Part shown: positions 1 to 64,000 of the stretch, piece by piece | How the letters are laid out: every line of letters starts with the position of its first letter | Position numbering within the stretch: the first letter of the stretch is position 1 | DNA from: Intestinimonas butyriciproducens | GTDB taxonomy: Bacteria; Bacillota; Clostridia; Oscillospirales; Butyricicoccaceae | Length of the DNA: 64,000 nt | Assembly (NCBI RefSeq): GCF_016901775.1 | Contig: NZ_JACJKW010000004.1 | Coordinates: 1-64,000 of the forward strand | Direction of reading: 5' to 3' | Position numbers and translations under genes: made by a program | Notes under the pieces: generated by a model | What the model was told of the DNA's origin: nothing | The model's database searches: none | The model's input: only the letters and a program-made list of their open reading frames with translations

Positions 1-3
1 CAT

Positions 4-157
4 GTTTTCGCTTGTCCCCTTTGCGGGACGAGAAAACGGCCATGAAATCGGTATCATAACCGCTCTGTGGTTATGATACCACAAAGCGAAGCGAAGTGGT
101 ATATTGGCCGTGTTTTCGGTTGTCCCCTTTGTGGGACGAGAAAACGGCCATGAAATC
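4..157 (+). repeat. Two direct copies (4-49 and 112-157) of a 46-bp hairpin-forming unit, GTTTTCG[C/G]TTGTCCCCTTTG[C/T]GGGACGAGAAAACGGCCATGAAATC. The 62-bp spacer contains a perfect 12-bp inverted repeat, GGTATCATAACC / GGTTATGATACC. The window starts inside copy 1, so more copies may lie upstream.
   Basis: Read directly. The two copies differ at 2 positions. Nested stems GTTTTC/GAAAAC and GTCCC/GGGAC. Lies in the 5' region of the cupin gene. Confidence 0.7.
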
Positions 158-256
158 AAGTACCACACAATTCCCCGACGGCACCCCTCTTTTCTTGTGT
201 TTTTCCCTGGAAGAAGCTATACTGGTATTATCATCTTGAGAAAGGAAGATGCCTTT

Positions 257-601
257 ATGATCCGCCGGAAAGAACAGATGCGCACATCGGAAAAGCCCAA
301 CCTGCGGGGTGGGGAGGGCGTGATCCACGCCTACGACCTGCTGGAAAATCCGGAGATGCGGGAAAAGCTGAAGCTGTGCTCCATTCTGACCATTGAGCCG
401 GGCTGCTCCATCGGCGAACATCCTCACGGCCCTGACGCCGAGTTCTATTACCTGCTGGAAGGGGAGCTGGAGATCACAGACAACGGGGAAAAGACCACCT
501 TCCATCCCGGCGATGCCATGTTCACCGCCTGCGGCGAGACCCACAGCGCCAGAAACAACACCCAGAAGGACGCAAAGCTGCTGGCCATCGTCATCGCCTA
601 G
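257..601 (+). CDS. Cupin domain protein (114 aa).
   Basis: ORF track 104..601. Start ATG at 257, preceded by GAGAAAGGAAG as RBS. Sequence is cupin beta-barrel-like (GxHxH...E...H pattern: GEHPHGPDAEFYYLLEGE...GETHSA). Confidence 0.75.
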   Translation: MIRRKEQMRTSEKPNLRGGEGVIHAYDLLENPEMREKLKLCSILTIEPGCSIGEHPHGPDAEFYYLLEGELEITDNGEKTTFHPGDAMFTACGETHSARNNTQKDAKLLAIVIA

Positions 602-612
602 GTCCAGTGCCT

Positions 613-676
613 GGACGGCCATAGTCCGGTGTCCGGACAGCCATAGTCCGTTGTCCGGACGGCCATACTACGGGGC
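613..676. repeat. 22-bp tandem repeat of about 3 units (GGACGGCCATAGTCCGGTGTCC).
   Basis: Read directly in the intergenic region between the convergent cupin and peptidase genes. Confidence 0.7.
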
Positions 677-728
677 TGGGTGCAGGAAAGGACTTGGGTG
701 ATTGTCCCGGGCCTGCCACAATTTAATA

Positions 729-756
729 GAAAAAGCGGCCAAAAGGCCGCTTTTTC
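729..756. terminator. Bidirectional rho-independent terminator (AAAAAGCGGCCaaaaGGCCGCTTTTTC).
   Basis: GC hairpin flanked by an A-run and a T-run, between convergent genes. Confidence 0.7.
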
Positions 757-764
757 TATTATTT

Positions 765-2692
765 CTATTTCAGAGGAATATCCAGGATCTTCAAAAAGGC
801 TTCCGCCATTTCCTGTGAGCCGACTCCCGCCTCCAGCTGGGCCAGGCGAACACATTCTTCCAGCGTGCGCTCCCCGTCCATGGCAAAGAGCAGCAGGGTC
901 TCAAAGAGCATGGCATCGGGGCAGCCTTTCCGGTACTGCTCCTCATAGGCTTTGTAGGCCTTTTTCTTTTCTTCATCTTCCCGGGGCATATCCTCCAGAT
1001 GGATAATGGGGCCTTTCAAGGTGCGATGGGGCACTTTCCCCGCCTTTTTCTCCGGCGCCGGGGGATTGCCCAGTGCTTCCAGAGTTTCTTCCATGGCCCG
1101 GCGCAGGCTTCCCTCTGCGTGCAGGCCTATTTCTTTGGCCGCCGGGCACAGCCGGATGGCGTCTTTGCAGCCCCGCACATAGAACTGGGTGATGGCTCTG
1201 GCCTTTTCGCCCAGAGTGGTTTTGTCCTCCCCCATCAGACAGGCATCGCCCAGCCGCTCCATTTCTTCCCCATGGCGTCCTTTCAGCCGCCACAAAGTGC
1301 GCCCCGCCTCTTCTTCCCCGAAATTGGCCAGGCAGTAGGCAAAGCCTGCGGCAATGCACAAGGAGTTGTGGAGCATCTGGGGGTCCACCTGCTCCGGTGT
1401 ATCCCCGCTGGTGTGATAATAGAGATCCGGCCACTGACCCAGCATGGGACAGGGAATGCCCACCAAAGGATCGGAAAGGATCATGTGGTCGCTTCCCGGA
1501 ACAAAGGGGCCGATAAAGCTGTTGAACAGCGGAGCCATGTTCCCCTCCTTCAGCACTTCGCACTGGCTCTTCACCTGGCGCAGCACCACATCGCTGAGGG
1601 CGGTGACCAGAGGGGAGGAACTCCAGGGCTGATCCGACAGGGTGAGGGGGCCATAGCCCCGGCTCTGCCGTCCGCCCACCATGTCCAGATTGATGGCTCC
1701 CACAATGCGGCAAAGCTCCCCTTCCCGCTGGCAGAGATAGGGATAGGTGCCGCTGAACTCGGGCAGAAGGCACACCCGGATCCCCCGCTGAAGAGGTGGC
1801 AGTTCCCCCCGCTCTATCAGCTCATGGAGGGTGCGCAGCAGCTCCATGGCCACGGCGCAGCCGCTGGCGTTGTCATTGGCCGAAGGCCGGGGATGGCACA
1901 GGTGGGCCAGCACCAGCACCTCTTCCCCGGTCTCGCCGGGGAGGAAAGCTTCCACCACTTCCAGCTCACCAGGATACAATCTGGTGTCCATTTTGCACAG
2001 GGCCTGGGGATATTTCTCCTCTTCTCTCATTTCCCGGCAAAGCTCCGCCAGGGCGTCTCCCTGGCGAGGCGTGAGGACGAAGCCGAAGATGTGCGGCTCT
2101 TTTTCCCAGTCCTTCCACCAGAAGGAGGTATAATTGCGGATGTCGTACAGATCCTCCCGGCTGCGCACTCCCGGCACTTCCCGCAGGTAATCGGTGACAA
2201 AGCCCACCGCCCCTTTTTCGGTGAAGGCCCAGTCCATATAGGCTGCAAAAGGCTCCCGGAGGAAAAGCAGCTTGCCCTCAAGGTCCACGCCCTCATAATC
2301 CTCTTTCCGGCTGCCCTTGTCCATAAGGACGATGTCCAGGGGCTGGCTGGAATAATCACAGGGGCCGCTCTTCTGCATCACCGAGGTGGCGCAGGTGTCA
2401 AAGTCCGCCAGCCGCTGCCGTCCCTTTTCCGTCAGCAGATCCAGCCAGCCTCCCTTGCAGTCCCACTCCAGGAAGGAACGCTGCCCCCAATACCATTGCT
2501 TTTCGTCAAAGGGATAGGAAATCACCCGGGCGCAGATCCCCTGGCTCTCCAGCACCTGCTGGCAATGGTGGGCCGCCTGACGCAGACCGGTGGAGCACTG
2601 GATGCGGTGGAAGGATGCGATCTCCCTCACCCGCTGATGGGCCCGCTCTCCACTGCCGAAGGAGCTGATCTTTTCCAGATATTCTTTCACTG
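765..2692 (-). CDS. M28-family or DUF4910 aminopeptidase-like protein (about 642 aa).
   Basis: ORF 765..2855. Start trimmed to the GTG at 2692, which is preceded by AGGAGGGG. The upstream part of the ORF reads through repeat copy A. Metallopeptidase-like motif HLCHPRPSANDNASGCAVAMEL. Confidence 0.7.
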
Positions 2693-2749
2693 TGGTCCCC
2701 TCCTTGCTCTTGATGAAAAAGGCCCGGTTTGCTCCGGGCCTTTCCCGTG

Positions 2750-2941
2750 TGGAAAAAGGGACAAAAGCCACTTTTTCGAGTTTTTGCAAGGGTCTGGCGG
2801 CGAGCCGCCGCTCCCATTTTTTCTTTGCTCCGGTAGGTTGTGTACGCCCGGGCAAAAAATGTTTGCCTGCGGGGTCACCCCGCCCTTGAGAAGTGTAAAA
2901 ACCGCCGCACGGGTCACCGGTTTTTACAAATTGATGAAAGA
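2750..2941 (-). repeat. Terminator-associated intergenic repeat, copy A (long form, inverted orientation).
   Basis: Homologous to copies at 12327-12514, 14204-14329, 49276-49400 and 51891-52025. Shares the 95-bp internal module with copy B. Confidence 0.8.
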
Positions 2942-2996
2942 CCGGACAAATAACCCCTCTAACCAGATCAGTTTTGGGGTAATCAGGCTTTTTTGA

Positions 2997-3863
2997 TTAT
3001 TTCTGATAATATTTGATCAGGGCCTGGGTGCCGTCATTGTCCAGCCCCATCCGGCTCATTTCCTCATACATTTTCAAAACAGAATCCAGCATGGAAAGCT
3101 CCACGCCCCACTTACCCGCTTCTTCCTCGATGATCTTCATATCCTTGATGAAGTGCTTGACGAAAAAGCCGGGGGCCAGATCCCCCTTCAGCACCCGGGG
3201 AGCCATGTTGCTCAGCTGCCAGCTGCCTGCCGCACCGGCGCCGATGGCGGTCAGCATCTTTTCCGGCTCCAGACCGGCCTTCTGGGCATAGACCAGAGCT
3301 TCGGTATAAGCGGCGGTGGCGCCGGCCACGGCAATCTGATTGGCCGCCTTGGTGTGCTGGCCAAAACCGGCCGGGCCCATGTGGACGATATTCTTGCCCA
3401 TGCATTCAAACAGGGGCAGGGCTTCCTCAAAGTCCTTCTCGTCGCCGCCCACCATAATGGACAGCGTGCCGTTGCGGGCGCCGGAATCGCCGCCGGACAC
3501 CGGAGCATCCATCACCCGCAGGCCCTTTTTCTTCCCTTCCTCATAAAGGCGCTGGGCCAGAGAGGGAGAGGATGTGGTCATATCGATGAGCAACGCCCCT
3601 TCCTTGGCGTTTTCAAAGATGCCCCCTTCTCCCAGGAACACTTCTTCCACATCCTTGGGATAACCCACCATGACAAAGACCACATCGGCCCCTTCTACCG
3701 CCTGGGCGATGGTCTCACAGGGCACCAGGCCAAACTCTTCTTTCAGAGCCTCCAGCTTGTCCGCAGAGCGGTTGTAAGCCTTCACCGGATAGCCCTTTTT
3801 GGCCAGGTGGCCCGCCTGCTGGCCCCCCATGACGCCAGTGCCGATCCATGCGATCTGTTTCAT
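2997..3863 (-). CDS. NAD(P)-dependent oxidoreductase of the 3-hydroxyisobutyrate / 2-hydroxy-3-oxopropionate (tartronate semialdehyde) reductase family.
   Basis: N-terminal Rossmann motif MKQIAWIGTGVMGG. Start ATG at 3863 with AGGAGG RBS. The ORF track begins upstream at 3971. Confidence 0.8.
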   Translation of the reverse strand: MKQIAWIGTGVMGGQQAGHLAKKGYPVKAYNRSADKLEALKEEFGLVPCETIAQAVEGADVVFVMVGYPKDVEEVFLGEGGIFENAKEGALLIDMTTSSPSLAQRLYEEGKKKGLRVMDAPVSGGDSGARNGTLSIMVGGDEKDFEEALPLFECMGKNIVHMGPAGFGQHTKAANQIAVAGATAAYTEALVYAQKAGLEPEKMLTAIGAGAAGSWQLSNMAPRVLKGDLAPGFFVKHFIKDMKIIEEEAGKWGVELSMLDSVLKMYEEMSRMGLDNDGTQALIKYYQK

Positions 3864-4065
3864 TTTGTTTCCTCCTTTTAGGGTGTTTCGGTTTGTTTCA
3901 GTATAGCATAAACCTGCCCTCCTATGCCACAAAGAACCAAAGGTTTTTTCGTCTTTTCCCATTTCCACCATCCCCCTCTTGCCAAAACAGGAGGAAATGA
4001 ATTACACTGTACTTGGCCCCTTTTCCCTAAAAAAAAGGGATAGAAACAGAGAGAGGAAGGATTTT

Positions 4066-5088
4066 ATGAAACGACAACTGGCATCCCTGCTGGTTCTGGC
4101 CTTGTGCGCCGCTTCCCCCATCAAGGCGGCCTCCCCCACATTTTACGATGTGCCCTCCAGCCACTGGGCCTATAAGGACATCCAGCAGGCCGCCCAGAAG
4201 GGCATTCTGCAAGGCACCGGCACAGACCAAAACGGCAACCGGCTCTTTGAGCCCCAGTCCTCCCTGACCACCGCCCAGTTCATCACCATTGTGGTGCGGG
4301 GTTACTACGCCGGGCAGGCGGGAAGCGCCGGGGATGGCCCCTGGTATGCGCCCTATGATCAGGTGGCCCAAAGCCACGGTTTGTACCAAGGCATTCAGAA
4401 GGTGGATCTCACCGCCACCATTCCCCGCTATCACATGGCGGTGATCCTGCAGAACATCCTGGAAGATCTGGGAATCGCCCTGCCCCCGGAGGAAGAGCTG
4501 GAAAGCGCCGCAGCCAAAATCGGCGACTGGAAAAGCATTCCCGTGGAATACCAGAAGGCCGTGTCGGTGGTTTATGCCTCCGGGATCATCGGCGGCATGG
4601 ATGAAACCGGCACCTTTGCCGGAGAAAGCTCCGTCAGCCGTGCCCAGGCCGCAGCCATCTACACCCGGCTGGAAACCTATGCAGAGCCCTACATCCAGGC
4701 CGCAGCCCTGGACTACAAGCGCCAGGAAATGCTGGACGAAATCAATCTGCTGCGAAAAAATGTCGGTCTCGCCCCCCTGAGCCTGGACGAAAGAGTGTGT
4801 GATTATGCCCAGATCCGTGCTCAGGAGATCACCGAAAGCTTTTCCCACACCCGCCTCAATGGAGAAAACTACTGGGACGAGCTGGGACGGATGGGCATCG
4901 ATTACTATCCCGGCGGCGAGAACATCGCAGCAGGCAACAGCACGGTACAGGCTACCATGAACCAATGGATGAACTCCCCAGGCCACAAGGCCAATATCCT
5001 GAAAGAGGGCATTGGAAAGGTGGGCATCGGTTATGTGCAGGTGGAAGGCGGCTATCACCACTACTGGGTGCAGATCTTCGTGCCATAA
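4066..5088 (+). CDS. Secreted protein with an N-terminal SLH domain and a C-terminal CAP/SCP (cysteine-rich secretory protein) domain.
   Basis: Signal peptide MKRQLASLLVLALCAAS. SLH-like FYDVPSSHWAYKDIQ. CAP motifs HTRLNGENYW, NSPGHKANIL, YWVQIF. RBS GAGAGGAAGG. Confidence 0.75.
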   Translation: MKRQLASLLVLALCAASPIKAASPTFYDVPSSHWAYKDIQQAAQKGILQGTGTDQNGNRLFEPQSSLTTAQFITIVVRGYYAGQAGSAGDGPWYAPYDQVAQSHGLYQGIQKVDLTATIPRYHMAVILQNILEDLGIALPPEEELESAAAKIGDWKSIPVEYQKAVSVVYASGIIGGMDETGTFAGESSVSRAQAAAIYTRLETYAEPYIQAAALDYKRQEMLDEINLLRKNVGLAPLSLDERVCDYAQIRAQEITESFSHTRLNGENYWDELGRMGIDYYPGGENIAAGNSTVQATMNQWMNSPGHKANILKEGIGKVGIGYVQVEGGYHHYWVQIFVP

Positions 5089-5101
5089 ATGCAGACATAG
5101 C

Positions 5102-5138
5102 AAAAAATCCCCCATTCTGGGGGATTTTTTTATTTTTT
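5102..5138 (+). terminator. Rho-independent terminator (AAAAAATCCCCCattcTGGGGGATTTTTTT).
   Basis: Perfect stem followed by a T-run, immediately after the stop of the SCP gene. Confidence 0.8.
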
Positions 5139-5274
5139 GTCTCTGTCCGAGATAAGTATTGGTGAATGAAAATATACACATACATAGGATAATTATCCCC
5201 TTTGACCTGAAAGGTATTTTAGACTAACAAATGTCGTAAATTTTCGTTCATGGAGTGAGACAAGTAGGGGCAAA

Positions 5275-5286
5275 TATGCTATAATG
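5275..5286 (+). promoter_or_regulatory. Candidate extended -10 element (TGcTATAAT) for the alpha/beta hydrolase gene.
   Basis: Motif only, in an AT-rich region 80 nt upstream of the start codon. Weak. Confidence 0.3.
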
Positions 5287-5365
5287 CAGGTGTAATTGGA
5301 ATATTTTGCTGTTTTTCCGTCTATATACAAAGACAAACTTGAATTTGGCGAGGTGAGTATACAAC

Positions 5366-6295
5366 ATGAAGATTCATAATGCACAGTATAAAATTGATGA
5401 TAGCAGTATTTTGAACTACTATGAGGTTGGAACCGAAAAAAACAAACTATTACTGCTTCATGCCCAGGGAACAAACTCTTGTAGCTTCTATAGTGTTGTT
5501 ACAAAACTCGCAAAGCACTATCATGTGTACCTGGTAGATTATTACGGACACGGAAAGAGTTCCCACAATCCAGAAAAATACAATCTGGTCAGTATCGGCA
5601 ACGACATTATGGACTTTATTGAAAATGTGATTTTTGATTCTGTTGCCGTGTTGGGTCATTCATCGGGTGGGCTGATTGCAGCATACATTGCAGCACACTC
5701 TCCCAGATGCTCCAAACTAATATTGGAAGACCCTCCGTTCTTCTCAAGCTGGGGCGAAAGAAGATATCATACATACAATTACAAAGATTTATCCTCTGTC
5801 TGCCATAATTTCCTTTTACAGGATGTGGAAAAGGATTTCGTCTATTACTATTTCAAGAATCAGTATTGCTGGAATTTCTTTCCCGATAAATCCAGAGAAA
5901 CTGTCAGAGAAAAACTGAGTGGTTTTGCATTGAAATACCGAACCAAACATCCCGACAAAAATCTGAAAGTTCTGTTTTGGCCTAAAAAGTTTTTAGAAGG
6001 CTTTAATGGCCTGCAATATTATGACCCTCATTTTGGAGAAGCCTTTTATAACGATTCGTTCAATGACACTGTTGATTACAATGACCTTCTTTCTAAAATC
6101 AAATGCAAAACTCTGTTTATGAAAGCAAAGACAACGATTGGTGAAAATGGTTTGTTGCAAGGCGCATTGTCTGATGAAGATTTGCAGAGAGTCAATGCCT
6201 TGATTGAAAATATGAAAATCCAGCAATTTGATTGTGGGCACGGTATTCATACAGAAAAGGCAAACCAGTTTGTGGAAGCAATAATTTCAATTTGA
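5366..6295 (+). CDS. Alpha/beta-fold hydrolase (309 aa), inside a low-GC island.
   Basis: GHSSGG nucleophile elbow and HGKSSH motif. Good RBS GGCGAGGTGAG. Local GC is far below the surrounding 60%. Confidence 0.75.
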   Translation: MKIHNAQYKIDDSSILNYYEVGTEKNKLLLLHAQGTNSCSFYSVVTKLAKHYHVYLVDYYGHGKSSHNPEKYNLVSIGNDIMDFIENVIFDSVAVLGHSSGGLIAAYIAAHSPRCSKLILEDPPFFSSWGERRYHTYNYKDLSSVCHNFLLQDVEKDFVYYYFKNQYCWNFFPDKSRETVREKLSGFALKYRTKHPDKNLKVLFWPKKFLEGFNGLQYYDPHFGEAFYNDSFNDTVDYNDLLSKIKCKTLFMKAKTTIGENGLLQGALSDEDLQRVNALIENMKIQQFDCGHGIHTEKANQFVEAIISI

Positions 6296-6442
6296 CCAAT
6301 TGGGATTTGTTGAACTGAATAGCATATATCCCATAGGAGCAAGGTTGAAATATACCTTGCTCCTTTTCGTTGGGCATTCATAAAAAATGAATAAAAAGGT
6401 CAGTTATACACACCAATACTTATCTAATACAGAGATTATTTT

Positions 6443-7009
6443 TTAAAACATATGCTCGATGAAGATCTTCAGACCGATGCCCACCAGGATGCAGCCGCCG
6501 AAGATCTCGGCAAAGCGGCCCAGGAGACTGCCGAACTTTTTCCCCAGCCAGGTACCGGCCAGGCTGCAGAAAAAGGTGATGAAGCCGATGGACAAGGCGG
6601 CGATGGCGATATCCACCTTCATAACGGCAAAGCTGATGCCCACGGCCAGAGCATCGATGCTGGTGGCCACTGCCTGCATCACCATGGTGCGCCTATCCAG
6701 GGTGCGGTGCACATCGCACTGCTCCTTTTCCCCCATCTCCCGAATGGATTCGATGACCATTTTGCCCCCGATGAACCCCAGCAGGATCAAAGCGATCCAG
6801 TGATCCAGGGAGGAGATGAAATCGCTGAAGCTGCGCCCGGCCACAAATCCGATCACAGGCATGCCCGCCTGGAACAGGCCGAACAGCCCGGCATAGGCGG
6901 CAGCCGCCTTTCCTTTGGCATTTTTGTAGCAGATGCCGTTGGAGACCGACACGGCTGTGGCGTCCATGGCCAGCCCCAGGGCCAGCAGAACGAGGGTAAG
7001 TGTTCCCAT
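6443..7009 (-). CDS. mntP: Manganese efflux pump MntP.
   Basis: 188 aa, 6 TM segments, MntP-family sequence (DATAVS...GMPVIGF...). Confidence 0.85.
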   Translation of the reverse strand: MGTLTLVLLALGLAMDATAVSVSNGICYKNAKGKAAAAYAGLFGLFQAGMPVIGFVAGRSFSDFISSLDHWIALILLGFIGGKMVIESIREMGEKEQCDVHRTLDRRTMVMQAVATSIDALAVGISFAVMKVDIAIAALSIGFITFFCSLAGTWLGKKFGSLLGRFAEIFGGCILVGIGLKIFIEHMF

Positions 7010-7037
7010 GTTTTTCCTCTCTTTCTTTGGCGGGGCA

Positions 7038-7196
7038 GTAAAAAAGACCCACGCCCGGCAAAGCCCCCCAAAAAGGGGGCGCCGGGCATGAGTCTTGTTC
7101 TTTAAGGCAAGCCAGGCCCTATGGGGCCATTGTGTTGACTTGACACGCGGAAACCGCGCAAACTACTCCCTCACGCCGAACTTGATTTTCTCGACG
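7038..7196 (-). promoter_or_regulatory. Putative yybP-ykoY (Mn2+) riboswitch leader with an intrinsic terminator (7038-7087).
   Basis: The minus-strand leader contains GAGGGAGUAGUUUGCG and CAAGUCAACACAAUGGC, resembling the conserved yybP-ykoY cores. It is followed by the hairpin GCCCGGCGCCCCCuuuuuGGGGGGCuuuGCCGGGC plus a U-run, directly upstream of mntP. Confidence 0.6.
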
Positions 7197-7202
7197 AGTT
7201 TC

Positions 7203-7231
7203 ATTATGCCAAATTTCCGAAAAAGTGTCAA
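7203..7231 (-). promoter_or_regulatory. Sigma-A-type promoter for the mntP leader (-35 TTGACA, 17-nt spacer, -10 CATAAT).
   Basis: Motif match read from the minus strand. Confidence 0.55.
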
Positions 7232-7243
7232 GAGGGAAACTTT

Positions 7244-9257
7244 TTATTCGTTGCCCACATACCGATAGAGCCAGCTCTTGATCTCCTTCAGGCGGCGCAG
7301 GCGGTGACGGGGCTTGCCCGAACGGGACAGCTCGTGGTTCTCCCCTTTGAAAATGCACATCCGGGAGGGAACGCCGTTGAGCTGCAAAGCGGTATACATG
7401 GAAATGCCTTCGGGCATCCAGCACCGGTAGTCCTCTGTGCTGTTGATGAAGAGGGTGGGGGTGCGGGCCTTGTCGGCAAATTTCATGGGGGACTGATCCC
7501 ACATCTTGTACATATCGGTGAAGGGCGTGGCCTGGACTTCCCGCAGGTCAAAGCTGAGGCCGATGTCGCAGGTGCCGAACAGGGTGATCCAGCTGGCGAT
7601 GGACCGCTGGGAAGCTGCTGCCTTGAACCGGTGGGTGTGGCCGATGATCCAGTTGCACATAAAGCCGCCGTAGGAGCCGCCCAGCACGCCCAGACGCTCC
7701 TTGTCGATGGCCGGGTACTTTTCCAGCACCACATCCACAAACTGCATCAGATCCTCATAATCGATGGTGCCATAGCGGCCGGCGATGTTGGCAAACTTGT
7801 CCCCCCTTCCACCGGAACCGGTGGGATTGCAGAACATGACAAAGCAGCCGTCAGAAGCCATGGTCTGCATCTGGTGGAAGAAGCAGGTGCCGAAGGTGGC
7901 CCGGGGGCCGCCGTGGATGTCCAGCATGGCGGGATAGGTCTTGCTTTCATCGTAGTCCTTGGGCAGAAGCACCCAGCCTTCGATGGTATTCCCCTCTTTG
8001 TTCACAAAGGTCAGGGGCTGGGGTGTGGCCACATATTTGCCCTTGAGAGCGTTTTTATTGAAGCCGGTGACTTTTTTCTGGCTTCCGTCCTTTTCCAGGC
8101 GGTAAACTTCCTGCAGATCGTTTCCGGCAAAGCCCACAGTGAAGATTTTGCCATCCCGGATGTCGAAAAAGTCCACCGAACAGTCTTCCCCGGTGAGCAC
8201 CTCCGGCTCTTTCCCGGGCTGCCAACGGTAGAGCACGCTGTAATGGGCCCGGGCCGAGACATAATAGAGGGCATCCTCACAGGCTTTCATGTGGATACCG
8301 CTGCCATAGCGGCAGTCGCTGCCGGGATTTCCGCCGAAGTCCTCGGTTTCGGCCACCGGCACGGCCATAACAGGCTCTCCTCCTGCAAGGGGGATGGAAT
8401 AGAGGTTTGTGCCCCCGAAGCGCATCCAATCCTCCCCGTGTTCCTCGGCGGAGAAGATCAGCTGATCGCCCACAAAGGCCAGCGAACCCAAACCGCTGAA
8501 TCGGTCGGGCCCGAACAGCTCTTTTCTTTCCCCGGTTTCCAGATCGTAGAGGTACAGGCCGGAGTGCATATTCAGCTTTTTGTCGGTAAGGGCCCCGGCA
8601 TAGGCCAGAGTCTTTCCGTCGGGGGACAGGGTGAAACCCCGGGTTTCAAACATGGGCTCGGTCACAGGCCGGAGTTTCTTCCGCTTCACATCATACAGCC
8701 ACAGCCGGTTGCGCTTTTTGTTCACAAAGCCCCGGCCGTTGAACCAGAAGGGAGCCTCGTCACATACCTGGTAGTCCTTTTCCTCCTGGTAGTCCAGAAG
8801 GGCACAGCGGCGTTTTTCCCCCTTGAGGGATTCAAAATCCGGCCTGGCGTTGTCGTGGACAGCGGTGATGAGATAGAGCCCTTCCCGCACCAGATGGGCG
8901 CTGGCTCCCTGCAAAGGCAGGCGGAAGCACTCCCGGCTTTCGCCTCCGTCCAGGGGCAGCTGGTAAAAGACGGTGAGCAGTTCTCCATTTTCCACCCGCT
9001 TTTTGTCCTTCTTTTCCCGGATGGCAGGGAAAATGACGCTTTTGTCCCCAAAGAGGGCAAAGCTGCGCACATCCCCATGGGAGGTCAGGGGCCGGGCCGC
9101 GCCGGTTTTGCAATCCACCAGATACAGGTCGGAGCGGTAGCAGTTGTCCTCCAGATCGGCCTTGGCGGCGATCACCAGGGCCCGGTCATCGGGAAGCAGC
9201 TTGAGTCCGGACAAAAATTTATAATCCTGCAAGTCTGTGTCCAGTATTCGTTCCAAG
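7244..9257 (-). CDS. S9-family serine peptidase (prolyl oligopeptidase / acylaminoacyl-peptidase-like), paralog 1.
   Basis: GGSYGGFM nucleophile motif and beta-propeller N-terminus. The TTG start at 9257 (RBS AGGAGGG) was chosen because LERILDTDL aligns with MERIQIDDF of the paralog. Confidence 0.8.
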
Positions 9258-9272
9258 AAAATCCCTCCTATC

Positions 9273-9312
9273 GCAGGGCAGCTTGCCCTCGAAAGGGGCA
9301 AGCTGCTGCGCT
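9273..9312. other. GC-rich hairpin (GCAGCTTGCCC-loop-GGGCAAGCTGC) between the GNAT and S9 genes; possible terminator or attenuator.
   Basis: Inverted repeat read directly. The T-rich run lies on the plus side only. Confidence 0.35.
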
Positions 9313-9323
9313 TTCTTTTGTTT

Positions 9324-10154
9324 TTAAAAATCCCCTTCCATCACCACATCGTCGGAAGGATCCTGCACAAAGCCCTGGGAAAGATAGAACTCCTCCATGG
9401 CCTTGTCCTCCCGGGGGAAATGGACGGTGATACGGGGCACGCCCCGGCTTCTGGCCTGGCCGACGGCATAGGAAAGACCCTTTTCCAGATCTCCATGAAG
9501 CCCTGCGATATACAGAGCACGCTTCGGCTGGAACCGGGCGCCCAGGGCCAGAACACAGCCTTCTCCTTCGTAGAGCCAGCCCTGGGAGACAAAGCCCCCA
9601 TAGGTGCCCTCATTCATCTGGTAGAAGGTGTGATTACAGCACATGGTATCCCCGAACGCCTGTCGACAAGGCTCCAGCAGAAAAGCGGCCCGGTCTTTGT
9701 CCGCCACCAGAGCCAGGCCATCGGCCTTATTCCGGGGCGCTTTTTCCACTTCCAGGGTCATGCCTTTGAATTCTCTTCCCCGGTGCAGGCCGTTTTTTTC
9801 TGCCAAGGCGGCGCTGGCCACATTTTTGACCCCGGTATACATGGCCGCCCGGGGGCAGCCCATATCCTTTATCTGCTCCAGGTACCGGCGGTAGATGGCC
9901 ATGCCCATGCCCCGGCGCTGGAACTGGGGATCCACCCGCAAAAGCTCCAGCCAGGCCGAACCGTCAAAGAGCACCGTCAGTTTGCCGAACCCGGCGGGCT
10001 CACCGTCGGCCAGGGCCACGGTGAGCTCCCCACGGGTGGTGGTGAAATAATCGGCCACATCGGCAAAATACCGGTTTTTCGGGGCGGTATGTTCTTCGAT
10101 GAGAAGGCAGCGGGACAGATCGTCCTTTCGGAAAGGTCTGGTGGAAATTTCCAC
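9324..10154 (-). CDS. GNAT-family N-acetyltransferase.
   Basis: Acetyl-CoA-binding motif QFQRRGMGMAIY. GTG start with AGGAGGGG RBS. Confidence 0.8.
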   Translation of the reverse strand: MEISTRPFRKDDLSRCLLIEEHTAPKNRYFADVADYFTTTRGELTVALADGEPAGFGKLTVLFDGSAWLELLRVDPQFQRRGMGMAIYRRYLEQIKDMGCPRAAMYTGVKNVASAALAEKNGLHRGREFKGMTLEVEKAPRNKADGLALVADKDRAAFLLEPCRQAFGDTMCCNHTFYQMNEGTYGGFVSQGWLYEGEGCVLALGARFQPKRALYIAGLHGDLEKGLSYAVGQARSRGVPRITVHFPREDKAMEEFYLSQGFVQDPSDDVVMEGDF

Positions 10155-10169
10155 AATCTCCCCTCCTTC

Positions 10170-12167
10170 TTACTTCATGTAATGGTCAAACCAGTTTGTG
10201 ATCTCCCGCAGACGGCGCACCCGGTGCTTGGGTTTGCCGGAACGGGACAGCTCATGGTTCTCCCCGTGGAACAGGCACAGACGGGTGTCCACACCGTGCA
10301 TCCGCAGGGCGGTCATCATCTGAATGGCATCGGCCATCCAGCAGCGATAGTCCTCATCGGACTGGATGAACAAAGTGGGGGTCTTGGCCTTGTCGGCATA
10401 CTTCAGGGGAGAGTTGTTCCACATCCGGTCCATGTTGGTCCAGGGATCGGCCATCATGGCGGACAGGTTGTGGTAGTAGCCGATGTCGGTGGTCAGGCAC
10501 TTGCTCAGGTAGTTGGAGATGGAACGCTGGGAAGCCACCGCCGCAAACCGGTGGGTGTGGCCCACGATCCAGTTGGCCATAAAGCCGCCATAGGAGCCGC
10601 CGGCCATGCCCACACGCTTCTCATCGATCTGGGGATATTTTTCCAGCACCTTGTCGGTGAACTCCATCAGGTCGTTATAATCCCAGACGCCGTAGTGCTC
10701 GCCGCGGATATTGGCAAAGTCGTTGCCCTTGCCGTCGCCGCCACGGGGGTTGCAATAAAAGACGAAATAGCCCTCGTTGGCCCAGAACTGCATCTCATGG
10801 AAGAAGGTCTCGCCGTAAACCGCCTTGGGGCCGCCGTGGACATTGAGGATCGCAGGATACTTCTTGGAAGGATCGTAGTCCACCGGCTCCAGGATCCAGC
10901 CGTCGATGTCCACGCCGTCTTTATCGGTAAAGTGCATATATTTGGGCTCTACCACGCTGTGGGTCTGGAGGTATTCCTGGTTGAAGCTGGTCAGGCAGGT
11001 TTCCTCGCCGCCTTCCTTGCAGCAATAGATCTCCTGCAGGCCATTACAGCGCATACCCACATAATAGAAGGTATCGCCCACCTTCTGGAAGCAGTCCACG
11101 CTGCCGTGGACATCGGGGGAAATGGTCTTGACCTGGCCCTTTTCATCCAGCTTGCGGATGAAAGAATTGAAGCCCATGGTCTCCAGGAAGTAGAAACCGT
11201 CCTTTTCGCCCTTGTTGGAAACGCCTCCGCCATAGCGGCAGTCGCTGCCCACACTGGAGCCCAGGCTGGTGTCCAGATCGGCAAGCTCCTGCATCTTGCC
11301 GGTATTCACATCCACATTGAAGAAGATGGGATTTTCGCTGGAGCCATAGCGCTGGCCGGTGGTGGCGGCCATGAGGATGTGATCGCCTACGAAATCGGCG
11401 GCCTGGACCCGGTATTTGCCGCCCAGATCCATTTCACGGCTCTCGCCGCTCTTCAGATCATACACAAACAACCGGCTGACCTGCTCGTCCATCCACTGAT
11501 AGTCGCTGCCATAGTACAGAGCCAGACCCAGCTCCTTGCTGTATTTCAGGCCGGTGACCTGCATATAGGGGCCGGTGATGGCCTTCTGCTCATCCTTGCA
11601 GATGTCGCAGAGATAGACACGGCCGCGCTTTTTGTTGACGATGCCCTTGCCGTTGAACCAGAAGGGAAGCTCATCGAAGATCTCGTAGTCCTTTTCTTCC
11701 CGGATCTTCTCCATCATCTCTTCCTTCTCGGCCCCATCCAGACCTTCGGTGGTCATGGCATAGTTGTCATACTGGCCGATGCACAGGAATTTGCCGTCGC
11801 CCAGCACGATCAGGTTACTGGCGGGGAAAGGCAGGGCAAAATATTCCTCGGCTTCGCCGCCCTGGGTGGAGATCTTGTTGAACACGGTGTAATGGAAGCC
11901 TTCGTCGGCCATGGCCTTATATTTTCCGGTGCGGTCGCCGGGGAAGAGGATATGCTCTTCATCCAGCCAGTACAGGCTCTTTTCTGCGCCGCCGCTTGTC
12001 AGCTTGCGCACTTTTCCATTTTCCAGCAGGTGGATATGGGACACATATTTGTTGGCCTTCACCTGGGCCTGTGTGACCACAAAGGCCAGCTTCTCGCCGC
12101 TGGGGGAAGCCTGCAGCTGGGACAGCATTTTCACCTGACTGAAATCGTCGATCTGAATCCGTTCCAT
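10170..12167 (-). CDS. S9-family serine peptidase, paralog 2.
   Basis: GGSYGGFM motif. 665 aa. GGAGG RBS. Confidence 0.85.
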   Translation of the reverse strand: MERIQIDDFSQVKMLSQLQASPSGEKLAFVVTQAQVKANKYVSHIHLLENGKVRKLTSGGAEKSLYWLDEEHILFPGDRTGKYKAMADEGFHYTVFNKISTQGGEAEEYFALPFPASNLIVLGDGKFLCIGQYDNYAMTTEGLDGAEKEEMMEKIREEKDYEIFDELPFWFNGKGIVNKKRGRVYLCDICKDEQKAITGPYMQVTGLKYSKELGLALYYGSDYQWMDEQVSRLFVYDLKSGESREMDLGGKYRVQAADFVGDHILMAATTGQRYGSSENPIFFNVDVNTGKMQELADLDTSLGSSVGSDCRYGGGVSNKGEKDGFYFLETMGFNSFIRKLDEKGQVKTISPDVHGSVDCFQKVGDTFYYVGMRCNGLQEIYCCKEGGEETCLTSFNQEYLQTHSVVEPKYMHFTDKDGVDIDGWILEPVDYDPSKKYPAILNVHGGPKAVYGETFFHEMQFWANEGYFVFYCNPRGGDGKGNDFANIRGEHYGVWDYNDLMEFTDKVLEKYPQIDEKRVGMAGGSYGGFMANWIVGHTHRFAAVASQRSISNYLSKCLTTDIGYYHNLSAMMADPWTNMDRMWNNSPLKYADKAKTPTLFIQSDEDYRCWMADAIQMMTALRMHGVDTRLCLFHGENHELSRSGKPKHRVRRLREITNWFDHYMK

Positions 12168-12249
12168 GGATCATCGTCCTCCTTCACAAAAATCGGTGTG
12201 ATTTTACCGCTGTTGTCTGTACACTATTATACCTTTCTCTTTCCCCAAA

Positions 12250-12276
12250 GACAAGGCGGGATTTTACTGCCTTGTC
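12250..12276. repeat. 27-bp hairpin GACAAGGCGGGATTTTACTGCCTTGTC; left direct repeat flanking repeat copy B.
   Basis: Identical copy at 12523-12549. Confidence 0.8.
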
Positions 12277-12326
12277 ACAAACTGCCCGAAACCTATCCTG
12301 CAACAAGAGATGGTTTACTCTATTCT

Positions 12327-12514
12327 TCATCCATCCGCAAAAAGCCGCGACCTGTGCGTGGCTTTTTGCACCTATCAAGGGCGGGGTGACCCCGCAGGCA
12401 AACATTCTTTGCCCGGGCGTACACAACCTACCGGAGCAAAGAAAAAATGGGAGCGGCGGCTCGCCGCCAGACCCTTGCAAAGACTCGAAAAAGTGGCTTC
12501 CGCCACTTTTTCGA
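12327..12514 (+). repeat. Terminator-associated intergenic repeat, copy B (long form).
   Basis: Contains the 5' hairpin GCAAAAAGCC...GGCTTTTTGC and the 3' hairpin GAAAAAGTGGC...GCCACTTTTTC. Shares a 95-bp internal module with copy A. Confidence 0.8.
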
Positions 12515-12522
12515 AACGCTGA

Positions 12523-12549
12523 GACAAGGCGGGATTTTACTGCCTTGTC
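12523..12549. repeat. Right copy of the 27-bp hairpin direct repeat flanking copy B.
   Basis: Identical to 12250-12276. Overlaps the stop codon of the serine hydrolase. Confidence 0.8.
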
Positions 12550-13930
12550 AGGATGCGTCCGCCGGTGCGCACGCCCCAGACCCCTCGTCCTTCTTCCCGG
12601 AGAAGCAGGATATCGCTCTGGGAAAATTCCCCGGGCAGGATGATCAGATCGTGCCCGGCCATGATGAACTGCCGTTCCTTGCCGCCCATGGTCAGGTGGA
12701 GATCCCCGTTTTCCCAGGTGAAGGTGACCTCGTTGCCTTCGGCACTCGCAAACTTGCCCAGGCAGCTCTTCTTTTCCTCTTCGCTCCAGCCGGCGTCCTG
12801 CCAGGTTTTCATGGGCGCGGGCACAGCGGCTCCGGTGACCCAGCGAAGGGCTTCCTCGGCCACCCGGCTGACCGGCACGCCGCTGGTGTTGCACAGCACC
12901 ACAACGCCGGCTTCCAGCTCAGGAGAGAAGGCAAAATGGCTGGAGATGCCGGTCATGCTGCCACCGTGGCCCACCATGCGCACCCCTTCCAGGTCACTCA
13001 TGGCCATGCCGTAGCCATACCACTGGCCGTAGCGGTAATGCTGCCGGGGCTTCATCATCTCCCGGATGCCATAGGGGCTGAGCAGGCGGCCATGCTCCCC
13101 TTTGCCCTCGTTGAGATACATCTGCACATATTTCTTCATGCTGCCCAGGCTGGCCTTGACGGCGCCGCCGCCCATGAGCACAAAAGCGTTGTCATAGTAA
13201 TCCCGGCACCAGTGACGCTTGCCGTCTTTGTGGAAATAGAGCTTTGTGCTGTTAGGGTCCTGGGCCGGGGCGATAAACAGGCCGGTGGCCCGGTCCATCC
13301 CCAGGGGGGCGAACACATTCTTTTCCAGATAGTCCTGGAAGGAATTTTCCCCGCCATAGCGGCGGATGATCTCAGACAGCAGGCCGTAGCTGTCGTTGCT
13401 GTAACTCATGTACTCCCCGGGCAGACCGGTGCGGGCTTCTTCTTCGTCCAAACCCTTGCACACCCGGCGGCAGCCCTCCATGGCCAGACCCGGATGGGGG
13501 CCGATCTCGGCTTTGCCCTCCTGCCAGATGCCCATTGACCGGGCCACCTCTTCCACCAGCATCCGCCGCTTGGGAAGAAATCCCCCGGCGTGGCTGAGCA
13601 GATGGGCCACCGTCACCGGCTGGGCGGCGTGGGCGTTGTGGAACTCCGGCAGATACCGGCTCACCGGCCCCCATAGGTCGATCACTCCCTTCTCCGCCAG
13701 CTGCATGATGCTCAGGGCCGTAAAGGACTTGGACACCGACGCCAGACCAAAAATGGTGTTTTCGTCAATGACCGTCTGATTTTCCCCATCCCGGAAGCCA
13801 AAAAATTTCTGATACAGGGTCACATTCTTGTCGACCACCGCCATTGCCAGACCGGCAGCCTCATAATGGGCCATCATCTTTTCGATCCACTGTTCCAGAG
13901 GGCGGATGCCCTCCATAGTGCCTTTGTTCA
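12537..13930 (-). CDS. Serine hydrolase of the beta-lactamase / D-aminopeptidase family (class C-like).
   Basis: SxxK motif (ASVSKSF). About 464 aa. Start assigned to the GTG at 13930 with AAAGGAG RBS. The ORF track begins upstream at 13973. Confidence 0.7.
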
Positions 13931-14038
13931 CCTGAAAAACTCCTTTCCCAAGGCCGGGGCCTTTTCTGTCCACATTGTATCACGAAAGAGGCCCTCTGTG
14001 GGATTTTTTCTTCAAAACTTCTTGGACGCAAAGAAAAA

Positions 14039-14098
14039 GCAAATGCCCCCATTTGGTAGCAAATGCCCCCGTTTGGTAGCAAATGCCTCCATTTGGGG
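14039..14098. repeat. Three tandem 20-bp units (GCAAATGCCCCCATTTGGTA), each containing the inverted repeat CAAATG(N5)CATTTG.
   Basis: Read directly. About 110-170 bp upstream of the serine hydrolase start. Followed by a purine-rich tract at 14100-14200. Confidence 0.75.
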
Positions 14099-14203
14099 GC
14101 CAAAGAAAAGGAAAAGACAAAGGCAAAAACAAAAACGAAGACGAAGAAAAAAGAGAGGGGGAGGGTGAAGAAAAAGAAAAAAGGTCTCCCTTCCCTATCC
14201 CTA

Positions 14204-14329
14204 ATCAATCTGCAAAAAGCCGGGACCTGTGCGTGGCTTTTTGCACCTCTCAAGGGGCAAGTGTGCGCCAAAGGCGTGCATGCAGGCCCTTGCAAAAACT
14301 CGAAAAAGTGGCTTTTGCCACTTTTTCGA
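14204..14329 (+). repeat. Terminator-associated intergenic repeat, copy C (short form).
   Basis: Same end hairpins as copy B. Downstream of the MATE gene. Confidence 0.8.
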
Positions 14330-14428
14330 CACCCCTCCCAGGACGAAAACCACGCCTGGGAGGGAGTACACTGATGGCATAGGCCGGAGCCTTCCCAGCG
14401 GGAGCCATGGGAAAAGGCCCGGGAAAAC

Positions 14429-15766
14429 TCAGAACAGCCGGCCTTTTTTCCCCAGATGCCGGTAATAGAGCAGGCACAGGGCGATCTGCACCAGGGAAGA
14501 GGCGGGAGTACCCAGCCCCACATGGAACAAAGTGGCGCCGGGGAGGGCGCTCATGAGATAAACCACCGGGATACGGACACAGAATGCGCCGATGACCCCC
14601 TGGAGCATGACAAACACCGTTTTGCCGCAGCCGTTGAAAAAGCCCACAAAGCAGAAGAGGATGGCGGTGAGCAGGCAGTCGATGGCGTAGGCTTTCAGGT
14701 AGGAATGGGCGGCCGATATGACCCCTGTCTCCCGGGAAAACAGGTTGGCCAGCCCGTCGCCGAAAAACAGGGCCAGGGCCCCCATCACAGCCCCGGAGAA
14801 AAGGGCCATGCGGATGCCGTAAGAAAGGGCCTTGCGGCTGCGGTCCTGCAATCCTGCCCCGTTGTTCTGGGCCACAAAGGCAGAAATGGACTGCATAAAG
14901 GCCGAGGCGGTGAGCATGAGAAAGACGCAGACCTTTTCGGCCACGCCCACTGCCGCCGATTCCACCACACCCATACCGTTGACCACGATCTGGATGAAGA
15001 GGAAGGAAAAGTGCACCAGCACATCCTGCAAAGCAATGGGAATTCCCACCTTCAGAATGGGAAGAAGGCAGTTTTTGAAAAAACGCACATGGGAAAGGGA
15101 GAATGCAAAGGGCAGACCCCGCTTCCAGATGACCACAAGGGAAATGAGCACGCTGAGGGCCTGGGCAGCCACCGTGGCAATGGCGGCGCCCTTGGCTCCC
15201 ATTCCCAGTCCGGCCACCAGAAACAGGTCCCCCACAATGTTGAACAGGCAGGCCACCGCCACGGTGAACAAAGGCGTTCTGGAATCTCCCAATCCCCGGA
15301 AAATGGCCCCCAATACATTATAGAAAACGATGAACACCATGCCTGCGCCGCACACCTGGATATAATCCTGGGTAGGACCGAAAGCCTCCTGGGGTGCATG
15401 AACCAGGCGGGTGAGCACCTCACTGCCAGGCACCATGATCGCCGTTCCCACAACGGCCACCAGGGCAAAGAGCACAATGCTGGTGCCCACACCCCGGGCG
15501 GCATTTTCCTTTTCCCCGGCCCCCATGCACCGGGCCACAAACACCGTCACGCCCATGGTCAGCCCCGCCACCAGCATGGTGGCCGTGTTGAACAGCTGGC
15601 TCCCCGAAGCCACGCCGGACTGATCCCCGGTACCGGCAAACTGGCCCACGATGATCAGATCGGCGGCTCCATACATGGCCTGGAGAAACAGGGCCAGAAA
15701 AACCGGCACGGCAAAGGTGAGCAGGGAGCGGAAAATGCTCCCTTTTGTCAGGCTGTGTTCTTTCAT
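14429..15766 (-). CDS. MATE-family efflux transporter.
   Basis: 446 aa, 12 TM segments, MATE-like sequence. ATG at 15766 with GGAGAGG RBS. Confidence 0.85.
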   Translation of the reverse strand: MKEHSLTKGSIFRSLLTFAVPVFLALFLQAMYGAADLIIVGQFAGTGDQSGVASGSQLFNTATMLVAGLTMGVTVFVARCMGAGEKENAARGVGTSIVLFALVAVVGTAIMVPGSEVLTRLVHAPQEAFGPTQDYIQVCGAGMVFIVFYNVLGAIFRGLGDSRTPLFTVAVACLFNIVGDLFLVAGLGMGAKGAAIATVAAQALSVLISLVVIWKRGLPFAFSLSHVRFFKNCLLPILKVGIPIALQDVLVHFSFLFIQIVVNGMGVVESAAVGVAEKVCVFLMLTASAFMQSISAFVAQNNGAGLQDRSRKALSYGIRMALFSGAVMGALALFFGDGLANLFSRETGVISAAHSYLKAYAIDCLLTAILFCFVGFFNGCGKTVFVMLQGVIGAFCVRIPVVYLMSALPGATLFHVGLGTPASSLVQIALCLLYYRHLGKKGRLF

Positions 15767-16025
15767 TTTTTCCTCTCCTTTTCTGCAAGGGCTCCCGATA
15801 TCAAAAAAGGCCGGATAAGAAAACGGGAAATCTCCCGCCATCTTATCCGGCCGTCCCTTTGCTTCAGGGCTTGCCCTCCGATGTATGGAATATGTTAGCA
15901 TGCCCTTTTTCCTTTGTCCACCGCCCCTTTCCCCTGCTCCATGGAAGATTTCTCCCGGACTTGCAACAGACAAGACCCAAAGGAATATCCTGCTACTACG
16001 GAACTTGTTGGGAGGAATGTTTGCT

Positions 16026-16715
16026 ATGCTCAGTGAAGCCGCCGCCTTTTTGTTTGTCAATTCCCTTTATCTGATGCTGCGGGTCTCTCCCGCCGCCGGC
16101 TCCTTCCCCCGTCCCCTCACTGCCGCCGAAGAGCGGGAAGCTCTGGAAAAATGGGCCCAGGGGGATCTGGGCGCCCGGAACACCCTGATCGAGCACAATC
16201 TGCGTCTTGTGGCTCATGTGATCAAAAAATACTACGCTGCCCGGGAAGAGCAGGATGATCTGATCTCCATCGGCACCTTTGGGCTCATCAAGGCCATTTC
16301 TTCCTTTGATCCCAGCAAAGGAGCCCGCCTGGCCACCTATGCTTCCCGCTGCATCGAAAACGAGATCCTGATGCATTTCCGCTCCCGGAAAAAGCAAAGC
16401 TGCGAGGTGTCCCTTTCCGAGCCCATCGACAGCGACAAGGACGGCAATGTGCTTTCTTTGGTGGATGTGATCCGCTGCGACGAGGATATGATGGAAAAAC
16501 TGGAGCAGGACGAAAGGCAGCAGCTGCTGCTGGAAAAAGTAGAGACGGTGCTGGAAAGCCGGGAAAAGCAGATCATCGTCATGCGCTATGGCCTGTATGA
16601 CACCCAGCCCCTGCCCCAACGGGAAGTGGCAGAAAAATGCGGCATTTCCCGCTCCTATGTGTCCCGGCTGGAAAAAAAGGCCCTTCTCAAGCTGCGCCAG
16701 GCACTGGAAGACTGA
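16026..16715 (+). CDS. sigK: RNA polymerase sporulation sigma factor K (pro-sigma-K), uninterrupted.
   Basis: FPRPLTAAEE...ARNTLIEHNLRLVAHVIKKY...LISIGTFGLIKAI...YASRCIENEILMHFR matches B. subtilis SigK. The start could be 16017 or 16026. Confidence 0.75.
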   Translation: MLSEAAAFLFVNSLYLMLRVSPAAGSFPRPLTAAEEREALEKWAQGDLGARNTLIEHNLRLVAHVIKKYYAAREEQDDLISIGTFGLIKAISSFDPSKGARLATYASRCIENEILMHFRSRKKQSCEVSLSEPIDSDKDGNVLSLVDVIRCDEDMMEKLEQDERQQLLLEKVETVLESREKQIIVMRYGLYDTQPLPQREVAEKCGISRSYVSRLEKKALLKLRQALED

Positions 16716-16783
16716 TCCCATTGCCTTTGCGCCCTATTTCAGGTATGATAAGAAAAACGCCGGACAGGAAAGGAGAAAGGGCC

Positions 16784-17536
16784 ATGGAAATACAGCAGAT
16801 GTGGGCCAGCCCCCATTTGGGGAAAAAAGGCCACTATGCCCGCTTCCTTCTGGGAAGCATGGGCGGTATCCTGCTTGTGGGGCTGTTTCTGTCCGTAGGG
16901 GGCGCCATTTTGCTGATGCCTCTGGGAACAAAAAAAGCCCTTCCCTCCCTGTTTCTCTGCCTGGGCACCGCCCTTCTCATGGGTGTGCTGGCCCTGGCCG
17001 CAGGACGGAAAAGCGCCATGGAATGCACTTTCTTTTTTCAAACCACCCAGGGGGAGCTGTACGCTTTCGATGCCCGGTCCTTTCCCTCGGGCAAGGTGCT
17101 CCTCTTTTTTCAGGGCATCTGGGAGACCCAGCGCACCCTCTCTTCCCTGGCCATCAGCCCCCGCATCCCCCCAGGGGCCCGGAAGATCGTCCGGGTGGCA
17201 GCCATTGTACCCCATCGCACCTATTTTCTGCTGCGCTTGCAGGATCAGGGGCCCATCTATCTGATCTCCCGCCGTTTGGAAGGAGTGGACAGCCTTGTGT
17301 CCCTGCTCCGGCAGAAAACCGGCCCTTCCTGGGGAAAAAACACCCGGGAGAAAAAAGGACTTTGGGGCATTTTGGGCTGCGGCACGGCTCTGCTGCTTTT
17401 TTCCCTTCTTGCCTGTCTGTGCCATCCCAGCCTGGGAGCGTTTCCCTTTTTCCTCTACGCTCCCTGCGTGCTTCTGGCTTTCGGAAGTTTTTCTCTTTTG
17501 GTCTATTTCTTTGTGCTCCGCCACCGGGGGCTGTGA
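16784..17536 (+). CDS. Hypothetical membrane protein (2 N-terminal and 2 C-terminal TM segments around a cytoplasmic domain).
   Basis: RBS AAGGAG then ATG. No recognisable family. Confidence 0.55.
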   Translation: MEIQQMWASPHLGKKGHYARFLLGSMGGILLVGLFLSVGGAILLMPLGTKKALPSLFLCLGTALLMGVLALAAGRKSAMECTFFFQTTQGELYAFDARSFPSGKVLLFFQGIWETQRTLSSLAISPRIPPGARKIVRVAAIVPHRTYFLLRLQDQGPIYLISRRLEGVDSLVSLLRQKTGPSWGKNTREKKGLWGILGCGTALLLFSLLACLCHPSLGAFPFFLYAPCVLLAFGSFSLLVYFFVLRHRGL

Positions 17537-17570
17537 CCGGCCCATTTTCTGAAAGAAAGGAGGGGGCCAG

Positions 17571-19052
17571 ATGGCAAAGGTCCTCATTGTGGGCGGCGGC
17601 ATTTCCGGCCTATGTGCCGGCGTGCTGGCTGCAAAAAACGGCTTTACCGTAGAAGTCTATGAAAAAAACGCTCAGCCCGGCGGGCTGTGTGCCGGGTGGA
17701 CCCGGCGGGGTTTTCGCCTGGATACCGGCCCCCGCTGGCTTTCCGGCGCCGCTCCCGGGGGCGAAATGCGCCCCCTTTGGCAGGCCGTAGGCGCTTTGGG
17801 GGAGGAAATGGGTCCAGGAGAAGCCCGGCCTGCTTTGGCCTTTTCCCTGGGCCAGGGGCAGACCATGCTGCCTTTGCTTCGCTGTCCGGAGGACCTGGAA
17901 GAGGCCATGCTCCACCTTTCGCCCCGGGACGGCCCGGAAATCGGCGAGCTTTGCCGCCTGCTGCGCCGCACCAGTCAGCTGTCCTTTCCCAGAGAAAAAC
18001 CTCTGGACATGATGATGGCCTGGGAAAAGGTGCGCCTGGGGGCCCATCTCACGGCCCGGGGCCGGCTTTTGCCCTATGCCCGGCAAAGCGCCGGGGAATA
18101 TGCCCGCTCTTTCCACCATCCCCTGCTTCAGGCTCTTCTGGAAAAGGTGCCCCCGCCGGGCGCCTCTGCCTCCTTTGCCCTTTTGTGGCTGGGGCAGGCC
18201 CTGCATCCCCACGGGCTGTACCTGCCTCAGGGAGCCATACTGGCCCAGCGGATGGCCGCCGCCCTGGAGGCCCTGGGTGGCCGGCTCTTTACCGGCCAGG
18301 GCGTGGAGCGCATTTTGCTTTCCGGAAGCCGTGCCCGGGGGCTGCTGCTCCGCAGCGGGCGTACTGCTCTGGGAGATTATGTGATCTGCGCCTGTGATCC
18401 CTGGCTGGTGCGCAGCCGTTTGCTGGGGCCTTCCTATCTGGACCCCCTGCTGGGACAGTGGTACAGTGCGCCGGAAAAATACCCGGTCTCCAGCTTTCTC
18501 ACCGTCTATCTGGCCATCCCCGGCCAAAGCCCCCTGCCCCTGGAGGCCCCGGCTTTGCTGCCCTGTCCTCCCTTTTCCCTGGCTGGGGAAACATACGATG
18601 CCCTGTGGCTGCGGCGTCACCCCGGCGGCGCGCCCAATGGCTTCACCCTGCTCTCCTGCCAGATCAGCCAAAGCGAGCACCAGTGCGATGCCTGGCTCCG
18701 TCTGGCCCAGAACAAGGAGGCCTATGGCGTGGAAAAACACCGGGTGGCTGTGATGATCAAGGAAAGACTGGAACAGGCCCTGCCCTCTTGGGGCCAGAGC
18801 CGCTTGCTCAGCGCCACCACCCCTGCCAGTTTTCATCGGGTCACCGGGGCCTACAAAGGCTCCCCCATGGGCTTTTATCTGGCCCCCGGCGGCAAACTGC
18901 AAAACAGCCCGGGCCTGGTGCCCGGGGCGGACAACTGCCTGCTCACCGGCCAATGGCTCCAGCCCCCCGGCGGCCTGTCCGCCGCTCTCACCATGGCCAA
19001 ATTCACCCTCCAGCGCCTGTGCGCTTTGGAAGGTCAGGAGTTTCATTTATAA
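17571..19052 (+). CDS. NAD(P)/FAD-dependent oxidoreductase (phytoene-desaturase / amine-oxidase fold).
   Basis: N-terminal motif VGGGISGL...EKNAQPGG. RBS AAAGGAGGGGG. Confidence 0.8.
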   Translation: MAKVLIVGGGISGLCAGVLAAKNGFTVEVYEKNAQPGGLCAGWTRRGFRLDTGPRWLSGAAPGGEMRPLWQAVGALGEEMGPGEARPALAFSLGQGQTMLPLLRCPEDLEEAMLHLSPRDGPEIGELCRLLRRTSQLSFPREKPLDMMMAWEKVRLGAHLTARGRLLPYARQSAGEYARSFHHPLLQALLEKVPPPGASASFALLWLGQALHPHGLYLPQGAILAQRMAAALEALGGRLFTGQGVERILLSGSRARGLLLRSGRTALGDYVICACDPWLVRSRLLGPSYLDPLLGQWYSAPEKYPVSSFLTVYLAIPGQSPLPLEAPALLPCPPFSLAGETYDALWLRRHPGGAPNGFTLLSCQISQSEHQCDAWLRLAQNKEAYGVEKHRVAVMIKERLEQALPSWGQSRLLSATTPASFHRVTGAYKGSPMGFYLAPGGKLQNSPGLVPGADNCLLTGQWLQPPGGLSAALTMAKFTLQRLCALEGQEFHL

Positions 19053-19092
19053 TACAAAAAGTTATTTTTTAATAATATTCTCCAAAAGAGAG

Positions 19093-19126
19093 AAAAAAGC
19101 CGCCCTTTGCAGGCGGCTTTTTTGTT
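19093..19126. terminator. Bidirectional intrinsic terminator (AAAAAAGCCGCCctttgcaGGCGGCTTTTTT).
   Basis: Hairpin with A- and T-runs, between the convergent oxidoreductase and trmO genes. Confidence 0.8.
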
Positions 19127-19129
19127 TGC

Positions 19130-19579
19130 TTATTTTGTTTTTTCGGCACGGCTTTGGGCCCAGCCCTGATGCCAGGCGGGCGTTCCCGCCCTCTCCACCC
19201 GATCGCAGCCGGGAACATAGGGCTTGATATCCAGTACCGGTGTGCCATCCCAGGCATCGCTTTGATCGATGCGCAAAAGGCCCTTGCCGTGGTTCACCCA
19301 ATAGACCTTCACCACATCCAGGGCGATGGGATTGGGCCGGTGGGGGGTGCGGGTGGCAAAAACCCCCAGCCGCTGGGGCGCATGGGCATGGGGCGTTTTC
19401 ACCAGCAGCCTTTCTCTGCTGTGAGGGTCCTGGCTCTGATCGAACCACCACAAAAGATAAAGGTACTCATACTCTTCAATGCCCTTGAGGGCCGGGCGGT
19501 AGGAAGGCAGAATCTCCACAAAGACCCGCTTCCCTTCCCGGCGGATATGTCCCACTGGATACAGACGCAGCTCTTCCAT
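19130..19579 (-). CDS. trmO: tRNA (N6-threonylcarbamoyladenosine37) methyltransferase, TrmO / TsaA (YaeB) family.
   Basis: 149 aa, TsaA-like sequence. ATG at 19579 with AGGAGGGG RBS. The ORF track begins upstream at 19717. Confidence 0.75.
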   Translation of the reverse strand: MEELRLYPVGHIRREGKRVFVEILPSYRPALKGIEEYEYLYLLWWFDQSQDPHSRERLLVKTPHAHAPQRLGVFATRTPHRPNPIALDVVKVYWVNHGKGLLRIDQSDAWDGTPVLDIKPYVPGCDRVERAGTPAWHQGWAQSRAEKTK

Positions 19580-19637
19580 CCCATCCCCTCCTTTTTTCTT
19601 CCAGTATACCCCATTTCCCTTTTTCCTGCAAGGGGGC

Positions 19638-19937
19638 CTACTGCCCCTGGCAGTACAGCCGGCGCAATACGCCCAGCAGCTGAGGGAGCCTTTCATCCGA
19701 CAGGGAATAGACCACATACTGGCCCTGCTTTTCCCCCTGCACCAGTCCCCCTTCCCGCAGGAGATGCAGATGCTGGGACAGAGCGGGCCGGGTCAAGGAG
19801 GGCACCTTTTCCCCGATCTGCCCCACAGTCTTGGGACCGTCCTCCAAGGCGCACAGAATGAGAAGCCGGTTGTGGTTTGAAAGCCGCCCCAGAAGCTCCG
19901 CCACCTGGCGGGCCTGTTCCTCCAGCCCCCGGCTCAT
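19638..19937 (-). CDS. ArsR/SmtB-family metalloregulator (99 aa).
   Basis: Winged-HTH sequence LSNHNRLLILCAL...TRPALSQHLHLLREGGLV. The ATGA overlaps the upstream gene. Confidence 0.8.
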   Translation of the reverse strand: MSRGLEEQARQVAELLGRLSNHNRLLILCALEDGPKTVGQIGEKVPSLTRPALSQHLHLLREGGLVQGEKQGQYVVYSLSDERLPQLLGVLRRLYCQGQ

Positions 19938-20530
19938 GGCTGAGCCTTTCCGGCCTTCGCCCGGCAGATCAGCTGGGTCATGGTGCCCATGGGGCAAAAG
20001 ACACACCAGGAGCGGGGCATCCACAGCACCATGGCAATAAAGCCGATGAGGGTGGAAGTGAGCATCAAAGAATAAAACCCAAAGGCAAACTGAGCCACCC
20101 AAGGGGCGAACAGGGTGCCATGGTAGGCCCAGTGCCAGGGCAGGCGGAAAGTCCAGAAGAGCTTCACCGTCTGCCCCAGTTCCTGCTGCCCTGCCCCTAC
20201 CAGATAGGTGGTGAAGAGCATCTGGAAGAACATGGCGAAAAAGAAGATCAGAAATCCATAGCGGAACCAGCGGCTTCCCAACCACCGTGGGGTGGGACGG
20301 CGGCGGGACAGGCCCAGCTTGCCTCCCAGCAGGGCAAAGAACCGGCCCCGGTCACAGTAGCGGTTGCAATAGAGTTTTCCCCCGCCAGCCAATGCGATGA
20401 TCAGGGGCAGACAAAAGAAAATCATCCCCAGCCAGGCAAAGAGGATGTTGAAAAATCCCAGTCCCAGATAAATGGGGGTCACGATCCACAGGTATTCATA
20501 CCAGGGCCGCTTCCTGCCGGTTTTCTTCAT
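19934..20530 (-). CDS. Polyferredoxin-like 4Fe-4S-binding integral membrane protein (NapH/MauN-like).
   Basis: TM segments plus CNRYC and CVFCPMG cysteine motifs. Translationally coupled to its neighbours. Confidence 0.6.
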   Translation of the reverse strand: MKKTGRKRPWYEYLWIVTPIYLGLGFFNILFAWLGMIFFCLPLIIALAGGGKLYCNRYCDRGRFFALLGGKLGLSRRRPTPRWLGSRWFRYGFLIFFFAMFFQMLFTTYLVGAGQQELGQTVKLFWTFRLPWHWAYHGTLFAPWVAQFAFGFYSLMLTSTLIGFIAMVLWMPRSWCVFCPMGTMTQLICRAKAGKAQP

Positions 20531-20730
20531 TGCTGCACCTCCCGTTCGATCACATGAATGGCCGAGGCCGGGCACTCCTTAGCGCATTTTCCGCAGCCCA
20601 CGCACTTTTCTCCCCTTACCTGGGCGATGACGCCCTTCCAGATGGAAATGGCCCCCAAAGGGCACACCTCCAGACAGCTGCCGCAGGCCACACAGTTTTT
20701 GCCCACCTGGGCCAGTCTTTTTGCAGCCAT
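20527..20730 (-). CDS. 2x[4Fe-4S] ferredoxin (67 aa).
   Basis: Two CxxCxxCxxxCP motifs. AGGAGGG RBS. Confidence 0.8.
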   Translation of the reverse strand: MAAKRLAQVGKNCVACGSCLEVCPLGAISIWKGVIAQVRGEKCVGCGKCAKECPASAIHVIEREVQQ

Positions 20731-20800
20731 GTCTTCCCTCCTGGGTATAATTAAGTAATTAAGCAATTACTAATATATCATCTTTTCTATTCCGGTGCAA
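20721..20800. promoter_or_regulatory. Divergent promoter region carrying the 7-4-7 inverted repeat AGTAATTaagcAATTACT (20754-20771) as a candidate ArsR operator. The plus-strand promoter is TTGCAG/TATAAT; the minus-strand promoter is TTGCAC/TATATT.
   Basis: Motifs read on both strands. The operator overlaps the predicted minus-strand TSS and lies at +3..+20 of the plus-strand promoter. Confidence 0.5.
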
Positions 20801-20876
20801 GGGCATATTTTTTCTTCTCTCCCCATAGAGTGGAGATGTAGGACTGGCCCTCCCAAAAGAAAGGTGTGAAAAAAAC

Positions 20877-23558
20877 ATGGAACGGACAACATCCCCCTCC
20901 CTGGCCGCCCGGGGGCTTTCTCCCCAGGCTGTGGAGCGATCCCGGCAAAAGCACGGCTCCAACGCTCTGACCAAACAGGGGCGGTCGGGTTTCGGAAAGC
21001 AGCTGCTGAGCAATTTTGGCGATCCCATCATCAAAATCTTGCTGGCCGCCCTTTTGCTCAATCTTCTTTTTGTATTCAAAGAACAAAACTGGTTTGAATC
21101 GGTGGGCATTGCCATCGCCATTTTCCTGGCCACCTTCGTGTCCACCCTGTCGGAATACGGCAGCGAATCGGCCTTCCTCCGTTTGCAGCAGGAAGCCCAG
21201 GCCTTGCGGTGCCGGGTGATGCGGGAGGGAAAGATCGCCCTCATCCCCCTGGAAGAAGTGGTGGTGGGGGACCTGGTGCTGCTGGAAAGCGGCGAGCGGG
21301 TTCCGGCCGACGGCCTTCTGGTGGAAGGCAAGCTGGCGGTGGACCAATCCTCCCTCAACGGAGAAAGCCGGGAAGCCCAGAAAACCCCGGGAGGCGCCCG
21401 GGAGGGCTGGAATCTTTCCCGGGAAAACCAGCTGTTCCGGGGCACGGTGGTGTGCGCCGGAAATGGGCTCATGCAGGTGCAGCGGGTGGGCGACAGCACC
21501 TTTTACGGCGGCATGGCCCGGCAGATGCAGCAGGACACCCGGCAAAGCCCCCTGAAGCTGCGTCTGGAAGGGCTGGCCGACACTCTCAGCCGCCTGGGCT
21601 TTGCCGCCGCCATCCTGGTGGCTCTGGCCGACCTGCTGGGGGAGGTATGGCAGCTCACCGGCTTTCAGACCCCGGCCCTTCTGTCCCTTTTTTCCCAGCC
21701 GCCCCAGTTTCTGGGGCTTTTGCTGGAAAGCCTGACTTTGGCCGTCACCGTTTTGGTGGTGGCCGTGCCCGAGGGTCTGCCCATGATGATCACCGTGGTG
21801 CTCTCTTCCAATATGCGCCGGATGCTCCGGGACCATGTGCTGGTGCGCAAGCTGGTGGGCATCGAAACCTCCGGCAGCCTGAACATCCTGTTTACCGACA
21901 AAACCGGCACCCTCACCCGGGGCAAACTGCAAGTGCGGGAGCTGGTCACCGGAGAGGGCGGGCACTTTGCCAGCCCCCAATCCCTGCGGGAGCACTCCCT
22001 TCCCCTCTACCGGCTGTGCTTCCTCTGCGGGGCCTACAACAACGAAAGCAGCCTGTCCGGCCAGGGCCAGCCGGTGGGAGGCAACGCCACCGACCGGGCC
22101 TTGCTTCAGTTTTTCCTCACCCAGGCCCGGCAGTATACCGCCCCGGCTCCCTCCTGGCGCTCCCCCTTTGACAGCCGCCGGAAGTTTTCGGCGGTGACCC
22201 TGCGGGACAGCGGCCAGACCCTCACTTTGGTGAAAGGGGCGCCGGAGCAGATCCTCCCGGGCTGCACCCAGTATCTCTCTTCCGACGGCTCTGCCCTGCC
22301 CTTTTCCCAGGAAAAAATCCGCCGCACATGGCAGGAACTGACAAAGAAAGCCTACCGGGTGCTGGCCCTGGCCTATGCCCCCGGAGAAACAGGGGGCAAC
22401 ACTCTGTCCGGGCTCACCTTCCTGGGGTTCATCGCCATCGGCGACACCCTGCGGCCCCAGGTGAAAAAGGCGGTGGAACAGGTGAAAAGGGCCGGAGTGC
22501 AGGTGGTGATGATCACCGGGGACAACAAGGATACCGCCCTGGCCATGGGAGAAAAGGCCGGGCTGTGCCGGGAAAATGACCGCTTGGCCCTGACCCATGA
22601 CGAACTGGCCGCCCTGTCCGATGAAGAGGTCAAGGCCCTTCTGCCCCGGCTGCGGGTGGTGGCCCGGGCCATGCCCCAGGACAAAAGCCGGCTGGTCACC
22701 CTGGCCCAGGAGATGGGGCTGGTGGCCGGCATGACCGGCGACGGCATCAACGACGCTCCCGCCCTCAAGCTGTCCGATGTGGGCTTTGCCATGGGCAGCG
22801 GCACCGAGGTGGCCAAGGAGGCGGGGGACATCGTCATTCTGGACGACAACTTCCAGAGCATCGGCAAGGCCATCCTCTATGGCCGCACCATTTTCAAAAG
22901 CATCCGGAAGTTCATCGTCTTTCAGCTGACCATGAACCTGTGCGCCGTGGGTGTTTCGGTGCTGGGGCCCTTCCTGGGGGTGGAAAACCCCATCACGGTG
23001 GTGCAGATGCTGTGGGTGAACATCATCATGGACACCCTGGCCGCCCTGGCCTACGCCGGGGAAGCCCCCCTGGAAGAATACATGGAAGAGCCGCCCAAAA
23101 AGCGGGATGAGCCCATCTTTACCTCCGCCATGCTCCATCAGGTGCTGTGCATGGGCCTTTACACCATCCTGCTCTGCCTGGCCTTCCTGAAACTGCCCCT
23201 GCTTACCCAGGTCCTTTCGCCCCGGCAGGCCTCCTTCCATTTGCTCACCGGATTTTTTGCCCTGTTCATCTTCTGCGGAGTGTTCAACAGCTTCAATGCC
23301 CGCACCGAACGGCTGAATCTGCTGGCCCATCTGGGAAAAAACCCCCGCTTCCTCTTGATTATGATCATGGTGGGACTGGTTCAGTGCCTGCTGATCTACC
23401 GGGGCGGTTCCTTGTTCCGCACCTCCCCGCTGCCCCTTCCCGCTTTCCAACTGGTGCTGCTTCTGGCCTTCTCGGTGATCCCGGTGGACTTTGTCCGCAA
23501 GCTCATCCTGCGCCGGGGCCCCGGCAGCCGTCTCCGCCGCAGCCCCAGTCCTTTTTAA
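20877..23558 (+). CDS. P-type cation-translocating ATPase (P2-type, Ca2+-ATPase-like).
   Basis: DKTGTLT, PEGL and MTGDGINDAPALK motifs. N-terminal cation-ATPase domain. 893 aa. Confidence 0.85.
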   Translation: MERTTSPSLAARGLSPQAVERSRQKHGSNALTKQGRSGFGKQLLSNFGDPIIKILLAALLLNLLFVFKEQNWFESVGIAIAIFLATFVSTLSEYGSESAFLRLQQEAQALRCRVMREGKIALIPLEEVVVGDLVLLESGERVPADGLLVEGKLAVDQSSLNGESREAQKTPGGAREGWNLSRENQLFRGTVVCAGNGLMQVQRVGDSTFYGGMARQMQQDTRQSPLKLRLEGLADTLSRLGFAAAILVALADLLGEVWQLTGFQTPALLSLFSQPPQFLGLLLESLTLAVTVLVVAVPEGLPMMITVVLSSNMRRMLRDHVLVRKLVGIETSGSLNILFTDKTGTLTRGKLQVRELVTGEGGHFASPQSLREHSLPLYRLCFLCGAYNNESSLSGQGQPVGGNATDRALLQFFLTQARQYTAPAPSWRSPFDSRRKFSAVTLRDSGQTLTLVKGAPEQILPGCTQYLSSDGSALPFSQEKIRRTWQELTKKAYRVLALAYAPGETGGNTLSGLTFLGFIAIGDTLRPQVKKAVEQVKRAGVQVVMITGDNKDTALAMGEKAGLCRENDRLALTHDELAALSDEEVKALLPRLRVVARAMPQDKSRLVTLAQEMGLVAGMTGDGINDAPALKLSDVGFAMGSGTEVAKEAGDIVILDDNFQSIGKAILYGRTIFKSIRKFIVFQLTMNLCAVGVSVLGPFLGVENPITVVQMLWVNIIMDTLAALAYAGEAPLEEYMEEPPKKRDEPIFTSAMLHQVLCMGLYTILLCLAFLKLPLLTQVLSPRQASFHLLTGFFALFIFCGVFNSFNARTERLNLLAHLGKNPRFLLIMIMVGLVQCLLIYRGGSLFRTSPLPLPAFQLVLLLAFSVIPVDFVRKLILRRGPGSRLRRSPSPF

Positions 23559-23722
23559 CTCATTCCGCCCGGCTCAGTGCCTGGGCTCCCAACCTTTTCT
23601 TTGCCTGAATCGCTCACAATCGCCTGTTCAAAAATATTTTTCTTACGGCAGCTTTTCAACAAAGTCCGGTTCTCCTTGGGGCCGGGCTTTGTTTTGTCCC
23701 GTTGAAAATCTTCTGACCCCTC

Positions 23723-23751
23723 TTGACAGTCACATGACCATGTAGTATAAT
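23723..23751 (+). promoter_or_regulatory. Consensus sigma-A promoter (TTGACA, 17-nt spacer, TATAAT) for the DUF1836-nfeD-floT operon.
   Basis: Exact consensus hexamers with optimal spacing, 65 nt upstream of the start codon. Confidence 0.7.
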
Positions 23752-23815
23752 CAAATCAACCCGATAGCACAGACCCCTGACCCTTTCTTTTGGCGGGGGA
23801 GAAAGGAGAATCGCC

Positions 23816-24376
23816 ATGCTGAAAACCTTGCCCGGCGCCACAGTGGAAGTGGACATCTCAAACCCCCAGGCCGCCGATGACATTCTCAGTTCCCTGTTTC
23901 TCACCGGGGGGCTGATGCTCTCTCAGGTGTCCCAATTCACCGGGCTGGAGCCCCACACCATCCAGAATTGGGTCAAGCGGGGCTTTTTGCCTCCGCCCCA
24001 GAACAAGCGCTACGATCGCAGCCAATTATGCCGCATTCTCATCATCCATATGCTAAAAGACACGCTGGCCCTGCCCACCATCTGCCGTTTGCTTTCCTAT
24101 ATCAACGGCCAGCTGGACAAAAACTCCGATGACAGCATTGACGACAGCCAGCTCTATCTCTATATCATCCAGGTGGTCTTTTCTCTGGAAAATGACAAGC
24201 TGGAAGGATTATCCCATCTGGAAGAGCGGTGCCGCCAGGCGCTGGAGGGGTACCGGGAGCCTTTTGCCGGGGCAAAAGACCGGGTGCTGCTGGTGCTGCG
24301 CATCATCGTCACCGCCCACCTGGCCTCCCATCTGACCCAGCAGGCCAACCTGCTGGTGGGGCGTATGGAAGACTGA
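23816..24376 (+). CDS. DUF1836-like HTH domain protein.
   Basis: 186 aa. RBS GAAAGGAG. Membership of the DUF1836 family is assigned from memory. Confidence 0.6.
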   Translation: MLKTLPGATVEVDISNPQAADDILSSLFLTGGLMLSQVSQFTGLEPHTIQNWVKRGFLPPPQNKRYDRSQLCRILIIHMLKDTLALPTICRLLSYINGQLDKNSDDSIDDSQLYLYIIQVVFSLENDKLEGLSHLEERCRQALEGYREPFAGAKDRVLLVLRIIVTAHLASHLTQQANLLVGRMED

Positions 24377-24429
24377 GAGGCTTTTGATAGAAAAAAACAC
24401 CACCGCCTTTGAAATGGAGGAAAAGGGAT

Positions 24430-25086
24430 ATGCTCAACTGGTGGAACTCACTGGACGCTTTGCAGCACTTTTTTGCCTATGTGGCCATTCCTGCCACCCT
24501 GATCCTGTGCATCCAGACCATCCTGCTGCTCTTCGGCCTGGGCGCCGGAGGGGACGGGGAGCTGGACAGCGACACATCCGGGCTGGACACCGGAGACGGC
24601 ACCGCACCCGATCTGGATGCCCCGGACACCGATGTCCCGGACAGCTGGGATGGGGAAAGCGGTCATGATCTGGCCCACGACCCAGGGCTGCGCATTTTTA
24701 CCATCCGAGGTCTTGTGGCCTTCTTCTCGGTGTTCGGCTGGGCCGGTCTGGCCCTCAGCCGCAGCGGCGTGCCGGGAGGGGTATCCACCCTCATCGCCTT
24801 TTTGCTGGGCCTTGGGGCCATGGTAGTGCTGGCCCTGATGCTCCGGGGGGCCCTGGGTCTGCAATCCGACGGCACCATGAACCTGAAAAATGCCCTGGGC
24901 CTTTGCGGTACCGTTTATCTCACCGTACCCCCCCGCCGCCAGGGCACAGGAAAAATCACATTGGTTCTGCAAGGGCAGCTGGGGGAATTTGAAGCCCTCA
25001 CCGATGAGCCGGAACCGCTCAAAACCGGCCAGTCCGTCCAGGTCATCGGCCTGTCCGGCCCCATTATGGTAGTCTGCCGCAAATAA
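24430..25086 (+). CDS. NfeD-family membrane protein (YuaF-like).
   Basis: TM-rich N-terminus and an OB-fold-like C-terminus. Sits immediately upstream of the flotillin gene. GGAGG RBS. Confidence 0.7.
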   Translation: MLNWWNSLDALQHFFAYVAIPATLILCIQTILLLFGLGAGGDGELDSDTSGLDTGDGTAPDLDAPDTDVPDSWDGESGHDLAHDPGLRIFTIRGLVAFFSVFGWAGLALSRSGVPGGVSTLIAFLLGLGAMVVLALMLRGALGLQSDGTMNLKNALGLCGTVYLTVPPRRQGTGKITLVLQGQLGEFEALTDEPEPLKTGQSVQVIGLSGPIMVVCRK

Positions 25087-25127
25087 AGCGGCTTTTCACA
25101 AAAAGAAAAAGAAAAGAGGTATGAAGA

Positions 25128-26552
25128 ATGGAAACTTTGATTCTGGTCTGCGTCATTGCACTGCTGCTTTTCTCCATGATCCTGCTGATTTTGTCCCGGT
25201 ACAAAAAATGTCCCTCCGACAAGGTGATGGTCATTTATGGTAAAGTGGGCAACAACAAGGACGGCAGCGCCCGCAGCGCCAAGTGTATCCACGGCGGCGC
25301 CGCCTTTGTCTGGCCGGTGATCCAGGCCCGGGAATTTCTGGACCTGACCCCCCTGTCCATTTCGGTGGATCTGGAAAATGCCCTGTCCCGGCAGAACATC
25401 CGCATCAATGTGCCCTCCCGGTTCACCGTGGGCATCTCCACCGAGCCCGCCGTCATGCAGAACGCCGCCGAGCGGCTGCTGGGGCTCAAGCTGGAGGAAG
25501 TCCAGGAACTGGCCAAGGACATCATCTTCGGCCAGCTGCGTCTGGTCATTGCCACCATGGACATCGAGGAGATCAACACCGACCGGGATAAATTCCTGGA
25601 AGCGGTCTCCCGGAATGTGGAAGGCGAACTGAAGAAGATCGGCCTGCGGCTGATCAATGTGAATGTCACCGACATCAGCGACGAAAGCGGTTACATCGCC
25701 GCCCTGGGCAAGGAAGCCGCGGCCAAGGCCATCAACGATGCCAAAAAGAGCGTGGCTGAAAAAGACCGTGACGGCTCCATCGGCGAAGCCAATGCCCACC
25801 GTGACCAGCGTGTCCAGGTGGCCCAGGCCGATTCCGAGGCCATCAAGGGCGAAAACGCCGCCAAGATGGAAGTGGCCATGTCCAACGCCGCCCGGCGTGA
25901 AAAGGAAGCGGAAGCTTTGAAGATCGCCACCTCCGCCGAAAAAATCCAGGCCGCCCGTGCTCTGGAAGAGGCTTACGCCGCCGAGCAGCAGGCTGAAGTG
26001 GCCCGTGCCGCCCGGGAAAAAGCCACCCAGGAAGCCGATATCATCGTCAAGACCGAGATCGAAAAGCGGAAGCTGGAGCTGGAAGCCGAGGCCCAGGCCG
26101 AGCAGATCCGCCGGAAGGCCAAAGGTGAAGCCGATGCCATCCTGGCCAAGATGCAGGCCGAAGCCACCGGTATGCAGGCCATGCTCACCAAGCAGGCCGA
26201 TGGTCTGCGAGAGATCGTGCTGGCTGCCGGCGGCGATCCCGATGCCGCTCTGCGTCTGCTGCTGGCCGACAAGATGGAAGATCTGCTGCGTGTCCAGGTG
26301 GAAGCGGTGAAGAACATCAAGATCGACAAGGTCACCGTTTGGGACAGCGGCGAAAATGGCCAGGGCAAAACGGCCACCGCCGGATTTGTCTCCGGGCTGA
26401 TGAAATCTCTCCCCCCCATGAACGAACTGTTCGACATGGCCGGAATGAATCTGCCCTCTTTCCTGGGCAGCGACAAAAAGGAGGAAACCGAAAAACCAGC
26501 CCCCGCCCTGTCCCCCAAGGAAACACAGCCTGAAACGGCCGAAACAAAATAA
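25128..26552 (+). CDS. floT: Flotillin (SPFH / band-7 family, FloT / YuaG-like).
   Basis: N-terminal TM segment, SPFH domain, long Ala/Glu-rich coiled-coil EA-repeat region. Confidence 0.8.
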   Translation: METLILVCVIALLLFSMILLILSRYKKCPSDKVMVIYGKVGNNKDGSARSAKCIHGGAAFVWPVIQAREFLDLTPLSISVDLENALSRQNIRINVPSRFTVGISTEPAVMQNAAERLLGLKLEEVQELAKDIIFGQLRLVIATMDIEEINTDRDKFLEAVSRNVEGELKKIGLRLINVNVTDISDESGYIAALGKEAAAKAINDAKKSVAEKDRDGSIGEANAHRDQRVQVAQADSEAIKGENAAKMEVAMSNAARREKEAEALKIATSAEKIQAARALEEAYAAEQQAEVARAAREKATQEADIIVKTEIEKRKLELEAEAQAEQIRRKAKGEADAILAKMQAEATGMQAMLTKQADGLREIVLAAGGDPDAALRLLLADKMEDLLRVQVEAVKNIKIDKVTVWDSGENGQGKTATAGFVSGLMKSLPPMNELFDMAGMNLPSFLGSDKKEETEKPAPALSPKETQPETAETK

Positions 26553-26567
26553 GAATCCCCTATCCGT

Positions 26568-26599
26568 GCGCCCCGGAAAACCCGGGGCGCAATTTTTTC
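26568..26599 (+). terminator. Rho-independent terminator (GCGCCCCGGaaaaCCCGGGGCGC plus TTTTTT).
   Basis: Read directly after the floT stop. Confidence 0.8.
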
Positions 26600-26618
26600 G
26601 AAAAAACAAAAATTTCTC

Positions 26619-26650
26619 TTGCTTTTTTCAAAGGAGCGTGGTATTATAAT
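26619..26650 (+). promoter_or_regulatory. Candidate promoter for tRNA-Arg (TTGCTT ... TGgTATTATAAT).
   Basis: Motif only. Confidence 0.4.
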
Positions 26651-26673
26651 TAAGCGTTCCAAATGCGGAACAT

Positions 26674-26750
26674 GCGCCCATAGCTCAGCTGGATAGAGTG
26701 TCTGACTACGAATCAGAAGGTCACAGGTTCGAATCCTGTTGGGCGTGCCA
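26674..26750 (+). tRNA. tRNA-Arg (anticodon ACG), with encoded CCA.
   Basis: Manual cloverleaf: acceptor GCGCCCA/TGGGCGT, anticodon stem TCTGA/TCAGA, loop CTACGAA, T-loop TTCGAAT. Confidence 0.9.
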
Positions 26751-26754
26751 AAAA

Positions 26755-26788
26755 ACAGCCTGCTCAATAGAGCGGGCTGTTTTTTTAT
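26755..26788 (+). terminator. Intrinsic terminator after tRNA-Arg.
   Basis: Hairpin CAGCC...GGCTG followed by TTTTTTT. Confidence 0.65.
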
Positions 26789-26854
26789 CCTTTTGCAAAT
26801 CAATGGCTGCCGAAACGGTACTCTTCCTGACCAGATCCCTTGTTTCGCTGCAGT

Positions 26855-26887
26855 AAAAAACCGGGAGCCCAAGGCTCCCGGTTTTTT
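26855..26887. terminator. Bidirectional terminator (AAAAAACCGGGAGCCcaaGGCTCCCGGTTTTTT).
   Basis: Perfect hairpin with flanking A- and T-runs, downstream of the minus-strand hutD-like gene. Confidence 0.7.
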
Positions 26888-26902
26888 ACTGCTTTGATTT
26901 TG

Positions 26903-27467
26903 TTATGCCAGCTGCACCCGAGCCAGTGCCAGAATGCTGTCTGTCTGTGCTTTTACATTGAGCTCTCCCGGGCCTTGGCAAAGTAAGCCGTCCCATTCAC
27001 TGAGAGACAGCTCATTTCCCTCTGCGCTGCCCTGGTACAAAAACAGCACGCCTTTTTCCCCGGGGAAAAAGGAAAAGGAATGACTTTCCCCAGCCTTCAG
27101 CCCGAGGCCCTGGATGCAGCCTTTTGCCCCCTCACGGAGCATCAGGTTGAAATCCTGGGCCCTCCCCAGGCTGACGGTGTGCCAGTCACCGGAAAAGGTA
27201 TCCTGCTCCAGCACCGCCAGATCTTTTTCTCCATGGCCCTCATAGAGAAGGCGCAAAGAGCCCTGGAGCACCATGATGTGCCGCTCCACCCCGGGAAGGG
27301 GCGTAAAATCCGAACGGTCGCAATCCACTCCTGCACTGCTCACCCGAAAGAGGAAATCCCCTTTGCCATAGTCGGCGTCTTCCGGGAAAATATACACCTG
27401 GGTGGTGGAGCCGCCTGACCAATTGGAGACCTTGTAGCCCTCACGGGGCAATTTTCTCATTTCCATA
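26903..27467 (-). CDS. HutD / Ves-family protein.
   Basis: 188 aa. The start ATG at 27467 is 4 nt after the nitroreductase stop. The ORF track begins upstream at 27889. Confidence 0.65.
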
Positions 27468-27471
27468 GCTT

Positions 27472-27993
27472 CTAGCGGATGTAGTCCACAGCGCCTTCTA
27501 CCCGCTCTTTGCCCTGGGGTGCTTCTCCCTTGGGATAGCCCAGGATCACGCCGGCCACGCCGATATAGCCCTCCGGAATGCCGGCATCTTTGGCAAATGC
27601 CTGGCCCTGGGGTGTGGTGAGGTAGCGGCCGATGCAGTTGATCCAGCAGGAACCAATGCCCAGAGAAGCCGCCGAAAGGAACATATTCTGGATGGCCAGA
27701 GAACAATCGGCCACAGGGGCGATGTTGTCCTGTTTCCCGGTGACGATCACCAGGGTGGGAGCGCCGTAGAACATATCCCGATCGGTCTCCATCATCTCCT
27801 GGCACCCCTTGCGGATGCGCTGGATGGTCTCCTTGTCCTGGACCACGGTAAAGTGCCAGGACTGCTGGTTCATGGCGCTGGGAGCCCACAGGCCGCAGCG
27901 GATGATCTGCTCCAGCTCTTCTTCCTTGATCTGCTTATCCTCATAGCTGCGCCAGCTGCGCCGGTTCAGGATATTCTGAATCACTTCGTTCAT
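27472..27993 (-). CDS. Nitroreductase-family protein.
   Basis: 174 aa, nitroreductase-like sequence (RRSWRSY...PSAMNQQ). Confidence 0.8.
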   Translation of the reverse strand: MNEVIQNILNRRSWRSYEDKQIKEEELEQIIRCGLWAPSAMNQQSWHFTVVQDKETIQRIRKGCQEMMETDRDMFYGAPTLVIVTGKQDNIAPVADCSLAIQNMFLSAASLGIGSCWINCIGRYLTTPQGQAFAKDAGIPEGYIGVAGVILGYPKGEAPQGKERVEGAVDYIR

Positions 27994-28154
27994 ATGCAAA
28001 ACCATCCTTTCATCTCTGCCCGCACACAGGGCATTTTCTATATTTTAGTGTAGCACACCCTTCCCTGCCCATGCAAGAGGGATATTGCCCCCGGAAGGTG
28101 CAGGTGGTAAAATAAAACGGCATGTGATTTTTTGAAAAAGCAGGTGACCAAGCA

Positions 28155-29270
28155 ATGTCCAAAGTACTGGGATTTTTCCGGCGGGAGCCGGTGCTGTCCA
28201 TTGCGGCCCTGGCCGCGGTGATCACGGCCTTTTTTGCCCCATTTTCCCTGAAGGCCATAGGGGAAGCCATCGACTGGCGGGTGCTGGCCCTTCTCTTCTG
28301 CCTGATGGCGGTGGTGCAGGGCCTGGAAGGGGCCGGGCTGTTTGAAAAATTGGCCCAGAATGCCATCCGGCGGGCCGGGAGCCTACGGGGACTATGCGCC
28401 GTTTTGGTGCTTTTGTGCTTCTTTTCCTCCATGCTGGTGACAAACGATGTAGCCCTTCTGACCTTTGTTCCTTTCGCCGTGCTGGTCCTCAAGGGAGCGG
28501 GCTTTGAAAAGCACCTTTTGTATGTGGTGGTGCTCCAGACGGCGGCAGCCAACCTGGGAAGTATGGCCACTCCGGTGGGCAATCCCCAGAACCTTTTCCT
28601 TTTCTCCCGCTACCAGATGAGCGCCCCCATGTTTTTTTCCCGTGTTCTGCCGGTGGCCGGGCTTTCCCTTCTTTTGCTGCTTCTTCTGCTGCTGCCCATT
28701 CCCCGGGGCCGCCTTTCGGTGCAGAGCGGCCAGAGTCCCCGGCCTCTTTCCTTCAAAAGCATCCTGCCCTATGGCATCCTCTTTGCCCTGTGCCTGTGCA
28801 CCGTTTTGCATCTGGTGCCCTATCCCATCACCTTTTTGCTGGTGCTTTTCTATCTTGCCGCCAAAGACCGTCCCATCCTGCGCCGTGTGGACTACGGCCT
28901 GCTTCTGACCTTTGTGTTCTTTTTCCTCTTTGTGGGCAATCTGGGGGCCATTCCCCCGGTGAAGCAGGCGCTGTATCAGGCCATTCAGGGCCGGGAGATG
29001 ATCGCCTGCACCCTGATGAGCCAGGTGATCAGCAATGTGCCCGCCGCTGTGCTGCTTTCCGGCTTCACCGAAAAGGGCGGCGCGCTGCTGCTGGGCTCCA
29101 ACCTGGGAGGGCTGGGCACGCTGGTGGCCTCCCTGGCCAGCCTGATCTCCTTCCGCATTTACGGCAAAGCCCAGCCGGAGCAAAAGGGCCGGTATCTTCT
29201 GCTTTTCACCCTGGTGAATGTGCTGCTGCTCCTGTTGCTGCTTCCTCTGTGCCTGCTGCTGGACCGGTAA
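28155..29270 (+). CDS. ArsB/NhaD-superfamily anion permease (citrate-transporter-like).
   Basis: 371 aa polytopic membrane protein with two homologous halves. Confidence 0.65.
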   Translation: MSKVLGFFRREPVLSIAALAAVITAFFAPFSLKAIGEAIDWRVLALLFCLMAVVQGLEGAGLFEKLAQNAIRRAGSLRGLCAVLVLLCFFSSMLVTNDVALLTFVPFAVLVLKGAGFEKHLLYVVVLQTAAANLGSMATPVGNPQNLFLFSRYQMSAPMFFSRVLPVAGLSLLLLLLLLLPIPRGRLSVQSGQSPRPLSFKSILPYGILFALCLCTVLHLVPYPITFLLVLFYLAAKDRPILRRVDYGLLLTFVFFFLFVGNLGAIPPVKQALYQAIQGREMIACTLMSQVISNVPAAVLLSGFTEKGGALLLGSNLGGLGTLVASLASLISFRIYGKAQPEQKGRYLLLFTLVNVLLLLLLLPLCLLLDR

Positions 29271-29275
29271 ACACA

Positions 29276-29301
29276 AAAAGCGCCCTTTGGGCGCTTTTTG
29301 T
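29276..29301. terminator. Bidirectional terminator AAAAAGCGCCCtttGGGCGCTTTTT (left copy of a duplicated 25-mer).
   Basis: Identical 25-mer at 29946-29972. Confidence 0.75.
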
Positions 29302-29498
29302 TATTGCTCCACTGTAAAAATTTCTTCAATGGACACCCCAAACACCTTGGCAATGTTCCAGGCCAGCACCAAAGAAGGGTTATATCGTCCCTTCTCCAGA
29401 TTTCCTATGGTCTCCCGCCGGACTCCCACCAGTTTTGCCAGTTCTTCCTGCTTCATGTTGTGACGGGCCCGATATTCTTTGATCCTATTTCTGATCAC
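29301..29498 (-). CDS. XRE-family (Cro/C1-type) HTH transcriptional regulator, about 65 aa.
   Basis: HTH motif [27 protein letters not shown] start at 29498 with GGGGG RBS. An alternative ATG lies at 29528. Confidence 0.75.
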
Positions 29499-29856
29499 AT
29501 TCCAGCCCCCATCTCTCTTTGAATCCATAATAGGCAGCAGACAAGGCGTACACCACCACAGACACGATCCATCCCCAAGCCAGGCCGGTGATCAGCGCCT
29601 TGTTCTCTTTCTGGGAAGCCAGGAAGAAGGCGCCCAACGAAACCAGAGCCATCGCAATCATACCGCAATAAAAGGCTCGGGAAGCCGACCGGTCCATATA
29701 TTCTTCCAACATCTCATCTGACTGAACAAAGAAATATTCAAAATTCACCGCAAAGGCAAAAAAAGATAAAAAAGCTTTTGACTCGGTAAACAAACCAATC
29801 AATCCCAGAAGAGAAAGCAACCCCATCATGCCATACAGTATGCGTCTTGATTTCAT
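29485..29856 (-). CDS. DUF3796-like small membrane protein; partner of the XRE regulator.
   Basis: 123 aa, 4 TM segments. ATG at 29856 with AGGAGG RBS. Overlaps the XRE start by 14 nt. The ORF track begins upstream at 29913. Confidence 0.65.
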
Positions 29857-29874
29857 AGAAATGCCTCCTTTGAT

Positions 29875-29915
29875 ATGTGGTATATTTCTATCTTTATGAT
29901 ATAAATATACCACAT
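29875..29915. promoter_or_regulatory. Perfect 11-bp inverted repeat ATGTGGTATAT(N19)ATATACCACAT in the AT-rich promoter region of the DUF3796-XRE pair; candidate operator.
   Basis: Read directly. 19-59 nt upstream of the DUF3796 start. Confidence 0.5.
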
Positions 29916-29945
29916 TTATTTCTTATGATCAAGACTATATTGGTC

Positions 29946-29974
29946 CTTATGAAAAAAAGCGCCCTTTGGGCGCT
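29946..29974. terminator. Second copy of the terminator AAAAAGCGCCCtttGGGCGCTTTTT (right flank of the XRE cassette, downstream of the EamA gene).
   Basis: Identical 25-mer to 29277-29301. Confidence 0.7.
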
Positions 29975-29977
29975 TTT

Positions 29978-30826
29978 TTATATTTCCTTTTTCAGACTGC
30001 CCCAGATGGCGCAGGCAAAGACCAGGCTGCCCCCCAGCACTTCCCGGAGAGATGGGATCTCTCTCAAAAACAAAGCCGCCAGCAAAATGCCGTATACCGG
30101 CTCCAGGCAGGAAACCACGCTGGCCGTCTGGGCCCGGATGGTGCGCAGGCTGCCGATAAAGAGGGTATGGGACAGAGCGGTGAACACCACTCCCAGCAGC
30201 AAAAGTCCGCCCCAATCGGAAAGAGAGAGGGCAGGACGCAGCCACAAAAAGCAAGGAGTTAAAATCACCGCTGCCCACATCTGTTCCCAGAAGGAGACCA
30301 TGGCCGCGGGAAAGTTTCCCACCCATTTCTGATTGAACAGCCCCAGCAGAGCATAGCTGAAACCGGACAAAAGCCCCCACAAGGCCCCCAGCCACAGCGT
30401 TCCCTCCCCTTCCAGAGGCGTGGCCAGCAAAATGCCGCCGAAGGCCACAAAAGCCAGCACCACATCCCCTCCCCGGGGCTTTTTCCCGGTAAAGAGGGGC
30501 TCCAGAAAGGTGACGAATAGGGGGAAGGCCGAAAAAGAGATCAGACCCATGGCCACAGTGGACACCTGAATGGCCTGATAAAAAGTGCTCCAGTGAAAGG
30601 CCAGCAATGCGCCCAAGGCAGCCAGGGCCGCCTTGGTGCGCCCCGGCACAGCCCAGGGGTTTTCTCCCCGGATCTTCAGCCAAAGAAGGAGAGACAGGGC
30701 GGAAAAAACCACCCTGCCCCAGGTGATGATCAGGGAATGCTGGCGTATCACCTTGCCGAACAGCCCTGAAAGGCCAAAGAGCAGCACCGCCATATGGAGC
30801 TGCCAGAGCCCCGGCCGTTTTTTCAT
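29978..30826 (-). CDS. EamA/DMT-family transporter.
   Basis: 282 aa, 10 TM segments, two EamA repeats. Confidence 0.8.
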   Translation of the reverse strand: MKKRPGLWQLHMAVLLFGLSGLFGKVIRQHSLIITWGRVVFSALSLLLWLKIRGENPWAVPGRTKAALAALGALLAFHWSTFYQAIQVSTVAMGLISFSAFPLFVTFLEPLFTGKKPRGGDVVLAFVAFGGILLATPLEGEGTLWLGALWGLLSGFSYALLGLFNQKWVGNFPAAMVSFWEQMWAAVILTPCFLWLRPALSLSDWGGLLLLGVVFTALSHTLFIGSLRTIRAQTASVVSCLEPVYGILLAALFLREIPSLREVLGGSLVFACAIWGSLKKEI

Positions 30827-30829
30827 GGT

Positions 30830-32155
30830 TTAGCCCTTCTTCTTTTCCAAAAATGCATAGACCGGCAGACCGATCACCGTCAGACCAATGCCCACCAGCG
30901 ACTGGATGGGATCGGAGATCACCGTGCTGACGAGGATATAGATGGCTCCCAGCGCACCCACAATGGGCACCACCGGATAGAGGGGCACCTGATAGGGGCC
31001 TTTTTTGTCCGGGTGTTTTTTCCGCAGGATAAAGACGCCCAGAACACCCATGGTAAAGAAGATCCACAGCACAAAGACCAGCAGGTCAGTGAGGGTGTTG
31101 AAGGAGCCGGACAGGATATAGATGGCCGCCAGAGCGCACTGGAAGATCAGAGCGCTGGCCGGTGTACCGTATTTGGGATGCAGAGCGCCCAGGACCCGGC
31201 TGAACGGCAGCTGGCCCCGCTGGCCCATGGCCAGAGGCACCCGGGCCGCCGTCATGGTATAGCCATTCATGGCGCCGAACACCGACACCATAATGCCGGC
31301 GGTGATAAATGCGGCGCCTTTTTCGCCGAACAGCACCACTGCTGCCGCAGCGCCGGGCGTTGCCGCACCGGCCACCTGGTCATAAGGCAGCACCATAAAG
31401 ACCGCCAGATTGAAGACCACATACACCGCCACCACAAACAAAACGCCGAAAGAAATGACCCGAGGCAGATCCTTGCCCGGATTTTTCAGTTCTCCCGCCA
31501 TATTGGTCACGCCGATCCAGCCGTCATAGGCCCACAAAGTACCCAGAATAGCAGCCCCCAGTCCGGCTGCACCGGCAGAGGTTCCCGCGGCCCAATTCAG
31601 CTCGCCGCCGGAAAGAAGGCCGAAGGCAATAATGGCCGCCACCGGGATCAGCTTGCCGAAGGTGGCCACCGTCTGGATGATGCCGCCATATTTTGTGGAC
31701 AGAATATTCATCCACAGCACAAAAGCCATCACACAAATGGCCAGAGCCTTCTGCTGCCAGGGGCCCATGGGAAAAAATACCGCCGCATAGGTGGCAAAGG
31801 CAATGGCCTGGGCGGCAATGGAAGCCGGATAGGAAATCACCGACTGAACCCATCCCAGGAGGAATCCCCATTTTTTGCCATACAGTTCCTCCAGATATAC
31901 ATACAATCCTCCGGTCTTGGGGATGGCCGAAGCGATCTCCGCCACCGACAAAGCCGCAGCCAGCGTGATAATGCCGCCAGCCGCCCAGGCGATCAAAGCC
32001 ATCGGCAGACTCCCGGCGCTTTCCAGCACCACGCCGGGCTTGAGGAAGATGCCGCTGCCGATGATCATGCCCACCACAATGGCCAGGGCTTCCAAAAAGG
32101 TTACTGATTTTTTCAGCTGTCCCTCCGAAGAGTGTCCATTTTCTTTTTTTCTCAT
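30830..32155 (-). CDS. APC-family amino acid permease.
   Basis: About 441 aa, 12 TM segments. Start at 32155 (RBS AGGAGAGGG) or at 32185 as in the ORF track. Confidence 0.75.
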   Translation of the reverse strand: MRKKENGHSSEGQLKKSVTFLEALAIVVGMIIGSGIFLKPGVVLESAGSLPMALIAWAAGGIITLAAALSVAEIASAIPKTGGLYVYLEELYGKKWGFLLGWVQSVISYPASIAAQAIAFATYAAVFFPMGPWQQKALAICVMAFVLWMNILSTKYGGIIQTVATFGKLIPVAAIIAFGLLSGGELNWAAGTSAGAAGLGAAILGTLWAYDGWIGVTNMAGELKNPGKDLPRVISFGVLFVVAVYVVFNLAVFMVLPYDQVAGAATPGAAAAVVLFGEKGAAFITAGIMVSVFGAMNGYTMTAARVPLAMGQRGQLPFSRVLGALHPKYGTPASALIFQCALAAIYILSGSFNTLTDLLVFVLWIFFTMGVLGVFILRKKHPDKKGPYQVPLYPVVPIVGALGAIYILVSTVISDPIQSLVGIGLTVIGLPVYAFLEKKKG

Positions 32156-32323
32156 ATCCCTCTCCTCTTTACTTGCTTTTTTCATTTTTCTCTTTATCAG
32201 ATCAAATAATTCATATTATTATATCAAATAATGCATATGTTTTCCAATCGTTTTTTCAATAAAATGAATAAAAGACAAAAATTCCCCCTTTTCCCTAAAA
32301 AATGCAAGGAAAAGGGGGGGCTA

Positions 32324-32779
32324 TTATTTGTGATATTTGCTTCCTGCGGCGATGGAAAAAGCCCGGTAGATCTGTTCCAGCACCATCACCCGGGCCAGGT
32401 GGTGGGGAAAGGTCATGGGGGACATGGACAGACGCAGCCCGGCTCTTTTTTTCACCTTGTCCGAAAGGCCCTCGGAAGAGCCGATGACAAAGCACAGGCG
32501 GGAAATGCCGCTGTTTTGCCATTTTTCCATTTTCCGGCTCAGCTCCTGGCTGCTCATCTCTTCCCCTTCGATGCACATGGCCACCACATAGCTCTGGGGA
32601 GGAATGGCGGCCAGAATCTTTTCCCCCTCCCGCTCCAAACCGCCGGGTCGGGTATCCTCGGGAATCTCCAGCACCTCCAGACGGCAAAAAGAGCTCAGCC
32701 GCTTCTGGTATTCCTGGCAGGCTTTCAGGTAAAAATCTTCCTTCAGCTTGCCGGCACAAATCAGTTTGACCCCTGTCAT
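32324..32779 (-). CDS. rlmH: 23S rRNA (pseudouridine1915-N3)-methyltransferase RlmH.
   Basis: SPOUT-family sequence. ATG at 32779 overlaps the upstream stop (ATGA). The ORF track begins upstream at 32965. Confidence 0.85.
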   Translation of the reverse strand: MTGVKLICAGKLKEDFYLKACQEYQKRLSSFCRLEVLEIPEDTRPGGLEREGEKILAAIPPQSYVVAMCIEGEEMSSQELSRKMEKWQNSGISRLCFVIGSSEGLSDKVKKRAGLRLSMSPMTFPHHLARVMVLEQIYRAFSIAAGSKYHK

Positions 32780-33567
32780 CCGGCCGCCCTCCCTTTTCCG
32801 GAAAGGGACAGAAGGGCCTTGTGGGGCGCCACCTGCACCTGCACCTGCTCCCAAAGCCCTGCCTGCCGCAGCGCCCGCTCTGTCTCTTCCAGCGCCCATT
32901 CCGGCCGGTTGTTGTGCTCGCTCAGATGGGCCAGGATCACCTTTTGCAGCCCGTATTTTCCCCATTCTGCCACCGCCTGGGCCGCATCGTCATTGGACAA
33001 ATGCCCCTGGGCAGACAGGATCCGCCGCTTGAGATAATAAGGGTATTCCCCGTTTTTCAGCTGATATACATCGTGGTTGGATTCCAGAAACACCGTCTCG
33101 GCTCCCCGCAGGGTTTCAAACACCCCGGCAGGCAAATGCCCCAGGTCGGTGCAATAGCCCAGTTTTCCCTCCTGGGTCTCCAGCAGAAAGCCGCAGCTGC
33201 CCGGGCAGTCATGGGGGGTGAGGAAGGGAGTGATGCGCACCTCCCCAAGCCAGAAGGGGGCGTCGGGCTCCACGATCTCCAGCCGGTCATGGGCGCACTT
33301 TTCTTTCAGCCCCTCCACGGTGGGGGCCGTGGCATGGATGGGCGCCCGGCAGTGCTTGGTCAGCACCGGCAGAGCGCTGATATGGTCGGAATGGGTGTGG
33401 GTGATGAGCACATCGGTAATATCACCCAAAGCGATGCCCAGCTGGGACAGGGCATTGCGGATGTACTTGGTGTTGGTGCCCCCATCGATGAGCAGGGTGC
33501 GCCCTCCCCCCCGGAACACCGAACAGTTCCCCGAAGAGGAACTGGCCAGGCTGTAAAACTGGGTCAT
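32776..33567 (-). CDS. MBL-fold metallo-hydrolase, WalJ/YycJ-like.
   Basis: HxHxDH motif THTHSDH. Position after yycI and before rlmH. Confidence 0.8.
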   Translation of the reverse strand: MTQFYSLASSSSGNCSVFRGGGRTLLIDGGTNTKYIRNALSQLGIALGDITDVLITHTHSDHISALPVLTKHCRAPIHATAPTVEGLKEKCAHDRLEIVEPDAPFWLGEVRITPFLTPHDCPGSCGFLLETQEGKLGYCTDLGHLPAGVFETLRGAETVFLESNHDVYQLKNGEYPYYLKRRILSAQGHLSNDDAAQAVAEWGKYGLQKVILAHLSEHNNRPEWALEETERALRQAGLWEQVQVQVAPHKALLSLSGKGRAAG

Positions 33568-33653
33568 ACTGTCCTTCCTTGTCTTTCAAAAACAGCGGCG
33601 GCACGGAAAACCCGCGCCGCCGGAACCAATCATTTCTGCTTGTCCTTTGCCTT

Positions 33654-34955
33654 TCACCGGGCCATGGGCACCGCATCCTCCTCGGACACCGTTACCCGGC
33701 GGATGTCGGCTCCCAGCCCCTGGAGTTTTTCCACAATGTTGTCATAGCCCCGCTCGATATAAGCGATCTCTTCCACCTCGGTGACGCCCTTGGCGGCCAG
33801 ACCGGCGATGACCATGGCGGCCCCGGCCCGCAGATCGCAGGAGCGCACCTTGGCACCGGTGAGCTCGCTCACCCCTTCGATGATGGCCACTTTGCCGTCC
33901 ACCTGGATTTTGGCTCCCATCCGCCGCAGCTCTTCCACATAGCGGTAGCGGTTGTCCCACACCCCTTCGGTGATGACGCTGGTGCCTTCGGCCAGACACA
34001 AAGCGGCGGCCAGCTGGGGCTGCATATCGGTGGGGAAGCCCGGATAGGGCAGGGTTTTGATGTTGATGCGCCGCAGGGGCTCTGTACGGCTGACCCGCAC
34101 GGCGTCGTCCATCTCTTCCACCTGGGCGCCCATCTCAATGAGTTTTGCGGTGATGCATTCCAGGTGCTTGGGGATCACATTGCGCACCAGCACGCTGCCG
34201 CCGGTGGCCATGACAGCGGCCATATAGGTGCCCGCTTCGATCTGATCGGGGATCACCGAATAGGTTCCGCCATGGAGCTCTTTCACCCCCCGGATCTTGA
34301 TCACATCGGTACCGGCGCCCATGATCTCAGCGCCCATGGCGTTGAGGAAATTGGCCAGGTCCACGATATGGGGTTCTTTGGCGGCGTTTTCGATCACCGT
34401 CTGGCCTTCGGCCAAAGTGGCGGCCAGCATGATGTTCATGGTGGCACCCACCGATACCACATCCAGATAGATGCTGGTGCCCCGCAGGCCCTGGGGGGCC
34501 TGGGCATAGACAAAACCGTTTTTCACGCTGACCTGGGCGCCCAGGGCTTCAAAGCCCTTCACATGCTGATCGATGGGGCGCACCCCGCCGAAATTACAGC
34601 CGCCGGGCATGGCCACTTCGGCCTTGTGATAGCGGCCCAGCAGGGTGCCGATCAGATAATAGGAAGCCCGCATTTTCCGCATCAGGTCCTCCGGCGTGCG
34701 GATGTTGCGCATATGGCGGCAGTCGATCTCCACCGTGGTGGGATTCATGCTGCGCACCTGGGCCCCCATCTGCTGAAGGATCTCCAGCTGGATGATCACA
34801 TCGCTGACCTGAGGTACATTTTCGATGCGGCAGACGCCGTTGACCAAAATGGTGGCCGGTATAATGGCCACAACGGCATTCTTGGCGCCGCTGACGGTCA
34901 CTTCGCCCCGCAGCGGCTTATTCCCATTGATGACAAATTTATCCAAAATCCTCAT
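33654..34955 (-). CDS. murA: UDP-N-acetylglucosamine 1-carboxyvinyltransferase.
   Basis: 433 aa, MurA sequence throughout (MRILDKFVINGNKPLRGEV...). Confidence 0.9.
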   Translation of the reverse strand: MRILDKFVINGNKPLRGEVTVSGAKNAVVAIIPATILVNGVCRIENVPQVSDVIIQLEILQQMGAQVRSMNPTTVEIDCRHMRNIRTPEDLMRKMRASYYLIGTLLGRYHKAEVAMPGGCNFGGVRPIDQHVKGFEALGAQVSVKNGFVYAQAPQGLRGTSIYLDVVSVGATMNIMLAATLAEGQTVIENAAKEPHIVDLANFLNAMGAEIMGAGTDVIKIRGVKELHGGTYSVIPDQIEAGTYMAAVMATGGSVLVRNVIPKHLECITAKLIEMGAQVEEMDDAVRVSRTEPLRRINIKTLPYPGFPTDMQPQLAAALCLAEGTSVITEGVWDNRYRYVEELRRMGAKIQVDGKVAIIEGVSELTGAKVRSCDLRAGAAMVIAGLAAKGVTEVEEIAYIERGYDNIVEKLQGLGADIRRVTVSEEDAVPMAR

Positions 34956-35161
34956 TCTCCCGGCAGTGTATTCCAGTTGCTCCCTTGCAAGATGCCGCCT
35001 GGGGCGGCAAGAAGAACGACAGAGCTGCGTTCATCAAAAATTTACTGTTGTTTTATATATTTTACCACAGTCCGCTCAGAATGAAAAACAAAATCCCGCA
35101 GATTTTCACCTAAGTTTTCACCAATCCCCAGGGCCGATCCTTGTGCACAATGATCAAAGGC

Positions 35162-35950
35162 TCATTCCACTGGGTTTTCCCCCGTGTCCACCGTGAAACT
35201 TTTTCCTCCCGCTTCCACCTGCCAGACGGGAAAAAGCAGATAGTTGCCGTTGCCCTGATCCCGCAGGCGATAGCTTTCCCGGGCGCTTTCCGGGGGCTGG
35301 GAAAAGCCTTCCTCCCGCCACAGACGGCGCAGGTTCACCACCATCTGATAGCTTTTGGCCCCTTCGCCCACCTGGCGGAGCTGAGGATCCATCAGCCACC
35401 GGCCCTCGGCCACAAGGCTATTTCCCTTCTTCCGGCAGGTGAGGGTGCATTCCATCAGCTCTTCCCCCGAGGGCATTCCCTGGAAAAAGGTCACCCGATC
35501 CCCTTCTTCCTCCCGGCGGCAGTTGCCCATGGGAAAACCGGCTTTTTCCAAAAGCTCTTCCCATTCTTCCCCTGTGAGGGAGGACTCCGTAAACAGTTCC
35601 AGCCGCACTTCTCCCCCGGTGTAAAAAGCCAGGGTGCCCTCTTCCGAAGAAAACCGGGAGACGCCGCCGTCGGTATCGCTTTTTTCGGTGCCCAGAAGGG
35701 CCTGGGCCGCTTTCTTTTCCAAGGCGGTATCCCGGCTTGCGGCATACACCGGCCGCTGGGTGCCCAGGCTTCGGAAAATGTCTTCGTCAAACTCTCCCAC
35801 ATCCTCCTGCAGCAGGGAAAGGGCCTGATCCATGGCCTGACGCTGCTGGGCCCAGCCGTGGCTCACCTGCCACAGAAGATTCCCCGCCAAAAACAGATTG
35901 GTGCAGATGAGCACAATGAGCAAAATGGTTTTGGCCCGGCTCCATTCCAT
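35162..35950 (-). CDS. yycI: YycI / WalI-like regulator of WalK.
   Basis: N-terminal TM segment plus extracellular domain. Located 3' of yycH. Confidence 0.65.
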   Translation of the reverse strand: MEWSRAKTILLIVLICTNLFLAGNLLWQVSHGWAQQRQAMDQALSLLQEDVGEFDEDIFRSLGTQRPVYAASRDTALEKKAAQALLGTEKSDTDGGVSRFSSEEGTLAFYTGGEVRLELFTESSLTGEEWEELLEKAGFPMGNCRREEEGDRVTFFQGMPSGEELMECTLTCRKKGNSLVAEGRWLMDPQLRQVGEGAKSYQMVVNLRRLWREEGFSQPPESARESYRLRDQGNGNYLLFPVWQVEAGGKSFTVDTGENPVE

Positions 35951-35953
35951 GGC

Positions 35954-37243
35954 TTATCCCTCCTTCACCGGCGCGTAGCTGAGATAGGGAGTGAGCTTGC
36001 CCTCCTGCAAAGCGTAGCGGCACTGAAGCCGCACCGGCCCGTTTCCCTCCATGGCCGCGGCCGCCAGAGAATAGGGCAAAATCCTCCGCTCTCCCGTCTG
36101 GGTCAGGGACAAAAGGCTCATCTCCATGGAGACGATGACCCCTTCCTGCACATGGATGGTCACCTGCTGGGAGGAAAGGGGCACCCCCGCGGCCCGGCAG
36201 GAAAACAGAATGGTATATTCTTCCTCTCCCGCTCCCTTCTCCACCCTTTTGAGGGACAGATCCAAAGGCGAGCCCGCGCTGTCCAGAGCGTCCTGGGCCA
36301 CCTGCCAGCCCCGGCCGATCAGCCCCACCAGGGTGTTTTCTGCATTTTCTCCTTCCAGGCCCTCGCCGCCGTCCACGGTAAACTGCACCGTTCCGTCTCC
36401 GCTGAGGCGCAGGGAATAGTTGCCCTGGACAAACACCGCCATCTCTTCTCCGGCGGCATAGCGCTTGGCCAGATAGGGGTTCATGGAAAAGCACTCCAAC
36501 AGCGCCCGGGGCATTTCTCCCCCGCTGACGGCGCCGGTGACCACCTCGGCCACTTTGCATTCATACACCGGCAGCTTGACGGCGCTGCCGGATACCGGCT
36601 GATCGGGGGCCAGCACCGACAGATTGGGATCTTCCATGGCAAAATAGGAACCGTCCGGACTGCATTCTTCCAAAGCTGTCCGGAGTTTTTCGCTGGCCGC
36701 GGCGGTGGCAAACCGGAACCATGCACCCTCCTCGGTCTCCAGAAGCAAGTCCACTCTGTCCTCTTCCGCCAAAAGCACCAGGCGGGAAAAGGCCAGCGCA
36801 TCCTCCCCCGGGGAGGCTCCGCTCCAGGAGCGCATGGCTGTCAGGGGCACCAGGCCGTCATATTCCAGCAAAAACCCCTGTTCTTCCCAAAGGACACGGT
36901 GATAGTCTTGCCGATCCATGGCCTTTTTTTCACTCATGGAGCCCAAAGCTTCCTCCAGCGTGGGCCGCAGCAGAGTGTAGATGGCCGACACCGGCTGCTG
37001 GGTGTAGGCGTAGTACAGATCCCCTTTCTGAAAGGCCGACACCGCCAGAGGATAGGCGGCAGGATCGCTTTGTTCCTCCTGCACCTGGCTGACGGTATTT
37101 TCTCCCCGCAGCCACCGGGACAGGGTGTAAAGAGGGCCCAGAGAAGGGTCCATGCTCACCCCCAGGGACACCGAAAGGGTGAACAGCACCCCCATCAGAA
37201 GGCCATTTGCAATCAGTGCCGCCGTTTTGATCTTTTCTTTCAT
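35954..37243 (-). CDS. yycH: YycH / WalH-like regulator of WalK.
   Basis: N-terminal TM segment, 429 aa. Its start overlaps the walK stop (ATGA). Confidence 0.65.
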   Translation of the reverse strand: MKEKIKTAALIANGLLMGVLFTLSVSLGVSMDPSLGPLYTLSRWLRGENTVSQVQEEQSDPAAYPLAVSAFQKGDLYYAYTQQPVSAIYTLLRPTLEEALGSMSEKKAMDRQDYHRVLWEEQGFLLEYDGLVPLTAMRSWSGASPGEDALAFSRLVLLAEEDRVDLLLETEEGAWFRFATAAASEKLRTALEECSPDGSYFAMEDPNLSVLAPDQPVSGSAVKLPVYECKVAEVVTGAVSGGEMPRALLECFSMNPYLAKRYAAGEEMAVFVQGNYSLRLSGDGTVQFTVDGGEGLEGENAENTLVGLIGRGWQVAQDALDSAGSPLDLSLKRVEKGAGEEEYTILFSCRAAGVPLSSQQVTIHVQEGVIVSMEMSLLSLTQTGERRILPYSLAAAAMEGNGPVRLQCRYALQEGKLTPYLSYAPVKEG

Positions 37244-39009
37244 TGCTGTCCCTCACGCTCCGGCGGACACACCGGCAAAGTGATGGTGACGGTGCTGCCG
37301 GCATCCAGCTGACTCTCCACTCCAATGGTTCCCTGATGCTGCTCCACGATCTCCTTGGCGATGGCCAGCCCCAGGCCGGTGCCGCCTCTTTCCCGGGAAC
37401 GGGCCTTGTCCACCCGGTAAAACCGCTCAAAGAGCCGGGGGATGTCCTCCTGGGGAATGCCGATGCCGGTATCCTGCACCTTTATGACCACCTTGTCCTC
37501 CCGGGAGAAGGCACAGAGGGTGACAGAACCGCCGGGGCGGTTATATTTGATGGCATTGGAAACAATGTTGGCAATGACCTGCTCCATCCGGTTCCGGTCA
37601 GCCAGGATCAGGGGCAGGGGTTCTTCCAGCCTGGTCTCCAGGGTCAGGCCCTGGCCCCGGGCCTCGATGAGCATGGCGCTGGCAATATTCTGCACGATCA
37701 GTTTCACCGGAACCGGGCTCATCTCCATATCCATCTTCCCATAGTCCAGCTGGGACAGCGTGAGCAGGTCCTTGACGATATGGGTCATCCGGTCGGACTC
37801 ATTGTAGATCACCTGAAGGAAATTGCGGCGGGTTTCCCCGTCCAGCTCGTCCCCGGCATCCAGAAGGGTTTCGGTGTAACCCTTCACATTGGTCAGGGGA
37901 GTGCGCAGCTCATGGGACACATTGGCCACAAACTCCCGCCGGGAAGAATCCAGCTTCTTCTGCTCGGTGATGTCGTGGAGCACCGCCATGATGCCGCTGT
38001 TTTCATCCTCCGCCGTGCCGAACATGGCCAGCAGAATCTTGAGGATGCGCTTGTTTGCCGCATAGTCGATCTCGATGTACTGGCCCCCTTCTCCCAGGTC
38101 GCTTTCTTCCACATTCAGATTGGGAAACACCTGGGTATAGGTCAGCTCCTGCCCGAACTCCATGCCCAGCATCTGCTGGGCCGCCGGGTTCATATGAAGG
38201 ATATGGCCGCTTTTGTCAAAGGCCACCACCCCGTCGGCCATATGGGTAAACAGGGTGCTCAGCTTGTTCCGCTCCCCGTTGACTTCGGCCAGGGTATTTT
38301 CCAGCACCTTGGCCATCTCCCCGAAGGTGCGGGTCAGGTTGCCGATCTCGTCCGCCGATTCCGCCTGGGGCTGCTGGGAAAAGTCTCCGGCGGCGATGCG
38401 CTGGGCGGTGCGGGTCAGCCGCTGCACCGGGTTTGTGATGGTGCGGGCCAGAATGAAGCTGAGCAGAATGGCCACCGCCAGGCCGAACATCAATGAGCGG
38501 ATGAGAATGGTGAACATGGTCCAGGTCAGCTCATCCAGCTCCCCTTTGTCGTCCACCACGGCCAGCACATAATTGCCCCCGTCCACCGGCAGAGCCACAT
38601 CGAAATAGGGGGACAGGGCGGTGATGGTCTGCCCCACTTCCCCCTCCATGGCGGTGATCATATTGGGGGTCAGCTCCCGGAAAGGAGTGGCGTCCCGGCT
38701 TTCCGAAGAGGTGAGGAACTCCCCGGTTTTGCCATCCAGAATATAGAAATTCCGGTGGTCATCCAGCCCCAGGCCGCCGTTATAGGCCTCCAGCACCTCT
38801 TCCATCTGATCCAGATCCCCATTGCAGGCGCCGAGCCCTTTTTCCAGCTCCTGCCCCCGCAGGGCGAAAAAATCCACCATCTGGCGCTGAAAATCGCTGC
38901 GGTTATAAGCGGTGACCGAGTTGACCAGAAACACGCCCACCACGGCCATCACCGCCACCACCAGCAGCATCAATATGAGCACCAGCTTCATTTGCAGGCT
39001 TTTCAGCAT
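37240..39009 (-). CDS. walK: Cell-wall-homeostasis sensor histidine kinase WalK (VicK/YycG).
   Basis: 2 TM segments, HAMP, PAS, H-box SHELRTPL and HATPase N/G boxes. Confidence 0.85.
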   Translation of the reverse strand: MLKSLQMKLVLILMLLVVAVMAVVGVFLVNSVTAYNRSDFQRQMVDFFALRGQELEKGLGACNGDLDQMEEVLEAYNGGLGLDDHRNFYILDGKTGEFLTSSESRDATPFRELTPNMITAMEGEVGQTITALSPYFDVALPVDGGNYVLAVVDDKGELDELTWTMFTILIRSLMFGLAVAILLSFILARTITNPVQRLTRTAQRIAAGDFSQQPQAESADEIGNLTRTFGEMAKVLENTLAEVNGERNKLSTLFTHMADGVVAFDKSGHILHMNPAAQQMLGMEFGQELTYTQVFPNLNVEESDLGEGGQYIEIDYAANKRILKILLAMFGTAEDENSGIMAVLHDITEQKKLDSSRREFVANVSHELRTPLTNVKGYTETLLDAGDELDGETRRNFLQVIYNESDRMTHIVKDLLTLSQLDYGKMDMEMSPVPVKLIVQNIASAMLIEARGQGLTLETRLEEPLPLILADRNRMEQVIANIVSNAIKYNRPGGSVTLCAFSREDKVVIKVQDTGIGIPQEDIPRLFERFYRVDKARSRERGGTGLGLAIAKEIVEQHQGTIGVESQLDAGSTVTITLPVCPPEREGQQ

Positions 39010-39021
39010 GGTTCCTTCCGC

Positions 39022-39711
39022 CTATTCTTTGTTGAAATAATACCCGGCCCCCCGGCGGGTGATGAGATAGCGGGGGTCGGCCGGATCGTCCTCCAGCTTT
39101 TCCCGCAGGCGGCGGATGGCCACATCCACCGTGCGCAGATCCCCATAATATTCAAAGCCCCACACCTTTTCCATCAGCTCTTCCCGGGTCACTACCCGGC
39201 CGGCGCATTCCAGAAAATAGCAGAGCATATCAAATTCCCTCTGGGAAAGCTCCAGGGCCTCTCCGTTCTTCCGGGCCAGACGCTTTTCGGTGTCCACCTG
39301 GAAGGGGCCGCCTTCTTTCTTTTCGCCCCCCATGCTGTCCTGCTGGTCGGCCAGACGGCGGCGGATGTTGGCCTTCACCCGGGCCAGCAGTTCCTTGATG
39401 GAAAAGGGCTTTGTGATATAGTCGTCAGCGCCGGTATCCAGCCCCAGCACCTTATCCCGCTCTTCTTCCCGGGCGGTGACCATAATGACGGGCACATTGC
39501 TCTTTTCCCGCAGGCGGCGCAGCAGCTCAAAACCATCCATCCCCGGAAGCATCACATCCAGAAGCACCAGGTCCACCTGGGGAGAAAGGGCCTTTTCCAG
39601 CCCCCCTTTTCCCTCATAGGCTTCCTCCACCTGATAGCCTTCCCGTTTCAGGTTGAAGGCTATGATATCCACAATGGCCTTTTCATCTTCCACGATCAGC
39701 ACTTTTGCCAT
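39022..39711 (-). CDS. walR: OmpR-family response regulator WalR (YycF).
   Basis: Receiver-domain residues DE...D...K plus a winged-helix output domain. Near-canonical YycF sequence. Confidence 0.9.
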   Translation of the reverse strand: MAKVLIVEDEKAIVDIIAFNLKREGYQVEEAYEGKGGLEKALSPQVDLVLLDVMLPGMDGFELLRRLREKSNVPVIMVTAREEERDKVLGLDTGADDYITKPFSIKELLARVKANIRRRLADQQDSMGGEKKEGGPFQVDTEKRLARKNGEALELSQREFDMLCYFLECAGRVVTREELMEKVWGFEYYGDLRTVDVAIRRLREKLEDDPADPRYLITRRGAGYYFNKE

Positions 39712-39727
39712 GGCTCTCTCCTTCTCT

Positions 39728-40228
39728 TTACAGGCTCAAAAGTCCCTTTTCCCGGGCCAGAAGAAGGGCGCTCAGGGTCTTGGCATCCCCGATCTCTCCA
39801 CGCCCCAGGGCATCTTTCAGCCGGGAAAGCTCCCACAGCTCCCCCTCCAGAAATTCCCCTTCGTCGGGCCTGGCCTGGGAAAGGGTCAGGTCTTCCGCCC
39901 AATAAAGGTACATTTTTTCCTCCAGCACATCGGGAGAAGAACAGTAGACCCCCAGCTCTTCCAGCTTTCCGGCGGAAAGTCCGGTTTCCTCCAAAAGCTC
40001 CCGCCGGGCGCACTCTTTCGGGTCCTCCCCCGCTTCCAGCTTTCCCGCCGGAAGCTCCACACATTCCTTCCCCTGGGCATAACGGTACTGGCGCACCAGG
40101 GGAATCTTTCCCTGGTACTGGCACAAAACCGCCACCGCACCCCGATGGCGGCAGACTTCTCCCTCTTCCCCGGGGTATACATCCACCAGAACGCCCCGGA
40201 ACAAAGGCTCGTTCTTCTTGTTTTCCAT
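39728..40228 (-). CDS. NUDIX hydrolase (ADP-ribose pyrophosphatase-like).
   Basis: Intact Nudix box GKLEAGEDPKECARRELLEETG. Start at 40228 (GGAGGA RBS). Confidence 0.75.
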   Translation of the reverse strand: MENKKNEPLFRGVLVDVYPGEEGEVCRHRGAVAVLCQYQGKIPLVRQYRYAQGKECVELPAGKLEAGEDPKECARRELLEETGLSAGKLEELGVYCSSPDVLEEKMYLYWAEDLTLSQARPDEGEFLEGELWELSRLKDALGRGEIGDAKTLSALLLAREKGLLSL

Positions 40229-40230
40229 CT

Positions 40231-40683
40231 TCATTCCTCCCCCAGGGCCCAAAGGGCCAGGGCCGCGGCAGTGCACAGATCGTCCCCTTCCAGCCCCTGG
40301 GACAGGGGCATCCAGAAAAGCCCTTCCGGCGCTTGCCCGCTTCCTTTTCCGGCAAAAACCAGCACTTTTTCCTGTAGCACCGCAGGGGAGGGCATGATTT
40401 CTCCCAAAAACCGGGGCTCCTCTCCGCCCAAGGCGGCAAACAGCCGCACCGCGGCATCCTGCGGGCTTTCCTCCGGAGCCAGAGGAGTGCGGGGCAAGCG
40501 CCCCTTTGCATCGGCCAGCGCCTGACGCTGCTCATCATAAACCAGAGCCAGCACCCGGTGGGGACGACAGATCACCTCCCGGCGGCTCTCTCTTCCGTCC
40601 TCCAGCTCCACCCGGTCCTGGCGGATGGAAAAGCTGGGGCCTTGATACACCGTTTTCTTTTCCAGGCACTTTTCCTCATGCAT
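40231..40683 (-). CDS. NUDIX-like protein with a degenerate Nudix box; tandem paralog of the downstream gene.
   Basis: The N-terminus aligns with the NudF N-terminus (KKTVYQGPSFSIRQDRVELEDGRESRREV). The catalytic box is reduced to LAPEESPQDAAVRLFAALGGEE. Confidence 0.5.
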   Translation of the reverse strand: MHEEKCLEKKTVYQGPSFSIRQDRVELEDGRESRREVICRPHRVLALVYDEQRQALADAKGRLPRTPLAPEESPQDAAVRLFAALGGEEPRFLGEIMPSPAVLQEKVLVFAGKGSGQAPEGLFWMPLSQGLEGDDLCTAAALALWALGEE

Positions 40684-41917
40684 GGTCTATGCCCTCCAGG
40701 TGGCGGCGCACCAGATCAAAGGCGGTGGAAGAGGCCAGACGGCGCAGGCTCTCCCGGCTCTGGCGGGGCCGCAGGATGCGCACCGCCCATGTCCTGTCCC
40801 CCGTGCTGATGCCCACATAGATCAGCCCTACCGGCTTTTCGGGAGTGCCTCCCCCAGGGCCGGCCACGCCGGTGGTGGAAATGCCGATGTCAGCCCCCAG
40901 GGCCTTCCGCACCCCTTGGGCCATCTGGCAGGCGGTGTCTTCGCTCACTGCCCCTTTTGTCATGAGGGTCTCATGGCGCACACCCAGCAGGTTTTCCTTC
41001 ACTTCGTTGTGGTAGGACACAACGCCCCCCAGATAACAGGCGGAAGCGCCGGGCACATCGGTGATGCGCTTGCCCATCAGCCCGCCGGTGCAGCTTTCCG
41101 CCGTGGCCAGGGTCAGGCCCCGGGCGGTCATTTCCTGCACCACTACCTGCTCCAGAGAGTCCACATCCACCCCATAGACCACATCCCCCAGCACCTGCCG
41201 CACTTCCCGGACGGCAGGTTCGGTCATGGCAAAGGCTTCCTCTTTATTTTTCCCCATGGCAGTGATGCGCACCAGGCATTCTCCCTCCTTGGCATAGGGA
41301 GCGGCAGTGGGGTTTTCCCAGCTGTCCATCTGGCGGCTCAGGCGGGATGCCATTTCCGATTCTCCCATGCCGAACACCTTCACATACCGGGAACAAAGTG
41401 CCCCGCCCCGGCGCTTTTCCAAAAAGGGCATCACCTTTTCCCGGAAGAGGGGGGTGCACTCCCGGGGCGGGCCGGGAAGCATGATAACCAGGCACCCTTC
41501 CCCTTCAAAGGCACAGGCCGGGGCGGTGCCCCAGTCGTTTTGAAACACCGTGCTCCCTTCGGGCACATCGGCCTGTTTTTCGTTGTTTTGGGTCATGGTG
41601 CGGCCTTTGAAATGCTCCCGCAGCCTTGCCATGGACTCTTCGTCCCGCACAAGGCCCTTGCCGAAGGCGGCGGCAATGGTCTCTTTGGTGAGATCGTCCG
41701 CCGTAGGCCCCAGGCCGCCGGTGGTGATGATCAGATCGGCTCTCTGTTTGGCCACTTCCAGCACGCTTTTCAGCCGGTCCGGGTTGTCCCCGCACACCGT
41801 CTGAAAATAGACCCCGATGCCCAGTTCCGCCAGGCCCTGGGCGATCATGGGGGCGTCGGTGTTGACGATCTCCCCCAGCAAAAGCTCGGTGCCCACAGCG
41901 ATAATCTCTGTTCTCAC
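40676..41917 (-). CDS. cinA: Competence/damage-inducible protein CinA (MoCF-binding plus nicotinamide-nucleotide amidase domains).
   Basis: 413 aa, CinA N- and C-domains (MRTEIIAVGTELLLGEIVNTD...). Confidence 0.85.
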   Translation of the reverse strand: MRTEIIAVGTELLLGEIVNTDAPMIAQGLAELGIGVYFQTVCGDNPDRLKSVLEVAKQRADLIITTGGLGPTADDLTKETIAAAFGKGLVRDEESMARLREHFKGRTMTQNNEKQADVPEGSTVFQNDWGTAPACAFEGEGCLVIMLPGPPRECTPLFREKVMPFLEKRRGGALCSRYVKVFGMGESEMASRLSRQMDSWENPTAAPYAKEGECLVRITAMGKNKEEAFAMTEPAVREVRQVLGDVVYGVDVDSLEQVVVQEMTARGLTLATAESCTGGLMGKRITDVPGASACYLGGVVSYHNEVKENLLGVRHETLMTKGAVSEDTACQMAQGVRKALGADIGISTTGVAGPGGGTPEKPVGLIYVGISTGDRTWAVRILRPRQSRESLRRLASSTAFDLVRRHLEGIDHA

Positions 41918-41960
41918 AGTAATGGCCTCCCTTTTTATTCCGATCTGTATACTTTTTCTT

Positions 41961-43139
41961 TTAGCCTTCCGCCTTGCAGATGACCTGCTCCACGCCTTCC
42001 AGGGCCTTCTGGATCAGGCCCTCCACATCCAGCTTTTGTTCTTCTTCCAGCACCTTGGGCAGCTTGGGCTTGGTCTGGGGATGGCGGGGGGTAAAGACGG
42101 TGCAGCAATCCTCATAGGGCAGAATGGAAGTCTCGAAGGTGCCGATCTGCCGGGCGATGAGGACGATCTCCTCCTTGTCCATGCCGATGGCCGGACGCAG
42201 CACCGGCAGCTCACACACGGCGTTGGTGACGCCGATGGCCTCCATGGTCTGGCTGGCCACCTGGCCCAGGCTCTCACCGGTAATGAGTGCGCCGCAGTCC
42301 TGGCGCCGGGCCACCCGCTGGGCAATGCGCATCATAAACCGGCGCATGAGCACGGTGAACAGATCCTCCTGGCAATTTTTCCGGATCTGATCCTGGATTT
42401 CGGTAAAGGGCACCACATGGACCTTGATGGGGCCGCAGTAGGACGCCAGGATCCGTGCCAGATGAAGGGTCTTTTCCTTGGCCTCTTCCGAGGTATAGGG
42501 GTAGCTGAAAAAGTGGACGCCCTCCAGGTAAAGTCCCCGCTTGGCCATCATATACCCGGCCACCGGGCTGTCGATGCCGCCGGACAAAAGCAGCATGGCC
42601 TTGCCGTTGGTGCCGGTGGGCATTCCTCCGGCGCCGTGGATCCGGTCGGCATAGACGAAGGCCGCCTTGTCCCGCACTTCGATGTGCACCTGGGTCTGGG
42701 CCCCGTCCATCTTCACCTTCAGCCGGGGATAGGCGGAGAGCAGCGCCCCGCCCACCTGCCGGGCAATCTCCGGAGAGGTGAGGGGAAAGCGCTTGTCCGA
42801 GCGCTTGGCCTGGCAGCGGAAAGTCCCCGTGTGTTCCATGGTGTCTTTCAGGTATTCCACCGCAGCCTGACAGATGCTGTCCATGTCCTTGGGGCAGCTG
42901 ATGGCCCGGCAGATGGCTACCACGCCGAAGATCTTCCGGCACACTGTGAGCGCCTCTTCCACCGGCGCGCCGTTTTTGGGCTCCACATACAGGGTGGACT
43001 GGATGGCATAGACCTCATATTCTCCCAGATGGGAAAGACGGCGGCGAACGATGGACAAAAGCCGGTCCTCAAACCGGGCCCGGTTCAGCCCTTTGAGCAC
43101 CAGCTCTCCGCATTTGAGCAGCAAAACTTCTTGATTCAT
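41961..43139 (-). CDS. thiI: tRNA 4-thiouridine(8) synthase ThiI.
   Basis: THUMP plus PP-loop SGGIDS. GGGAGA RBS. Confidence 0.85.
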   Translation of the reverse strand: MNQEVLLLKCGELVLKGLNRARFEDRLLSIVRRRLSHLGEYEVYAIQSTLYVEPKNGAPVEEALTVCRKIFGVVAICRAISCPKDMDSICQAAVEYLKDTMEHTGTFRCQAKRSDKRFPLTSPEIARQVGGALLSAYPRLKVKMDGAQTQVHIEVRDKAAFVYADRIHGAGGMPTGTNGKAMLLLSGGIDSPVAGYMMAKRGLYLEGVHFFSYPYTSEEAKEKTLHLARILASYCGPIKVHVVPFTEIQDQIRKNCQEDLFTVLMRRFMMRIAQRVARRQDCGALITGESLGQVASQTMEAIGVTNAVCELPVLRPAIGMDKEEIVLIARQIGTFETSILPYEDCCTVFTPRHPQTKPKLPKVLEEEQKLDVEGLIQKALEGVEQVICKAEG

Positions 43140-43157
43140 GGTATTTCTCCCGAAGGC

Positions 43158-44287
43158 CTAGAGGAAAAATCCCAGGGCTTTCTGAAGCCCTGCCAAAAAG
43201 GCCTTCACATCCTCCTGTGTATTTTCCGGGCAGAAGCTCACCCGCAGCGCCCCGTCAATGACGGCGGCGGGCAGCTTCATGGCTTCCAGCACATGGCTGC
43301 GCCTGCCCCGGGCGCAGGCCGATCCCCCGGACACATAGACCCCCTCGTCGGAGAGCACCCGCAGCAGCACTTCGCTGCGGCCCTTTTCCGGGGAAATATT
43401 CAGAATATGGGCCGCCCCGTTCTGGGGGGAATTGATGCGCACCGGGCAGGGCATAGCAGAAAGCCCTTCCACAAGGCTTTGGCGCAGAGCCGCCATGTGC
43501 CGCTGGCTTTCCTCCCGCTTTTCTGCCCGCAGGGCGCTGGCCACCCCCATGGAGACGATCTGGGGCAGGCCCTCTGTGCCCGAGCGCCGGTTTCCCTCCT
43601 GGCCGCCGCCGTGAAGCAGGGGACGCAGGGAGCGGGGATCTTTGCAGTAAAGGGCGCCCACCCCTTTCATGGCCCCGATCTTGTGGCCGCTCACCGACAA
43701 AAAGTCCACCCCCCCAAGGGAGATGGGCAGCTTGCAATAGGCCTGCACCCCGTCGATGTGGCACAGGCAATGAGGGGCCTTTTCTTTGGCTTTTTCCATG
43801 GCCGCCGCGGTGGGCAGAATGGCGCCGGTCTCGCTGTTGACCTCCATCATGGTGAGCAGAATGGTGTCAGGGCGCACCGCTTCCAGCACCCGGTCGCAAG
43901 ACACCGTGCCGTCCTTTTCCGGGGGCACCAGAGTCACCTGGAACCCCTCTTGCTCCAAGGCTTTCAGGGTATCCAGGGTGGCCTTGTGCTCGATCTGGGT
44001 GCTGACGATGTGCCGGCCGAAGGCTTTTCCCTTCCTGGCGGCGCTTTGGATGGCGGTGTTGATGCTCTCGGTGCCGCAGGAGGTGAAGATTACCTGTTCT
44101 GCCTTGCACCCCATCGCTCCGGCCACCTGCCCCCGGGCCTGCTCCATGGCCTCCCGGGCCTGCTTGCCCATGGCATGAAGAGCGGAGGGGTTGCCATAGT
44201 CCTGCCGCATCAGGCGGAGGGCGGCCTGGGCCGCTTCCTCCAACACCTGAGTGGTGGCACTGTTATCCAGATAGTGGATGTTTTCCA

Positions 44288-44288
<1 letters not shown>
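43158..44288 (-). CDS. Cysteine desulfurase (NifS/IscS family, class V aminotransferase).
   Basis: PLP-lysine context SGHK and active-site SGGSAC. Lies upstream of thiI. Confidence 0.85.
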
Positions 44289-45958
<1,670 letters not shown>

Positions 45959-46057
45959 ACTCTATTCCTTTCCGGAGGGTTCCAAAGCCCTCCTTTGAAA
46001 TGGACTCCCCTGGGCTTCTTTTGATCGTCCCCCAGGGGGTTTCAAACTTGATTTGTT

Positions 46058-47716
46058 TTATTTTGCCAGAAATTCTTTCATCTTCCGGAGGCGGGAGAGG
46101 CTGCGCTCCTTGCCCAGAAGGGTCATGATGGACCAAAGGTCGGGGGAATTTTTCCGGCCGGTGATGGCCACCCGCACCACATTGCTCACATCGCCCACAT
46201 GGCCTTTCCAGCCGGTGGGGTCCTGCTTGTACGCCTTGACCTCCGGGCAGAAGCCCAGGCCCTCGCAGATGGCCTTGACCCCGTCAAACCAGGTGTTCTT
46301 GTCGGGGGCTTCCTCATAGGCCTTGGCGTAGGTGTCCAGAATGGCGATCATATCTTCTTTCTGGAGATTCTCCGGCAGGTCGTATTCTCCCTGCCATGTT
46401 TCGTCATAAAAATAGCTCACATAATCCCGCACATCGCTCCACTTGCGGATGTCCTTCCGGGGCTTTTTGCCGCCCCGGTCGATGGCGAAGATGCCCTGGG
46501 CATAGTCTGTGTCCCGATTGAGAAGGGCATACAGCTGCTCATCGTGGCCCTTTGCCCATTCCAGCACATCCTTCGTCACCTTCTCTGCGTCAAAGGCGCC
46601 GATGACGCCGGCGGACACATCGGCCAGCTTCACCAGGTCGAACAAAGCGCCCGACTGGCTCATCTTGTTCAGCTGGAGCTTGTAATCCTGGTAAGGTGCG
46701 GTCTTGTTCTGCCGTCTCCAATCCTCAAAGGGGGAATTGGCCAGGTTGAGCAGATATTCCAGCACCGCTTCCTTGGGATAGCCCTCGTCCACAAAATAGG
46801 AAACGGCGGCTTCCGGGTCTTTCCGCTTGCTCAGCTTCCGCTTGGCTCCATTGTCCTCTTTCATCACAGGGGAGACATGGGCGTACTTGGGCGGCTTGAG
46901 TCCCAGCACATAGAAGAGCTGAAGGTGAGTGGGCACAGAAGAGACCCATTCATCGCTGCGCACCACATGGGTGGTACCCATCAGGGTGTCGTCCACGGCG
47001 TGGGCAAAGTGATAGGTGGGGATGCCGTCTGTTTTGAGAAGCACGATATCGGCGATGTTTTCGTCCATCTCGATCTCGCCCCGGATCACATCCTTGTATT
47101 TGATCCGGCCGCCGGGCTTGCCCGGCGAGCGCAGGCGCATCACATAGGGCTTACCCGCCTTGATGTTCTCCTCCACCTGCTCCATGGTCAGGTCACGGCA
47201 GCGGGCGTAGGTGGTATGGTAGCCGGGCAGGGCCTTTTCCGCCTCCTGCTGCTTGCGGATGGCGGCCAGGTCCTCTTCGGTGCAGAAGCAGGGATAGGCC
47301 AGGCCGCGCTTCACCAGTTCCTTGCAGAAGGCCTGATAAATGGGGCCACGGCGGCTTTGCTGGTAGGGGCCGTAATCGCCCTTTTCCTCGGTCTGGCTCA
47401 TCATGCCTTCGTCAAATTCCACGCCAAAATCACGCAGGCCCGAGACGATACCAGTGATGCCGTCCTCCACTTCCCGCTTCTTGTCGGTGTCCTCGATGCG
47501 CAGGATGATCCTGCCGCCGCTTTGGTGGGCCAGCCGCTCGTTGACCAGGGCGGTGAACAAACCGCCGATGTGGAGAAAGCCGGTGGGGCTGGGGGCAAAC
47601 CGGGTGACCATGGCCCCCTGGGGCAGGTTCCGGGGAGGATAGATCTCTGTGAGATATTCCTCCATGGTTTTGTCGATGTGGGGGAACAGCAGTTCCGCCA
47701 GTTTATTATGATCCAT
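46058..47716 (-). CDS. gltX: Glutamate--tRNA ligase.
   Basis: HIGG motif FAPSPTGFLHIGG and KLSKR motif. Start at 47716. The long upstream ORF extension is read-through of repeats. Confidence 0.85.
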   Translation of the reverse strand: MDHNKLAELLFPHIDKTMEEYLTEIYPPRNLPQGAMVTRFAPSPTGFLHIGGLFTALVNERLAHQSGGRIILRIEDTDKKREVEDGITGIVSGLRDFGVEFDEGMMSQTEEKGDYGPYQQSRRGPIYQAFCKELVKRGLAYPCFCTEEDLAAIRKQQEAEKALPGYHTTYARCRDLTMEQVEENIKAGKPYVMRLRSPGKPGGRIKYKDVIRGEIEMDENIADIVLLKTDGIPTYHFAHAVDDTLMGTTHVVRSDEWVSSVPTHLQLFYVLGLKPPKYAHVSPVMKEDNGAKRKLSKRKDPEAAVSYFVDEGYPKEAVLEYLLNLANSPFEDWRRQNKTAPYQDYKLQLNKMSQSGALFDLVKLADVSAGVIGAFDAEKVTKDVLEWAKGHDEQLYALLNRDTDYAQGIFAIDRGGKKPRKDIRKWSDVRDYVSYFYDETWQGEYDLPENLQKEDMIAILDTYAKAYEEAPDKNTWFDGVKAICEGLGFCPEVKAYKQDPTGWKGHVGDVSNVVRVAITGRKNSPDLWSIMTLLGKERSLSRLRKMKEFLAK

Positions 47717-47773
47717 TACACTTCCACTCCAAATTTCCCGGGAAAATCTTCCCTGGGCACAGTTTGATATTTT

Positions 47774-47803
47774 ATTATATCCTGTTTCTCCCCACATTGC
47801 AAC
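47774..47803 (-). promoter_or_regulatory. Sigma-A promoter for gltX (-35 TTGCAA, 18-nt spacer, -10 TATAAT).
   Basis: Read on the minus strand, about 50 nt upstream of the gltX ATG. Confidence 0.6.
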
Positions 47804-47804
47804 C

Positions 47805-47906
47805 GGGCGGAGTGCCTCCGCTGCCATACTGCGCAGCGCCAAGTCTTGTGAAGGAAACTTCCTTGCTTCACGCTGCGCGGCGGCATTTGCTGCACATGGC
47901 TTCACC
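47805..47906. repeat. Structured direct repeat, unit 1 (about 102 bp), upstream of the gltX promoter.
   Basis: About 85% identical to unit 2 at 47984-48085. Contains hairpin GGCGGAGTGCCTCCGC and a long imperfect hairpin with an inner stem AAGGAA/TTCCTT. Confidence 0.75.
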
Positions 47907-47983
47907 TCAACTAGAGCGGCGTACCACCGGGGGCATACTGGCCCTCCCCGAACTCCAGTGGCACAGGAGCCTGTCATTTGGTC

Positions 47984-48085
47984 GGGCAGAGTGCCTCCGC
48001 TGTCACACTGCGCAGCGCCAAGTCTTGTGGAGAAAACTTCTCTATATCACGCTGCGCAGCGGCATTTGCTGCACAAGGTTTTACC
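47984..48085. repeat. Structured direct repeat, unit 2; the inner stem is changed to GAGAA/TTCTC (compensatory).
   Basis: Begins about 38 nt after the ribokinase stop. Confidence 0.75.
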
Positions 48086-48122
48086 TTAGTGCAAGCTGCT
48101 GCACCTCCCAGCCAGGGGAGGG

Positions 48123-48992
48123 TCAGTTTGGCAGTGCGGCCGCCGCACTGCCGGGGTGTTGGATGGTCTGGGCAGCGGCCCAGGCAGCCTTCTCCAAAGC
48201 CTGTGGGATGCTCTGCCCCATCATGCGGCTGGCCACGAAAAAGCCGGTGAAAGCATCCCCGGCTCCGGTGGTGTCCACTACCGGTACGGAAAAGGCCTTC
48301 TGGAACACCCATTCCCCCTGATGCAGGCACCAGGCCCCCCGGCTGCCCAGGGTGAGCACCAGGGTATCCCCCTGGAACCACTCTTCCAGCCCGCGACGCA
48401 AAACCTCTTCCTCCCGTGCTTCTCCCCCCAGCAGCTGACGCCCTTCCACCTGGTTGAGCACCAGGCAATGTACCTTTTCCAGACATAGCCCCAGCAGCTC
48501 CGGTTCCATGGGCGAAGGGTTGAAAACCACCTGCATTCCCCGTTTTCTCCCTTCTCTGAGCAGCAGGGGCAAACAGCTGATCTCGTTTTGCAGCACCAGC
48601 CAGTCCCCCGGGGCAAAATGCTCCAAGGTCTCCTGCACCTGGTCGGCTGTAATGCACCGGTTGGCTCCGCCATGGAGCAGGATGCAGTTTTCCCCGGCCC
48701 CGTCCCGCTGAATGACGGCGGTGCCGGTGTTCCCCGGCAGCTGCCGCACAAAGGAAATGTCCACACCAGCCCCCTGAAGGGTTTCCAGGAGAAACTCCCC
48801 GTCCTCTCCCACGCTTCCCGCCATATAAGCCTGGGCCCCGGCCCGGCTCAGGGCCACCGCCTGATTCAGCCCTTTGCCTCCGGCCAGCCGCTGCCGGGAC
48901 AGCGCGCTGAGTGTCTCCCCCGCTCCCACAAAATGGGGCACCTGATAGATATAATCAATGTTCAGCGATCCAAAGCACAGCGCCTTCGCCAT
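48123..48992 (-). CDS. PfkB-family carbohydrate kinase (ribokinase-like).
   Basis: N-terminal GSLNIDY and C-terminal DTTGAGDAF motifs. ATG at 48992 with AGGTGAG RBS. Confidence 0.8.
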   Translation of the reverse strand: MAKALCFGSLNIDYIYQVPHFVGAGETLSALSRQRLAGGKGLNQAVALSRAGAQAYMAGSVGEDGEFLLETLQGAGVDISFVRQLPGNTGTAVIQRDGAGENCILLHGGANRCITADQVQETLEHFAPGDWLVLQNEISCLPLLLREGRKRGMQVVFNPSPMEPELLGLCLEKVHCLVLNQVEGRQLLGGEAREEEVLRRGLEEWFQGDTLVLTLGSRGAWCLHQGEWVFQKAFSVPVVDTTGAGDAFTGFFVASRMMGQSIPQALEKAAWAAAQTIQHPGSAAAALPN

Positions 48993-49014
48993 TTTTCTCA
49001 CCTCTCGGAAGAGT

Positions 49015-49045
49015 ATAAAAAAAGACAGCCCATGGCTGTCTTTTT
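49015..49045. terminator. Bidirectional terminator (AAAAAAAGACAGCCcatgGGCTGTCTTTTTT), 3' of tRNA-Gly.
   Basis: Hairpin with flanking runs. Confidence 0.7.
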
Positions 49046-49119
49046 TGGAGCGGGTAAAGGGAATCGAACCCTCCTATTCAGCTTGGGAAGCTGACGTTCT
49101 ACCAATGAACTATACCCGC
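49046..49119 (-). tRNA. tRNA-Gly (anticodon CCC), with encoded CCA.
   Basis: Manual fold: acceptor GCGGGTA/TACCCGC, anticodon stem TCAGC/GCTGA, loop TTCCCAA, T-loop TTCGATT. Confidence 0.9.
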
Positions 49120-49184
49120 ATGGAGTAACTCTATTATAGCGTATCTTTGGAAAATTGCAACCGCTTTTTTTGAAAAATCCCGTC

Positions 49185-49203
49185 GAAACCATAAAAATCC
49201 CCC
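49185..49203. repeat. 19-bp direct repeat AAATCCCCCGGCGCTGCAA, left flank of repeat copy D.
   Basis: Second copy at 49406-49424, where it forms the 5' half of the gap terminator hairpin. Confidence 0.7.
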
Positions 49204-49275
49204 GGCGCTGCAAGATATAGCAAAGAGAAAACCGATCACAGAATAATACAGTATCAGGCGCCCTTTTGCCCTTTT

Positions 49276-49400
49276 TTCAATCTGCAAAAAGCGGCGACCT
49301 GTGCGTCGGTTTTTGCACCTCTCAAGAGACCGGTGTGCGCCAAGGGCGTGCGCCGTGCCTCTTGCAAAAACTGGAAAAAGCGGCTAAGCCGCTTTTTCGA
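49276..49400 (+). repeat. Terminator-associated intergenic repeat, copy D (short form). Its end hairpins carry covarying substitutions.
   Basis: The 3' hairpin GAAAAAGCGGC..GCCGCTTTTTC differs from GAAAAAGTGGC..GCCACTTTTTC of the other copies by a compensatory pair. Confidence 0.8.
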
Positions 49401-49405
49401 AAGGC

Positions 49406-49424
49406 AAATCCCCCGGCGCTGCAA
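49406..49424. repeat. Right copy of the 19-bp direct repeat flanking copy D.
   Basis: Identical to 49185-49203. Confidence 0.7.
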
Positions 49425-49451
49425 TGTGCGCCGGGGGATTGAAAATGGCTC

Positions 49452-50565
<1,114 letters not shown>

Positions 50566-50720
50566 GCACAAAGGAAGAACTTTCCCGCCGGAGGAAGTTT
50601 TTCTTGCAAACAGGCCAATCCCATACTAGAATGGGGATGGATGTTATGCAAAATGTACCAGTCTTTGCCTGAAAAGCAGGCAAAGATGCTCTCTATATCT
50701 GCCGGAAAGGAGGACCTGCC

Positions 50721-51860
50721 TTGGAAAATACCGCTCTGGGGGACATGACCTGGTTCCCCGCCGCCGATGACTATCTGATGATCTGCAGCCCGTCGGGCCG
50801 CATCCTCTTTGTCACAAGCAGCCTGCGTTTTCAGCTGGAAGAGGACCTGGTAGGCCGCTCTCTCAACGACATTTTCCCCGATTCCCTGGCCGCTCAGATC
50901 GTCACCCTGGCCCATGAGGGCCAGAGCCATTCCTTTCACACAAAGCTCCAGGGCAAAGCCGTCCGGTGCAGTATGACCCCCAAAGAGGGGAATATGCTCA
51001 TCACCGTCTTTTTCGCCCAGGAAAACCATCCCCCGGCCATGGCCCTCAGCGCCGCCGAGCTGCTCAGCCGGGAAATCAGCAGCAGCCTGGGCACCATGTT
51101 TGCCGCCTGGGATGCCCTGCCCCCCGCCCAGGACCAAAAAAGCCAATACGCCAAAAGCGTGCTGCGCCAAGGGATGTACCGGCTGATGCGCATGGGCCGC
51201 AATCTGCTGGACTGCGCCCGGGCCGAAAGCGGCCAGCTGGAGCTGAATGTGCGCCAGAGTGATCTGTGCCAGCTTGTGCGGCAGCTGTGCCAGCGGGTAG
51301 AGCCCATGGCCGAAGAAGTGGGCATTCCCTTTTCCTGGGACTGCCCGGAGGAACCCCTGTTCTGCCCCTTCGACCGGGAGCGGGTGGAGCGGGTGATCCT
51401 GGGTCTGATTTCCAATTCCATGAAATACACCCGGCAGAAAAACCAGATGCGGCTGGTGCTCACCAAACGGGAGGACAACGCCGTGATCATCCTGGCCGAC
51501 CGGGGCCGGGGCATTCCCGCTTCGGTGCTGCCCCATCTTTTCAGCCGTCCCCCCGAATCCTCCCTGTCCCGGGGACTGATGGTGGGAGGGGCCGGCTACA
51601 GCCTGATGCTGGCCCGGGCGGTGATGCTGCTCCACGGCGGCACCTGCGTCATTTCCAGCGTTCCCGATGAGGGCACCACCGTCACCCTGTCCCTGCCCCT
51701 GCACCCTTCCACCCCCTATCTGTCCCTGGGCGCTCCGCCCCCGGACTATGCCAGCGGCTTCGACCATGTGCTGCTGGAACTCTCCACCGCCTTGCCCGCT
51801 TCTTTCTATAAAGAGGAGCCCAAAAAATCAAAGTCCTATCCTGCTTCCCCGGAGCAATAA
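50721..51860 (+). CDS. Orphan cytoplasmic histidine-kinase-like protein (PAS-like N-terminus, DHp-like region, intact HATPase_c). The H-box His appears to be replaced by Arg.
   Basis: TTG start with AAGGAGG RBS. N box NSMKYT, G1 box DRGRGIP, G2 box GGAGYSLMLA. The DHp region reads LSREISSSLGTM where SHELRTPL is expected. Confidence 0.7.
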   Translation: MENTALGDMTWFPAADDYLMICSPSGRILFVTSSLRFQLEEDLVGRSLNDIFPDSLAAQIVTLAHEGQSHSFHTKLQGKAVRCSMTPKEGNMLITVFFAQENHPPAMALSAAELLSREISSSLGTMFAAWDALPPAQDQKSQYAKSVLRQGMYRLMRMGRNLLDCARAESGQLELNVRQSDLCQLVRQLCQRVEPMAEEVGIPFSWDCPEEPLFCPFDRERVERVILGLISNSMKYTRQKNQMRLVLTKREDNAVIILADRGRGIPASVLPHLFSRPPESSLSRGLMVGGAGYSLMLARAVMLLHGGTCVISSVPDEGTTVTLSLPLHPSTPYLSLGAPPPDYASGFDHVLLELSTALPASFYKEEPKKSKSYPASPEQ

Positions 51861-51887
51861 AAAAAGAGCCTTTCGGCTCTTTTTTTA
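51859..51887. terminator. Terminator AAAAAAAGAGCCtttcGGCTCTTTTTTT (left copy of a duplicated 34-bp segment).
   Basis: The same sequence recurs at 52066-52102 on the other side of repeat copy E. Confidence 0.75.
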
Positions 51888-51890
51888 ACA

Positions 51891-52025
51891 TGTCGAAAAA
51901 GTGGCCTGGGCCACTTTTTCGAGTTTTGCAAGAAGCTGCATGCACGCCTGTGGCGCACACTGGCTTCTTGATCGGTGCAAAAAGCCACGCACAGGTCGCG
52001 GCTTTTTGCAGATTGATGAAAGATA
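51891..52025 (-). repeat. Terminator-associated intergenic repeat, copy E (short form, inverted).
   Basis: Reverse complement matches copies C and D end to end. Confidence 0.8.
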
Positions 52026-52072
52026 AAACAAAAGAATTTCTCACATGATATGTTTTTTCATCGTCTACGCAA

Positions 52073-52101
52073 TAAAAAAGAGCCTTTCGGCTCTTTTTTT
52101 A
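52073..52101. terminator. Second copy of terminator AAAAAAGAGCCtttcGGCTCTTTTTTT (tatD side).
   Basis: Direct duplicate of 51859-51887. Confidence 0.75.
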
Positions 52102-52106
52102 TTGCG

Positions 52107-52874
52107 TTATGGGATATTGAAAAATCGCTTGCCGTTTTCCAGGGTGATCCGGGCCGCTTCCTCCGTGGAGATGCCCTTGATGTTGCCGATGCACTCGGCC
52201 ACCTTCCACACCTTGGAGGAATCGTTCCGCTCCCGGCGGAAGGGCTCCGGGGTGAGGTAGGGGGAGTCGGTTTCGATCATCACCCGGTCCAGGGGCAGCC
52301 ACTGGAGCACTTCCAGAGCCCGGCGGGCGTTTTTATAGGTGATGACTCCAGTGAAGGAGAGCATCCAGCCCATCTTCACCAAAGTTTTGGCATCCTCCAG
52401 ACTGCCGGAATAGCAGTGGAACACACCTCGCACCCCCGGGTGCTCCCGCACCATCTCCATGCTGTCTCCATGGGCTTCCCGGTCGTGCACCACCACCGGA
52501 AGCCCCAGCTTTTCCGCCAGCTCCATCTGGAGGGCAAAGACTTTCTTCTGGTGCTCTTTGGGGGGATTGTCCTCCCAGTGATAGTCCAGGCCGATCTCTC
52601 CGATGGCCTTGACTTTTTCGTCCCGGGCCAGCTTTTCCAGCTCGTCCATCTGGCTCTCTTCAAAATCCCCGCAGTCCGAAGGGTGAATGCCCACGGCGGC
52701 ATAGACAAAGGGGAAGGTATGGGCCAGTTCCACCGCCTTGCGGGAGGAGGGCAGGTCACAGCCCGGGTTGACGATCAGATCCACGCCCTGCTGGGGCAAA
52801 CCGGCCAGCACCTCCAGCCGGTCTTTGTTGAAGGCTCCCGAGTCGTAGTGGGCGTGGGTATCAAAGACCCCCAT
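52107..52874 (-). CDS. tatD: TatD-family metal-dependent hydrolase (DNase).
   Basis: N-terminal HAHxD and typical TatD motifs. Its start overlaps the metG stop. Confidence 0.85.
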   Translation of the reverse strand: MGVFDTHAHYDSGAFNKDRLEVLAGLPQQGVDLIVNPGCDLPSSRKAVELAHTFPFVYAAVGIHPSDCGDFEESQMDELEKLARDEKVKAIGEIGLDYHWEDNPPKEHQKKVFALQMELAEKLGLPVVVHDREAHGDSMEMVREHPGVRGVFHCYSGSLEDAKTLVKMGWMLSFTGVITYKNARRALEVLQWLPLDRVMIETDSPYLTPEPFRRERNDSSKVWKVAECIGNIKGISTEEAARITLENGKRFFNIP

Positions 52875-54823
52875 CAGGACAAATGGGACCCGGGCACGGC
52901 GCCGTCGGCCAGCACCACCCGCACATCGTTTTCCCCGCAGGTGGCCGACAGGATCATGCCGCAGCTGTCCAGCCCCATCATCTTCCGGGGAGCCAGGTTG
53001 CTCACCACCACCACATTGTGGCCGATCAGGTCCTCCGGCTCATACCACTGGGCGATGCCCGAAAGCACCTGACGCTTTTCATAGCCCAGATCCAGCTCAA
53101 AGCGCAGCAGTTTCTTGCTCTTCTTCACCTTTTCACAGTGGAGCACCTTGGCCACCGTCAGTTCCACCTTGGCAAAATCGTCATAGACGATGGTGTCCTT
53201 GGGTTCGTGAGGGGGCAGGGGCTCCTTCTTTTCCTCCTGGGGGGCATGGGCGGCCTGGAAGGCAGCCACTTCCTCCAGCTTCTTTTCGGCATCCATCCGG
53301 GCGAAGAGGATCTCGGCCTGGCCCACCTGATGGCCTTCCGGCAGCGCGCCGAAGGAGCTGAGACTGTCAAAGTCGGTTTTATCGGTGTTCAGCTGAGCGT
53401 AGATCTTCTGAGCGGCGTCGGGAAGGAAGGCCTCCAGCAGCACGGCGCCGAAGCGGATGCTTTCCAGCAGGTTATAGAGCACGGTGTCCAGTCTTGCCTT
53501 TTTGCTCTCGTCCTTGCCCAGGACCCAGGGCATGGTCTCGTCGATATACTTGTTGGCCCGGCGGAAGATGGCAAAGACCTCGTCCATGGCGTCGCCCACC
53601 TTCAGCTGGTCCATGGCCCGCCGCACCTTTTCGGGGGCCTCCAGGCACACCTGCTTCAGTTCCTCGTCCACCGGCTCGCACACATCATGGCTGCCCATGA
53701 CGCCGTTCTGGTACCGGTGGCACATGGTCACCGTCCGGTTGACCAGGTTGCCCAGGATGTTGGCCAGGTCGCTGTTGGTGCGCTCGATGAGCAGCTCATA
53801 GGTGATGGTGCCGTCGTTGGCAAAGGGCATCTCGTGGAGCAGGTAATAGCGCACAGCGTCCACACCGAACAGCTCTACCAGGTGATCGGCATAGATCACA
53901 TTGCCCTTGGATTTGCTCATTTTGCCCTCGCCCACCAGCAGCCAGGGATGGCCGAAGACCTGGCGGGGCAGCTCCTCGCCCAGGGCCATAAGGAAGATGG
54001 GCCAATAAATGGTGTGGAAACGGAGAATGTCCTTGCCGATGAGATGCACATCGGCAGGCCAGAACTTTTTGTATTCCTCTGTGCTCTCCCCTTCCGGCTC
54101 ATAGCCCAGGAAGGTGATATAGTTGGTCAGAGCATCCAGCCACACATAGACCACATGGCCCGGGTCAAACTCCACCGGGATGCCCCAGCTGAAGGAGGTG
54201 CGGGAAACGCACAGATCCTGAAGGCCGGGCTTGAGGAAATTGTTGACCATCTCATTTTTCCGGGATTCCGGCTGGATGAACTCCGGATGGTCTTCGATAT
54301 ATTGCATCAGCTTGTCGGCGTATTTGCTCATGCGGAAGAAATAGGCTTCCTCCTTGGCCTTCTGCACCGGGGCGCCGCAATCGGGGCATTTGCCGTCTTT
54401 CAGCTGGCTTTCGGTGAAGAAGGACTCGCAGGGGGTGCAATACCAGCCCTCGTAGCTTCCTTTATAGATATCGCCCTGGTCATACAGACGCTTGAAGATC
54501 TGCTGGACCTTCTTTTCGTGCATGGGATCGGTGGTGCGGATAAACCGGTCATAGGAGGTGTGGAGCACATCCCAGTTGCGGCGCACTTCGGCGGCCATCT
54601 CGTCCACGAAGGCCTGGGGGGTCATGCCGGCCTTTTCGGCCTTCTCCTGGATCTTCTGGCCGTGCTCGTCGGTGCCCGTCTGAAAGAGCACATCGTAGCC
54701 GTCCTTCCGCTTATAGCGGGCGATGGCGTCGGCCAGCACGATCTCATAGGTGTTGCCCACATGGGGTTTGCCCGAGGTGTAGGCGATGGCCGTGGTCAAA
54801 TAGTACTTTCCTTTGCTGTTCAT
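52874..54823 (-). CDS. metG: Methionine--tRNA ligase (with C-terminal tRNA-binding domain).
   Basis: HVGN (HIGH-class) and KMSKS motifs. Zn knuckle CPDCG. 649 aa. GGAGG RBS. Confidence 0.9.
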   Translation of the reverse strand: MNSKGKYYLTTAIAYTSGKPHVGNTYEIVLADAIARYKRKDGYDVLFQTGTDEHGQKIQEKAEKAGMTPQAFVDEMAAEVRRNWDVLHTSYDRFIRTTDPMHEKKVQQIFKRLYDQGDIYKGSYEGWYCTPCESFFTESQLKDGKCPDCGAPVQKAKEEAYFFRMSKYADKLMQYIEDHPEFIQPESRKNEMVNNFLKPGLQDLCVSRTSFSWGIPVEFDPGHVVYVWLDALTNYITFLGYEPEGESTEEYKKFWPADVHLIGKDILRFHTIYWPIFLMALGEELPRQVFGHPWLLVGEGKMSKSKGNVIYADHLVELFGVDAVRYYLLHEMPFANDGTITYELLIERTNSDLANILGNLVNRTVTMCHRYQNGVMGSHDVCEPVDEELKQVCLEAPEKVRRAMDQLKVGDAMDEVFAIFRRANKYIDETMPWVLGKDESKKARLDTVLYNLLESIRFGAVLLEAFLPDAAQKIYAQLNTDKTDFDSLSSFGALPEGHQVGQAEILFARMDAEKKLEEVAAFQAAHAPQEEKKEPLPPHEPKDTIVYDDFAKVELTVAKVLHCEKVKKSKKLLRFELDLGYEKRQVLSGIAQWYEPEDLIGHNVVVVSNLAPRKMMGLDSCGMILSATCGENDVRVVLADGAVPGSHLS

Positions 54824-54940
54824 TTTCTTTCCTCCATGGCGCCTTTGCTTCTTCCGGCGAATGAGCCGGCGCGCCGGATATAGTGTGGGTCAAAGGCCTA
54901 CGCAGCCTTTGCCTGCGCATTTTATCATACCATCCCCCAT

Positions 54941-54969
54941 AAAAAAACACAAGCGGCGTGACGCCGCTG
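54941..54969 (-). terminator. Intrinsic terminator inside the metG upstream region (AGCGGCGucacGCCGCU plus U-run), followed by a candidate promoter TTGTGT ... TATGAT.
   Basis: Read on the minus strand. Could be the end of the upstream gene or a leader attenuator. Confidence 0.5.
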
Positions 54970-54970
54970 T

Positions 54971-55024
54971 CATACTTTCTTTGCCTTGGTGAACACAACC
55001 GTCCCTGGCTCTATTGCACAGCGG
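54971..55024. repeat. 54-bp direct repeat, unit 1 (CATACTTTCTTTGCCTTGGTGAACACAACCGTCCCTGGCTCTATTGCACAGCGG).
   Basis: 48 of 54 positions identical to unit 2 at 55066-55119. Between them lies the palindrome GCGGGGgCGCCCCGC. Confidence 0.75.
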
Positions 55025-55065
55025 GGGAGCGCAGTACGGGTGCAGCGTCAGCGGGGCGCCCCCGC

Positions 55066-55119
55066 GGCCATACTTTCTTGGCCCTGGTGAACACAACTGT
55101 CCCTGGCTCTACCGCACAG
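55066..55119. repeat. 54-bp direct repeat, unit 2; overlaps the last codons of the upstream hypothetical gene.
   Basis: See unit 1. Confidence 0.75.
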
Positions 55120-55633
55120 CGGAAACGCCTTTTTGGCCGATGGCTTTTCCCAAGGCAAGCAGGCTTTCCAGAAGCTCCGGGTTACGGCTCTGATAAAAGT
55201 CCTCCCATTCCGTTTCCCACTGGCCCTCTGTGTTTTTCAGCTTCCACACCTTCACCTGTGGCCGCTCCGCCCCGATCAAGGACAGCGCCCAGGCGTCCTT
55301 TCCCTGGCGCATCACAAAGCGAGTAGGGAAATACATCTGTCCCACTTCGGTCATCCGATGGGGCCAGGTGCCCAAAGAAAGATACAGATCCAGCAGATCG
55401 TCATACCGAAGATCTTCTGCCAGCGCCCGGATGGTGCCCTGGGCCCCTTTCCCCGAAACCGGCACGGTGATTCCTCTGTCCACATAGACATACTGAGTTT
55501 CCTGGAAAGGGGAAAGCCCCAGCTTTTCCGTGGGGCCGCCTTCTGCCCAGGAAAACAGGCCTACCACTCCCAGAATTATCGCTGTCAGCAGTACAAGACG
55601 CACAAAAAACCGTTTTCCAATATAGCGGATCAT
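55109..55633 (-). CDS. Hypothetical membrane-anchored protein (174 aa).
   Basis: N-terminal TM segment. No family recognised. Confidence 0.55.
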   Translation of the reverse strand: MIRYIGKRFFVRLVLLTAIILGVVGLFSWAEGGPTEKLGLSPFQETQYVYVDRGITVPVSGKGAQGTIRALAEDLRYDDLLDLYLSLGTWPHRMTEVGQMYFPTRFVMRQGKDAWALSLIGAERPQVKVWKLKNTEGQWETEWEDFYQSRNPELLESLLALGKAIGQKGVSAVR

Positions 55634-55678
55634 TTGAAAACCCTCTTTTTCTCTGTTTCCGATCTTTGCTTCATCTTT

Positions 55679-56146
55679 TCAGGGAAGTTGGTCTTCTCCA
55701 TAACACTGCCGGTATTCCTCCGCAAAGTGTTTCCAGGCCTCCCACTGGGGATTTCCCGGCTGCTTTTGTTCCTCCGGCACGCCCCGCAAAAGTAGCAGCA
55801 ACAACTGAAGCCGGGAACTGTTGCTATAAGTATAGCCGGTTTCCTGCCCAATCAGGGCATACACCTGCTCATCAAAGGGACAGGCCCCTTCCGGAAGCCG
55901 GCTCATCTCCAGCGGCACCGCATCCCGCTCCTCTTCATAAAAAGGGGCGCTTTGCTCTCCCTGGGGAAGACGATAGGCCAAAAAGGCGCCCTCTTTCTTC
56001 CCACAGGCGAAAAAGCTGTTGTCTTCTTGGGTGCTGCGGAAAAATCCGTCCAGACTACCGTAATCCACCAGCTTCGCTCCCCAGGTTTCTTCCAACCAGC
56101 GGGCCAGTTCCTGCGGCGAATGTTCTCTGTTATTCACAGGCATCAT
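55679..56146 (-). CDS. Hypothetical protein (about 155 aa).
   Basis: ATG at 56146 or 56143 after AAGAAGGGG. The ORF track begins upstream at 56254. No family recognised. Confidence 0.5.
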   Translation of the reverse strand: MMPVNNREHSPQELARWLEETWGAKLVDYGSLDGFFRSTQEDNSFFACGKKEGAFLAYRLPQGEQSAPFYEEERDAVPLEMSRLPEGACPFDEQVYALIGQETGYTYSNSSRLQLLLLLLRGVPEEQKQPGNPQWEAWKHFAEEYRQCYGEDQLP

Positions 56147-56304
56147 CCCCTTCTTTGTTGCCTCTATTCTATCTGCTTTCTCTCTTTTTGCAAATATCAG
56201 GATATCCCCCAAGCAGAGATGGAAAACCATTCCTTTTCTTCCATCGACATCCATTTTTATCCGGTGCTATACTTATTATAATATAAAAAAGAGAGGTGTC
56301 CCTG

Positions 56305-56866
56305 ATGAAAAAACGCATCCTTTCCCTCCTTCTGATCCTGTGCCTTTCTCTGGGACTTCTGCCCGCCGGCGCTCTGGCCGCAGGCACCCAGACCGTCAAA
56401 ACGGCTGTGACGGTGGATTACGGCGCCGCCATAGAGGCGGTGGAATATCTCAACCACCACCGCCGACGGCAAGACTTCCGGCTCCTGCCGTGTCACCGTA
56501 TCCAACCCCTCCCAGGGCTCCCACAGCTTCACCGATGTGTCCCAAAGCGATTATTTCTACGACGCCGTCATGTGGTGTGCCGATGAAGGGCTCCTGGATG
56601 AGGCCGGCAATACGGTGGGGGTCTACACCCCTTGCACCCGTGCAGAAATGGTGTACCACCTGTGAAAACTGGCCGGTTCTCCCGAGCCCATCACCTCCAT
56701 CAACGCCTTCTCCCACCTGTCCTCCCTGTCCACTCAGGAGCGAAAAGCCATTCGCCGGGCCGTGGAGGAAAACATCGCCAACGGCACCAGCATCACCACC
56801 TTCTCTCCCAGCATGGTGCTCACCCGGGCCCAGGTATTCACCTTCCTCTACCGGTACTACAACTGA
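56305..56866 (+). pseudogene. Disrupted gene for a secreted SLH-like-domain protein: signal peptide, then a frameshift near 56440-56460, then an in-frame TGA at 56663.
   Basis: MKKRILSLLLILCLSLGLLPAGALA continues in another frame as ...SHSFTDVSQSDYFYDAVMWCADEGLLDEAGNTVGVYTPCTRAEMVYHL*KLAGSPEPITS...YRYYN*. Confidence 0.5.
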
Positions 56867-56880
56867 TCTTTCCCATCCCC

Positions 56881-56911
56881 GAAGCTGCGGCTTCGGGGAT
56901 TTTTTTGTCTG
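56881..56911 (+). terminator. Rho-independent terminator (CCCCGAAGCtgcgGCTTCGGGG plus TTTTTTT).
   Basis: Read directly. Confidence 0.75.
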
Positions 56912-56967
56912 GAAAAGGTGAAAACGGCAGCAAATTCTTAGAAAAGTCTGAACTTTTGACCAAAGGA

Positions 56968-56996
56968 TTGGCATCTTCCCTGTTTTCTGGTATAAT
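56968..56996 (+). promoter_or_regulatory. Promoter for the LCP gene (TTGGCA, 17-nt spacer, TATAAT).
   Basis: Motif match. About 125-nt 5' UTR. Confidence 0.55.
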
Positions 56997-57121
56997 AGCG
57001 GGGCTTACGAAAAAAACAGCGGCTTTCCGGCAACTTTTTGCCGGAGAAATCCGTCTAAAAAAAGACAGTCCGGAAGCAGGCTCCCATGAGCCGCTTGCCA
57101 AAGGAGGCTTTTTTCAGAAAA

Positions 57122-58177
57122 ATGGCACAAGGAAAACGAGTAGTACGAAAAAAACGCCGTCGTCGCCATCGGGGCCGGGTCCTTTTCTGCTGGCTGCTGA
57201 TTTTGCTGGGCCTGGGTGGTGTGGGTTTTTATTTTTGGAGAATGATGACTTCCTATGATTACAATCCCTTAGACGACAGCGATCTGGGCATTGTGCAGCC
57301 CCAGCAGCCGGTGAGCGACAAAATCACAAACATCGCCCTGTTCGGCGTGGACTCCCGAGCCGGGGAAAATTCCCGGTCCGACGCCATGATCATCCTGTCA
57401 GTAGATCCCAAGCGTGGGAAAGTCAAGATGTCCTCCCTGATGCGTGACGCCTATGTGGAGATCGACGATCACGGCATGACCAAGCTATGCCACGCCTATG
57501 CTTATGGCGGGCCGGAGCTGGCCATCAAGACCATCAACCAGAATTTCCAAATGGACATCAGCGAATATGCCACCGTCAACTTTAACCAGATGGCCGATAT
57601 CATCGATGCCATCGGCGGTGTGGAACTGGAGGTCTCCCAGGCCGAAATGGACGAAGCCAACGACGCACTGTGGGAGTATTGTGTGTTCAACGACCTGATC
57701 TGGGATGATTACAAATTCACCGAACCGGGGCTTCAGACCCTGAACGGTCCTCAGGCCGTGGCTTACGGGCGCATCCGCAAAGGGGCCACCGGCGGCGATG
57801 CGGCCCGCACCAGCCGCCAGCAGGAGATTCTGGAAAAGATGATGGACAAGGTGATGGATATGAGCATTGTGAAATATCCCTCCCTGGCCGCAAAACTCCT
57901 GCCCATGGTGGAAACCAGCCTTTCCTCCAAAGAGATTCTTTCTCTGGCCACCCAGGTGCTTTCCGGCGGCAAGCCGGACATCGAACGGGCTACCTTCCCC
58001 TGCGAGGGTGAATGGTCGGAAAAACGCACCTCCAGCGGTCTTTCCGTGGTGGCCTACGAAGATGCATTGGCTGTAAAGCGCCTGCACGCATTCATCTATG
58101 ACGATCTGTCCATCGAGGAACAGAAAGCCCAGGAGCAATCCTCCGGCAGCACTGACACCGATACCGATACGCCATAA
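57122..58177 (+). CDS. LytR-CpsA-Psr (LCP) family cell-envelope phosphotransferase.
   Basis: N-terminal basic region plus TM segment. LCP core SDAMIILSVDP...KLCHAYAYGG. The start could instead be 57086. Confidence 0.8.
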   Translation: MAQGKRVVRKKRRRRHRGRVLFCWLLILLGLGGVGFYFWRMMTSYDYNPLDDSDLGIVQPQQPVSDKITNIALFGVDSRAGENSRSDAMIILSVDPKRGKVKMSSLMRDAYVEIDDHGMTKLCHAYAYGGPELAIKTINQNFQMDISEYATVNFNQMADIIDAIGGVELEVSQAEMDEANDALWEYCVFNDLIWDDYKFTEPGLQTLNGPQAVAYGRIRKGATGGDAARTSRQQEILEKMMDKVMDMSIVKYPSLAAKLLPMVETSLSSKEILSLATQVLSGGKPDIERATFPCEGEWSEKRTSSGLSVVAYEDALAVKRLHAFIYDDLSIEEQKAQEQSSGSTDTDTDTP

Positions 58178-58353
58178 CATTCAACCATACTTTTTATCGC
58201 GATCTGTGAATACGGCCAGAACTTCCGTAACAAGCGGTCAGACTGTATGTGCTTCCACATCGGCCCTAATGGGAGATCTGAGCCGCTTCCAGTTGGCGAT
58301 TGACCGCATCAAAAATAAGAGCATCGATTTGTGATCAATGGAGGAAAAAGTCA

Positions 58354-58554
58354 ATGGACTATTTATGGCTGCTGGCTTTGCTGATTTTAGGGGGCTGTAT
58401 GCTATGTTATCCAAAAACATTATGGAAGATAGAGAATCTATTAACGGTCAAGAATGGTGAGCCATCCGAATTATATTTATTTTTGATGCGGATCGGCGGC
58501 GTATTTTTTATTCTTTGTTCGCTCGGCATAACCGTGTATCTATTGATGAAATAA
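58354..58554 (+). CDS. Small hypothetical membrane protein (66 aa) in a low-GC region.
   Basis: GGAGG RBS 9 nt before the ATG. Two hydrophobic helices. Confidence 0.45.
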   Translation: MDYLWLLALLILGGCMLCYPKTLWKIENLLTVKNGEPSELYLFLMRIGGVFFILCSLGITVYLLMK

Positions 58555-59013
58555 ACCGCCCTTATCGGCATTCTGCTCTGGCCTTGTATCCTATCGTATC
58601 TAAAAAGCTCTAATAAAAAGCCGCTGTAAAGCATTGGATGGTTTTACAGCGGCTTTTTATATCCATCCCCATGCCACCATACATGGAAAAATCTGTGAAC
58701 ACACAGAAAAAGACAGTTTTTGAAAAATCTTTCTATCGTTACTTGGAAAAAAGCAGAGGAGATGCTATCAAAAGGGAACTATCTTACCACTGTTCCCTAT
58801 AAAATCTCGGAACTGGAATATATCCGCAAAGTAGAGCTTGTTTATCGCAGCGAAACATACGATACATACTTCATGCTTTATTACTGCTTCTATGTAGAAT
58901 TGCCTGAGCAAGAAGGGAAAAATGGACTGAAAACCTATGGCACATATTGTGTACCAGCGGTAAGATCTGATCATATTTCCAACATTCCAACATCGGCAGG
59001 AAACTTTAACCAG

Positions 59014-59059
59014 CCAAAACAAAACGCCGCAAGAAGTATCTTGCGGCGTTTTGTTTTGG
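59014..59059. terminator. 20-bp-arm perfect inverted repeat (CCAAAACAAAACGCCGCAAG aagtat CTTGCGGCGTTTTGTTTTGG); bidirectional terminator-like.
   Basis: Read directly. Abuts the tRNA-like fragment. Confidence 0.7.
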
Positions 59060-59086
59060 CACCCCCAATAGGAATCGAACCTATAA
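59057..59086 (-). other. tRNA 3'-end-like fragment (T-arm ATAGG-TTCGATT-CCTAT, acceptor 3' strand TGGGGGT, discriminator G, CCA) with no 5' half; candidate att core or integration scar.
   Basis: The reverse complement reads ...AGTTATAGGTTCGATTCCTATTGGGGGTGCCA. No matching 5' acceptor, D-arm or anticodon arm upstream. Confidence 0.5.
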
Positions 59087-59241
59087 CTGCCCCTTAGGAG
59101 TGAGGTTGAGCCAATGAACCGCCGTGTTCCACAGTATCCTTACACATTTTATTGTGAAATACTAACACAAAACGGTCTTTGATGCAAGTGTCTCTTTGTG
59201 CATATTTTGCATCATGGCGTGTCGTCGGGATGAAAAACTGC

Positions 59242-59288
59242 TGATTAGCAAAGAATTAGCACACCCTTGATTAGCAGAAAATTAGCAG
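59242..59288 (+). repeat. Iteron-like direct repeats: 2x (TGATTAGCA-RAGAATTAGCA), giving four ATTAGCA cores; upstream of the ICE HTH gene.
   Basis: Read directly. Confidence 0.6.
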
Positions 59289-59382
59289 AAATCATCCCAC
59301 TTGCAATGTGTTTCTTCATGTAACTATGCGCTTTTTCAAGCCATCTTGCTTGTGGGGGAACTACCTTGAAAGGAGCTTCCTC

Positions 59383-60519
59383 ATGTTAGGCTATCAAGTT
59401 GAAATCAAGCAGCTCGTGGATTACCCCCGTTGCCGAGTACATCGGGAATTTATCCAAACGCTCATCGCAGACCGGAGCCTCCGAACCAACAACGGATGCT
59501 CCGGCCTTTTTTATTATGCCGTCCTCTGCTCCTATGCCAACTTCCGCACCTCCTACCGGCGGATCGATGGCATCACCTACACGATTTATCCTGGCGAATG
59601 GGTCTGCACATTTAAGGAACTGGCAGAATGGCTGCGCCTCCGAACAAAGCGGCGCATCTTTGACGTCCTGGACAGGCTTCAGGATGACCACCTGATCGAC
59701 TACAAGATTTTGGGGCGGGACAAGCTGGTGCGCTATCAGATCAAGGACTGGCGGCGGCATAACACTGTCCTGGACTATAACTGCCCCTGCCAAAAGGACA
59801 CAGGCTTCTACTTCCTCCCCGTGTCAACGGCCACCGACCTGATCAGCGTCGGCAGATGCTCAGAAATGGACATCCTGCTGGATCTCTGGATCTCAGCGGT
59901 CTACAATGATGAACGGGTACAGGGTTCCTTTACCGGGCCGGTAGCCTATTTCCGAAACGGGAGCGGGAAGCCGCTGGTGTCCTATGCGGATCTCGCCGCC
60001 CGCTGGGGGATCTCGAAGGCGACGGTTGGCCGGGTGCTGAAGAAGCTCTCCCGGCTGGGCCATATTACACTGGTGACCTTCCCAGGGCGCCACGGGACAG
60101 CCATCTACTTGAAAAACTATCTCTCCACCATGTTTCAAATCTCCGATGTCATGGTGGACAAGGCGGAGGTAGCCCTCTCGCTGAACATCAAGTTTCTTCC
60201 GCCCGACACGGAGCCAGAGGCGGCGGAGCGTTTCGCCTGCGGCCCAACGAGACTGCTTTTCGTTTCAAAAGCGTTCATGGACAATGTGGCGCAGAATGTC
60301 CTGCAACTCCTTGAGCGGCAAGGGGTTGCGTGCTCTCAATGCCCCCGTTGCTCCTATCAGTTATATCCATTATCCGACGATGGAAAGGGTGAGTGTATGG
60401 GAGAGCAGGAACAGCCGCATCGGTTCCGCATGGAGGTTTTCTGCGGCCCGGGTACTCCCCGCTATGTATTTGTCCTGTCCCTTGGCATCCTGCAGGAAGG
60501 GGTGACGGAGCATGGCTAA
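59383..60519 (+). CDS. ICE-associated HTH-domain protein with a C-terminal Cys cluster (replication-initiator / regulator-like).
   Basis: RBS AAAGGAG. HTH motif LAARWGISKATVGRVLKKLSRLG. Cys cluster CSQCPRC. Confidence 0.6.
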   Translation: MLGYQVEIKQLVDYPRCRVHREFIQTLIADRSLRTNNGCSGLFYYAVLCSYANFRTSYRRIDGITYTIYPGEWVCTFKELAEWLRLRTKRRIFDVLDRLQDDHLIDYKILGRDKLVRYQIKDWRRHNTVLDYNCPCQKDTGFYFLPVSTATDLISVGRCSEMDILLDLWISAVYNDERVQGSFTGPVAYFRNGSGKPLVSYADLAARWGISKATVGRVLKKLSRLGHITLVTFPGRHGTAIYLKNYLSTMFQISDVMVDKAEVALSLNIKFLPPDTEPEAAERFACGPTRLLFVSKAFMDNVAQNVLQLLERQGVACSQCPRCSYQLYPLSDDGKGECMGEQEQPHRFRMEVFCGPGTPRYVFVLSLGILQEGVTEHG

Positions 60520-61057
60520 AAAGCCCGTTGAGAAAAAGGTGGAAGACGATCCCCGCTACCACGACACCTGGCGCCTGTTGAAAAAGTACCGGGATGTGGT
60601 GTGGAGCCTGGAACTGTCCGTCCAGCAGTTGAAAAAGCAGTTTGAAGTGGAGTATGGGAGCAGTATCGAGGATTTTCTGGAGTCTGTCTACCTGGCCGGC
60701 GCAGATCTGGGCGGCACGGAGATTGAAAACCACGCCCGCTGCATTGAGCGGAGCCACAAGATGCTTTCCCTGCTGAACCATTCTGTGGATCTTCTTCGCA
60801 CCCGGCATAAAAACGGCGAGGAGTACTACTGGATCTTGTACTTCACCTATCTCTCCCCCCAGCAACTGAAAAATGCGGAAGAAATCATTGAGCAGCTCCG
60901 GCCTCATATGCAGGACATCAGTTTTCCCACCTACTACCGCAAGCGCAAAAAGGCGGTGGAGGCCCTCAGTTCCATTCTCTGGGGATATACCTCCCAGGAG
61001 TGCCTGCTGATCTTGGAGCAGTTTTACCCGCCGGAGGAAGGTGCGGCCCGAAAGTAG
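60512..61057 (+). CDS. Hypothetical ICE protein (181 aa).
   Basis: Overlaps the upstream gene by 8 nt. No family recognised. Confidence 0.55.
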   Translation: MAKKPVEKKVEDDPRYHDTWRLLKKYRDVVWSLELSVQQLKKQFEVEYGSSIEDFLESVYLAGADLGGTEIENHARCIERSHKMLSLLNHSVDLLRTRHKNGEEYYWILYFTYLSPQQLKNAEEIIEQLRPHMQDISFPTYYRKRKKAVEALSSILWGYTSQECLLILEQFYPPEEGAARK

Positions 61058-61314
61058 AATCTGTCCTGTTTCCCTCTGCTGATAGAGAATTGATACAGTT
61101 TTGAGAGTGAATTGAGAGGGTTTTGTTATTGTGCGGATAATCTTGATGTGGTACACTGGTCATGCTCAAAACTGTCCCTAAAACTGAAAACATCCGCAAA
61201 AGGCGCTTGCAGCGTCTTTTTTTCTGCCCTTTTGCGGGATCAAGACAGCACCTGGACCATCAGGTGCTGTCTTTGTTTTCAGCGGGAAAACTCGTCAAAG
61301 GAGGTCTTTTTCAG

Positions 61315-61701
61315 TTGAAACCGGAAAAAACGCCGCCCAATCAGCCGAGGCGAAGGGGCCCGAACTTCGCCCGTATCCTCTACATGGGTTATCTCTGTGT
61401 CTGTCTGAGCGTATGCTTTGCCTCTCCCGCATCAGCGGCCACCATTTGGGAGAAAGCGAGCGAGATCATGCAGGATGTCTACACGCAGATCCTCACCATC
61501 TCGACTATTGCGGCCATCGTCACCGCATCCGTGGCGCTCTTGATGATGAACTTCTCCCGCTCCGGCCGAACAGTCGAGGAGTCCCGGGCATGGCTCAAGC
61601 GGATCATCATCACCTGGGTCATCCTCAACGGCCTCGGATTCATTATGGCGTATGTTACGCCCTTCTTCCAGGGGGGCCAGTGGACGCCGTCCAGTCCCTA
61701 A
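61315..61701 (+). CDS. Small exported two-helix membrane protein; conjugative pilin-like (TrbC/VirB2-type topology).
   Basis: TTG start with AAGGAGG RBS. Signal-peptide-like N-terminus followed by two hydrophobic helices. Confidence 0.45.
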   Translation: MKPEKTPPNQPRRRGPNFARILYMGYLCVCLSVCFASPASAATIWEKASEIMQDVYTQILTISTIAAIVTASVALLMMNFSRSGRTVEESRAWLKRIIITWVILNGLGFIMAYVTPFFQGGQWTPSSP

Positions 61702-61707
61702 CCGCCT

Positions 61708-62418
61708 ATGGGAATTTTAGATGGCATTGTGGCCTGGATCGCGGAGCAAGTCATGCACGGCCTGGACTTGATCAATACATCAGTTTTGGGCGCTCTTGGC
61801 TGTGATATGTCCGTCTTTCTCCGCTATTTCCCTGCCGCAGAAACCATGTATGAGGTCTTTGTGGCTCTTGCCATCGGCCTGATCCTGCTGATCTGGATTT
61901 GGAACCTGGTCAAGAACTTCGGGCTTGGCCTTGGCACTGAAGCGGAAGATCCCGTGAAACTGAGCATACGGTCGGTCCTGTTCATTCTGCTGGCCTATTA
62001 TGCCAATGAAATTGTGGATCTCGTTCTCGGCATCGGCGGAACACCCTATGACTGGATCATGAATTCGGCTCTGCCAAGTCTGGATTTCGCGAGCTTTAAC
62101 TCGGTCATGCTTACCATCATCGGGGTCTGTGCAAGCGGAGCGGTGACGATCATCGTGCTGATTTTGGTGCTGATCCTCGCCTGGAACTATCTGAAATTAC
62201 TGTTTGAGGCGGCGGAGCGGTATGTTCTGCTGGGCATCCTGGTCTATACGGCGCCCGTAGCATTTGCGATGGGGTCCTCCCAGGCTACCTCCAATATTTT
62301 CAGGAGCTGGTGCCGGATGTTCGGCGGCCAGATTTTTCTGCTCCTGATGAACGCATGGTGCCTGCGGCTCTTTGTTAGCATGGTAGGCTCCTTCATTTCC
62401 AATCCGCTTTCCATTTGA
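61708..62418 (+). CDS. VirB6/TrbL-like polytopic conjugal transfer membrane protein.
   Basis: 236 aa, 5-6 TM segments. Translationally coupled to the pilin-like gene. Confidence 0.55.
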   Translation: MGILDGIVAWIAEQVMHGLDLINTSVLGALGCDMSVFLRYFPAAETMYEVFVALAIGLILLIWIWNLVKNFGLGLGTEAEDPVKLSIRSVLFILLAYYANEIVDLVLGIGGTPYDWIMNSALPSLDFASFNSVMLTIIGVCASGAVTIIVLILVLILAWNYLKLLFEAAERYVLLGILVYTAPVAFAMGSSQATSNIFRSWCRMFGGQIFLLLMNAWCLRLFVSMVGSFISNPLSI

Positions 62419-62426
62419 CAGGGGGA

Positions 62427-63578
62427 ATGAAAACGAAAAAGAGCATTCAATTTACAAGCATCCTTGTGCTTGCGGTAATTTTTTCTGTGTCCCTCGCGTT
62501 GCCGGCCTCCGCGATCAGTGAGGCCGATGTGCAGGCACAGGTAGACGCTGTCGGCCGTGAAACCGTGACCGGGAACGTGCTGATCTGGTTTTTGTGCGCC
62601 ATCGGCTTTCTCAAAGCGGCCCAAAAGATCGACAGCTTTATGGCCAGCCTGGGCGTCAATGTGGGACACACCGGCGGCTCCATGCTGGCAGAGGCGCTGA
62701 TCGCGGCCAGGGGTGTGGGGACGATTGCCGGCGCGATGGGTCACTCTTTGGGCGCTGCCGGCGGACATCGGGGCAGTTCCGGCGGAAACTCCGCCGCTGC
62801 ATCGGCAGGCGGCTTTTTCAAGGGCGGCCTGATCGGTATGGCCCGGCGCAAGGCTACCAGCGATGCAGTGAGGAGCGCGACATCCAGCACATCGGCCGTC
62901 CGCTCTGAACAGGTCAAGTCCACATCTGAGCAAACCGCCAGCCATTCCGCCCATACCAGCGAGCAGGCCGGTGTCAGGCAGACTGCCACCCATGAGGGAC
63001 ATCAGACTGTCCAGCAAACCGCGGCGAAGACGGCGGAGCATACCAGCCATACCGCCTCAGAAGTGACCCGTACACAACATCATACTGCCTCTTCCTTCCA
63101 GGGCGTCGGGTTGGGCGGCGCGATTTTTGCCAAGTCCTTACTGAAGGGCGGAGATTTCGCCAATGACGTGATCGGCACCGTTGCCCGGGGCGACATCCGC
63201 TCCGCAGGCTCCATCACCGGCGATCTTGCGGCGCAGTCCCTCCAGTCGTATCTGGGTTATACGGCGCTGGGGGCGGACGCCAAGGACACGCCGGCGTTCA
63301 CAAATGTGGAGATCGGCGGTGGCCGGATCACTGGGACCGAGACGGCTCCCGGCAGTTCGGAGGGCGTCGCTTTCGGGATGTACCATGCGGATCAATATAC
63401 CGAGCCGAAGGGGGACTTTACAAAAGTCCATGCCGCTGACGGCTCCCTTTGGTACAAGCAGTACGCCCAGGACGCTGTGGAGCGCAAGCCCTACAATGCG
63501 CCGGATGGCACAGTCGCTTACCAGGAGAGCATCGTCAAGAGGCTGCCTGATCCGCCCAAGCGTAAGGACCGACTGTAA
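62427..63578 (+). CDS. Secreted ICE protein with a Gly/Ser/Thr/His-rich low-complexity centre.
   Basis: Signal peptide MKTKKSIQFTSILVLAVIFSVSLALPASA. Confidence 0.5.
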   Translation: MKTKKSIQFTSILVLAVIFSVSLALPASAISEADVQAQVDAVGRETVTGNVLIWFLCAIGFLKAAQKIDSFMASLGVNVGHTGGSMLAEALIAARGVGTIAGAMGHSLGAAGGHRGSSGGNSAAASAGGFFKGGLIGMARRKATSDAVRSATSSTSAVRSEQVKSTSEQTASHSAHTSEQAGVRQTATHEGHQTVQQTAAKTAEHTSHTASEVTRTQHHTASSFQGVGLGGAIFAKSLLKGGDFANDVIGTVARGDIRSAGSITGDLAAQSLQSYLGYTALGADAKDTPAFTNVEIGGGRITGTETAPGSSEGVAFGMYHADQYTEPKGDFTKVHAADGSLWYKQYAQDAVERKPYNAPDGTVAYQESIVKRLPDPPKRKDRL

Positions 63579-63589
63579 TTAGGAGGTCT

Positions 63590-64000
63590 ATGAAACACGA
63601 AGAACGGGACATCTACACGATCCCACCCAATTTTATCGAGGGCGGCACCCTGCTGGGCGGTATGTTCAGGACCCGGAATGTGGTGGAGGCCGGCATCCTC
63701 GCCGTGGCTATGGGCGGTCCGGTCCTTTCTCTGCACTTTTCCCTTACCGTCCGCATCATCATTCTCTGTTTCACCGCCCTGCCTCTGGCGCTTGTGGCCC
63801 TCATCGGCATCAACGGCAGCAGCCTGTCCTCATTTTTCATCCAGTTGTTTAGTTTCCTCCGAAATCGGAGGGTGCTGTCGGCAGACGAACCGACGGACAC
63901 ACCGAAGAAAAAGCCGATCCTCCCAAGTTGGGCCAGACGCAAGCCGCCAAAGCCGGCGGCCGAGGACGAACAGGAGCGGCCCAAAAGCCGCAATCGCCTT
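63590..64000 (+). CDS. PrgI/VirB3-like small membrane protein (5' part; continues beyond the window).
   Basis: AGGAGG RBS. MKHEERDIYTIPPNFIEGGTLLGGMFRTRNVVEAG. Two TM segments. No stop codon before the window end. Confidence 0.5.
   Translation, partial: MKHEERDIYTIPPNFIEGGTLLGGMFRTRNVVEAGILAVAMGGPVLSLHFSLTVRIIILCFTALPLALVALIGINGSSLSSFFIQLFSFLRNRRVLSADEPTDTPKKKPILPSWARRKPPKPAAEDEQERPKSRNRL

What the first reader, a model, noticed from the sequence alone, without database searches (positions are those of the whole stretch)
12250..12549. Previously undescribed-looking family of terminator-associated intergenic repeats (5 copies in 64 kb)
Five homologous elements sit at 2750-2941 (inverted), 12327-12514, 14204-14329, 49276-49400 and 51891-52025 (inverted). 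All share a 5' module ATCAATCTGCAAAAAGCCgcgacctgtgcgtGGCTTTTTGCACCTCTCAAG and a 3' module CTTGCAAAAACTCGAAAAAGTGGCttttGCCACTTTTTCGA. Each module is a hairpin flanked by A- and T-runs, that is, a bidirectional intrinsic terminator. The central segment is variable: a short form in copies C, D and E, and a long form in A and B sharing a 95-bp GC-rich insert. Stems show compensatory changes: GCAAAAAGCC/GGCTTTTTGC versus GTAAAAACCG/CGGTTTTTAC in copy A, and GTGGC/GCCAC versus GCGGC/GCCGC in copy D. This argues for selection on structure rather than neutral decay. Every copy lies at the 3' end of a gene (the garR-like gene, the serine hydrolase, the MATE gene, gap, and the HK-like/tatD pair), in either orientation. 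Six-frame ORFs across them (LQKLEKVAF..., GVTPPL...) are repeat artefacts. The density suggests a genome-wide REP/MITE-like family that supplies transcription terminators.
Basis: seen in the sequence. Interest (0 to 1): 0.85.

Follow-up and report, generated by a model that had tools for sequence, protein, structure and literature searches.

The report
Terminator-targeting MITE of IS1182 family
The five repeats are copies of a small non-coding transposon (a MITE), probably moved by an IS1182-type transposase, that inserts at transcription-terminator hairpins and duplicates the whole hairpin. This explains why the copies sit at gene ends; they use existing terminators and do not supply them.

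Summary
All five repeats are real, and a profile search finds exactly five in the window. Each is about 50 bp longer at the 5' end and 7 bp longer at the 3' end than reported. Full copies run from CAGACTGTCGAAAAACC to CTTTTTCGACACGCTC, which is an imperfect 15-bp terminal inverted repeat. They come in short (~183 bp), medium (~205 bp) and long (~244 bp) forms. In 36 of 60 copies from the window and three related Oscillospiraceae genomes, the element is flanked by a direct duplication of an entire terminator-like hairpin (20-41 bp). Closely related metagenome contigs have empty sites with a single hairpin. The same end sequence bounds 1.5-kb elements that encode an IS1182-family transposase (NCBIfam 410 bits, cut-off 270). 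Relatives of that transposase, retrieved by protein similarity alone, carry the same ends, and four of nine show whole-hairpin duplications. So this is a MITE family of a hairpin-targeting IS1182 subgroup. The link to terminators comes from target choice, not from supplying terminators. The internal hairpins are conserved, with compensatory changes, but their role is untested. No transposase was found in the ~0.5 Mb of host DNA sampled. This is a new member of a known kind and of moderate interest.

The parts
2743..2986 (-). MITE copy A. Long form, 244 bp, with a diverged 5' inverted repeat (CTGATTACCCCAAAAC). It lies 10 nt after the stop codon of the garR-like gene (2997..3971 -).
   Evidence: (nhmmer E 2.8e-30)
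2716..2742 (-). Terminator hairpin GGCCCGGagcaaaCCGGGCC plus a T run, abutting the 3' end of copy A. No second copy of this hairpin lies on the other side.
12249..12277 (.). Left copy of the target-site duplication of copy B: AGACAAGGCGGGATTTTACTGCCTTGTCA, the terminator hairpin of the hydrolase gene 12537..13973 (-).
12278..12521 (+). MITE copy B. Long form, 244 bp. Orthologous copies at the same locus in AM07-15 (L014) and the JAHZHY MAG (L035) are short forms.
12278..12292 (+). 5' terminal inverted repeat of copy B (CAAACTGCCCGAAAC; family consensus CAGACTGTCGAAAAA).
12337..12369 (+). Internal hairpin 1 (A5, a 6-bp G+C stem, a 7-nt loop, T5). Terminator-like in both directions and carries compensatory changes across copies.
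12379..12475 (+). 97-bp segment that replaces the central hairpin in long forms. It is related to free-standing repeats at 47800-48091 and 54948-55135.
12485..12514 (+). Internal hairpin 3 (TCGAAAAAGTGGC / GCCACTTTTTCGA). Its 3' arm overlaps the 3' inverted repeat.
12507..12521 (+). 3' terminal inverted repeat of copy B (TTTTTCGAAACGCTG; family consensus TTTTTCGACACGCTC).
12522..12550 (.). Right copy of the target-site duplication of copy B, 29/29 identical to 12249-12277. It overlaps the stop codon of the hydrolase gene.
14159..14333 (+). MITE copy C. Short form, truncated at the 5' end (profile positions 27-181), directly followed by the MatE gene's terminator hairpin (14334-14363). The orthologous site in AM07-15 has unrelated sequence in its place.
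49195..49213 (.). Partial left copy of the duplication for copy D (AAATCCCCCGGCGCTGCAA: left arm and loop of the gap terminator only).
49214..49405 (+). MITE copy D. Short form with a degenerate 5' inverted repeat, downstream of gap (49452..50495 -). Absent from L001, L002 and L010.
49406..49440 (.). Complete gap terminator hairpin to the right of copy D. Its first 19 nt repeat 49195-49213.
51855..51885 (.). First copy of the duplicated bidirectional terminator at site E (CAATAAAAAAAGAGCCTTTCGGCTCTTTTTT), serving the HATPase gene (50721..51860 +).
51886..52067 (-). MITE copy E. Short form, 182 bp, between the convergent HATPase (+) and tatD (52107..52874 -) genes. The site is empty in L002. 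A remnant of the element remains in AM07-15 (L036) and in the JAHZHY MAG (L017).
52070..52101 (.). Second copy of the duplicated terminator at site E.

Best explanation
[quoted passage not shown] They are non-coding, about 183 bp (short form), about 205 bp (medium) or about 244 bp (long). [quoted passage not shown]

The same ends bound 1.5-kb insertion sequences that encode an IS1182-family DDE transposase. The MITE is most likely moved in trans by such an enzyme (inferred).

The target is a hairpin-forming palindrome rather than a particular sequence. In practice this means intrinsic terminators. The two transposon ends are joined to the two strands at the outer feet of the hairpin, usually 1-3 bp outside the G+C stem. 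Gap repair then copies the whole hairpin to both sides, giving hairpin-MITE-hairpin. The joining chemistry is inferred; the product is observed.

This explains why every copy sits just after a gene, in either orientation. It also explains why insertions are tolerated: each flanking gene still meets a complete terminator, and no coding sequence is hit.

The long direct repeats also allow clean loss of the element (inferred).

The three internal hairpins, two of them A-run/stem/T-run, are kept by compensatory changes. They probably limit read-through or serve transposase binding (untested).
For: Ends and duplications
- The boundaries and inverted repeats come from 59 distinct full copies.
- 36 of 60 copies have a direct repeat scoring at least 14 that abuts both ends, against 3 of 180 mismatched-flank controls.
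- In the 24 cleanest cases the repeat is 20-41 bp and folds as a hairpin.

Empty sites
- L002, 98% identical to the window, has one hairpin at both site E and site D. L001 and L010 have one hairpin at site D.

Spread
- There are 65 strict-pattern copies in three related genomes: 32 in Ruminococcaceae bacterium AM07-15, 17 in one MAG and 16 in another.
- Many contigs break inside the element.
- Tandem and nested copies occur (L030, L038, L078).

Link to IS1182
- An exact scan for the 17-nt end in metagenomes returned dozens of other MITE-like pairs, 25 of 57 with hairpin duplications.
- The same scan returned four elements of about 1.52 kb with perfect inverted ends.
- Their 471-aa ORF scores 410.6 bits against NF033551, the IS1182 family transposase model (cut-off 270). 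It also matches Pfam DUF772 and DDE_Tnp_1_6.
- Nine relatives of that transposase were retrieved by protein similarity alone, at 47-59% identity. They carry the same end consensus, CAG(A/C)CTGT(C/A)(G/A)A(A/C)AAA. Four of them (L246, L247, L248, L253) are flanked by a duplicated whole hairpin of 22-25 bp.

Literature
- IS1272 and TnSha1, both IS1182 family, insert into terminator hairpins without primary-sequence specificity (PMC4923244; PMC5678879).
- The model in PMC5678879 predicts whole stem-loop duplication when the transposon ends attack the 5' feet of the stem-loop.

Structure
- 98.2% of cells in the four helices are paired. Six pairs carry double changes (39 cells; 0 of 500 shuffles reach this). 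Slid-partner controls give 33-57% pairing.
- Folding z-scores are -8.2 (copy E as RNA) and -6.9 (copy B as DNA).
Against: - No IS1182-type transposase was found in the window or in the ~0.5 Mb sampled from the three host genomes. A resident partner is therefore not shown.
- The MITE shares only the ~17-nt ends with the IS elements, not subterminal sequence.
- About a third of the MITE copies have one flanking hairpin or two different ones instead of a duplication. So do all four metagenome IS copies and three or four of the nine IMG/VR IS copies. One such case (L183 against L192) looks like recombination or chimeric assembly across copies, but this is not settled.
- Site E is 'empty' in a 98%-identical contig, yet more distant genomes hold a remnant of the element. 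Some empty sites may therefore be secondary losses.
- No transposition, transcription or termination data exist.
Confidence: 0.85

Rival explanations
1. This is a host-selected REP-like repeat family whose job is to provide bidirectional intrinsic terminators at gene ends.
For: Hairpins 1 and 3 have the A-run/stem/T-run layout, and some are flagged by the terminator scan. All window copies are at gene 3' ends. The stems are kept by compensatory changes.
Against: Empty sites already hold a complete terminator, and the insertion merely duplicates it. The element has inverted-repeat ends shared with a transposase-encoding IS. It varies in presence between 98%-identical sequences. Its orientation relative to the upstream gene is mixed among the five copies. 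Truncated and decayed copies persist (C and D; the remnant at site E in L036).
Confidence: 0.06
2. The copies are a family of structured small-RNA genes, or cis-regulatory RNAs, that were duplicated around the genome.
For: Folding is strong (z = -8.2). Covariation is present. G.U pairs are the consensus in helices 1 and 3, which favours one strand.
Against: There is no Rfam match, even at E up to 1. No conserved promoter is seen. Copies lie in both orientations relative to neighbouring genes. Inverted-repeat ends, flanking duplications and empty sites indicate DNA-level mobility. Compensatory change in DNA palindromes can also arise from intrastrand templated repair without selection on RNA (established knowledge; not tested here).
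Confidence: 0.03
3. The hairpin duplications are not made by a transposase. They would arise from a general hairpin-associated recombination or replication-slippage process that inserts various DNA segments at terminators in this lineage.
For: A 654-bp cassette carrying an XRE gene and a DUF3796 gene (29300-29955) has no recognisable MITE-type ends. It is nonetheless flanked by a duplicated terminator, and its site is empty in two related genomes.
Against: The MITE junctions fall at fixed positions relative to conserved inverted repeats in dozens of copies. The same signature flanks IS1182-family elements that encode a DDE transposase. Published IS1182-family members target hairpins.
Confidence: 0.05

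Closest known systems
IS1272 / TnSha1 (IS1182 family, staphylococci)
   Same: A DDE transposase of the same family (NF033551) is associated with the same ends. Inverted repeats are about 16 bp. The target is a hairpin or terminator with no primary-sequence consensus. Insertions lie just downstream of genes and in either orientation (PMC4923244, PMC5678879).
   Different: IS1272 and TnSha1 delete or replace part of the hairpin and make no target duplication. The element here duplicates the whole hairpin (20-41 bp). It is a non-coding ~183-bp derivative, not an autonomous IS, and its hosts are gut Oscillospiraceae.
MITEPye1 of Paracoccus yeei (IS1182-derived MITE)
   Same: A non-autonomous element whose inverted repeats match an IS1182-family IS. 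It is intergenic and folds into stem-loops (PMC11578231).
   Different: MITEPye1 has 4-bp direct repeats, 1-3 copies per genome and no reported hairpin targeting. The family here has at least 16-32 copies per genome and hairpin-length duplications.
[quoted passage not shown]
   Same: A small AT-run-bounded repeat that looks like a terminator, is strongly enriched close to the 3' ends of convergent genes, and was suspected of acting as a terminator (PMC3049150).
   Different: No target duplication, empty site or partner IS could be established for SPRITE. Its inverted repeats are only AAAA/TTTT, and there is no sequence similarity to the present family. Here the ends, the duplication and a partner IS family are all defined.
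REP/BIME elements and the IS that insert into them
   Same: Interspersed extragenic palindromes at gene ends. There is also precedent for structure- or palindrome-directed insertion (my own knowledge of IS1397 and IS110-family examples; not tested here).
   Different: REPs are 20-40-nt units linked to RAYT (HUH) transposases, and they lack inverted-repeat ends and target duplications. Here the palindromes are the targets, and the repeat itself is a classical inverted-repeat element of DDE type.

Membership tests
MITE (miniature inverted-repeat transposable element) | Small size (under about 300 bp) and no transposase gene | tested here: met
   Copies are 168-244 bp. The only ORFs across them are repeat read-throughs.
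MITE (miniature inverted-repeat transposable element) | Terminal inverted repeats | tested here: met
MITE (miniature inverted-repeat transposable element) | Target-site duplication flanking the element | tested here: met
   36 of 60 copies against 3 of 180 controls. Length is 20-41 bp, equal to the whole hairpin, which is unusually long and variable.
MITE (miniature inverted-repeat transposable element) | Many dispersed copies, with presence/absence polymorphism and empty sites | tested here: met
   65 copies in three genomes. Empty sites for D and E.
MITE (miniature inverted-repeat transposable element) | A cognate autonomous IS with matching ends | tested here: met
   Four 1.52-kb elements with the identical 17-nt end, and nine protein-retrieved relatives with the same end consensus. 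None was found in the same host genome.
IS1182-family-dependent element | The partner transposase reaches the family's curated threshold | tested here: met
   NF033551 at 410.6 bits against a cut-off of 270, plus PF05598 and PF13751.
IS1182-family-dependent element | Hairpin or palindrome target preference, as reported for IS1272 and for some other family members | tested here: met
   Hairpins abut the ends of MITE and IS copies. Literature.
IS1182-family-dependent element | Actual mobilisation of the MITE by that transposase | not testable with these tools
   This needs a transposition assay. It is inferred only from the shared ends and the shared insertion signature.
IS1182-family-dependent element | The transposase gene is present in the MITE-bearing genome | tested here: inconclusive
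   tblastn found no homologue in the window or in the ~0.5 Mb of loci from the three genomes.
Intrinsic (rho-independent) terminator | A G+C-rich stem-loop followed by a U tract that stops RNA polymerase | tested here: inconclusive
   Hairpins 1 and 3 have A5/T5-flanked stems of 5-6 G+C pairs. The consensus scan flags module 3 in C and D and module 1 in D only. There are no 3'-end data.
REP/BIME | A 20-40-nt imperfect palindrome unit without inverted-repeat ends or target duplication, associated with RAYT | tested here: not met
   The unit is 183-244 bp, with inverted repeats and flanking duplications. The partner is a DDE transposase, not an HUH one.
Any Rfam RNA family | A covariance-model match at the gathering score | tested here: not met
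   Only two tRNAs were found in the window. The best sub-threshold hits on copy B have E 0.11-0.44 and are to unrelated families.

The most novel reading that the evidence does not exclude
This clostridial IS1182 subgroup and its MITEs may be the first documented large natural series of structure-directed DDE transposition in which the target duplication equals the entire palindrome. This outcome (5'-feet attack) was only hypothesised for IS1272. It would imply that the transposase recognises an extruded hairpin or cruciform in vivo. It would also describe a terminator-preserving, cleanly reversible safe-harbour strategy. A possible further point is that the same machinery moves cargo cassettes, such as the XRE/DUF3796 insertion at 29300-29955.
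Probability: 0.3. Interest if true: 0.55.

Novelty: new member of a known kind. Interest (0 to 1): 0.4.

Why it matters
- Genome annotation. These elements create spurious ORFs, break short-read assemblies, and double the terminators at dozens of gene ends in a group of uncultured gut Oscillospiraceae.
- Mobile-DNA biology. The IS1182 family's mechanism is listed as unknown in a 2018 review. Only hairpin deletion by IS1272 has been described in the papers I could search. A series of MITE and IS insertions with hairpin-length duplications gives a ready natural data set for where the transposase cuts relative to the stem. It also gives a defined substrate (17-nt ends plus any terminator) for experiments.
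- Gene expression. Each insertion separates one hairpin copy from its U tract and adds two terminator-like hairpins. This could alter 3' UTRs and read-through at many loci.

Tried and rejected
- Rfam at gathering score on the whole window, and at E up to 1 on copy B and on the 54.9-kb repeats: nothing relevant.
- BLAST of the consensus against plasmids and phages: no match in plasmids, and only a 32-nt hairpin match in phages.
- Scan of IMG/VR with the module-3 hairpin pattern: no hits.
- Search for an autonomous partner in the window and the genome loci, by inverted-repeat pairs, by hairpin duplications spaced 1-5 kb, and by tblastn with the transposase: none found.
Alignment of many copies showed it is simply the less conserved 5' part of the element, ending in the inverted repeat.
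- I considered an IS6-type partner because the ends resemble GGCACTGTTGCAAA (from memory). I dropped this once the ends were found on IS1182-family elements.
- I considered group II intron, IS200/IS605 and IS110 modes of terminator or palindrome targeting. These were rejected because those elements lack inverted-repeat ends and target duplications (my own knowledge).
- I ran no further search on locating the host's own transposase. Its output carries no organism link.

Full report
**Observation**

The 3' module pattern matches 7 times (both strands of the palindromes) and the 5' module 4 times, against 0.00 expected in shuffles. A profile HMM built later from 43 copies finds exactly these five in the 64-kb window, plus one weak hit to an ordinary terminator at 729-762. 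The long-form inserts of A and B are 99% identical. Every copy lies just beyond a 3' end.

**True anatomy**

A strict 3'-module pattern scanned over one genome per species returned 68 loci. Sixty-five are real and come from three related genomes:
- Ruminococcaceae bacterium AM07-15 (an isolate, Oscillospiraceae): 32
- MAG ERR527183_bin.45: 17
- MAG HRGM_Genome_3370: 16

The other three are chance hits in unrelated phyla. The window is about 94% identical to these genomes.

It is a less conserved part of the element and ends in CAGACTGTCGAAAAACC. The two ends form an imperfect 15-bp inverted repeat, 12 of 15 in the consensus.

Sizes cluster at about 183 bp (40 copies), about 205 bp (a longer central hairpin) and about 244 bp (the 97-bp central segment).

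Corrected window coordinates:
- A: 2743-2986 (-)
- B: 12278-12521 (+)
- C: about 14159-14333 (+), truncated at the 5' end
- D: about 49214-49405 (+), with a degenerate 5' end
- E: 51886-52067 (-)

**The key feature: duplicated terminators**

Immediately outside the two ends, most copies carry the same hairpin twice. Around copy B, AGACAAGGCGGGATTTTACTGCCTTGTCA occurs at 12249-12277 and again at 12522-12550. Around copy E, a bidirectional terminator occurs at 51855-51885 and at 52070-52101.

Over 60 copies, 36 have a flanking direct repeat scoring at least 14. When left and right flanks of different copies are paired as a control, 3 of 180 do, and those three are orthologous loci. In the 24 cleanest cases the repeat is 20-41 bp and folds as a hairpin. 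It comprises the whole G+C stem and usually 1-3 of the adjoining A/T pairs. The left copy ends exactly at CAGACTG, and the right copy begins right after CACGCTC.

Empty sites confirm that this is a duplication made on insertion. Metagenome contig L002 is 98% identical to the window across tatD-HATPase-gap. It has a single hairpin at site E and a single hairpin at site D. L001 and L010 also lack D. Many metagenome contigs end inside the element, as expected of a multicopy repeat. Tandem or nested copies occur, with a second element inserted at the duplicated hairpin or in module 3 of an earlier copy (L030, L038, L078).

**What moves it**

The literature pointed to the IS1182 family. IS1272 and its derivative TnSha1 insert into terminator hairpins with no primary-sequence preference, but they delete the hairpin and make no duplication (PMC4923244; PMC5678879). 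The second paper's model predicts whole stem-loop duplication if the transposon ends attack the 5' feet of the stem-loop.

I tested this prediction in three steps.
   - Most hold other MITE-like elements (148-375 bp) with the same ends and different interiors; 25 of 57 have hairpin duplications.
   - Four loci hold 1.51-1.55-kb elements with perfect inverted ends and a ~470-aa ORF.
2. That ORF scores 410.6 bits against NCBIfam NF033551, 'IS1182 family transposase' (cut-off 270). It also has the Pfam DUF772 and DDE_Tnp_1_6 domains.
3. Relatives of this transposase were then retrieved from IMG/VR by protein similarity alone, so independently of the ends, at 47-59% identity.
   - They carry the same end consensus: CAGACTGTCAAAAAAGG, CAGCCTGTCAAAAAAGT, CAGACTGTCGAAAAAGTCC, CAGACTGTAGACAAACTCG.
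   - Four of nine (L246, L247, L248, L253) are flanked by a duplicated whole hairpin of 22-25 bp.

Two viral-contig MITEs (L094, L117) show the same signature. Hairpin duplication is therefore a property of this IS1182 subgroup and of the MITEs that share its ends.

**Mechanism**

Shown:
- the element's ends
- the hairpin-length duplications
- the empty sites
- the shared ends with IS1182-family elements

Inferred:
- A transposase of that subgroup binds the ends and joins them to the two strands at the outer feet of an extruded hairpin or cruciform.
- Repair of the resulting gaps copies the palindrome to both sides.

The variable duplication length follows the length of each palindrome, which argues for recognition of structure rather than sequence. 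Because each flank keeps its native A or T tract next to one hairpin copy, both neighbouring genes still meet a full terminator. This fits the tolerance of dozens of insertions.

The long direct repeats should also allow precise deletion. Site E is empty in 98%-identical L002, yet a remnant of the element's 5' end remains in the more distant AM07-15 and HRGM genomes. This pattern is compatible with such loss, but it does not prove it.

**Internal hairpins**

RNAalifold and explicit pair counting on 43 short copies give four helices with 98.2% of cells paired. Six pairs carry changes on both sides, for example G-C to C-G at columns 87/105 in 11 copies and C-G to G-C at 89/103 in 15. That makes 39 such cells, which 0 of 500 shuffles reach. 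Slid-partner controls give 33-57% pairing. Copy E folds at -74.3 kcal/mol as RNA (z = -8.2), and copy B at -58.9 kcal/mol as DNA (z = -6.9).

- The double changes trace to a few subfamily-defining events.
- In DNA palindromes, intrastrand templated repair can produce 'compensatory' changes without selection (my own knowledge; not tested).

Consensus G.U pairs in helices 1 and 3 favour the element's sense strand. However, the five window copies face their upstream genes in both orientations. Whether hairpins 1 and 3 terminate transcription is untested. A crude consensus scan flags some of them.

**Loose ends**

- About a third of the MITE copies have one flanking hairpin or two different ones. 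So do all four metagenome IS copies and three or four of the nine IMG/VR IS copies.
- L183 and L192 share an identical left flank and element but have different right flanks. This points to recombination or chimeric assembly across copies in at least some cases. Insertion between two neighbouring hairpins is another possibility.
- Orthologous copies differ in their central segment. B is long in the window but short in L014 and L035. A is long in the window but medium in L029. So the centre is exchanged in place.
A resident partner therefore remains to be shown.

**Comparison and verdict**

The family meets every testable criterion of a MITE. Its ends tie it to a known IS family whose members are known to target hairpins.

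It differs from IS1272/TnSha1 in duplicating the hairpin rather than deleting it. It differs from the one IS1182-derived MITE I found described (MITEPye1; 4-bp repeats) in its target and in its duplication length. It resembles pneumococcal SPRITE in location and appearance, but SPRITE has no defined ends, duplication or partner. It is not a REP and not an Rfam family.

From memory, ISfinder lists direct repeats of 0-60 bp for the IS1182 family, so specialists may already know long duplications there. I could not check this. I file the finding as a new member of a known kind. It has one feature of mechanistic interest, structure-measured target duplications, and is of moderate interest overall.

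Noticed in passing
window 29275-29978: A 654-bp insertion (29300-29955) carries an XRE-type HTH gene (29301..29528 -) and a DUF3796 membrane-protein gene (29485..29913 -). It is flanked by a duplicated bidirectional terminator, AAAAAGCGCCCTTTGGGCGCTTTTT (29275-29299 and 29954-29978). The site holds a single hairpin in AM07-15 (L054) and in a related MAG (L072). No MITE-type inverted repeats were found at its ends. It shows the same hairpin-duplication signature with a gene cargo.
   Followed up: partly
window 47800-48091, 54948-55135, and inside MITE copies A (2789-2885) and B (12379-12475): A second repeat family starts with a hairpin GCGGnGTGnCnCCGC followed by CA(T/A)AC. There are two 179-bp tandem units near 47.9 kb and two units near 55.0 kb. 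The 97-bp central segment of long-form MITEs is related to them at 79% over about 48 nt. There is no Rfam match.
   Followed up: partly
window 3-49 and 111-157: Two 96%-identical 47-nt units contain a hairpin (GTTTTCG..GTCCC..GGGAC..GAAAAC) and are spaced 108 bp apart at the very edge of the window. With only two units visible, the nature of the repeat is unknown.
   Followed up: no
window 14038-14097: Three tandem 20-nt units (AGCAAATGCCCCCATTTGGT) lie in the A-rich spacer just upstream of MITE copy C. AM07-15 has different sequence here.
   Followed up: no
window 7244-9301 and 10170-12167 (- strand): Two paralogous prolyl-oligopeptidase (S9) genes lie 2920 bp apart and are about 72-80% identical in stretches. 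This is a tandem gene duplication next to MITE copy B.
   Followed up: no
L036:3700-3790 and L017:2835-2925 (orthologues of window site E): AM07-15 and the HRGM MAG keep only about 35 nt of the MITE's 5' end at site E. This is a 165-bp deletion relative to the window. So the 'empty' allele in the closer contig L002 may be a precise secondary loss through the long duplication.
   Followed up: partly
L183:1897-2607 versus L192:1346-2056: Two metagenome contigs share an identical left flank and a MITE of a sister family, but diverge completely right after its 3' end. One of them also has a 70-bp extra hairpin inside the element. This is evidence for recombination or chimeric assembly across copies, and for internal hairpin gain.
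   Followed up: partly

Follow-up and report, generated by a model that had tools for sequence, protein, structure and literature searches.

The 64-kb window (the whole stretch of DNA analysed here, 64,000 nucleotides of an Intestinimonas butyriciproducens contig) contains, between two convergent transporter genes, a small two-gene cassette that is flanked on both sides by the same hairpin. This locus raises the question of how an operon came to lie between two identical terminators, and whether it moved there by itself or was brought in by recombination. The first-pass annotation had placed an XRE regulator, a DUF3796 membrane protein and an AT-rich region between the hairpin copies, a content that is borne out by the open reading frames and Pfam matches. 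The features of the locus are as follows.

28155..29270, + strand: CitMHS-family permease gene, left flank (371 aa; Pfam CitMHS, 5.5e-32), convergent with the cassette
29275-29299, no strand assigned: hairpin copy 1, AAAAAGCGCCCTTTGGGCGCTTTTT (exact 25-mer), a predicted bidirectional intrinsic terminator
29300..29953, no strand assigned: inserted segment, 654 bp (679 bp including one hairpin copy)
29301..29498, - strand: XRE/Cro-C1-type HTH regulator (HTH_3, 1.1e-17)
29485..29856, - strand: DUF3796 small membrane protein, first gene of the operon (123 aa, four predicted helices; Pfam PF12676)
29875..29915, no strand assigned: inverted repeat, putative XRE operator (arms 29875-29887 and 29903-29915: ATGTGGTATATTT / AAATATACCACAT)
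29904..29932, - strand: predicted sigma-70-type promoter (consensus scan)
29954-29978, no strand assigned: hairpin copy 2, the same 25-mer, predicted terminator of the EamA gene (- strand)
29978..30826, - strand: EamA-family transporter gene, right flank (282 aa; Pfam EamA, 5.6e-30)

The 25-mer AAAAAGCGCCCTTTGGGCGCTTTTT has two exact occurrences on the + strand of the 64-kb window, for which the chance expectation is zero (100 dinucleotide-preserving shuffles), and when the match is extended to 31 nt the copies agree at 29 positions. The identical 25-bp hairpins described earlier for both ends of the cassette therefore exist as two exact copies, although the coordinates first given for them (29277-29301 and 29948-29972) were wrong by 2 and 6 nt, respectively. 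Both copies fold strongly on both strands, with RNA dG from -17 to -23.6 kcal/mol, z from -4.7 to -6.3, and no equally strong fold among 200 shuffles for either copy or strand; copy 1, which has a perfect 13-bp stem (29273-29285/29289-29301), reaches -23.6 kcal/mol on the + strand and -21.0 kcal/mol on the - strand. Each stem has a run of five to seven A on its 5' side and of five to six T on its 3' side, providing a U-run on either transcribed strand. The stop codons of the convergent genes lie 0-4 nt from the hairpins: copy 1 follows the stop codon of the permease gene (29268-29270), starting 4 nt beyond it, and stops 1 nt short of the XRE stop codon (29301-29303), and copy 2 shares one base with the EamA stop codon (29978-29980). 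Judged by sequence and folding, both hairpins are predicted bidirectional intrinsic (Rho-independent) terminators; copy 1 would end both the permease gene (+) and the DUF3796-XRE operon (-), and copy 2 is predicted to insulate the cassette promoter against read-through from EamA.

In five related contigs (L001, L002, L003, L033 and L034) the permease and EamA genes are directly convergent, with no cassette between them. These empty sites hold exactly one hairpin each, and their flanks, ~88-90% identical to the window, correspond to the outer flanks of its two hairpin copies. The cassette itself was found at ≥99% identity in 23 contigs, which stem from independent samples and assemblers; all have it at the same locus, and both hairpins are present wherever a contig extends to them. 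A cassette present in every relative, between diverged flanks, was the result that the first-pass annotation had named as contrary to its reading; what we found instead is five relatives with a single hairpin and no cassette. Because these close relatives lack the cassette and keep one copy of the terminator, it is an acquired foreign accessory islet. Its base composition is also atypical, with a GC content of 0.44 versus 0.574 for the window and a GC3 of 0.55-0.56 in its genes versus 0.65-0.80 in the neighbouring genes. That the two hairpins are independent look-alikes, arisen by chance or convergence, or that they are an assembly artefact, is scarcely credible: simple terminators with an A-run, a GC stem and a T-run are common in the window, but none of the others in its 64 kb comes within three mismatches of the 25-mer, the two-hairpin pattern recurs in the 23 independent contigs, and the empty sites contain one copy of the identical sequence. 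Moreover, one recombinant contig (L022) changes from donor to recipient type within a shared stretch of at most 9 nt, which is too short for an assembler chimera.

The history of the cassette after its acquisition can be read from two of the 23 contigs, L011 and L022, that have diverged flanks of the empty type (~88-91% identical to the window) and a cassette that is 99.2-99.8% identical to that of the window, with five differences in 654 positions in L011 and one in L022 (0.2-0.8%). Because this identity holds despite the divergence of the flanks, the cassette has been exchanged between lineages. In L022 the imported window-type tract, ~0.9 kb long, takes in the final ~200 bp of the permease gene and ends at hairpin 2: between 29101 and 29300, 13 of the 16 discriminating sites are of the window type, compared with 2-4 of ~25 elsewhere in the gene. 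The return to recipient type occurs at the A-run of hairpin 2, which carries the stem variant of the recipient lineage (GCACCC), matching the empty site of L033. Hairpin 2 is a conserved island of identity beside a highly divergent EamA 3' end. The left end of L011 stops 18 nt past hairpin 1, so that import anchored in the flank is documented by L022 only, whose junctions would also fit one crossover of a circular cassette with the hairpin already in place. Spread by homologous recombination and not by transposition is supported by these data, the latter because no transposase, no terminal repeats and no second site were found. Of the two options in the earlier description of a "mobile or recombined" cassette, the second is supported, since the L022 tract begins inside the permease gene, and self-transposition does not agree with a unit at one locus that has neither a transposase nor terminal inverted repeats.

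The same comparison bears on the opposite scenario, in which the ancestor of the whole group already had the cassette between two hairpins and the one-hairpin relatives lost it through recombination or slippage between the 25-bp direct repeats. Repeats of 25-31 bp in direct orientation lend themselves well to precise deletion, the empty sites look exactly like the product of such an event, and a short contig that joins the two cassette ends (L063, see below) could be the reciprocal circle. The cassette is also found in all sampled window-type contigs; these contigs (clade A) were, however, all recovered via the cassette proteins, a bias that also applies to the ~two-fold lower cassette diversity within clade A, and an exact look-up of EamA for empty sites in the window clade matched only the window's own contig. 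Against this scenario, the two flank clades are ~11-12% apart while the cassette is 99.2-99.8% identical across them, and vertical inheritance since the clade split is excluded because the cassette is near-identical where the flanks differ by ~11%. Among DUF3796 homologues none falls between 74% and 99% identity, so the records contain no cassette copy that is old and diverged. The atypical GC and GC3 also count against ancestral presence, which leaves the origin of two identical terminators unexplained. As a sole explanation, ancestry followed by loss is largely refuted and we regard it as very unlikely; deletion of the cassette may nevertheless act as a secondary process.

The inserted 654 bp contain a promoter/operator region, the DUF3796 gene and the XRE gene only, and neither the open reading frames nor Pfam revealed a transposase or integrase gene within or beside them. 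An Rfam search of the window returned two tRNAs only, with no match within or near the cassette. The operon would be transcribed from a promoter with the -35 element TTGATC (29932-29927), a 17-nt spacer and the extended -10 element TGgTATATT (-10 at 29909-29904), and the DUF3796 gene is preceded by the ribosome-binding site AAAGGAGG. The DUF3796 protein matches Pfam PF12676 over profile positions 3-119 of 120 (47.7 bits, cut-off 24.8), and its AF2 model (pLDDT 69, moderate confidence) has helices at residues 2-23, 27-53, 56-78 and 84-121. The model has no fold match in the PDB at E≤0.001, the protein has no defence or toxin annotation in PADLOC or NCBIfam, and we found no study of DUF3796 function in the literature. 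The XRE gene overlaps the 3' end of the DUF3796 gene by 14 nt. Its longest open reading frame begins at ATG 29528 and the length assigned by gene callers is 65 or 75 aa, but the start is most likely GTG 29498, giving 65 aa, because the homologues in six other modules begin at the V11 position (MIKNRIKEYR...). The protein matches Pfam PF01381 at residues 16-70 (64.2 bits, cut-off 23), and in PADLOC and NCBIfam it has generic HTH matches, including the HipB, HigA and PezA antitoxins, all below the family cut-offs.

Upstream of the DUF3796 gene, the perfect 11-bp inverted repeat reported earlier (ATGTGGTATAT at 29875-29885 and ATATACCACAT at 29905-29915) is real and extends further, being perfect over 13 nt and matching at 17 of 18 positions over 18 nt; no additional exact copy of the 12-mer half-site occurs in the window. 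One arm shares bases with the -10 box on the - strand; its partner sits immediately 5' of the ribosome-binding site. Six modules whose DUF3796 proteins are 61-74% identical keep the arms unchanged or almost unchanged, and the DNA next to them is not conserved; the motifs cTTGAC and TG-TATATT are also conserved among homologous modules, and a module on a Bacillus mycoides plasmid has the same inverted-repeat architecture. The proposal that the repeat may be the XRE operator is strongly supported by position, in its overlap with the -10 box, and by conservation in six unrelated contexts and the B. mycoides plasmid. A putative autorepressor operator fits a repeat placed over the -10 box and kept in modules as far apart as those of Clostridia and of a Bacillus plasmid; the XRE protein would repress its own operon through the half-sites TGTGGTATAT(TT), one of which lies over the -10 box. 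We also considered the repeat as an RNA structure (fold of -18.8 kcal/mol). A protein-binding site is the better reading, because the arm at the -10 box would be untranscribed and the arms of the module in L018 differ at two positions without compensation.

The DUF3796-XRE pair is widespread in Clostridia and Bacilli, where it occurs on chromosomes, plasmids and ICE-like elements; the contexts include ICE-like regions, a plasmid where it lies beside a recombinase gene, and a site 12 nt past the cobS stop codon in a cob operon. Identity between XRE proteins is 74-89% across the modules of Clostridia, compared with 61-74% for DUF3796, and 56% in Bacillus; we regard the two genes as an accessory unit, presumably autoregulated, that often changes its location. 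In six other contexts the homologous modules lack flanking repeats of ≥12 nt, an observation that we count against the explanation favoured below. The two CobU-like neighbours of the Hungatella module, considered as a possible duplication, proved to be distant paralogues. Searches of phages gave no near or distant DNA match to the cassette, and IMG/VR contained no exact match to the operator or the junctions. The sole DNA match among plasmids was a 59-bp stretch of the operator and 5' end on the B. mycoides plasmid, and tblastn against plasmids gave no match. A DUF3796 and HTH gene pair is also known as an indel between Tn6189 variants of Clostridioides difficile (PMC11983580). That case resembles ours in that the module is a presence/absence difference in otherwise similar DNA; it differs in lying within a conjugative transposon, with flanking repeats unreported, whereas the present cassette is chromosomal, between housekeeping-type transporter genes and a duplicated terminator (PMC11983580).

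Taken together, we consider it probable that a single foreign insertion into a bidirectional terminator duplicated the whole hairpin and that the cassette then spread by homologous recombination. A compact, self-contained operon of foreign origin, consisting of the promoter/operator, a four-helix DUF3796 membrane protein and a 65-aa XRE repressor, would have entered a gut Oscillospiraceae/Ruminococcaceae lineage in one event, at the lone bidirectional intrinsic terminator that separated its convergent permease and EamA genes. The insertion would have duplicated the entire 25-26-bp terminator palindrome, and therefore the permease, the new operon and EamA would each still end at a terminator, with the cassette promoter shielded from EamA read-through. 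The duplication may go back to staggered cleavage across the palindrome, such as nicks in both strands at the foot of an extruded hairpin with the gaps then filled in, and would in that case resemble a target-site duplication. The resulting direct copies could recombine with each other and so delete or circularise the unit.

A different origin for the duplication would be a non-autonomous mobile element, similar to a MITE or an integron cassette, for which an enzyme acting in trans would recognise terminator hairpins and cut staggered across the palindrome, producing a target-site duplication of 25-33 bp; the same enzyme would move the intergenic repeat elements, and the cassette would be excisable as a circle with one hairpin. 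Whole hairpins are indeed duplicated around at least three other inserts, two in the window (12249-12277/12522-12550 and 51860-51887/52074-52101) and one in L001/L002/L033, where the stem-loop alone is duplicated and the A- and T-runs are single. The likeness to the intergenic repeat elements (~190-250 bp) asserted by the first-pass annotation is thus confirmed for the duplicated-hairpin pattern, but it does not extend to the sequence: the cassette and the elements share none, and the cassette ends do not resemble them. No clean empty sites were found for the repeat elements; the corresponding sites are occupied in L046 and L056 and partially deleted in L047, and at the window site 26856-26886 the left flank is non-homologous. 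The contig L063 (sample SAMD00291665) links the right end of the cassette to its left end via a single hairpin, as a circle or tandem would, but it is only 601 bp long, comes from a seemingly thin-coverage sample (78 bp of the unit are absent) and may result from a misjoin at small k across the 25-bp repeat. The occurrence of DUF3796-XRE modules in many unrelated contexts also agrees with mobility, although those other family members have no flanking repeats.

The structural features expected of a transposable element are found in part. A 25-bp duplication at the occupied site and a single copy at the five empty sites have the form of a target-site duplication; target-site duplications of insertion sequences are typically 2-14 bp, and 25 bp is far above this range. 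Comparison of the 60 nt at each end revealed no terminal inverted repeats (end alignment score of 10 versus a shuffle mean of 12.9), no transposase or integrase gene is present inside or beside the cassette, the window holds one copy, and all 23 copies of ≥99% identity occupy one locus. In addition, the sole fully documented transfer, that of L022, brought ~200 bp of donor-type flank with it, as in ordinary homologous recombination. For these reasons we regard a mobile element as unlikely. An integron cassette is a promoterless open reading frame that has an imperfect attC hairpin behind it, with core sites that are conserved, and belongs to an array beside intI. The present cassette was rejected as such a unit: it has its own predicted promoter, the perfect palindrome with its A-run, GC stem and T-run is also found at the empty site, and no integrase reading frame lies nearby.

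In a broader form of this idea, which we regard as unlikely, a so far unrecognised mechanism would use the terminator palindromes of these gut Clostridia as structure-specific sites of integration, with cuts at both hairpin bases and duplication of the whole hairpin in a geometry like that of CRISPR repeats. Under it both repeat elements and promoter-bearing cassettes would be inserted, and a unit could leave as a circle, of which L063 would be a possible trace. During Cas1-Cas2 or casposon integration the strands are attacked at opposite borders of a repeat, which places the insert between two palindromic copies of ~25-35 bp. The geometry at our locus is the same by analogy only; no cas1, CRISPR array or leader is seen, and the inserts here are of 0.2-0.65 kb and not spacers. 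A hairpin target is known from IS1272 and TnSha1 (IS1182 family) of staphylococci, which insert into terminator hairpins with little primary-sequence specificity and may carry a passenger gene (sh-fabI); these elements have a transposase and terminal inverted repeats, and they delete part of the hairpin without target duplication (PMC4923244, PMC5678879). The cassette shares with them the hairpin/terminator target and differs in that the whole hairpin is duplicated and that transposase and terminal repeats are missing. We found no paper on whole-terminator duplication at insertions.

Among the known systems, the favoured explanation of a single insertion followed by recombination has its counterpart in genomic islets that spread by homologous recombination. 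With horizontally acquired islets the cassette has in common its small size and accessory content, its presence or absence at a fixed, conserved site, its atypical GC composition, a cross-lineage identity far above that of the flanks, and the co-import of donor flank in L022. It differs from them in being bounded by a duplicated complete terminator palindrome and in having one recombination endpoint inside a 25-bp island of identity. Homology-facilitated illegitimate recombination in transformable bacteria was reportedly described by de Vries and Wackernagel in 2002 and by Prudhomme and co-workers in 2002. The regulatory part of the cassette can be compared with the autorepressed XRE operons of restriction-modification C-proteins and type II HTH antitoxins, with which it shares a small HTH_3 protein, a two-gene operon and an inverted repeat over the -10 box; the best PADLOC and NCBIfam matches, all sub-threshold, are to proteins of this kind. 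Two small genes with a 14-nt overlap and an HTH protein with weak, sub-threshold antitoxin matches would fit a type II toxin-antitoxin architecture; a partner from a known toxin family is not found, DUF3796 being a four-helix protein that matches no toxin, defence protein or solved fold. Furthermore, the regulator is the second gene here, and, with 28 bp between their centres, the half-sites are more widely spaced than is usual for one dimer.

This locus illustrates cleanly how nature can add a small operon, regulatory or accessory in content, to a genome and leave the neighbouring genes undisturbed: every transcription unit keeps a predicted terminator because the insertion hits a bidirectional terminator and duplicates it. 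The combination of occupied, empty and recombinant contigs gives a near base-level view of an islet crossing between lineages ~11% apart, with a conserved hairpin acting as one endpoint of recombination in the transfer. Whole-hairpin duplication around unrelated repeat elements as well points to a possible undescribed process of hairpin-directed insertion. Finally, the two copies of TGTGGTATAT(TT) offer a concrete candidate operator for the uncharacterised and widespread DUF3796-XRE pair.

The cassette (29300-29953) is bracketed in the window by two copies of a 25-bp palindrome, and its neighbourhood has the following order:

28155-29270, + strand, CitMHS-type permease gene, first in the gene order
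29275-29299, hairpin copy 1, between the permease and XRE genes
between hairpin 1 and the DUF3796 gene, - strand, XRE/HTH_3 gene
29485-29856, - strand, DUF3796 gene
between the DUF3796 gene and hairpin copy 2, AT-rich leader
29954-29978, hairpin copy 2, between the AT-rich leader and EamA
29978-30826, - strand, EamA transporter gene

The window contains two exact copies of the 25-mer AAAAAGCGCCCTTTGGGCGCTTTTT, against a chance expectation of none, and allowing up to three mismatches adds no further site; identity between the copies stretches to 31 nt (29/31). Hairpin 1 follows the permease stop codon at a distance of 4 nt and comes within 1 nt of the stop codon of XRE; hairpin 2 shares one base with that of EamA. 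Because each copy gives a strong fold on either strand (-17 to -23.6 kcal/mol, with no shuffled sequence as stable) and are flanked by A-runs and T-runs, they look like bidirectional intrinsic terminators, as predicted from RNA folding. The exact repeat and the strong folds thus bear out the first-pass annotation, which had described identical 25-bp hairpins around the XRE-DUF3796 pair and had misplaced them by 2 nt (copy 1) and 6 nt (copy 2). The 3-nt loop flips between TTT and AAA among strains (related loci L001, L003, L009, L011, L022 and L034 vs window 29286-29288 and 29965-29967; the L003 loop is CAAA) and is unlike between the two copies in some contigs; these flips suggest that loop inversion, or template switching inside the palindrome, is frequent.

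When species-representative genomes were searched with the permease protein, three loci at 94% protein identity came up (L001, L003, and L002 from 'Ruminococcaceae bacterium AM07-15'); in each of them the permease and EamA genes converge directly, with a single hairpin alone between them. The L002 interval, ccggtaaagaAAAAAGCGCCCTTTGGGCGCTTTTTttatgcttcc, equals the window left flank, one hairpin and the window right flank. Two further empty sites, L033 and L034, were obtained by a metagenome scan with the EamA protein. The orthologous intervals in these five relatives, the comparison proposed for a mobile or recombined cassette, therefore lack it and hold one hairpin, the opposite of a cassette always present between diverged flanks.

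Look-ups with the exact DUF3796 protein, its 99% cluster representative and the 65-aa XRE protein identified 23 cassette-bearing contigs from independent samples, all with the cassette between EamA and permease (23/23) and with both hairpins wherever the contig reaches them. Pairwise identity of the flanks defines two clades: clade A has window-like flanks (97-100%), and clade B, which includes all five empty sites, is ~88-90% identical to clade A and 91-98% within itself. Two contigs, L011 and L022, carry the cassette with clade-B flanks (EamA 88.3% and 88.8%, respectively; L022 permease 91.3%), despite which their cassettes are 99.2% and 99.8% identical to that of the window. In the DUF3796 protein search, the nearest homologues outside the 99% cluster are at 74% identity, with nothing in between; the record therefore contains no old cassette in diverged form. 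Cassette GC content is 0.44 vs 0.574 for the window, and GC3 of its genes is ~0.55 vs 0.65-0.80 in neighbouring genes. Together, the near-identical cassettes in diverged flanks, the homologue gap and the atypical composition exclude vertical inheritance since the A/B split and show the cassette to be a foreign islet, exchanged between lineages recently. Elsewhere in the window, ~5100-6400 is the stretch of lowest GC (0.35-0.38), with a 309-aa ORF (5366-6295, + strand) between terminator-like hairpins at 5102-5130 and 6335-6364, and may be another acquired islet.

Contig L022 covers both flanks, and its nearest empty-site relative is L033; the sites scored were those separating the window from L033. 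L022 is window-type at 13/16 sites in 29101-29300, adjoining hairpin 1, at just 2-4 of ~25 sites per 200 bp in the remaining permease gene, and mostly L033-type immediately past hairpin 2. Its hairpin 2 has the stem variant GCACCC, as in the L033 empty site, followed by a clade-B flank, which places the donor-to-recipient switch in the A-run at the hairpin 2 edge. An assembler chimera was rejected, the common stretch at the switch (<=9 nt) being too short. The simplest reading is that the L022 lineage acquired a ~0.9-kb import by homologous recombination, which would be anchored in the permease 3' end and end at hairpin 2; the hairpin is the sole island of perfect identity beside an EamA 3' end that has diverged strongly. 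The junctions alone would also fit one crossover joining a circular form of the cassette to the resident hairpin, but that route leaves the donor-type flank tract unexplained. L022 also has window-type patches in the amino-acid permease gene within 30701-31500 (e.g. 13/19 discriminating sites at 31301-31500), and clade A/B recombination is therefore frequent in the region generally.

Of the proposal that the cassette is mobile or recombined, the L022 tract supports the second part. Self-mobility is not supported, because the ORF and domain content of the cassette includes no transposase, comparison of its ends revealed no terminal inverted repeats, no sequence similarity to the intergenic repeat elements was found, and the 23 contigs hold no second site. 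The sequence evidence supports spread through homologous recombination, apparently not through the cassette's own mobility. The 601-bp contig L063 (positions 1-601; ENA ERZ28633621, sample SAMD00291665) is a circular permutation covering 601 of the 679 bp of the unit, in the order DUF3796 3' part, XRE, one hairpin, promoter, DUF3796 5' part; both cassette ends thus meet through a single hairpin. Such a junction is expected of an excised circle or of a tandem duplication, if the two hairpin copies have recombined with each other; a small-k assembly misjoin across the 25-bp repeat, in a sample with thin coverage, would account for it equally well.

A sigma-70-like promoter is predicted on the - strand, 22 nt inside hairpin 2 (-35 TTGATC, 17-nt spacer, extended -10 TGgTATATT). 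The inverted repeat reported there at 11 bp was recovered with longer arms (29875-29887 and 29903-29915), perfect over 13 nt and 17/18 over 18 nt; one arm overlaps the -10 box, the other stops 5 nt before the ribosome-binding site, and the 12-mer half-site TGTGGTATATTT has no second exact location in the window. Upstream DNA was compared among six DUF3796-XRE modules (61-74% DUF3796 identity) whose neighbourhoods are unrelated: ICE-like regions that also carry DUF3847, TTRAP and a tetracycline ribosomal-protection gene; a TetR/ABC locus; a position flanked by Pirin and HAD genes; the interior of a Hungatella cob operon; and the interval separating an SSF transporter from a Trp repressor. The motif ATGTG(G/A)TATATTTAT and a distal arm ending in ACCACA (A[AG]AT[AT][TC]ACCACA) are kept in 6/6 modules and cTTGAC in 5/6, while the surrounding DNA is unrelated. 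A Bacillus mycoides plasmid has the same architecture, ATGTGATATATTTATATCATAAAGAGCGAAATATATCACAC, ahead of a DUF3796-HTH pair. XRE protein identity is 74-89% among the Clostridia modules, falling to 56% in Bacillus; homologues begin at the position of GTG 29498 in the window, which makes 65 aa the most likely length of the regulator. An RNA-hairpin reading of the repeat is less likely, since one arm lies within the -10 box and the arms in L018, one of the related loci, differ without compensation. Autorepression by XRE at this putative operator is well supported by the conserved motifs, and we infer it on that basis.

The pair is compact from promoter to stop codon and is found in many contexts; in C. 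difficile it has been reported as an indel that distinguishes Tn6189 variants (PMC11983580). DUF3796 is predicted to form four helices (pLDDT 69); a PDB fold search with this model gave no match, and neither NCBIfam nor PADLOC has a family for the protein. A toxin-antitoxin-like or otherwise selfish role is possible. The homologue P0014 (L012-L017; 72% identity to the window DUF3796) is listed as an identical protein in 118 blocks of the collection, in at least two contexts, beside ICE-type genes (DUF3847, TTRAP, resolvase, helicase, tetracycline ribosomal-protection GTPase). In Hungatella hathewayi (L040-L042, 2413-3130) a DUF3796-XRE module lies within a cobalamin operon, its -35 box starting 12 nt past the cobS stop codon and no duplication flanking it.

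As had been noted, the duplicated-hairpin signature recurs around intergenic repeat elements; here it was located at two window loci and in L001, L002 and L033. Hairpin pairs and family members are:

12249-12277 and 12522-12550, window, identical 29-nt hairpin pair around a repeat element
51860-51887 and 52074-52101, window, ~28-33-nt hairpin pair around a repeat element
12249-12550, 51860-52101, 14205-14332, 49192-49440 and 2741-2784, window, repeat family
L001 2140-2390, L002 4500-4750, L033 ~6336-6440, L046 and L056, other contigs, repeat family

Two hairpins, TCGAAAAAGTGGC..GCCACTTTTTCGA and TGCAAAAAGCCACGCACAGGTCGCGGCTTTTTGC, make up the family core; behind it comes a 45-55-nt tail, which varies from copy to copy. 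Rfam has no match for the family. Several copies sit between direct duplicates of a complete 27-33-nt hairpin; no clean empty site was found for these elements. In L001, L002 and L033 the element lies between two stem-loop copies, AGACCGGAAGCC..GGCTTCCGGTCT, with an A-run on the left only and a T-run on the right only, the geometry expected from a break staggered across the palindrome. A repeat scan of the window also gave direct repeats at 7271-7784 and 10191-10704 (~490 bp, 72-73% identity, spacing 2920 bp), probably paralogous genes, at 47804-47907 and 47983-48086 (104 nt, 87%), and at 3-49 and 111-157 (47 nt, 96%).

Since there is one palindrome in the empty allele and two in the occupied one, the original insertion duplicated the terminator in full, in the manner of a target-site duplication of 25-26 bp. 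We infer that the duplication originated in a break staggered across the palindrome; for example, a nick on each strand at the base of the extruded hairpin, followed by fill-in, would yield two hairpin copies. No enzyme for this step was found. CRISPR repeats are duplicated by Cas1-Cas2, the nearest analogue in geometry, but cas genes are absent at this locus. The nearest published hairpin-targeting element, IS1272/TnSha1 (PMC4923244, PMC5678879), removes a portion of its hairpin target without duplicating it, whereas here the whole hairpin is duplicated. We rate the cassette as an islet gained by horizontal transfer, whose target duplication is unusual and keeps the terminators intact. The origin of this whole-terminator duplication is the most interesting point of the finding, and the intergenic repeat elements may prove of greater interest than the cassette itself.

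What the first reader, a model, noticed from the sequence alone, without database searches (positions are those of the whole stretch)
47805..48085. Two about 102-bp structured direct repeats with a compensatory stem change between ribokinase and the gltX promoter
Units at 47805-47906 and 47984-48085 share about 85% identity. They share a GC hairpin (GGCGGAGTGCCTCCGC) and a long imperfect hairpin closed by GCGCAGCG/CGCTGCGC. Its apical stem differs between copies by paired substitutions that preserve pairing: GTG-AAGGAA-ac-TTCCTT-gctt-CAC in unit 1 versus GTG-GAGAA-aac-TTCTC-tata-CAC in unit 2. Covariation implies a functional structured RNA or DNA element, not a recent neutral duplication. The units lie upstream of a well-formed gltX promoter (TTGCAA, 18-nt spacer, TATAAT) and therefore are not its leader. 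A T-box-like GGTGGTACGCCGC lies in the unit-1 tail, but it has no adjacent terminator/antiterminator and sits upstream of that promoter.
Basis: seen in the sequence. Interest (0 to 1): 0.7.

Follow-up and report, generated by a model that had tools for sequence, protein, structure and literature searches.

The report
Variable hairpin-repeat array upstream of gltX
The two repeats are real, but they are neighbouring copies in a strain-variable array of hairpin-bounded repeat modules. The array belongs to a dispersed repeat family of one gut Oscillospiraceae lineage and is not a conserved regulatory RNA.

Summary
The two 104-nt units are real: 47804-47907 and 47983-48086, 87% identical and 179 nt apart.

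No Rfam family matches them, and they are not a T-box.

In conspecific strains (GluRS about 99% identical) the same spacer measures 233 to 664 nt. It holds one to three copies of this unit (U) and of a second module (X), in at least eight arrangements. Several junctions are hybrids that switch exactly at a shared motif, GCGCAGTATG-N3-15-nt hairpin.

Sister species (77-80% GluRS) keep the promoter but have no U or X.

The claimed compensatory apical stem does not hold up. The two stems pair in different registers, and 4 of 14 distinct copies are half-changed intermediates. RNAalifold does not predict that stem at all.

The terminal motif belongs to a dispersed family. A conserved ~64-nt core occurs in either orientation and is bounded by perfect 6-bp/3-nt-loop palindromes of many sequences that never show G·U. 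That points to constraint at the DNA level.

Best reading: a recombination-prone mosaic repeat array resembling neisserial NIMEs or enterobacterial BIMEs. One unexplained extra is that these hairpins abut promoter -35 boxes far more often than chance predicts.

The parts
47804..47907 (-). Unit U_A, the promoter-proximal copy. It has a ~70-nt body specific to this locus, containing the GCGCAGCG...CGCTGCGC stem, plus the family terminal module GCGCAGTATG-GCA-GCGGAGGCACTCCGC.
   Evidence: CM R1 matches 47804-47850 at 41.7 bits, E 4e-8.
47908..47982 (-). Module X, the 'spacer' between the two units. It is a second repeat module that ends in the same kind of terminal motif (CAGTATG-CCC-CCGGTGGTACGCCGC). 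It contains the T-box-like string.
   Evidence: (family D3). CM R1 matches 47913-47959 at 31.9 bits. X is repeated 2-3 times in other strains.
47983..48086 (-). Unit U_B, the distal copy. Its apex sequence is the commonest variant among strains. Its terminal hairpin has one G·U position.
   Evidence: CM R1 matches 47983-48029 at 33.4 bits.
48087..48122 (-). Linker plus the hairpin CCCTCCCCTGGCTGGGAGG, directly after the pfkB stop codon. In other strains this unit, together with the pfkB 3' end, is tandemly repeated 1-3 times.
   Evidence: Sequence (L020 has three 77-nt copies).
48123..48151 (-). Hairpin module GCAGTGCGG-CGG-CCGCACTGC followed by CAAACTGA. It encodes the last ~8 codons and the stop of the PfkB-family gene. 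Other strains carry a different hairpin type and so a different C-terminus.
   Evidence: Weak CM R1 match at 48115-48148 (16.7 bits, E 0.04). Sequence comparison.
47774..47802 (-). gltX promoter, TTGCAA-17-TATAAT. It abuts the terminal hairpin of U_A, 4 nt away.
   Evidence: The -10 box, leader and RBS are conserved in four sister lineages.
46058..47716 (-). gltX (glutamate--tRNA ligase), followed by glnS at 44288-45958.
   Evidence: TIGR00464, 330 bits, above its cutoff.
48123..49001 (-). PfkB-family sugar kinase, ribokinase-like.
   Evidence: TIGR02152, 194 bits, below its cutoff of 299.65. Pfam PfkB appears in the orthologous loci.
54950..55122 (-). Second cluster of the same family: two canonical core units with three hairpin modules. 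The last hairpin abuts the -35 box of the metG promoter.
   Evidence: (D5).
602..669 (+). Three tandem 22-nt copies of a bare hairpin module, GTCCGGTGTCCGGAC+GGCCATA.
12378..12467 (+). Family hairpin modules nested inside a different dispersed repeat (family R). A 98%-identical inverted copy lies at 2797-2886.

Best explanation
The two units are adjacent copies in a short, recombination-prone tandem array of hairpin-bounded DNA repeat modules.

**The modules.** Each ends in the same ~25-30-nt motif: GCGCAGTATG, then 2-4 nt, then a 15-nt perfect palindrome with a 6-bp stem and a 3-nt loop.

**The family.** That motif is the boundary element of a dispersed mosaic repeat family in this Oscillospiraceae lineage (species of 'Ruminococcaceae bacterium AM07-15').

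**How the array changes.**
- Shown: the array expands, contracts and reshuffles between strains, with crossover points at the shared motif.
- Inferred: the process is homologous recombination or replication slippage between the shared motifs, possibly helped by hairpin extrusion.

**Constraint and origin.**
- The palindromes are constrained at the DNA level: always Watson-Crick, never G·U.
- The 70-nt U body is a young, species-specific sequence with no demonstrable RNA-level constraint.

**Local effect (inferred, not shown).** The array is a stack of stable hairpins between pfkB, which has no intrinsic terminator, and the gltX promoter, whose -35 box sits directly against the last hairpin.
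For: **1. The array varies between conspecific strains (GluRS about 99% identical).**
- Spacer lengths are 233, 353, 405 (window), 455, 529, 605 and 664 nt.
- Module orders (P = gltX promoter): U-X-U (window); X-U-X (L001/L002/L004, L016/L017, L020); X-U-X-U-X (isolate AM07-15; TRF period 210, 2.4 copies, 92% matches); U alone (L023-26, L032, L068, L075); U-U with period 109 (L038).
- Sources.
- Several arrangements recur in independent samples.

**2. Junctions are hybrid at the shared motif.**
- L015 joins a U body to an X-type hairpin.
- L018 and L019 join an X body to a U-type hairpin.
- L001 and L016 have chimeric hairpins with A·G or C·U mismatches, whereas L020 is fully swapped.

**3. 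The array is restricted to one species.**
- The U-body 19-mer occurs in only one of 185,579 species-representative genomes, AM07-15. The four other hits are in unrelated taxa and are chance matches.
- All 25 nhmmer matches to U lie upstream of gltX.
- Lineages with 77-80% GluRS identity keep the promoter but lack U and X.

**4. The motif belongs to a dispersed family.**
- The motif GCGGNGNGNCNCCGCNGNCATACT occurs 7 times in the window, against 0 expected.
- A metagenome scan found it on dozens of gut-type contigs.
- An nhmmer model of the 64-nt core gives 62 hits, in both orientations.
- All 48 cores examined have a hairpin of at least 5 bp on the 5' flank, against 14% of shuffled flanks.
- Across 42 modules, 97.6% of hairpin cells are paired against 69.6% in shuffles. 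There are 64 double-change cells against 19 expected, and zero one-sided (G·U) cells.

**5. There is no RNA signature in the U body.**
- RNAalifold gives a covariation term of -0.49 kcal/mol and leaves the apex unpaired.
- One-sided changes give G·U on the minus strand at four pairs and on the plus strand at five.
- No Rfam match was found.
- No promoter or terminator consensus lies inside the array on either strand.
Against: - Every strain surveyed keeps at least one U body next to gltX. This includes strains in which pfkB is truncated and partly replaced by a tetR gene. That could mean U is retained by selection rather than by linkage.
- The long U stem is 98% paired across copies, though with almost no variation to test it.
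- Most comparison sequences are short-read metagenome assemblies, in which tandem copy numbers can be mis-assembled. The hybrid junctions share only 7-10 nt, however, which is too short to cause assembler jumps.
- No enzyme for dispersal of the family was found.
- There are no expression data.
- The strong association of the hairpin with promoter -35 boxes is not explained by a purely selfish or neutral repeat.
Confidence: 0.62

Rival explanations
1. Promoter-linked module. The terminal hairpin, with or without the adjoining -35 box and G-rich spacer, is a functional or mobile promoter-upstream element. It could act as an insulator against read-through, or as a propagating 'mobile promoter' piece. 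On this reading the gltX array exists because such modules pile up there.
For: - 14 of 112 unique hairpin modules, from about 10 independent loci, are followed by a promoter-like site: TTGnnn at 0-5 nt, a 17-18-nt spacer, then TAnnnT. Chance predicts 0.4-0.5.
- The downstream genes are unrelated to one another: gltX, metG, a transporter, a peptidase and others.
- The spacers of hairpin-adjacent promoters carry a GGGG run in 5 of 8 cases, against 5 of 38 other promoter-like sites.
- Compared with sister species, similarity at gltX drops sharply upstream of about -20. The window has TTGCAATGTGGGGAG where the sisters have TTGAAATGCACNGGC.
Against: - Most modules (about 88%) are not next to a promoter-like site.
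- The gltX -10 box and leader are ancestral and work without any hairpin in sister species.
- The promoter sites are consensus matches only.
Confidence: 0.17
2. Structured RNA. U would be transcribed, for example by read-through from pfkB, and would act as an intercistronic stabiliser or processing site, or as a small RNA.
For: - pfkB has no terminator-like site, so read-through into the array is likely.
- The whole 409-nt spacer folds better than shuffles, z = -3.6.
- Three of the four G·U-only pairs in the stems are compatible with the gene-sense strand.
Against: - Single units fold only marginally better than shuffles on the sense strand (z = -1.2 and -1.9), and better on the antisense strand.
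- There is no covariation support.
- Half-changed apex intermediates persist in 4 of 14 copies.
- U is absent from sister species.
- The distance from U to the promoter varies by more than 100 nt between strains.
- U has no promoter or terminator of its own and no Rfam match.
Confidence: 0.1
3. A one-off neutral local tandem duplication with no relation to any repeat family.
For: The 70-nt U body occurs nowhere else. The pfkB 3' end is also locally duplicated in some strains.
Against: - The first 31 of 47 aligned columns of U match the family boundary module, with CM score 41.7 bits.
- Crossovers sit at that module.
- The same module forms a second tandem cluster upstream of metG and a 22-nt x3 array at 602-669.
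Confidence: 0.05
4. A degenerate or tandem T-box riboswitch regulating gltX.
For: The string GGTGGTACGCCGC resembles the T-box core, and the downstream gene encodes an aminoacyl-tRNA synthetase.
Against: - There is no RF00230 hit even at E<=10.
- The string lies upstream of a promoter conserved across species.
- The string is not conserved among strains.
- No terminator is present.
Confidence: 0.01

Closest known systems
Neisserial intergenic mosaic elements (NIMEs: RS modules bounded by dRS3 inverted repeats)
   Same: - Short inverted-repeat boundary elements flank many different 50-150-bp modules.
- The modules are clustered in intergenic arrays.
- Repeat number and array length differ between strains at syntenic loci (definition checked in PMC1797815).
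- Here 15-nt palindromes bound U, X and the canonical 64-nt core.
- The array is also the right-hand breakpoint of a gene replacement (pfkB against tetR), which echoes the proposed role of NIMEs in exchanging flanking genes.
   Different: - There is no sequence relation. dRS3 is ATTCCC-N8-GGGAAT, with fixed arms and a variable centre. Here the arms vary and covary (G-N4-G N3 C-N4-C).
- The host is a Gram-positive gut anaerobe.
- A conserved AGTATG/CATACT motif lies next to the palindrome.
- No recombinase or phage link is known, and the core has no match in 2.9 million viral contigs.
REP / BIME / REPIN elements of Proteobacteria
   Same: - GC-rich palindromes with an adjacent short conserved motif.
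- Restricted to intergenic regions, often in clusters with conserved linkers.
- Copy number varies.
- Known to affect mRNA stability and to act as recombination substrates (established knowledge, not tested here).
   Different: - The flanking hairpins of one core are of different sequence types, so they do not form a REPIN-type long hairpin.
- There is no GTAG motif.
- No RAYT-like gene was found in the 649 kb held. That search was weak because it used query sequences recalled from memory.
BOX elements of Streptococcus pneumoniae and bacterial VNTR/minisatellite loci (for example MIRUs)
   Same: Modular structure, with a middle module repeated a variable number of times between strains. Located between genes, and hairpin-forming.
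   Different: The periods are longer (109-210 nt). The modules are bounded by covarying perfect palindromes. The U body is single-locus rather than dispersed.
Putative mobile promoters (Matus-Garcia et al., PMC3488235; title and abstract only)
   Same: Similar promoter-bearing sequence appears upstream of unrelated genes.
   Different: Only a minority of modules abut promoters, and homology of the promoter part itself is not established.

Membership tests
T-box riboswitch (RF00230) | Match to the covariance model | tested here: not met
   No T-box hit at E<=10 in 47000-49000, nor at gathering score anywhere in the window.
T-box riboswitch (RF00230) | Located in the 5' leader, between promoter and start codon, with a terminator/antiterminator | tested here: not met
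   The string lies about 115 nt upstream of the conserved -35 box, and no terminator-like site is present.
T-box riboswitch (RF00230) | Conserved T-box sequence | tested here: not met
   GGTGGTAC reads GGCGGCAC, AGTGGCAC or GATGGCAC in conspecific strains.
Structured cis-regulatory RNA or sRNA (generic) | Covariation supporting the proposed helices | tested here: not met
   - Apex helix: 1 double change, 4 broken intermediates, and a register shift between the two window copies.
- RNAalifold covariation term is -0.49 kcal/mol and the apex is unpaired.
- The only double changes are in the family hairpin and arise from module swapping.
Structured cis-regulatory RNA or sRNA (generic) | Conservation at the orthologous locus in related species | tested here: not met
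   Absent from L102 and L103 (80% GluRS), L005 (78%) and L008 (77%), which all keep the promoter.
Structured cis-regulatory RNA or sRNA (generic) | Own promoter and terminator, or evidence of transcription | tested here: inconclusive
   No consensus promoter or terminator inside the array. No expression data are available.
Tandem repeat with variable copy number (VNTR/minisatellite) | Head-to-tail copies whose number differs between strains | tested here: met
   1 to 3 U and 0 to 3 X copies. TRF finds period 210 x 2.4 in AM07-15. Periods are 179 in the window and 109 in L038.
NIME-like mosaic array | Short inverted repeats bounding diverse 50-150-bp modules in strain-variable intergenic arrays | tested here: met
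   Definition taken from PMC1797815.
NIME-like mosaic array | dRS3 consensus ATTCCC-N8-GGGAAT | tested here: not met
   The boundary palindrome here is G-N4-G N3 C-N4-C. The resemblance is in architecture only, so this is an analogue and not a member.
REP/REPIN-RAYT | Two inverted REPs forming one long hairpin (REPIN) | tested here: not met
   The hairpins to the left and right of one core are usually of different sequence types.
REP/REPIN-RAYT | Cognate single-copy RAYT (Y1 HUH transposase) in the genome | tested here: inconclusive
   tblastn with IS200, IS608 and RayT query sequences recalled from memory found nothing in the 649 kb held. The whole genome could not be fetched.
MITE | Terminal inverted repeats and target-site duplication flanking the unit | tested here: not met
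   Only internal hairpins were found for U. A different element, family R at 49214-49405, does show a filled/empty-site polymorphism with a 19-nt direct repeat.
Diversity-generating retroelement (TR/VR pair) | Differences confined to adenines of one copy; reverse transcriptase nearby | tested here: not met
   The differences are A/T, G/A, C/T and T/C in both directions. The presence of a nearby reverse transcriptase was not checked.

The most novel reading that the evidence does not exclude
The 15-nt covarying palindrome with its adjacent AGTATG motif could be the recognition site of an unidentified structure-specific DNA enzyme, such as an HUH or tyrosine transposase or a site-specific recombinase.

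On this reading the enzyme shuffles and spreads modules through Oscillospiraceae genomes. That would make a Gram-positive counterpart of the NIME/dRS3 or REP/RAYT systems. It would also deposit -35 and G-run promoter pieces in front of housekeeping genes such as gltX and metG, rewiring their expression from strain to strain.
Probability: 0.2. Interest if true: 0.6.

Novelty: new member of a known kind. Interest (0 to 1): 0.33.

Why it matters
The result removes a false lead: there is no new riboswitch or small RNA in front of gltX. It also gives a worked example of how paired transitions in a purine/pyrimidine hairpin can look like covariation when only two copies are compared.

On the positive side, it documents a mosaic repeat family in abundant human-gut Clostridia that I could not find described. 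The family's features are:
- perfect covarying palindromes as module boundaries;
- tandem clusters that vary between strains, which may be useful as strain markers;
- module sequence that supplies the C-terminal codons of a gene;
- a statistically strong but unexplained tendency to sit directly against promoter -35 boxes.

If that association proves functional, it bears on how promoters are insulated or propagated in these genomes.

Tried and rejected
- **T-box or any known RNA.** Rfam was run at gathering score on the whole window and at E<=10 on the locus, on the metG cluster, and on 20 family-rich contigs. It found only tRNAs, RNase P and an FMN riboswitch elsewhere.
- **An element specific to aminoacyl-tRNA synthetase genes.** I considered this because the second cluster sits upstream of metG. 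I rejected it because genes downstream of other promoter-abutting modules are unrelated to each other (a transporter, a peptidase and others).
- **DGR, CRISPR and MITE readings of U.** The differences are not adenine-specific, the spacing is irregular, and there are no terminal inverted repeats or target-site duplications.
- **Phage origin.** The core has no match in viral contigs. The degenerate motif has one hit, probably by chance.
- **RAYT or IS200-type transposase.** tblastn of the 649 kb held found nothing. The query sequences were recalled from memory, so this is weak evidence.
- **Exact-protein look-ups.** The window's own GluRS, PfkB and GlnRS sequences are not on record. Cluster members were used instead.
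- **Literature.** Searches for a described repeat family in Oscillospiraceae or Faecalibacterium found nothing relevant.
- **My own error.** I first read the U_B terminal hairpin as a compensated A-T pair. The pair count shows it is a one-sided G·U, so I withdrew that argument.
- **TRF on the window.** It does not report the 179-nt pair, because fewer than two full copies pass its score threshold. The repeat finder does report it.

Full report
**1. The observation**

The direct repeat is real. The repeat finder reports 47804-47907 and 47983-48086, 104 nt long, 87% identical without gaps and spaced 179 nt apart. Words of 17-22 nt from the unit occur only at these two places in the 64-kb window, against 0-0.4 matches expected in shuffles.

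Both flanking genes are on the minus strand:
- a PfkB-family, ribokinase-like kinase at 49001..48123 (ribokinase model 194 bits, below its cutoff);
- gltX at 47716..46058;
- glnS immediately after gltX.

In the gene sense the order is therefore pfkB stop, hairpin, unit U_B, a 75-nt stretch I call X, unit U_A, promoter, gltX.

The promoter-like site is TTGCAA-17-TATAAT at 47802..47774. It is the only such site in 47600-48300, and there is no terminator-like site there. An alignment with four sister lineages shows that the -10 box, leader and ribosome-binding site are conserved and that similarity stops just upstream.

**2. Not a known RNA**

Rfam 15 finds only two tRNAs in the window at gathering score. 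At E<=10 it finds nothing credible in 47000-49000, and no T-box.

The T-box-like GGTGGTAC lies inside X, upstream of the promoter. In conspecific strains it reads GGCGGCAC, AGTGGCAC or GATGGCAC.

**3. Strain comparison**

The window's GluRS is 99% identical to a protein cluster of 244 sequences that includes the isolate 'Ruminococcaceae bacterium AM07-15'. I fetched the gltX upstream region from about 20 contigs of this cluster. The spacer is rebuilt from the same modules in many ways (P = gltX promoter).

| Source | Module order | Spacer (nt) |
|---|---|---|
| Window | U-X-U-P | 405 |
| L001, L002, L004 | X-U-X-P | 529 |
| L016, L017 | X-U-X-P | 455 |
| L020 | X-U-X-P, preceded by three 77-nt copies of the pfkB 3' end plus a hairpin | 605 |
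| AM07-15 | X-U-X-U-X-P (TRF period 210, 2.4 copies, 92% matches) | 664 |
| L015 | X-U-P, with the U body fused to an X-type hairpin | 353 |
| L018, L019 | array ends X-P, with that X body fused to a U-type hairpin | contigs incomplete |
| L038 | U-U-P, period 109 | not measured |
| L023-26, L032, L068, L075, L084 | a remnant of X, then one U, then P | 233 |

In the last group pfkB is truncated and followed by a tetR gene.

The switch points of the hybrids lie in a motif shared by the 3' ends of U and X: CAGTATG, then 3 nt, then a 15-nt hairpin. Chimeric hairpins also exist. L001 has GCGGAG/CGCCGC and L016 has GCGGCG/CTCCGC, while L020 is fully swapped.

Several arrangements recur in independent samples. 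The shared junction sequence is only 7-10 nt, which is too short to cause assembler jumps. Absolute copy numbers from short-read assemblies should still be treated with caution.

**4. The covariation claim**

- In the ungapped alignment the window's two apical stems use different registers (i+j = 101 in U_A, 102 in U_B).
- In the commoner register, pair 45-57 is G-C in 9 copies and A-U in one (U_A only). It is an A·C mismatch in 4 copies: AM07-15 U2, L018 and both L038 copies. These carry the 5' half of the U_A apex with the 3' half of the U_B apex.
- In the other register the helix is only 70% paired.
- All stem differences are transitions in a purine run facing a pyrimidine run, so residual pairing is almost automatic.
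- RNAalifold on the same alignment leaves columns 41-66 unpaired and gives a covariation term of -0.49 kcal/mol. Its only double-change pairs are in the terminal hairpin, where they reflect swapping between the U-type and X-type hairpins.
- One-sided changes produce G·U on the minus strand at four pairs and on the plus strand at five, so neither strand is favoured.
- Single units fold only marginally better than shuffles on the sense strand (z = -1.2 and -1.9). They fold somewhat better on the antisense strand (z = -3.2 and -2.3).

**5. Taxonomic range**

A 19-mer from the U body occurs in only one of 185,579 species-representative genomes, AM07-15, at this same locus. The four other hits are chance matches in unrelated taxa. 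All 25 nhmmer matches to U in the sequence I held are upstream of gltX.

The nearest sister lineages keep the promoter but have no U or X. These are L102 and L103 (80% GluRS), L005 (78%) and L008 (77%). U is therefore young and confined to one species.

**6. The repeat family**

The terminal motif is not private to this locus.
- GCGGNGNGNCNCCGCNGNCATACT occurs 7 times in the window, against 0 expected. The sites include a second tandem pair directly upstream of metG and copies nested in another dispersed repeat.
- A metagenome scan with a degenerate form of the motif returned 75 stretches. About 45 are from human-gut-type assemblies and lie on many different contigs.
- These hits reveal a canonical unit: a ~64-nt core, CATACTGCGCTSCCGCGCTGGGCAA-CAGAAC...GGTTGTGT...GGCAAAGAGAG(TATG). 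It gives 62 nhmmer hits, occurs in either orientation, and in contig L080 occupies several neighbouring intergenic regions.
- The core is bounded by 15-nt palindromes of at least ten different sequences, all of the form G-N4-G N3 C-N4-C. All 48 5' flanks and 80% of 3' flanks carry a hairpin of at least 5 bp, against 13-14% of shuffled flanks.
- In an alignment of 42 modules, 97.6% of hairpin cells are paired against 69.6% in shuffles. Five of six pairs change on both sides, with 64 double-change cells against 19 expected. Not one cell is a one-sided G·U.
- Perfect Watson-Crick symmetry with no wobble is what a DNA palindrome shows and what a selected RNA helix usually does not show. This is my inference.
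- U matches the family module over the first 31 of 47 aligned columns and then diverges.

A covariance model of the module (R1) finds eight strong copies in the window. It also finds weaker matches:
- three tandem 22-nt bare hairpin modules at 602-669;
- a hairpin at 48131-48151 which, with the following CAAACTGA, encodes the last codons and the stop of pfkB. Other strains carry a different hairpin type there and so a different C-terminus.

Neither the family nor U matches Rfam. The core is absent from 2.9 million viral contigs.

**7. An unexplained association with promoters**

Among 112 unique hairpin modules, 14 (about 10 independent loci) are followed by a promoter-like site: TTGnnn within 0-5 nt, a 17-18-nt spacer, then TAnnnT. 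Chance predicts 0.4-0.5. The genes downstream are unrelated to one another, so the pattern is not specific to aminoacyl-tRNA synthetase genes.

The spacers of hairpin-adjacent promoters carry a GGGG run in 5 of 8 cases, against 5 of 38 other promoter-like sites. At gltX, similarity to sister species drops upstream of about -20. The -35 box and G-run may therefore have arrived with the repeat. This is a lead, not a result.

**8. Interpretation**

- Shown: the array varies between strains, crossovers sit at the shared motif, the array is restricted to one species, the units carry the family's boundary module, and the palindromes covary at the DNA level.
- Inferred: the mechanism is recombination or slippage between the motifs. 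Inferred local effects are a hairpin barrier after the terminator-less pfkB, and possibly the supply of the -35 box.

Rivals:
- a promoter-linked functional or mobile module (0.17);
- a sense-strand structured RNA (0.10);
- an unrelated one-off duplication (0.05);
- a T-box (0.01).

**9. Comparison with known systems**

The closest match in architecture is the neisserial NIME. There, 20-bp dRS3 inverted repeats flank many 50-150-bp RS modules in arrays that differ between strains (PMC1797815). The resemblance includes the array lying at the breakpoint of a flanking-gene replacement.

It is not a member of that family. The boundary consensus differs, the host is unrelated, and no recombinase is known. 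REP/BIME/REPIN elements, pneumococcal BOX elements and VNTR loci share some features but not all; see the membership table.

**10. Caveats**
- Most comparison sequences are metagenome contigs.
- The whole AM07-15 genome could not be fetched, so copy number, orientation bias and a partner enzyme remain untested.
- No expression data were available.
- The promoter sites are consensus matches only.

Noticed in passing
window 49214-49405 (also 2747-2950, 12326-12514, 14204-14332, 51891-52020): A second dispersed intergenic repeat, 'family R', about 130-190 nt long and framed by two terminator-like hairpins. The copy between the gapA terminator and the tRNA-Gly promoter is absent from L023-type strains, which have a plain terminator hairpin there. 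The filled site is flanked by a 19-nt direct repeat, TTGCAGCGCCGGGGGATTT. This presence/absence polymorphism resembles a MITE.
   Followed up: partly
window 54950-55122; L041 13571-13837; L053 6294-6477: A tandem cluster of canonical family units lies directly upstream of the metG promoter. The last hairpin touches the -35 box (TTGTGT), and the promoter has an extended -10 (TGATAAAAT). Unit number differs between strains: two core units in the window and three in L041.
   Followed up: partly
window 602-669: Three head-to-tail copies of a 22-nt bare hairpin module (GTCCGGTGTCCGGAC GGCCATA) lie just after the stop codon of the gene at 104-601. So the boundary palindrome can form arrays on its own.
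   Followed up: partly
window 48123-48151; L001 1950-1971: The last ~8 codons and the stop of the PfkB-family gene are encoded by a family hairpin module. Strains carry different hairpin types and so different C-termini (...PGSAAAALPN against ...PGSTVPVRAN). In L020 the gene's 3' end plus a hairpin is tandemly repeated three times.
   Followed up: partly
L023-L026, L032, L068, L075 (conspecific strains): pfkB is truncated to a 106-codon ORF with the same RBS and ATG, followed by a tetR-family gene. The right-hand breakpoint of this replacement lies inside module X of the array.
   Followed up: partly
metagenome loci L029, L052, L061, L062, L069, L076, L078, L085 and window 47774-47802: Promoters that abut a family hairpin tend to have a GGGGA(G/A) run in the spacer: 5 of 8, against 5 of 38 other promoter-like sites. 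L029 and L077 have near-identical promoter sequences but different hairpin types upstream.
   Followed up: partly
L008 2188-2330 (a different species, 77% GluRS): Two ~45-nt direct repeats (TATCGGCCGGCAAGCGCCGGCGGGCGYACTCGYGCAACCGCG) lie upstream of the conserved gltX promoter. They are unrelated in sequence to U and X. A repeat has therefore accumulated at the same position in another lineage.
   Followed up: no
window 14038-14096: A tandem repeat of 20 nt x 3 (AGCAAATGCCCCCATTTGGT), each copy a small hairpin, sits in a 455-nt intergenic region that also holds a family R copy.
   Followed up: no
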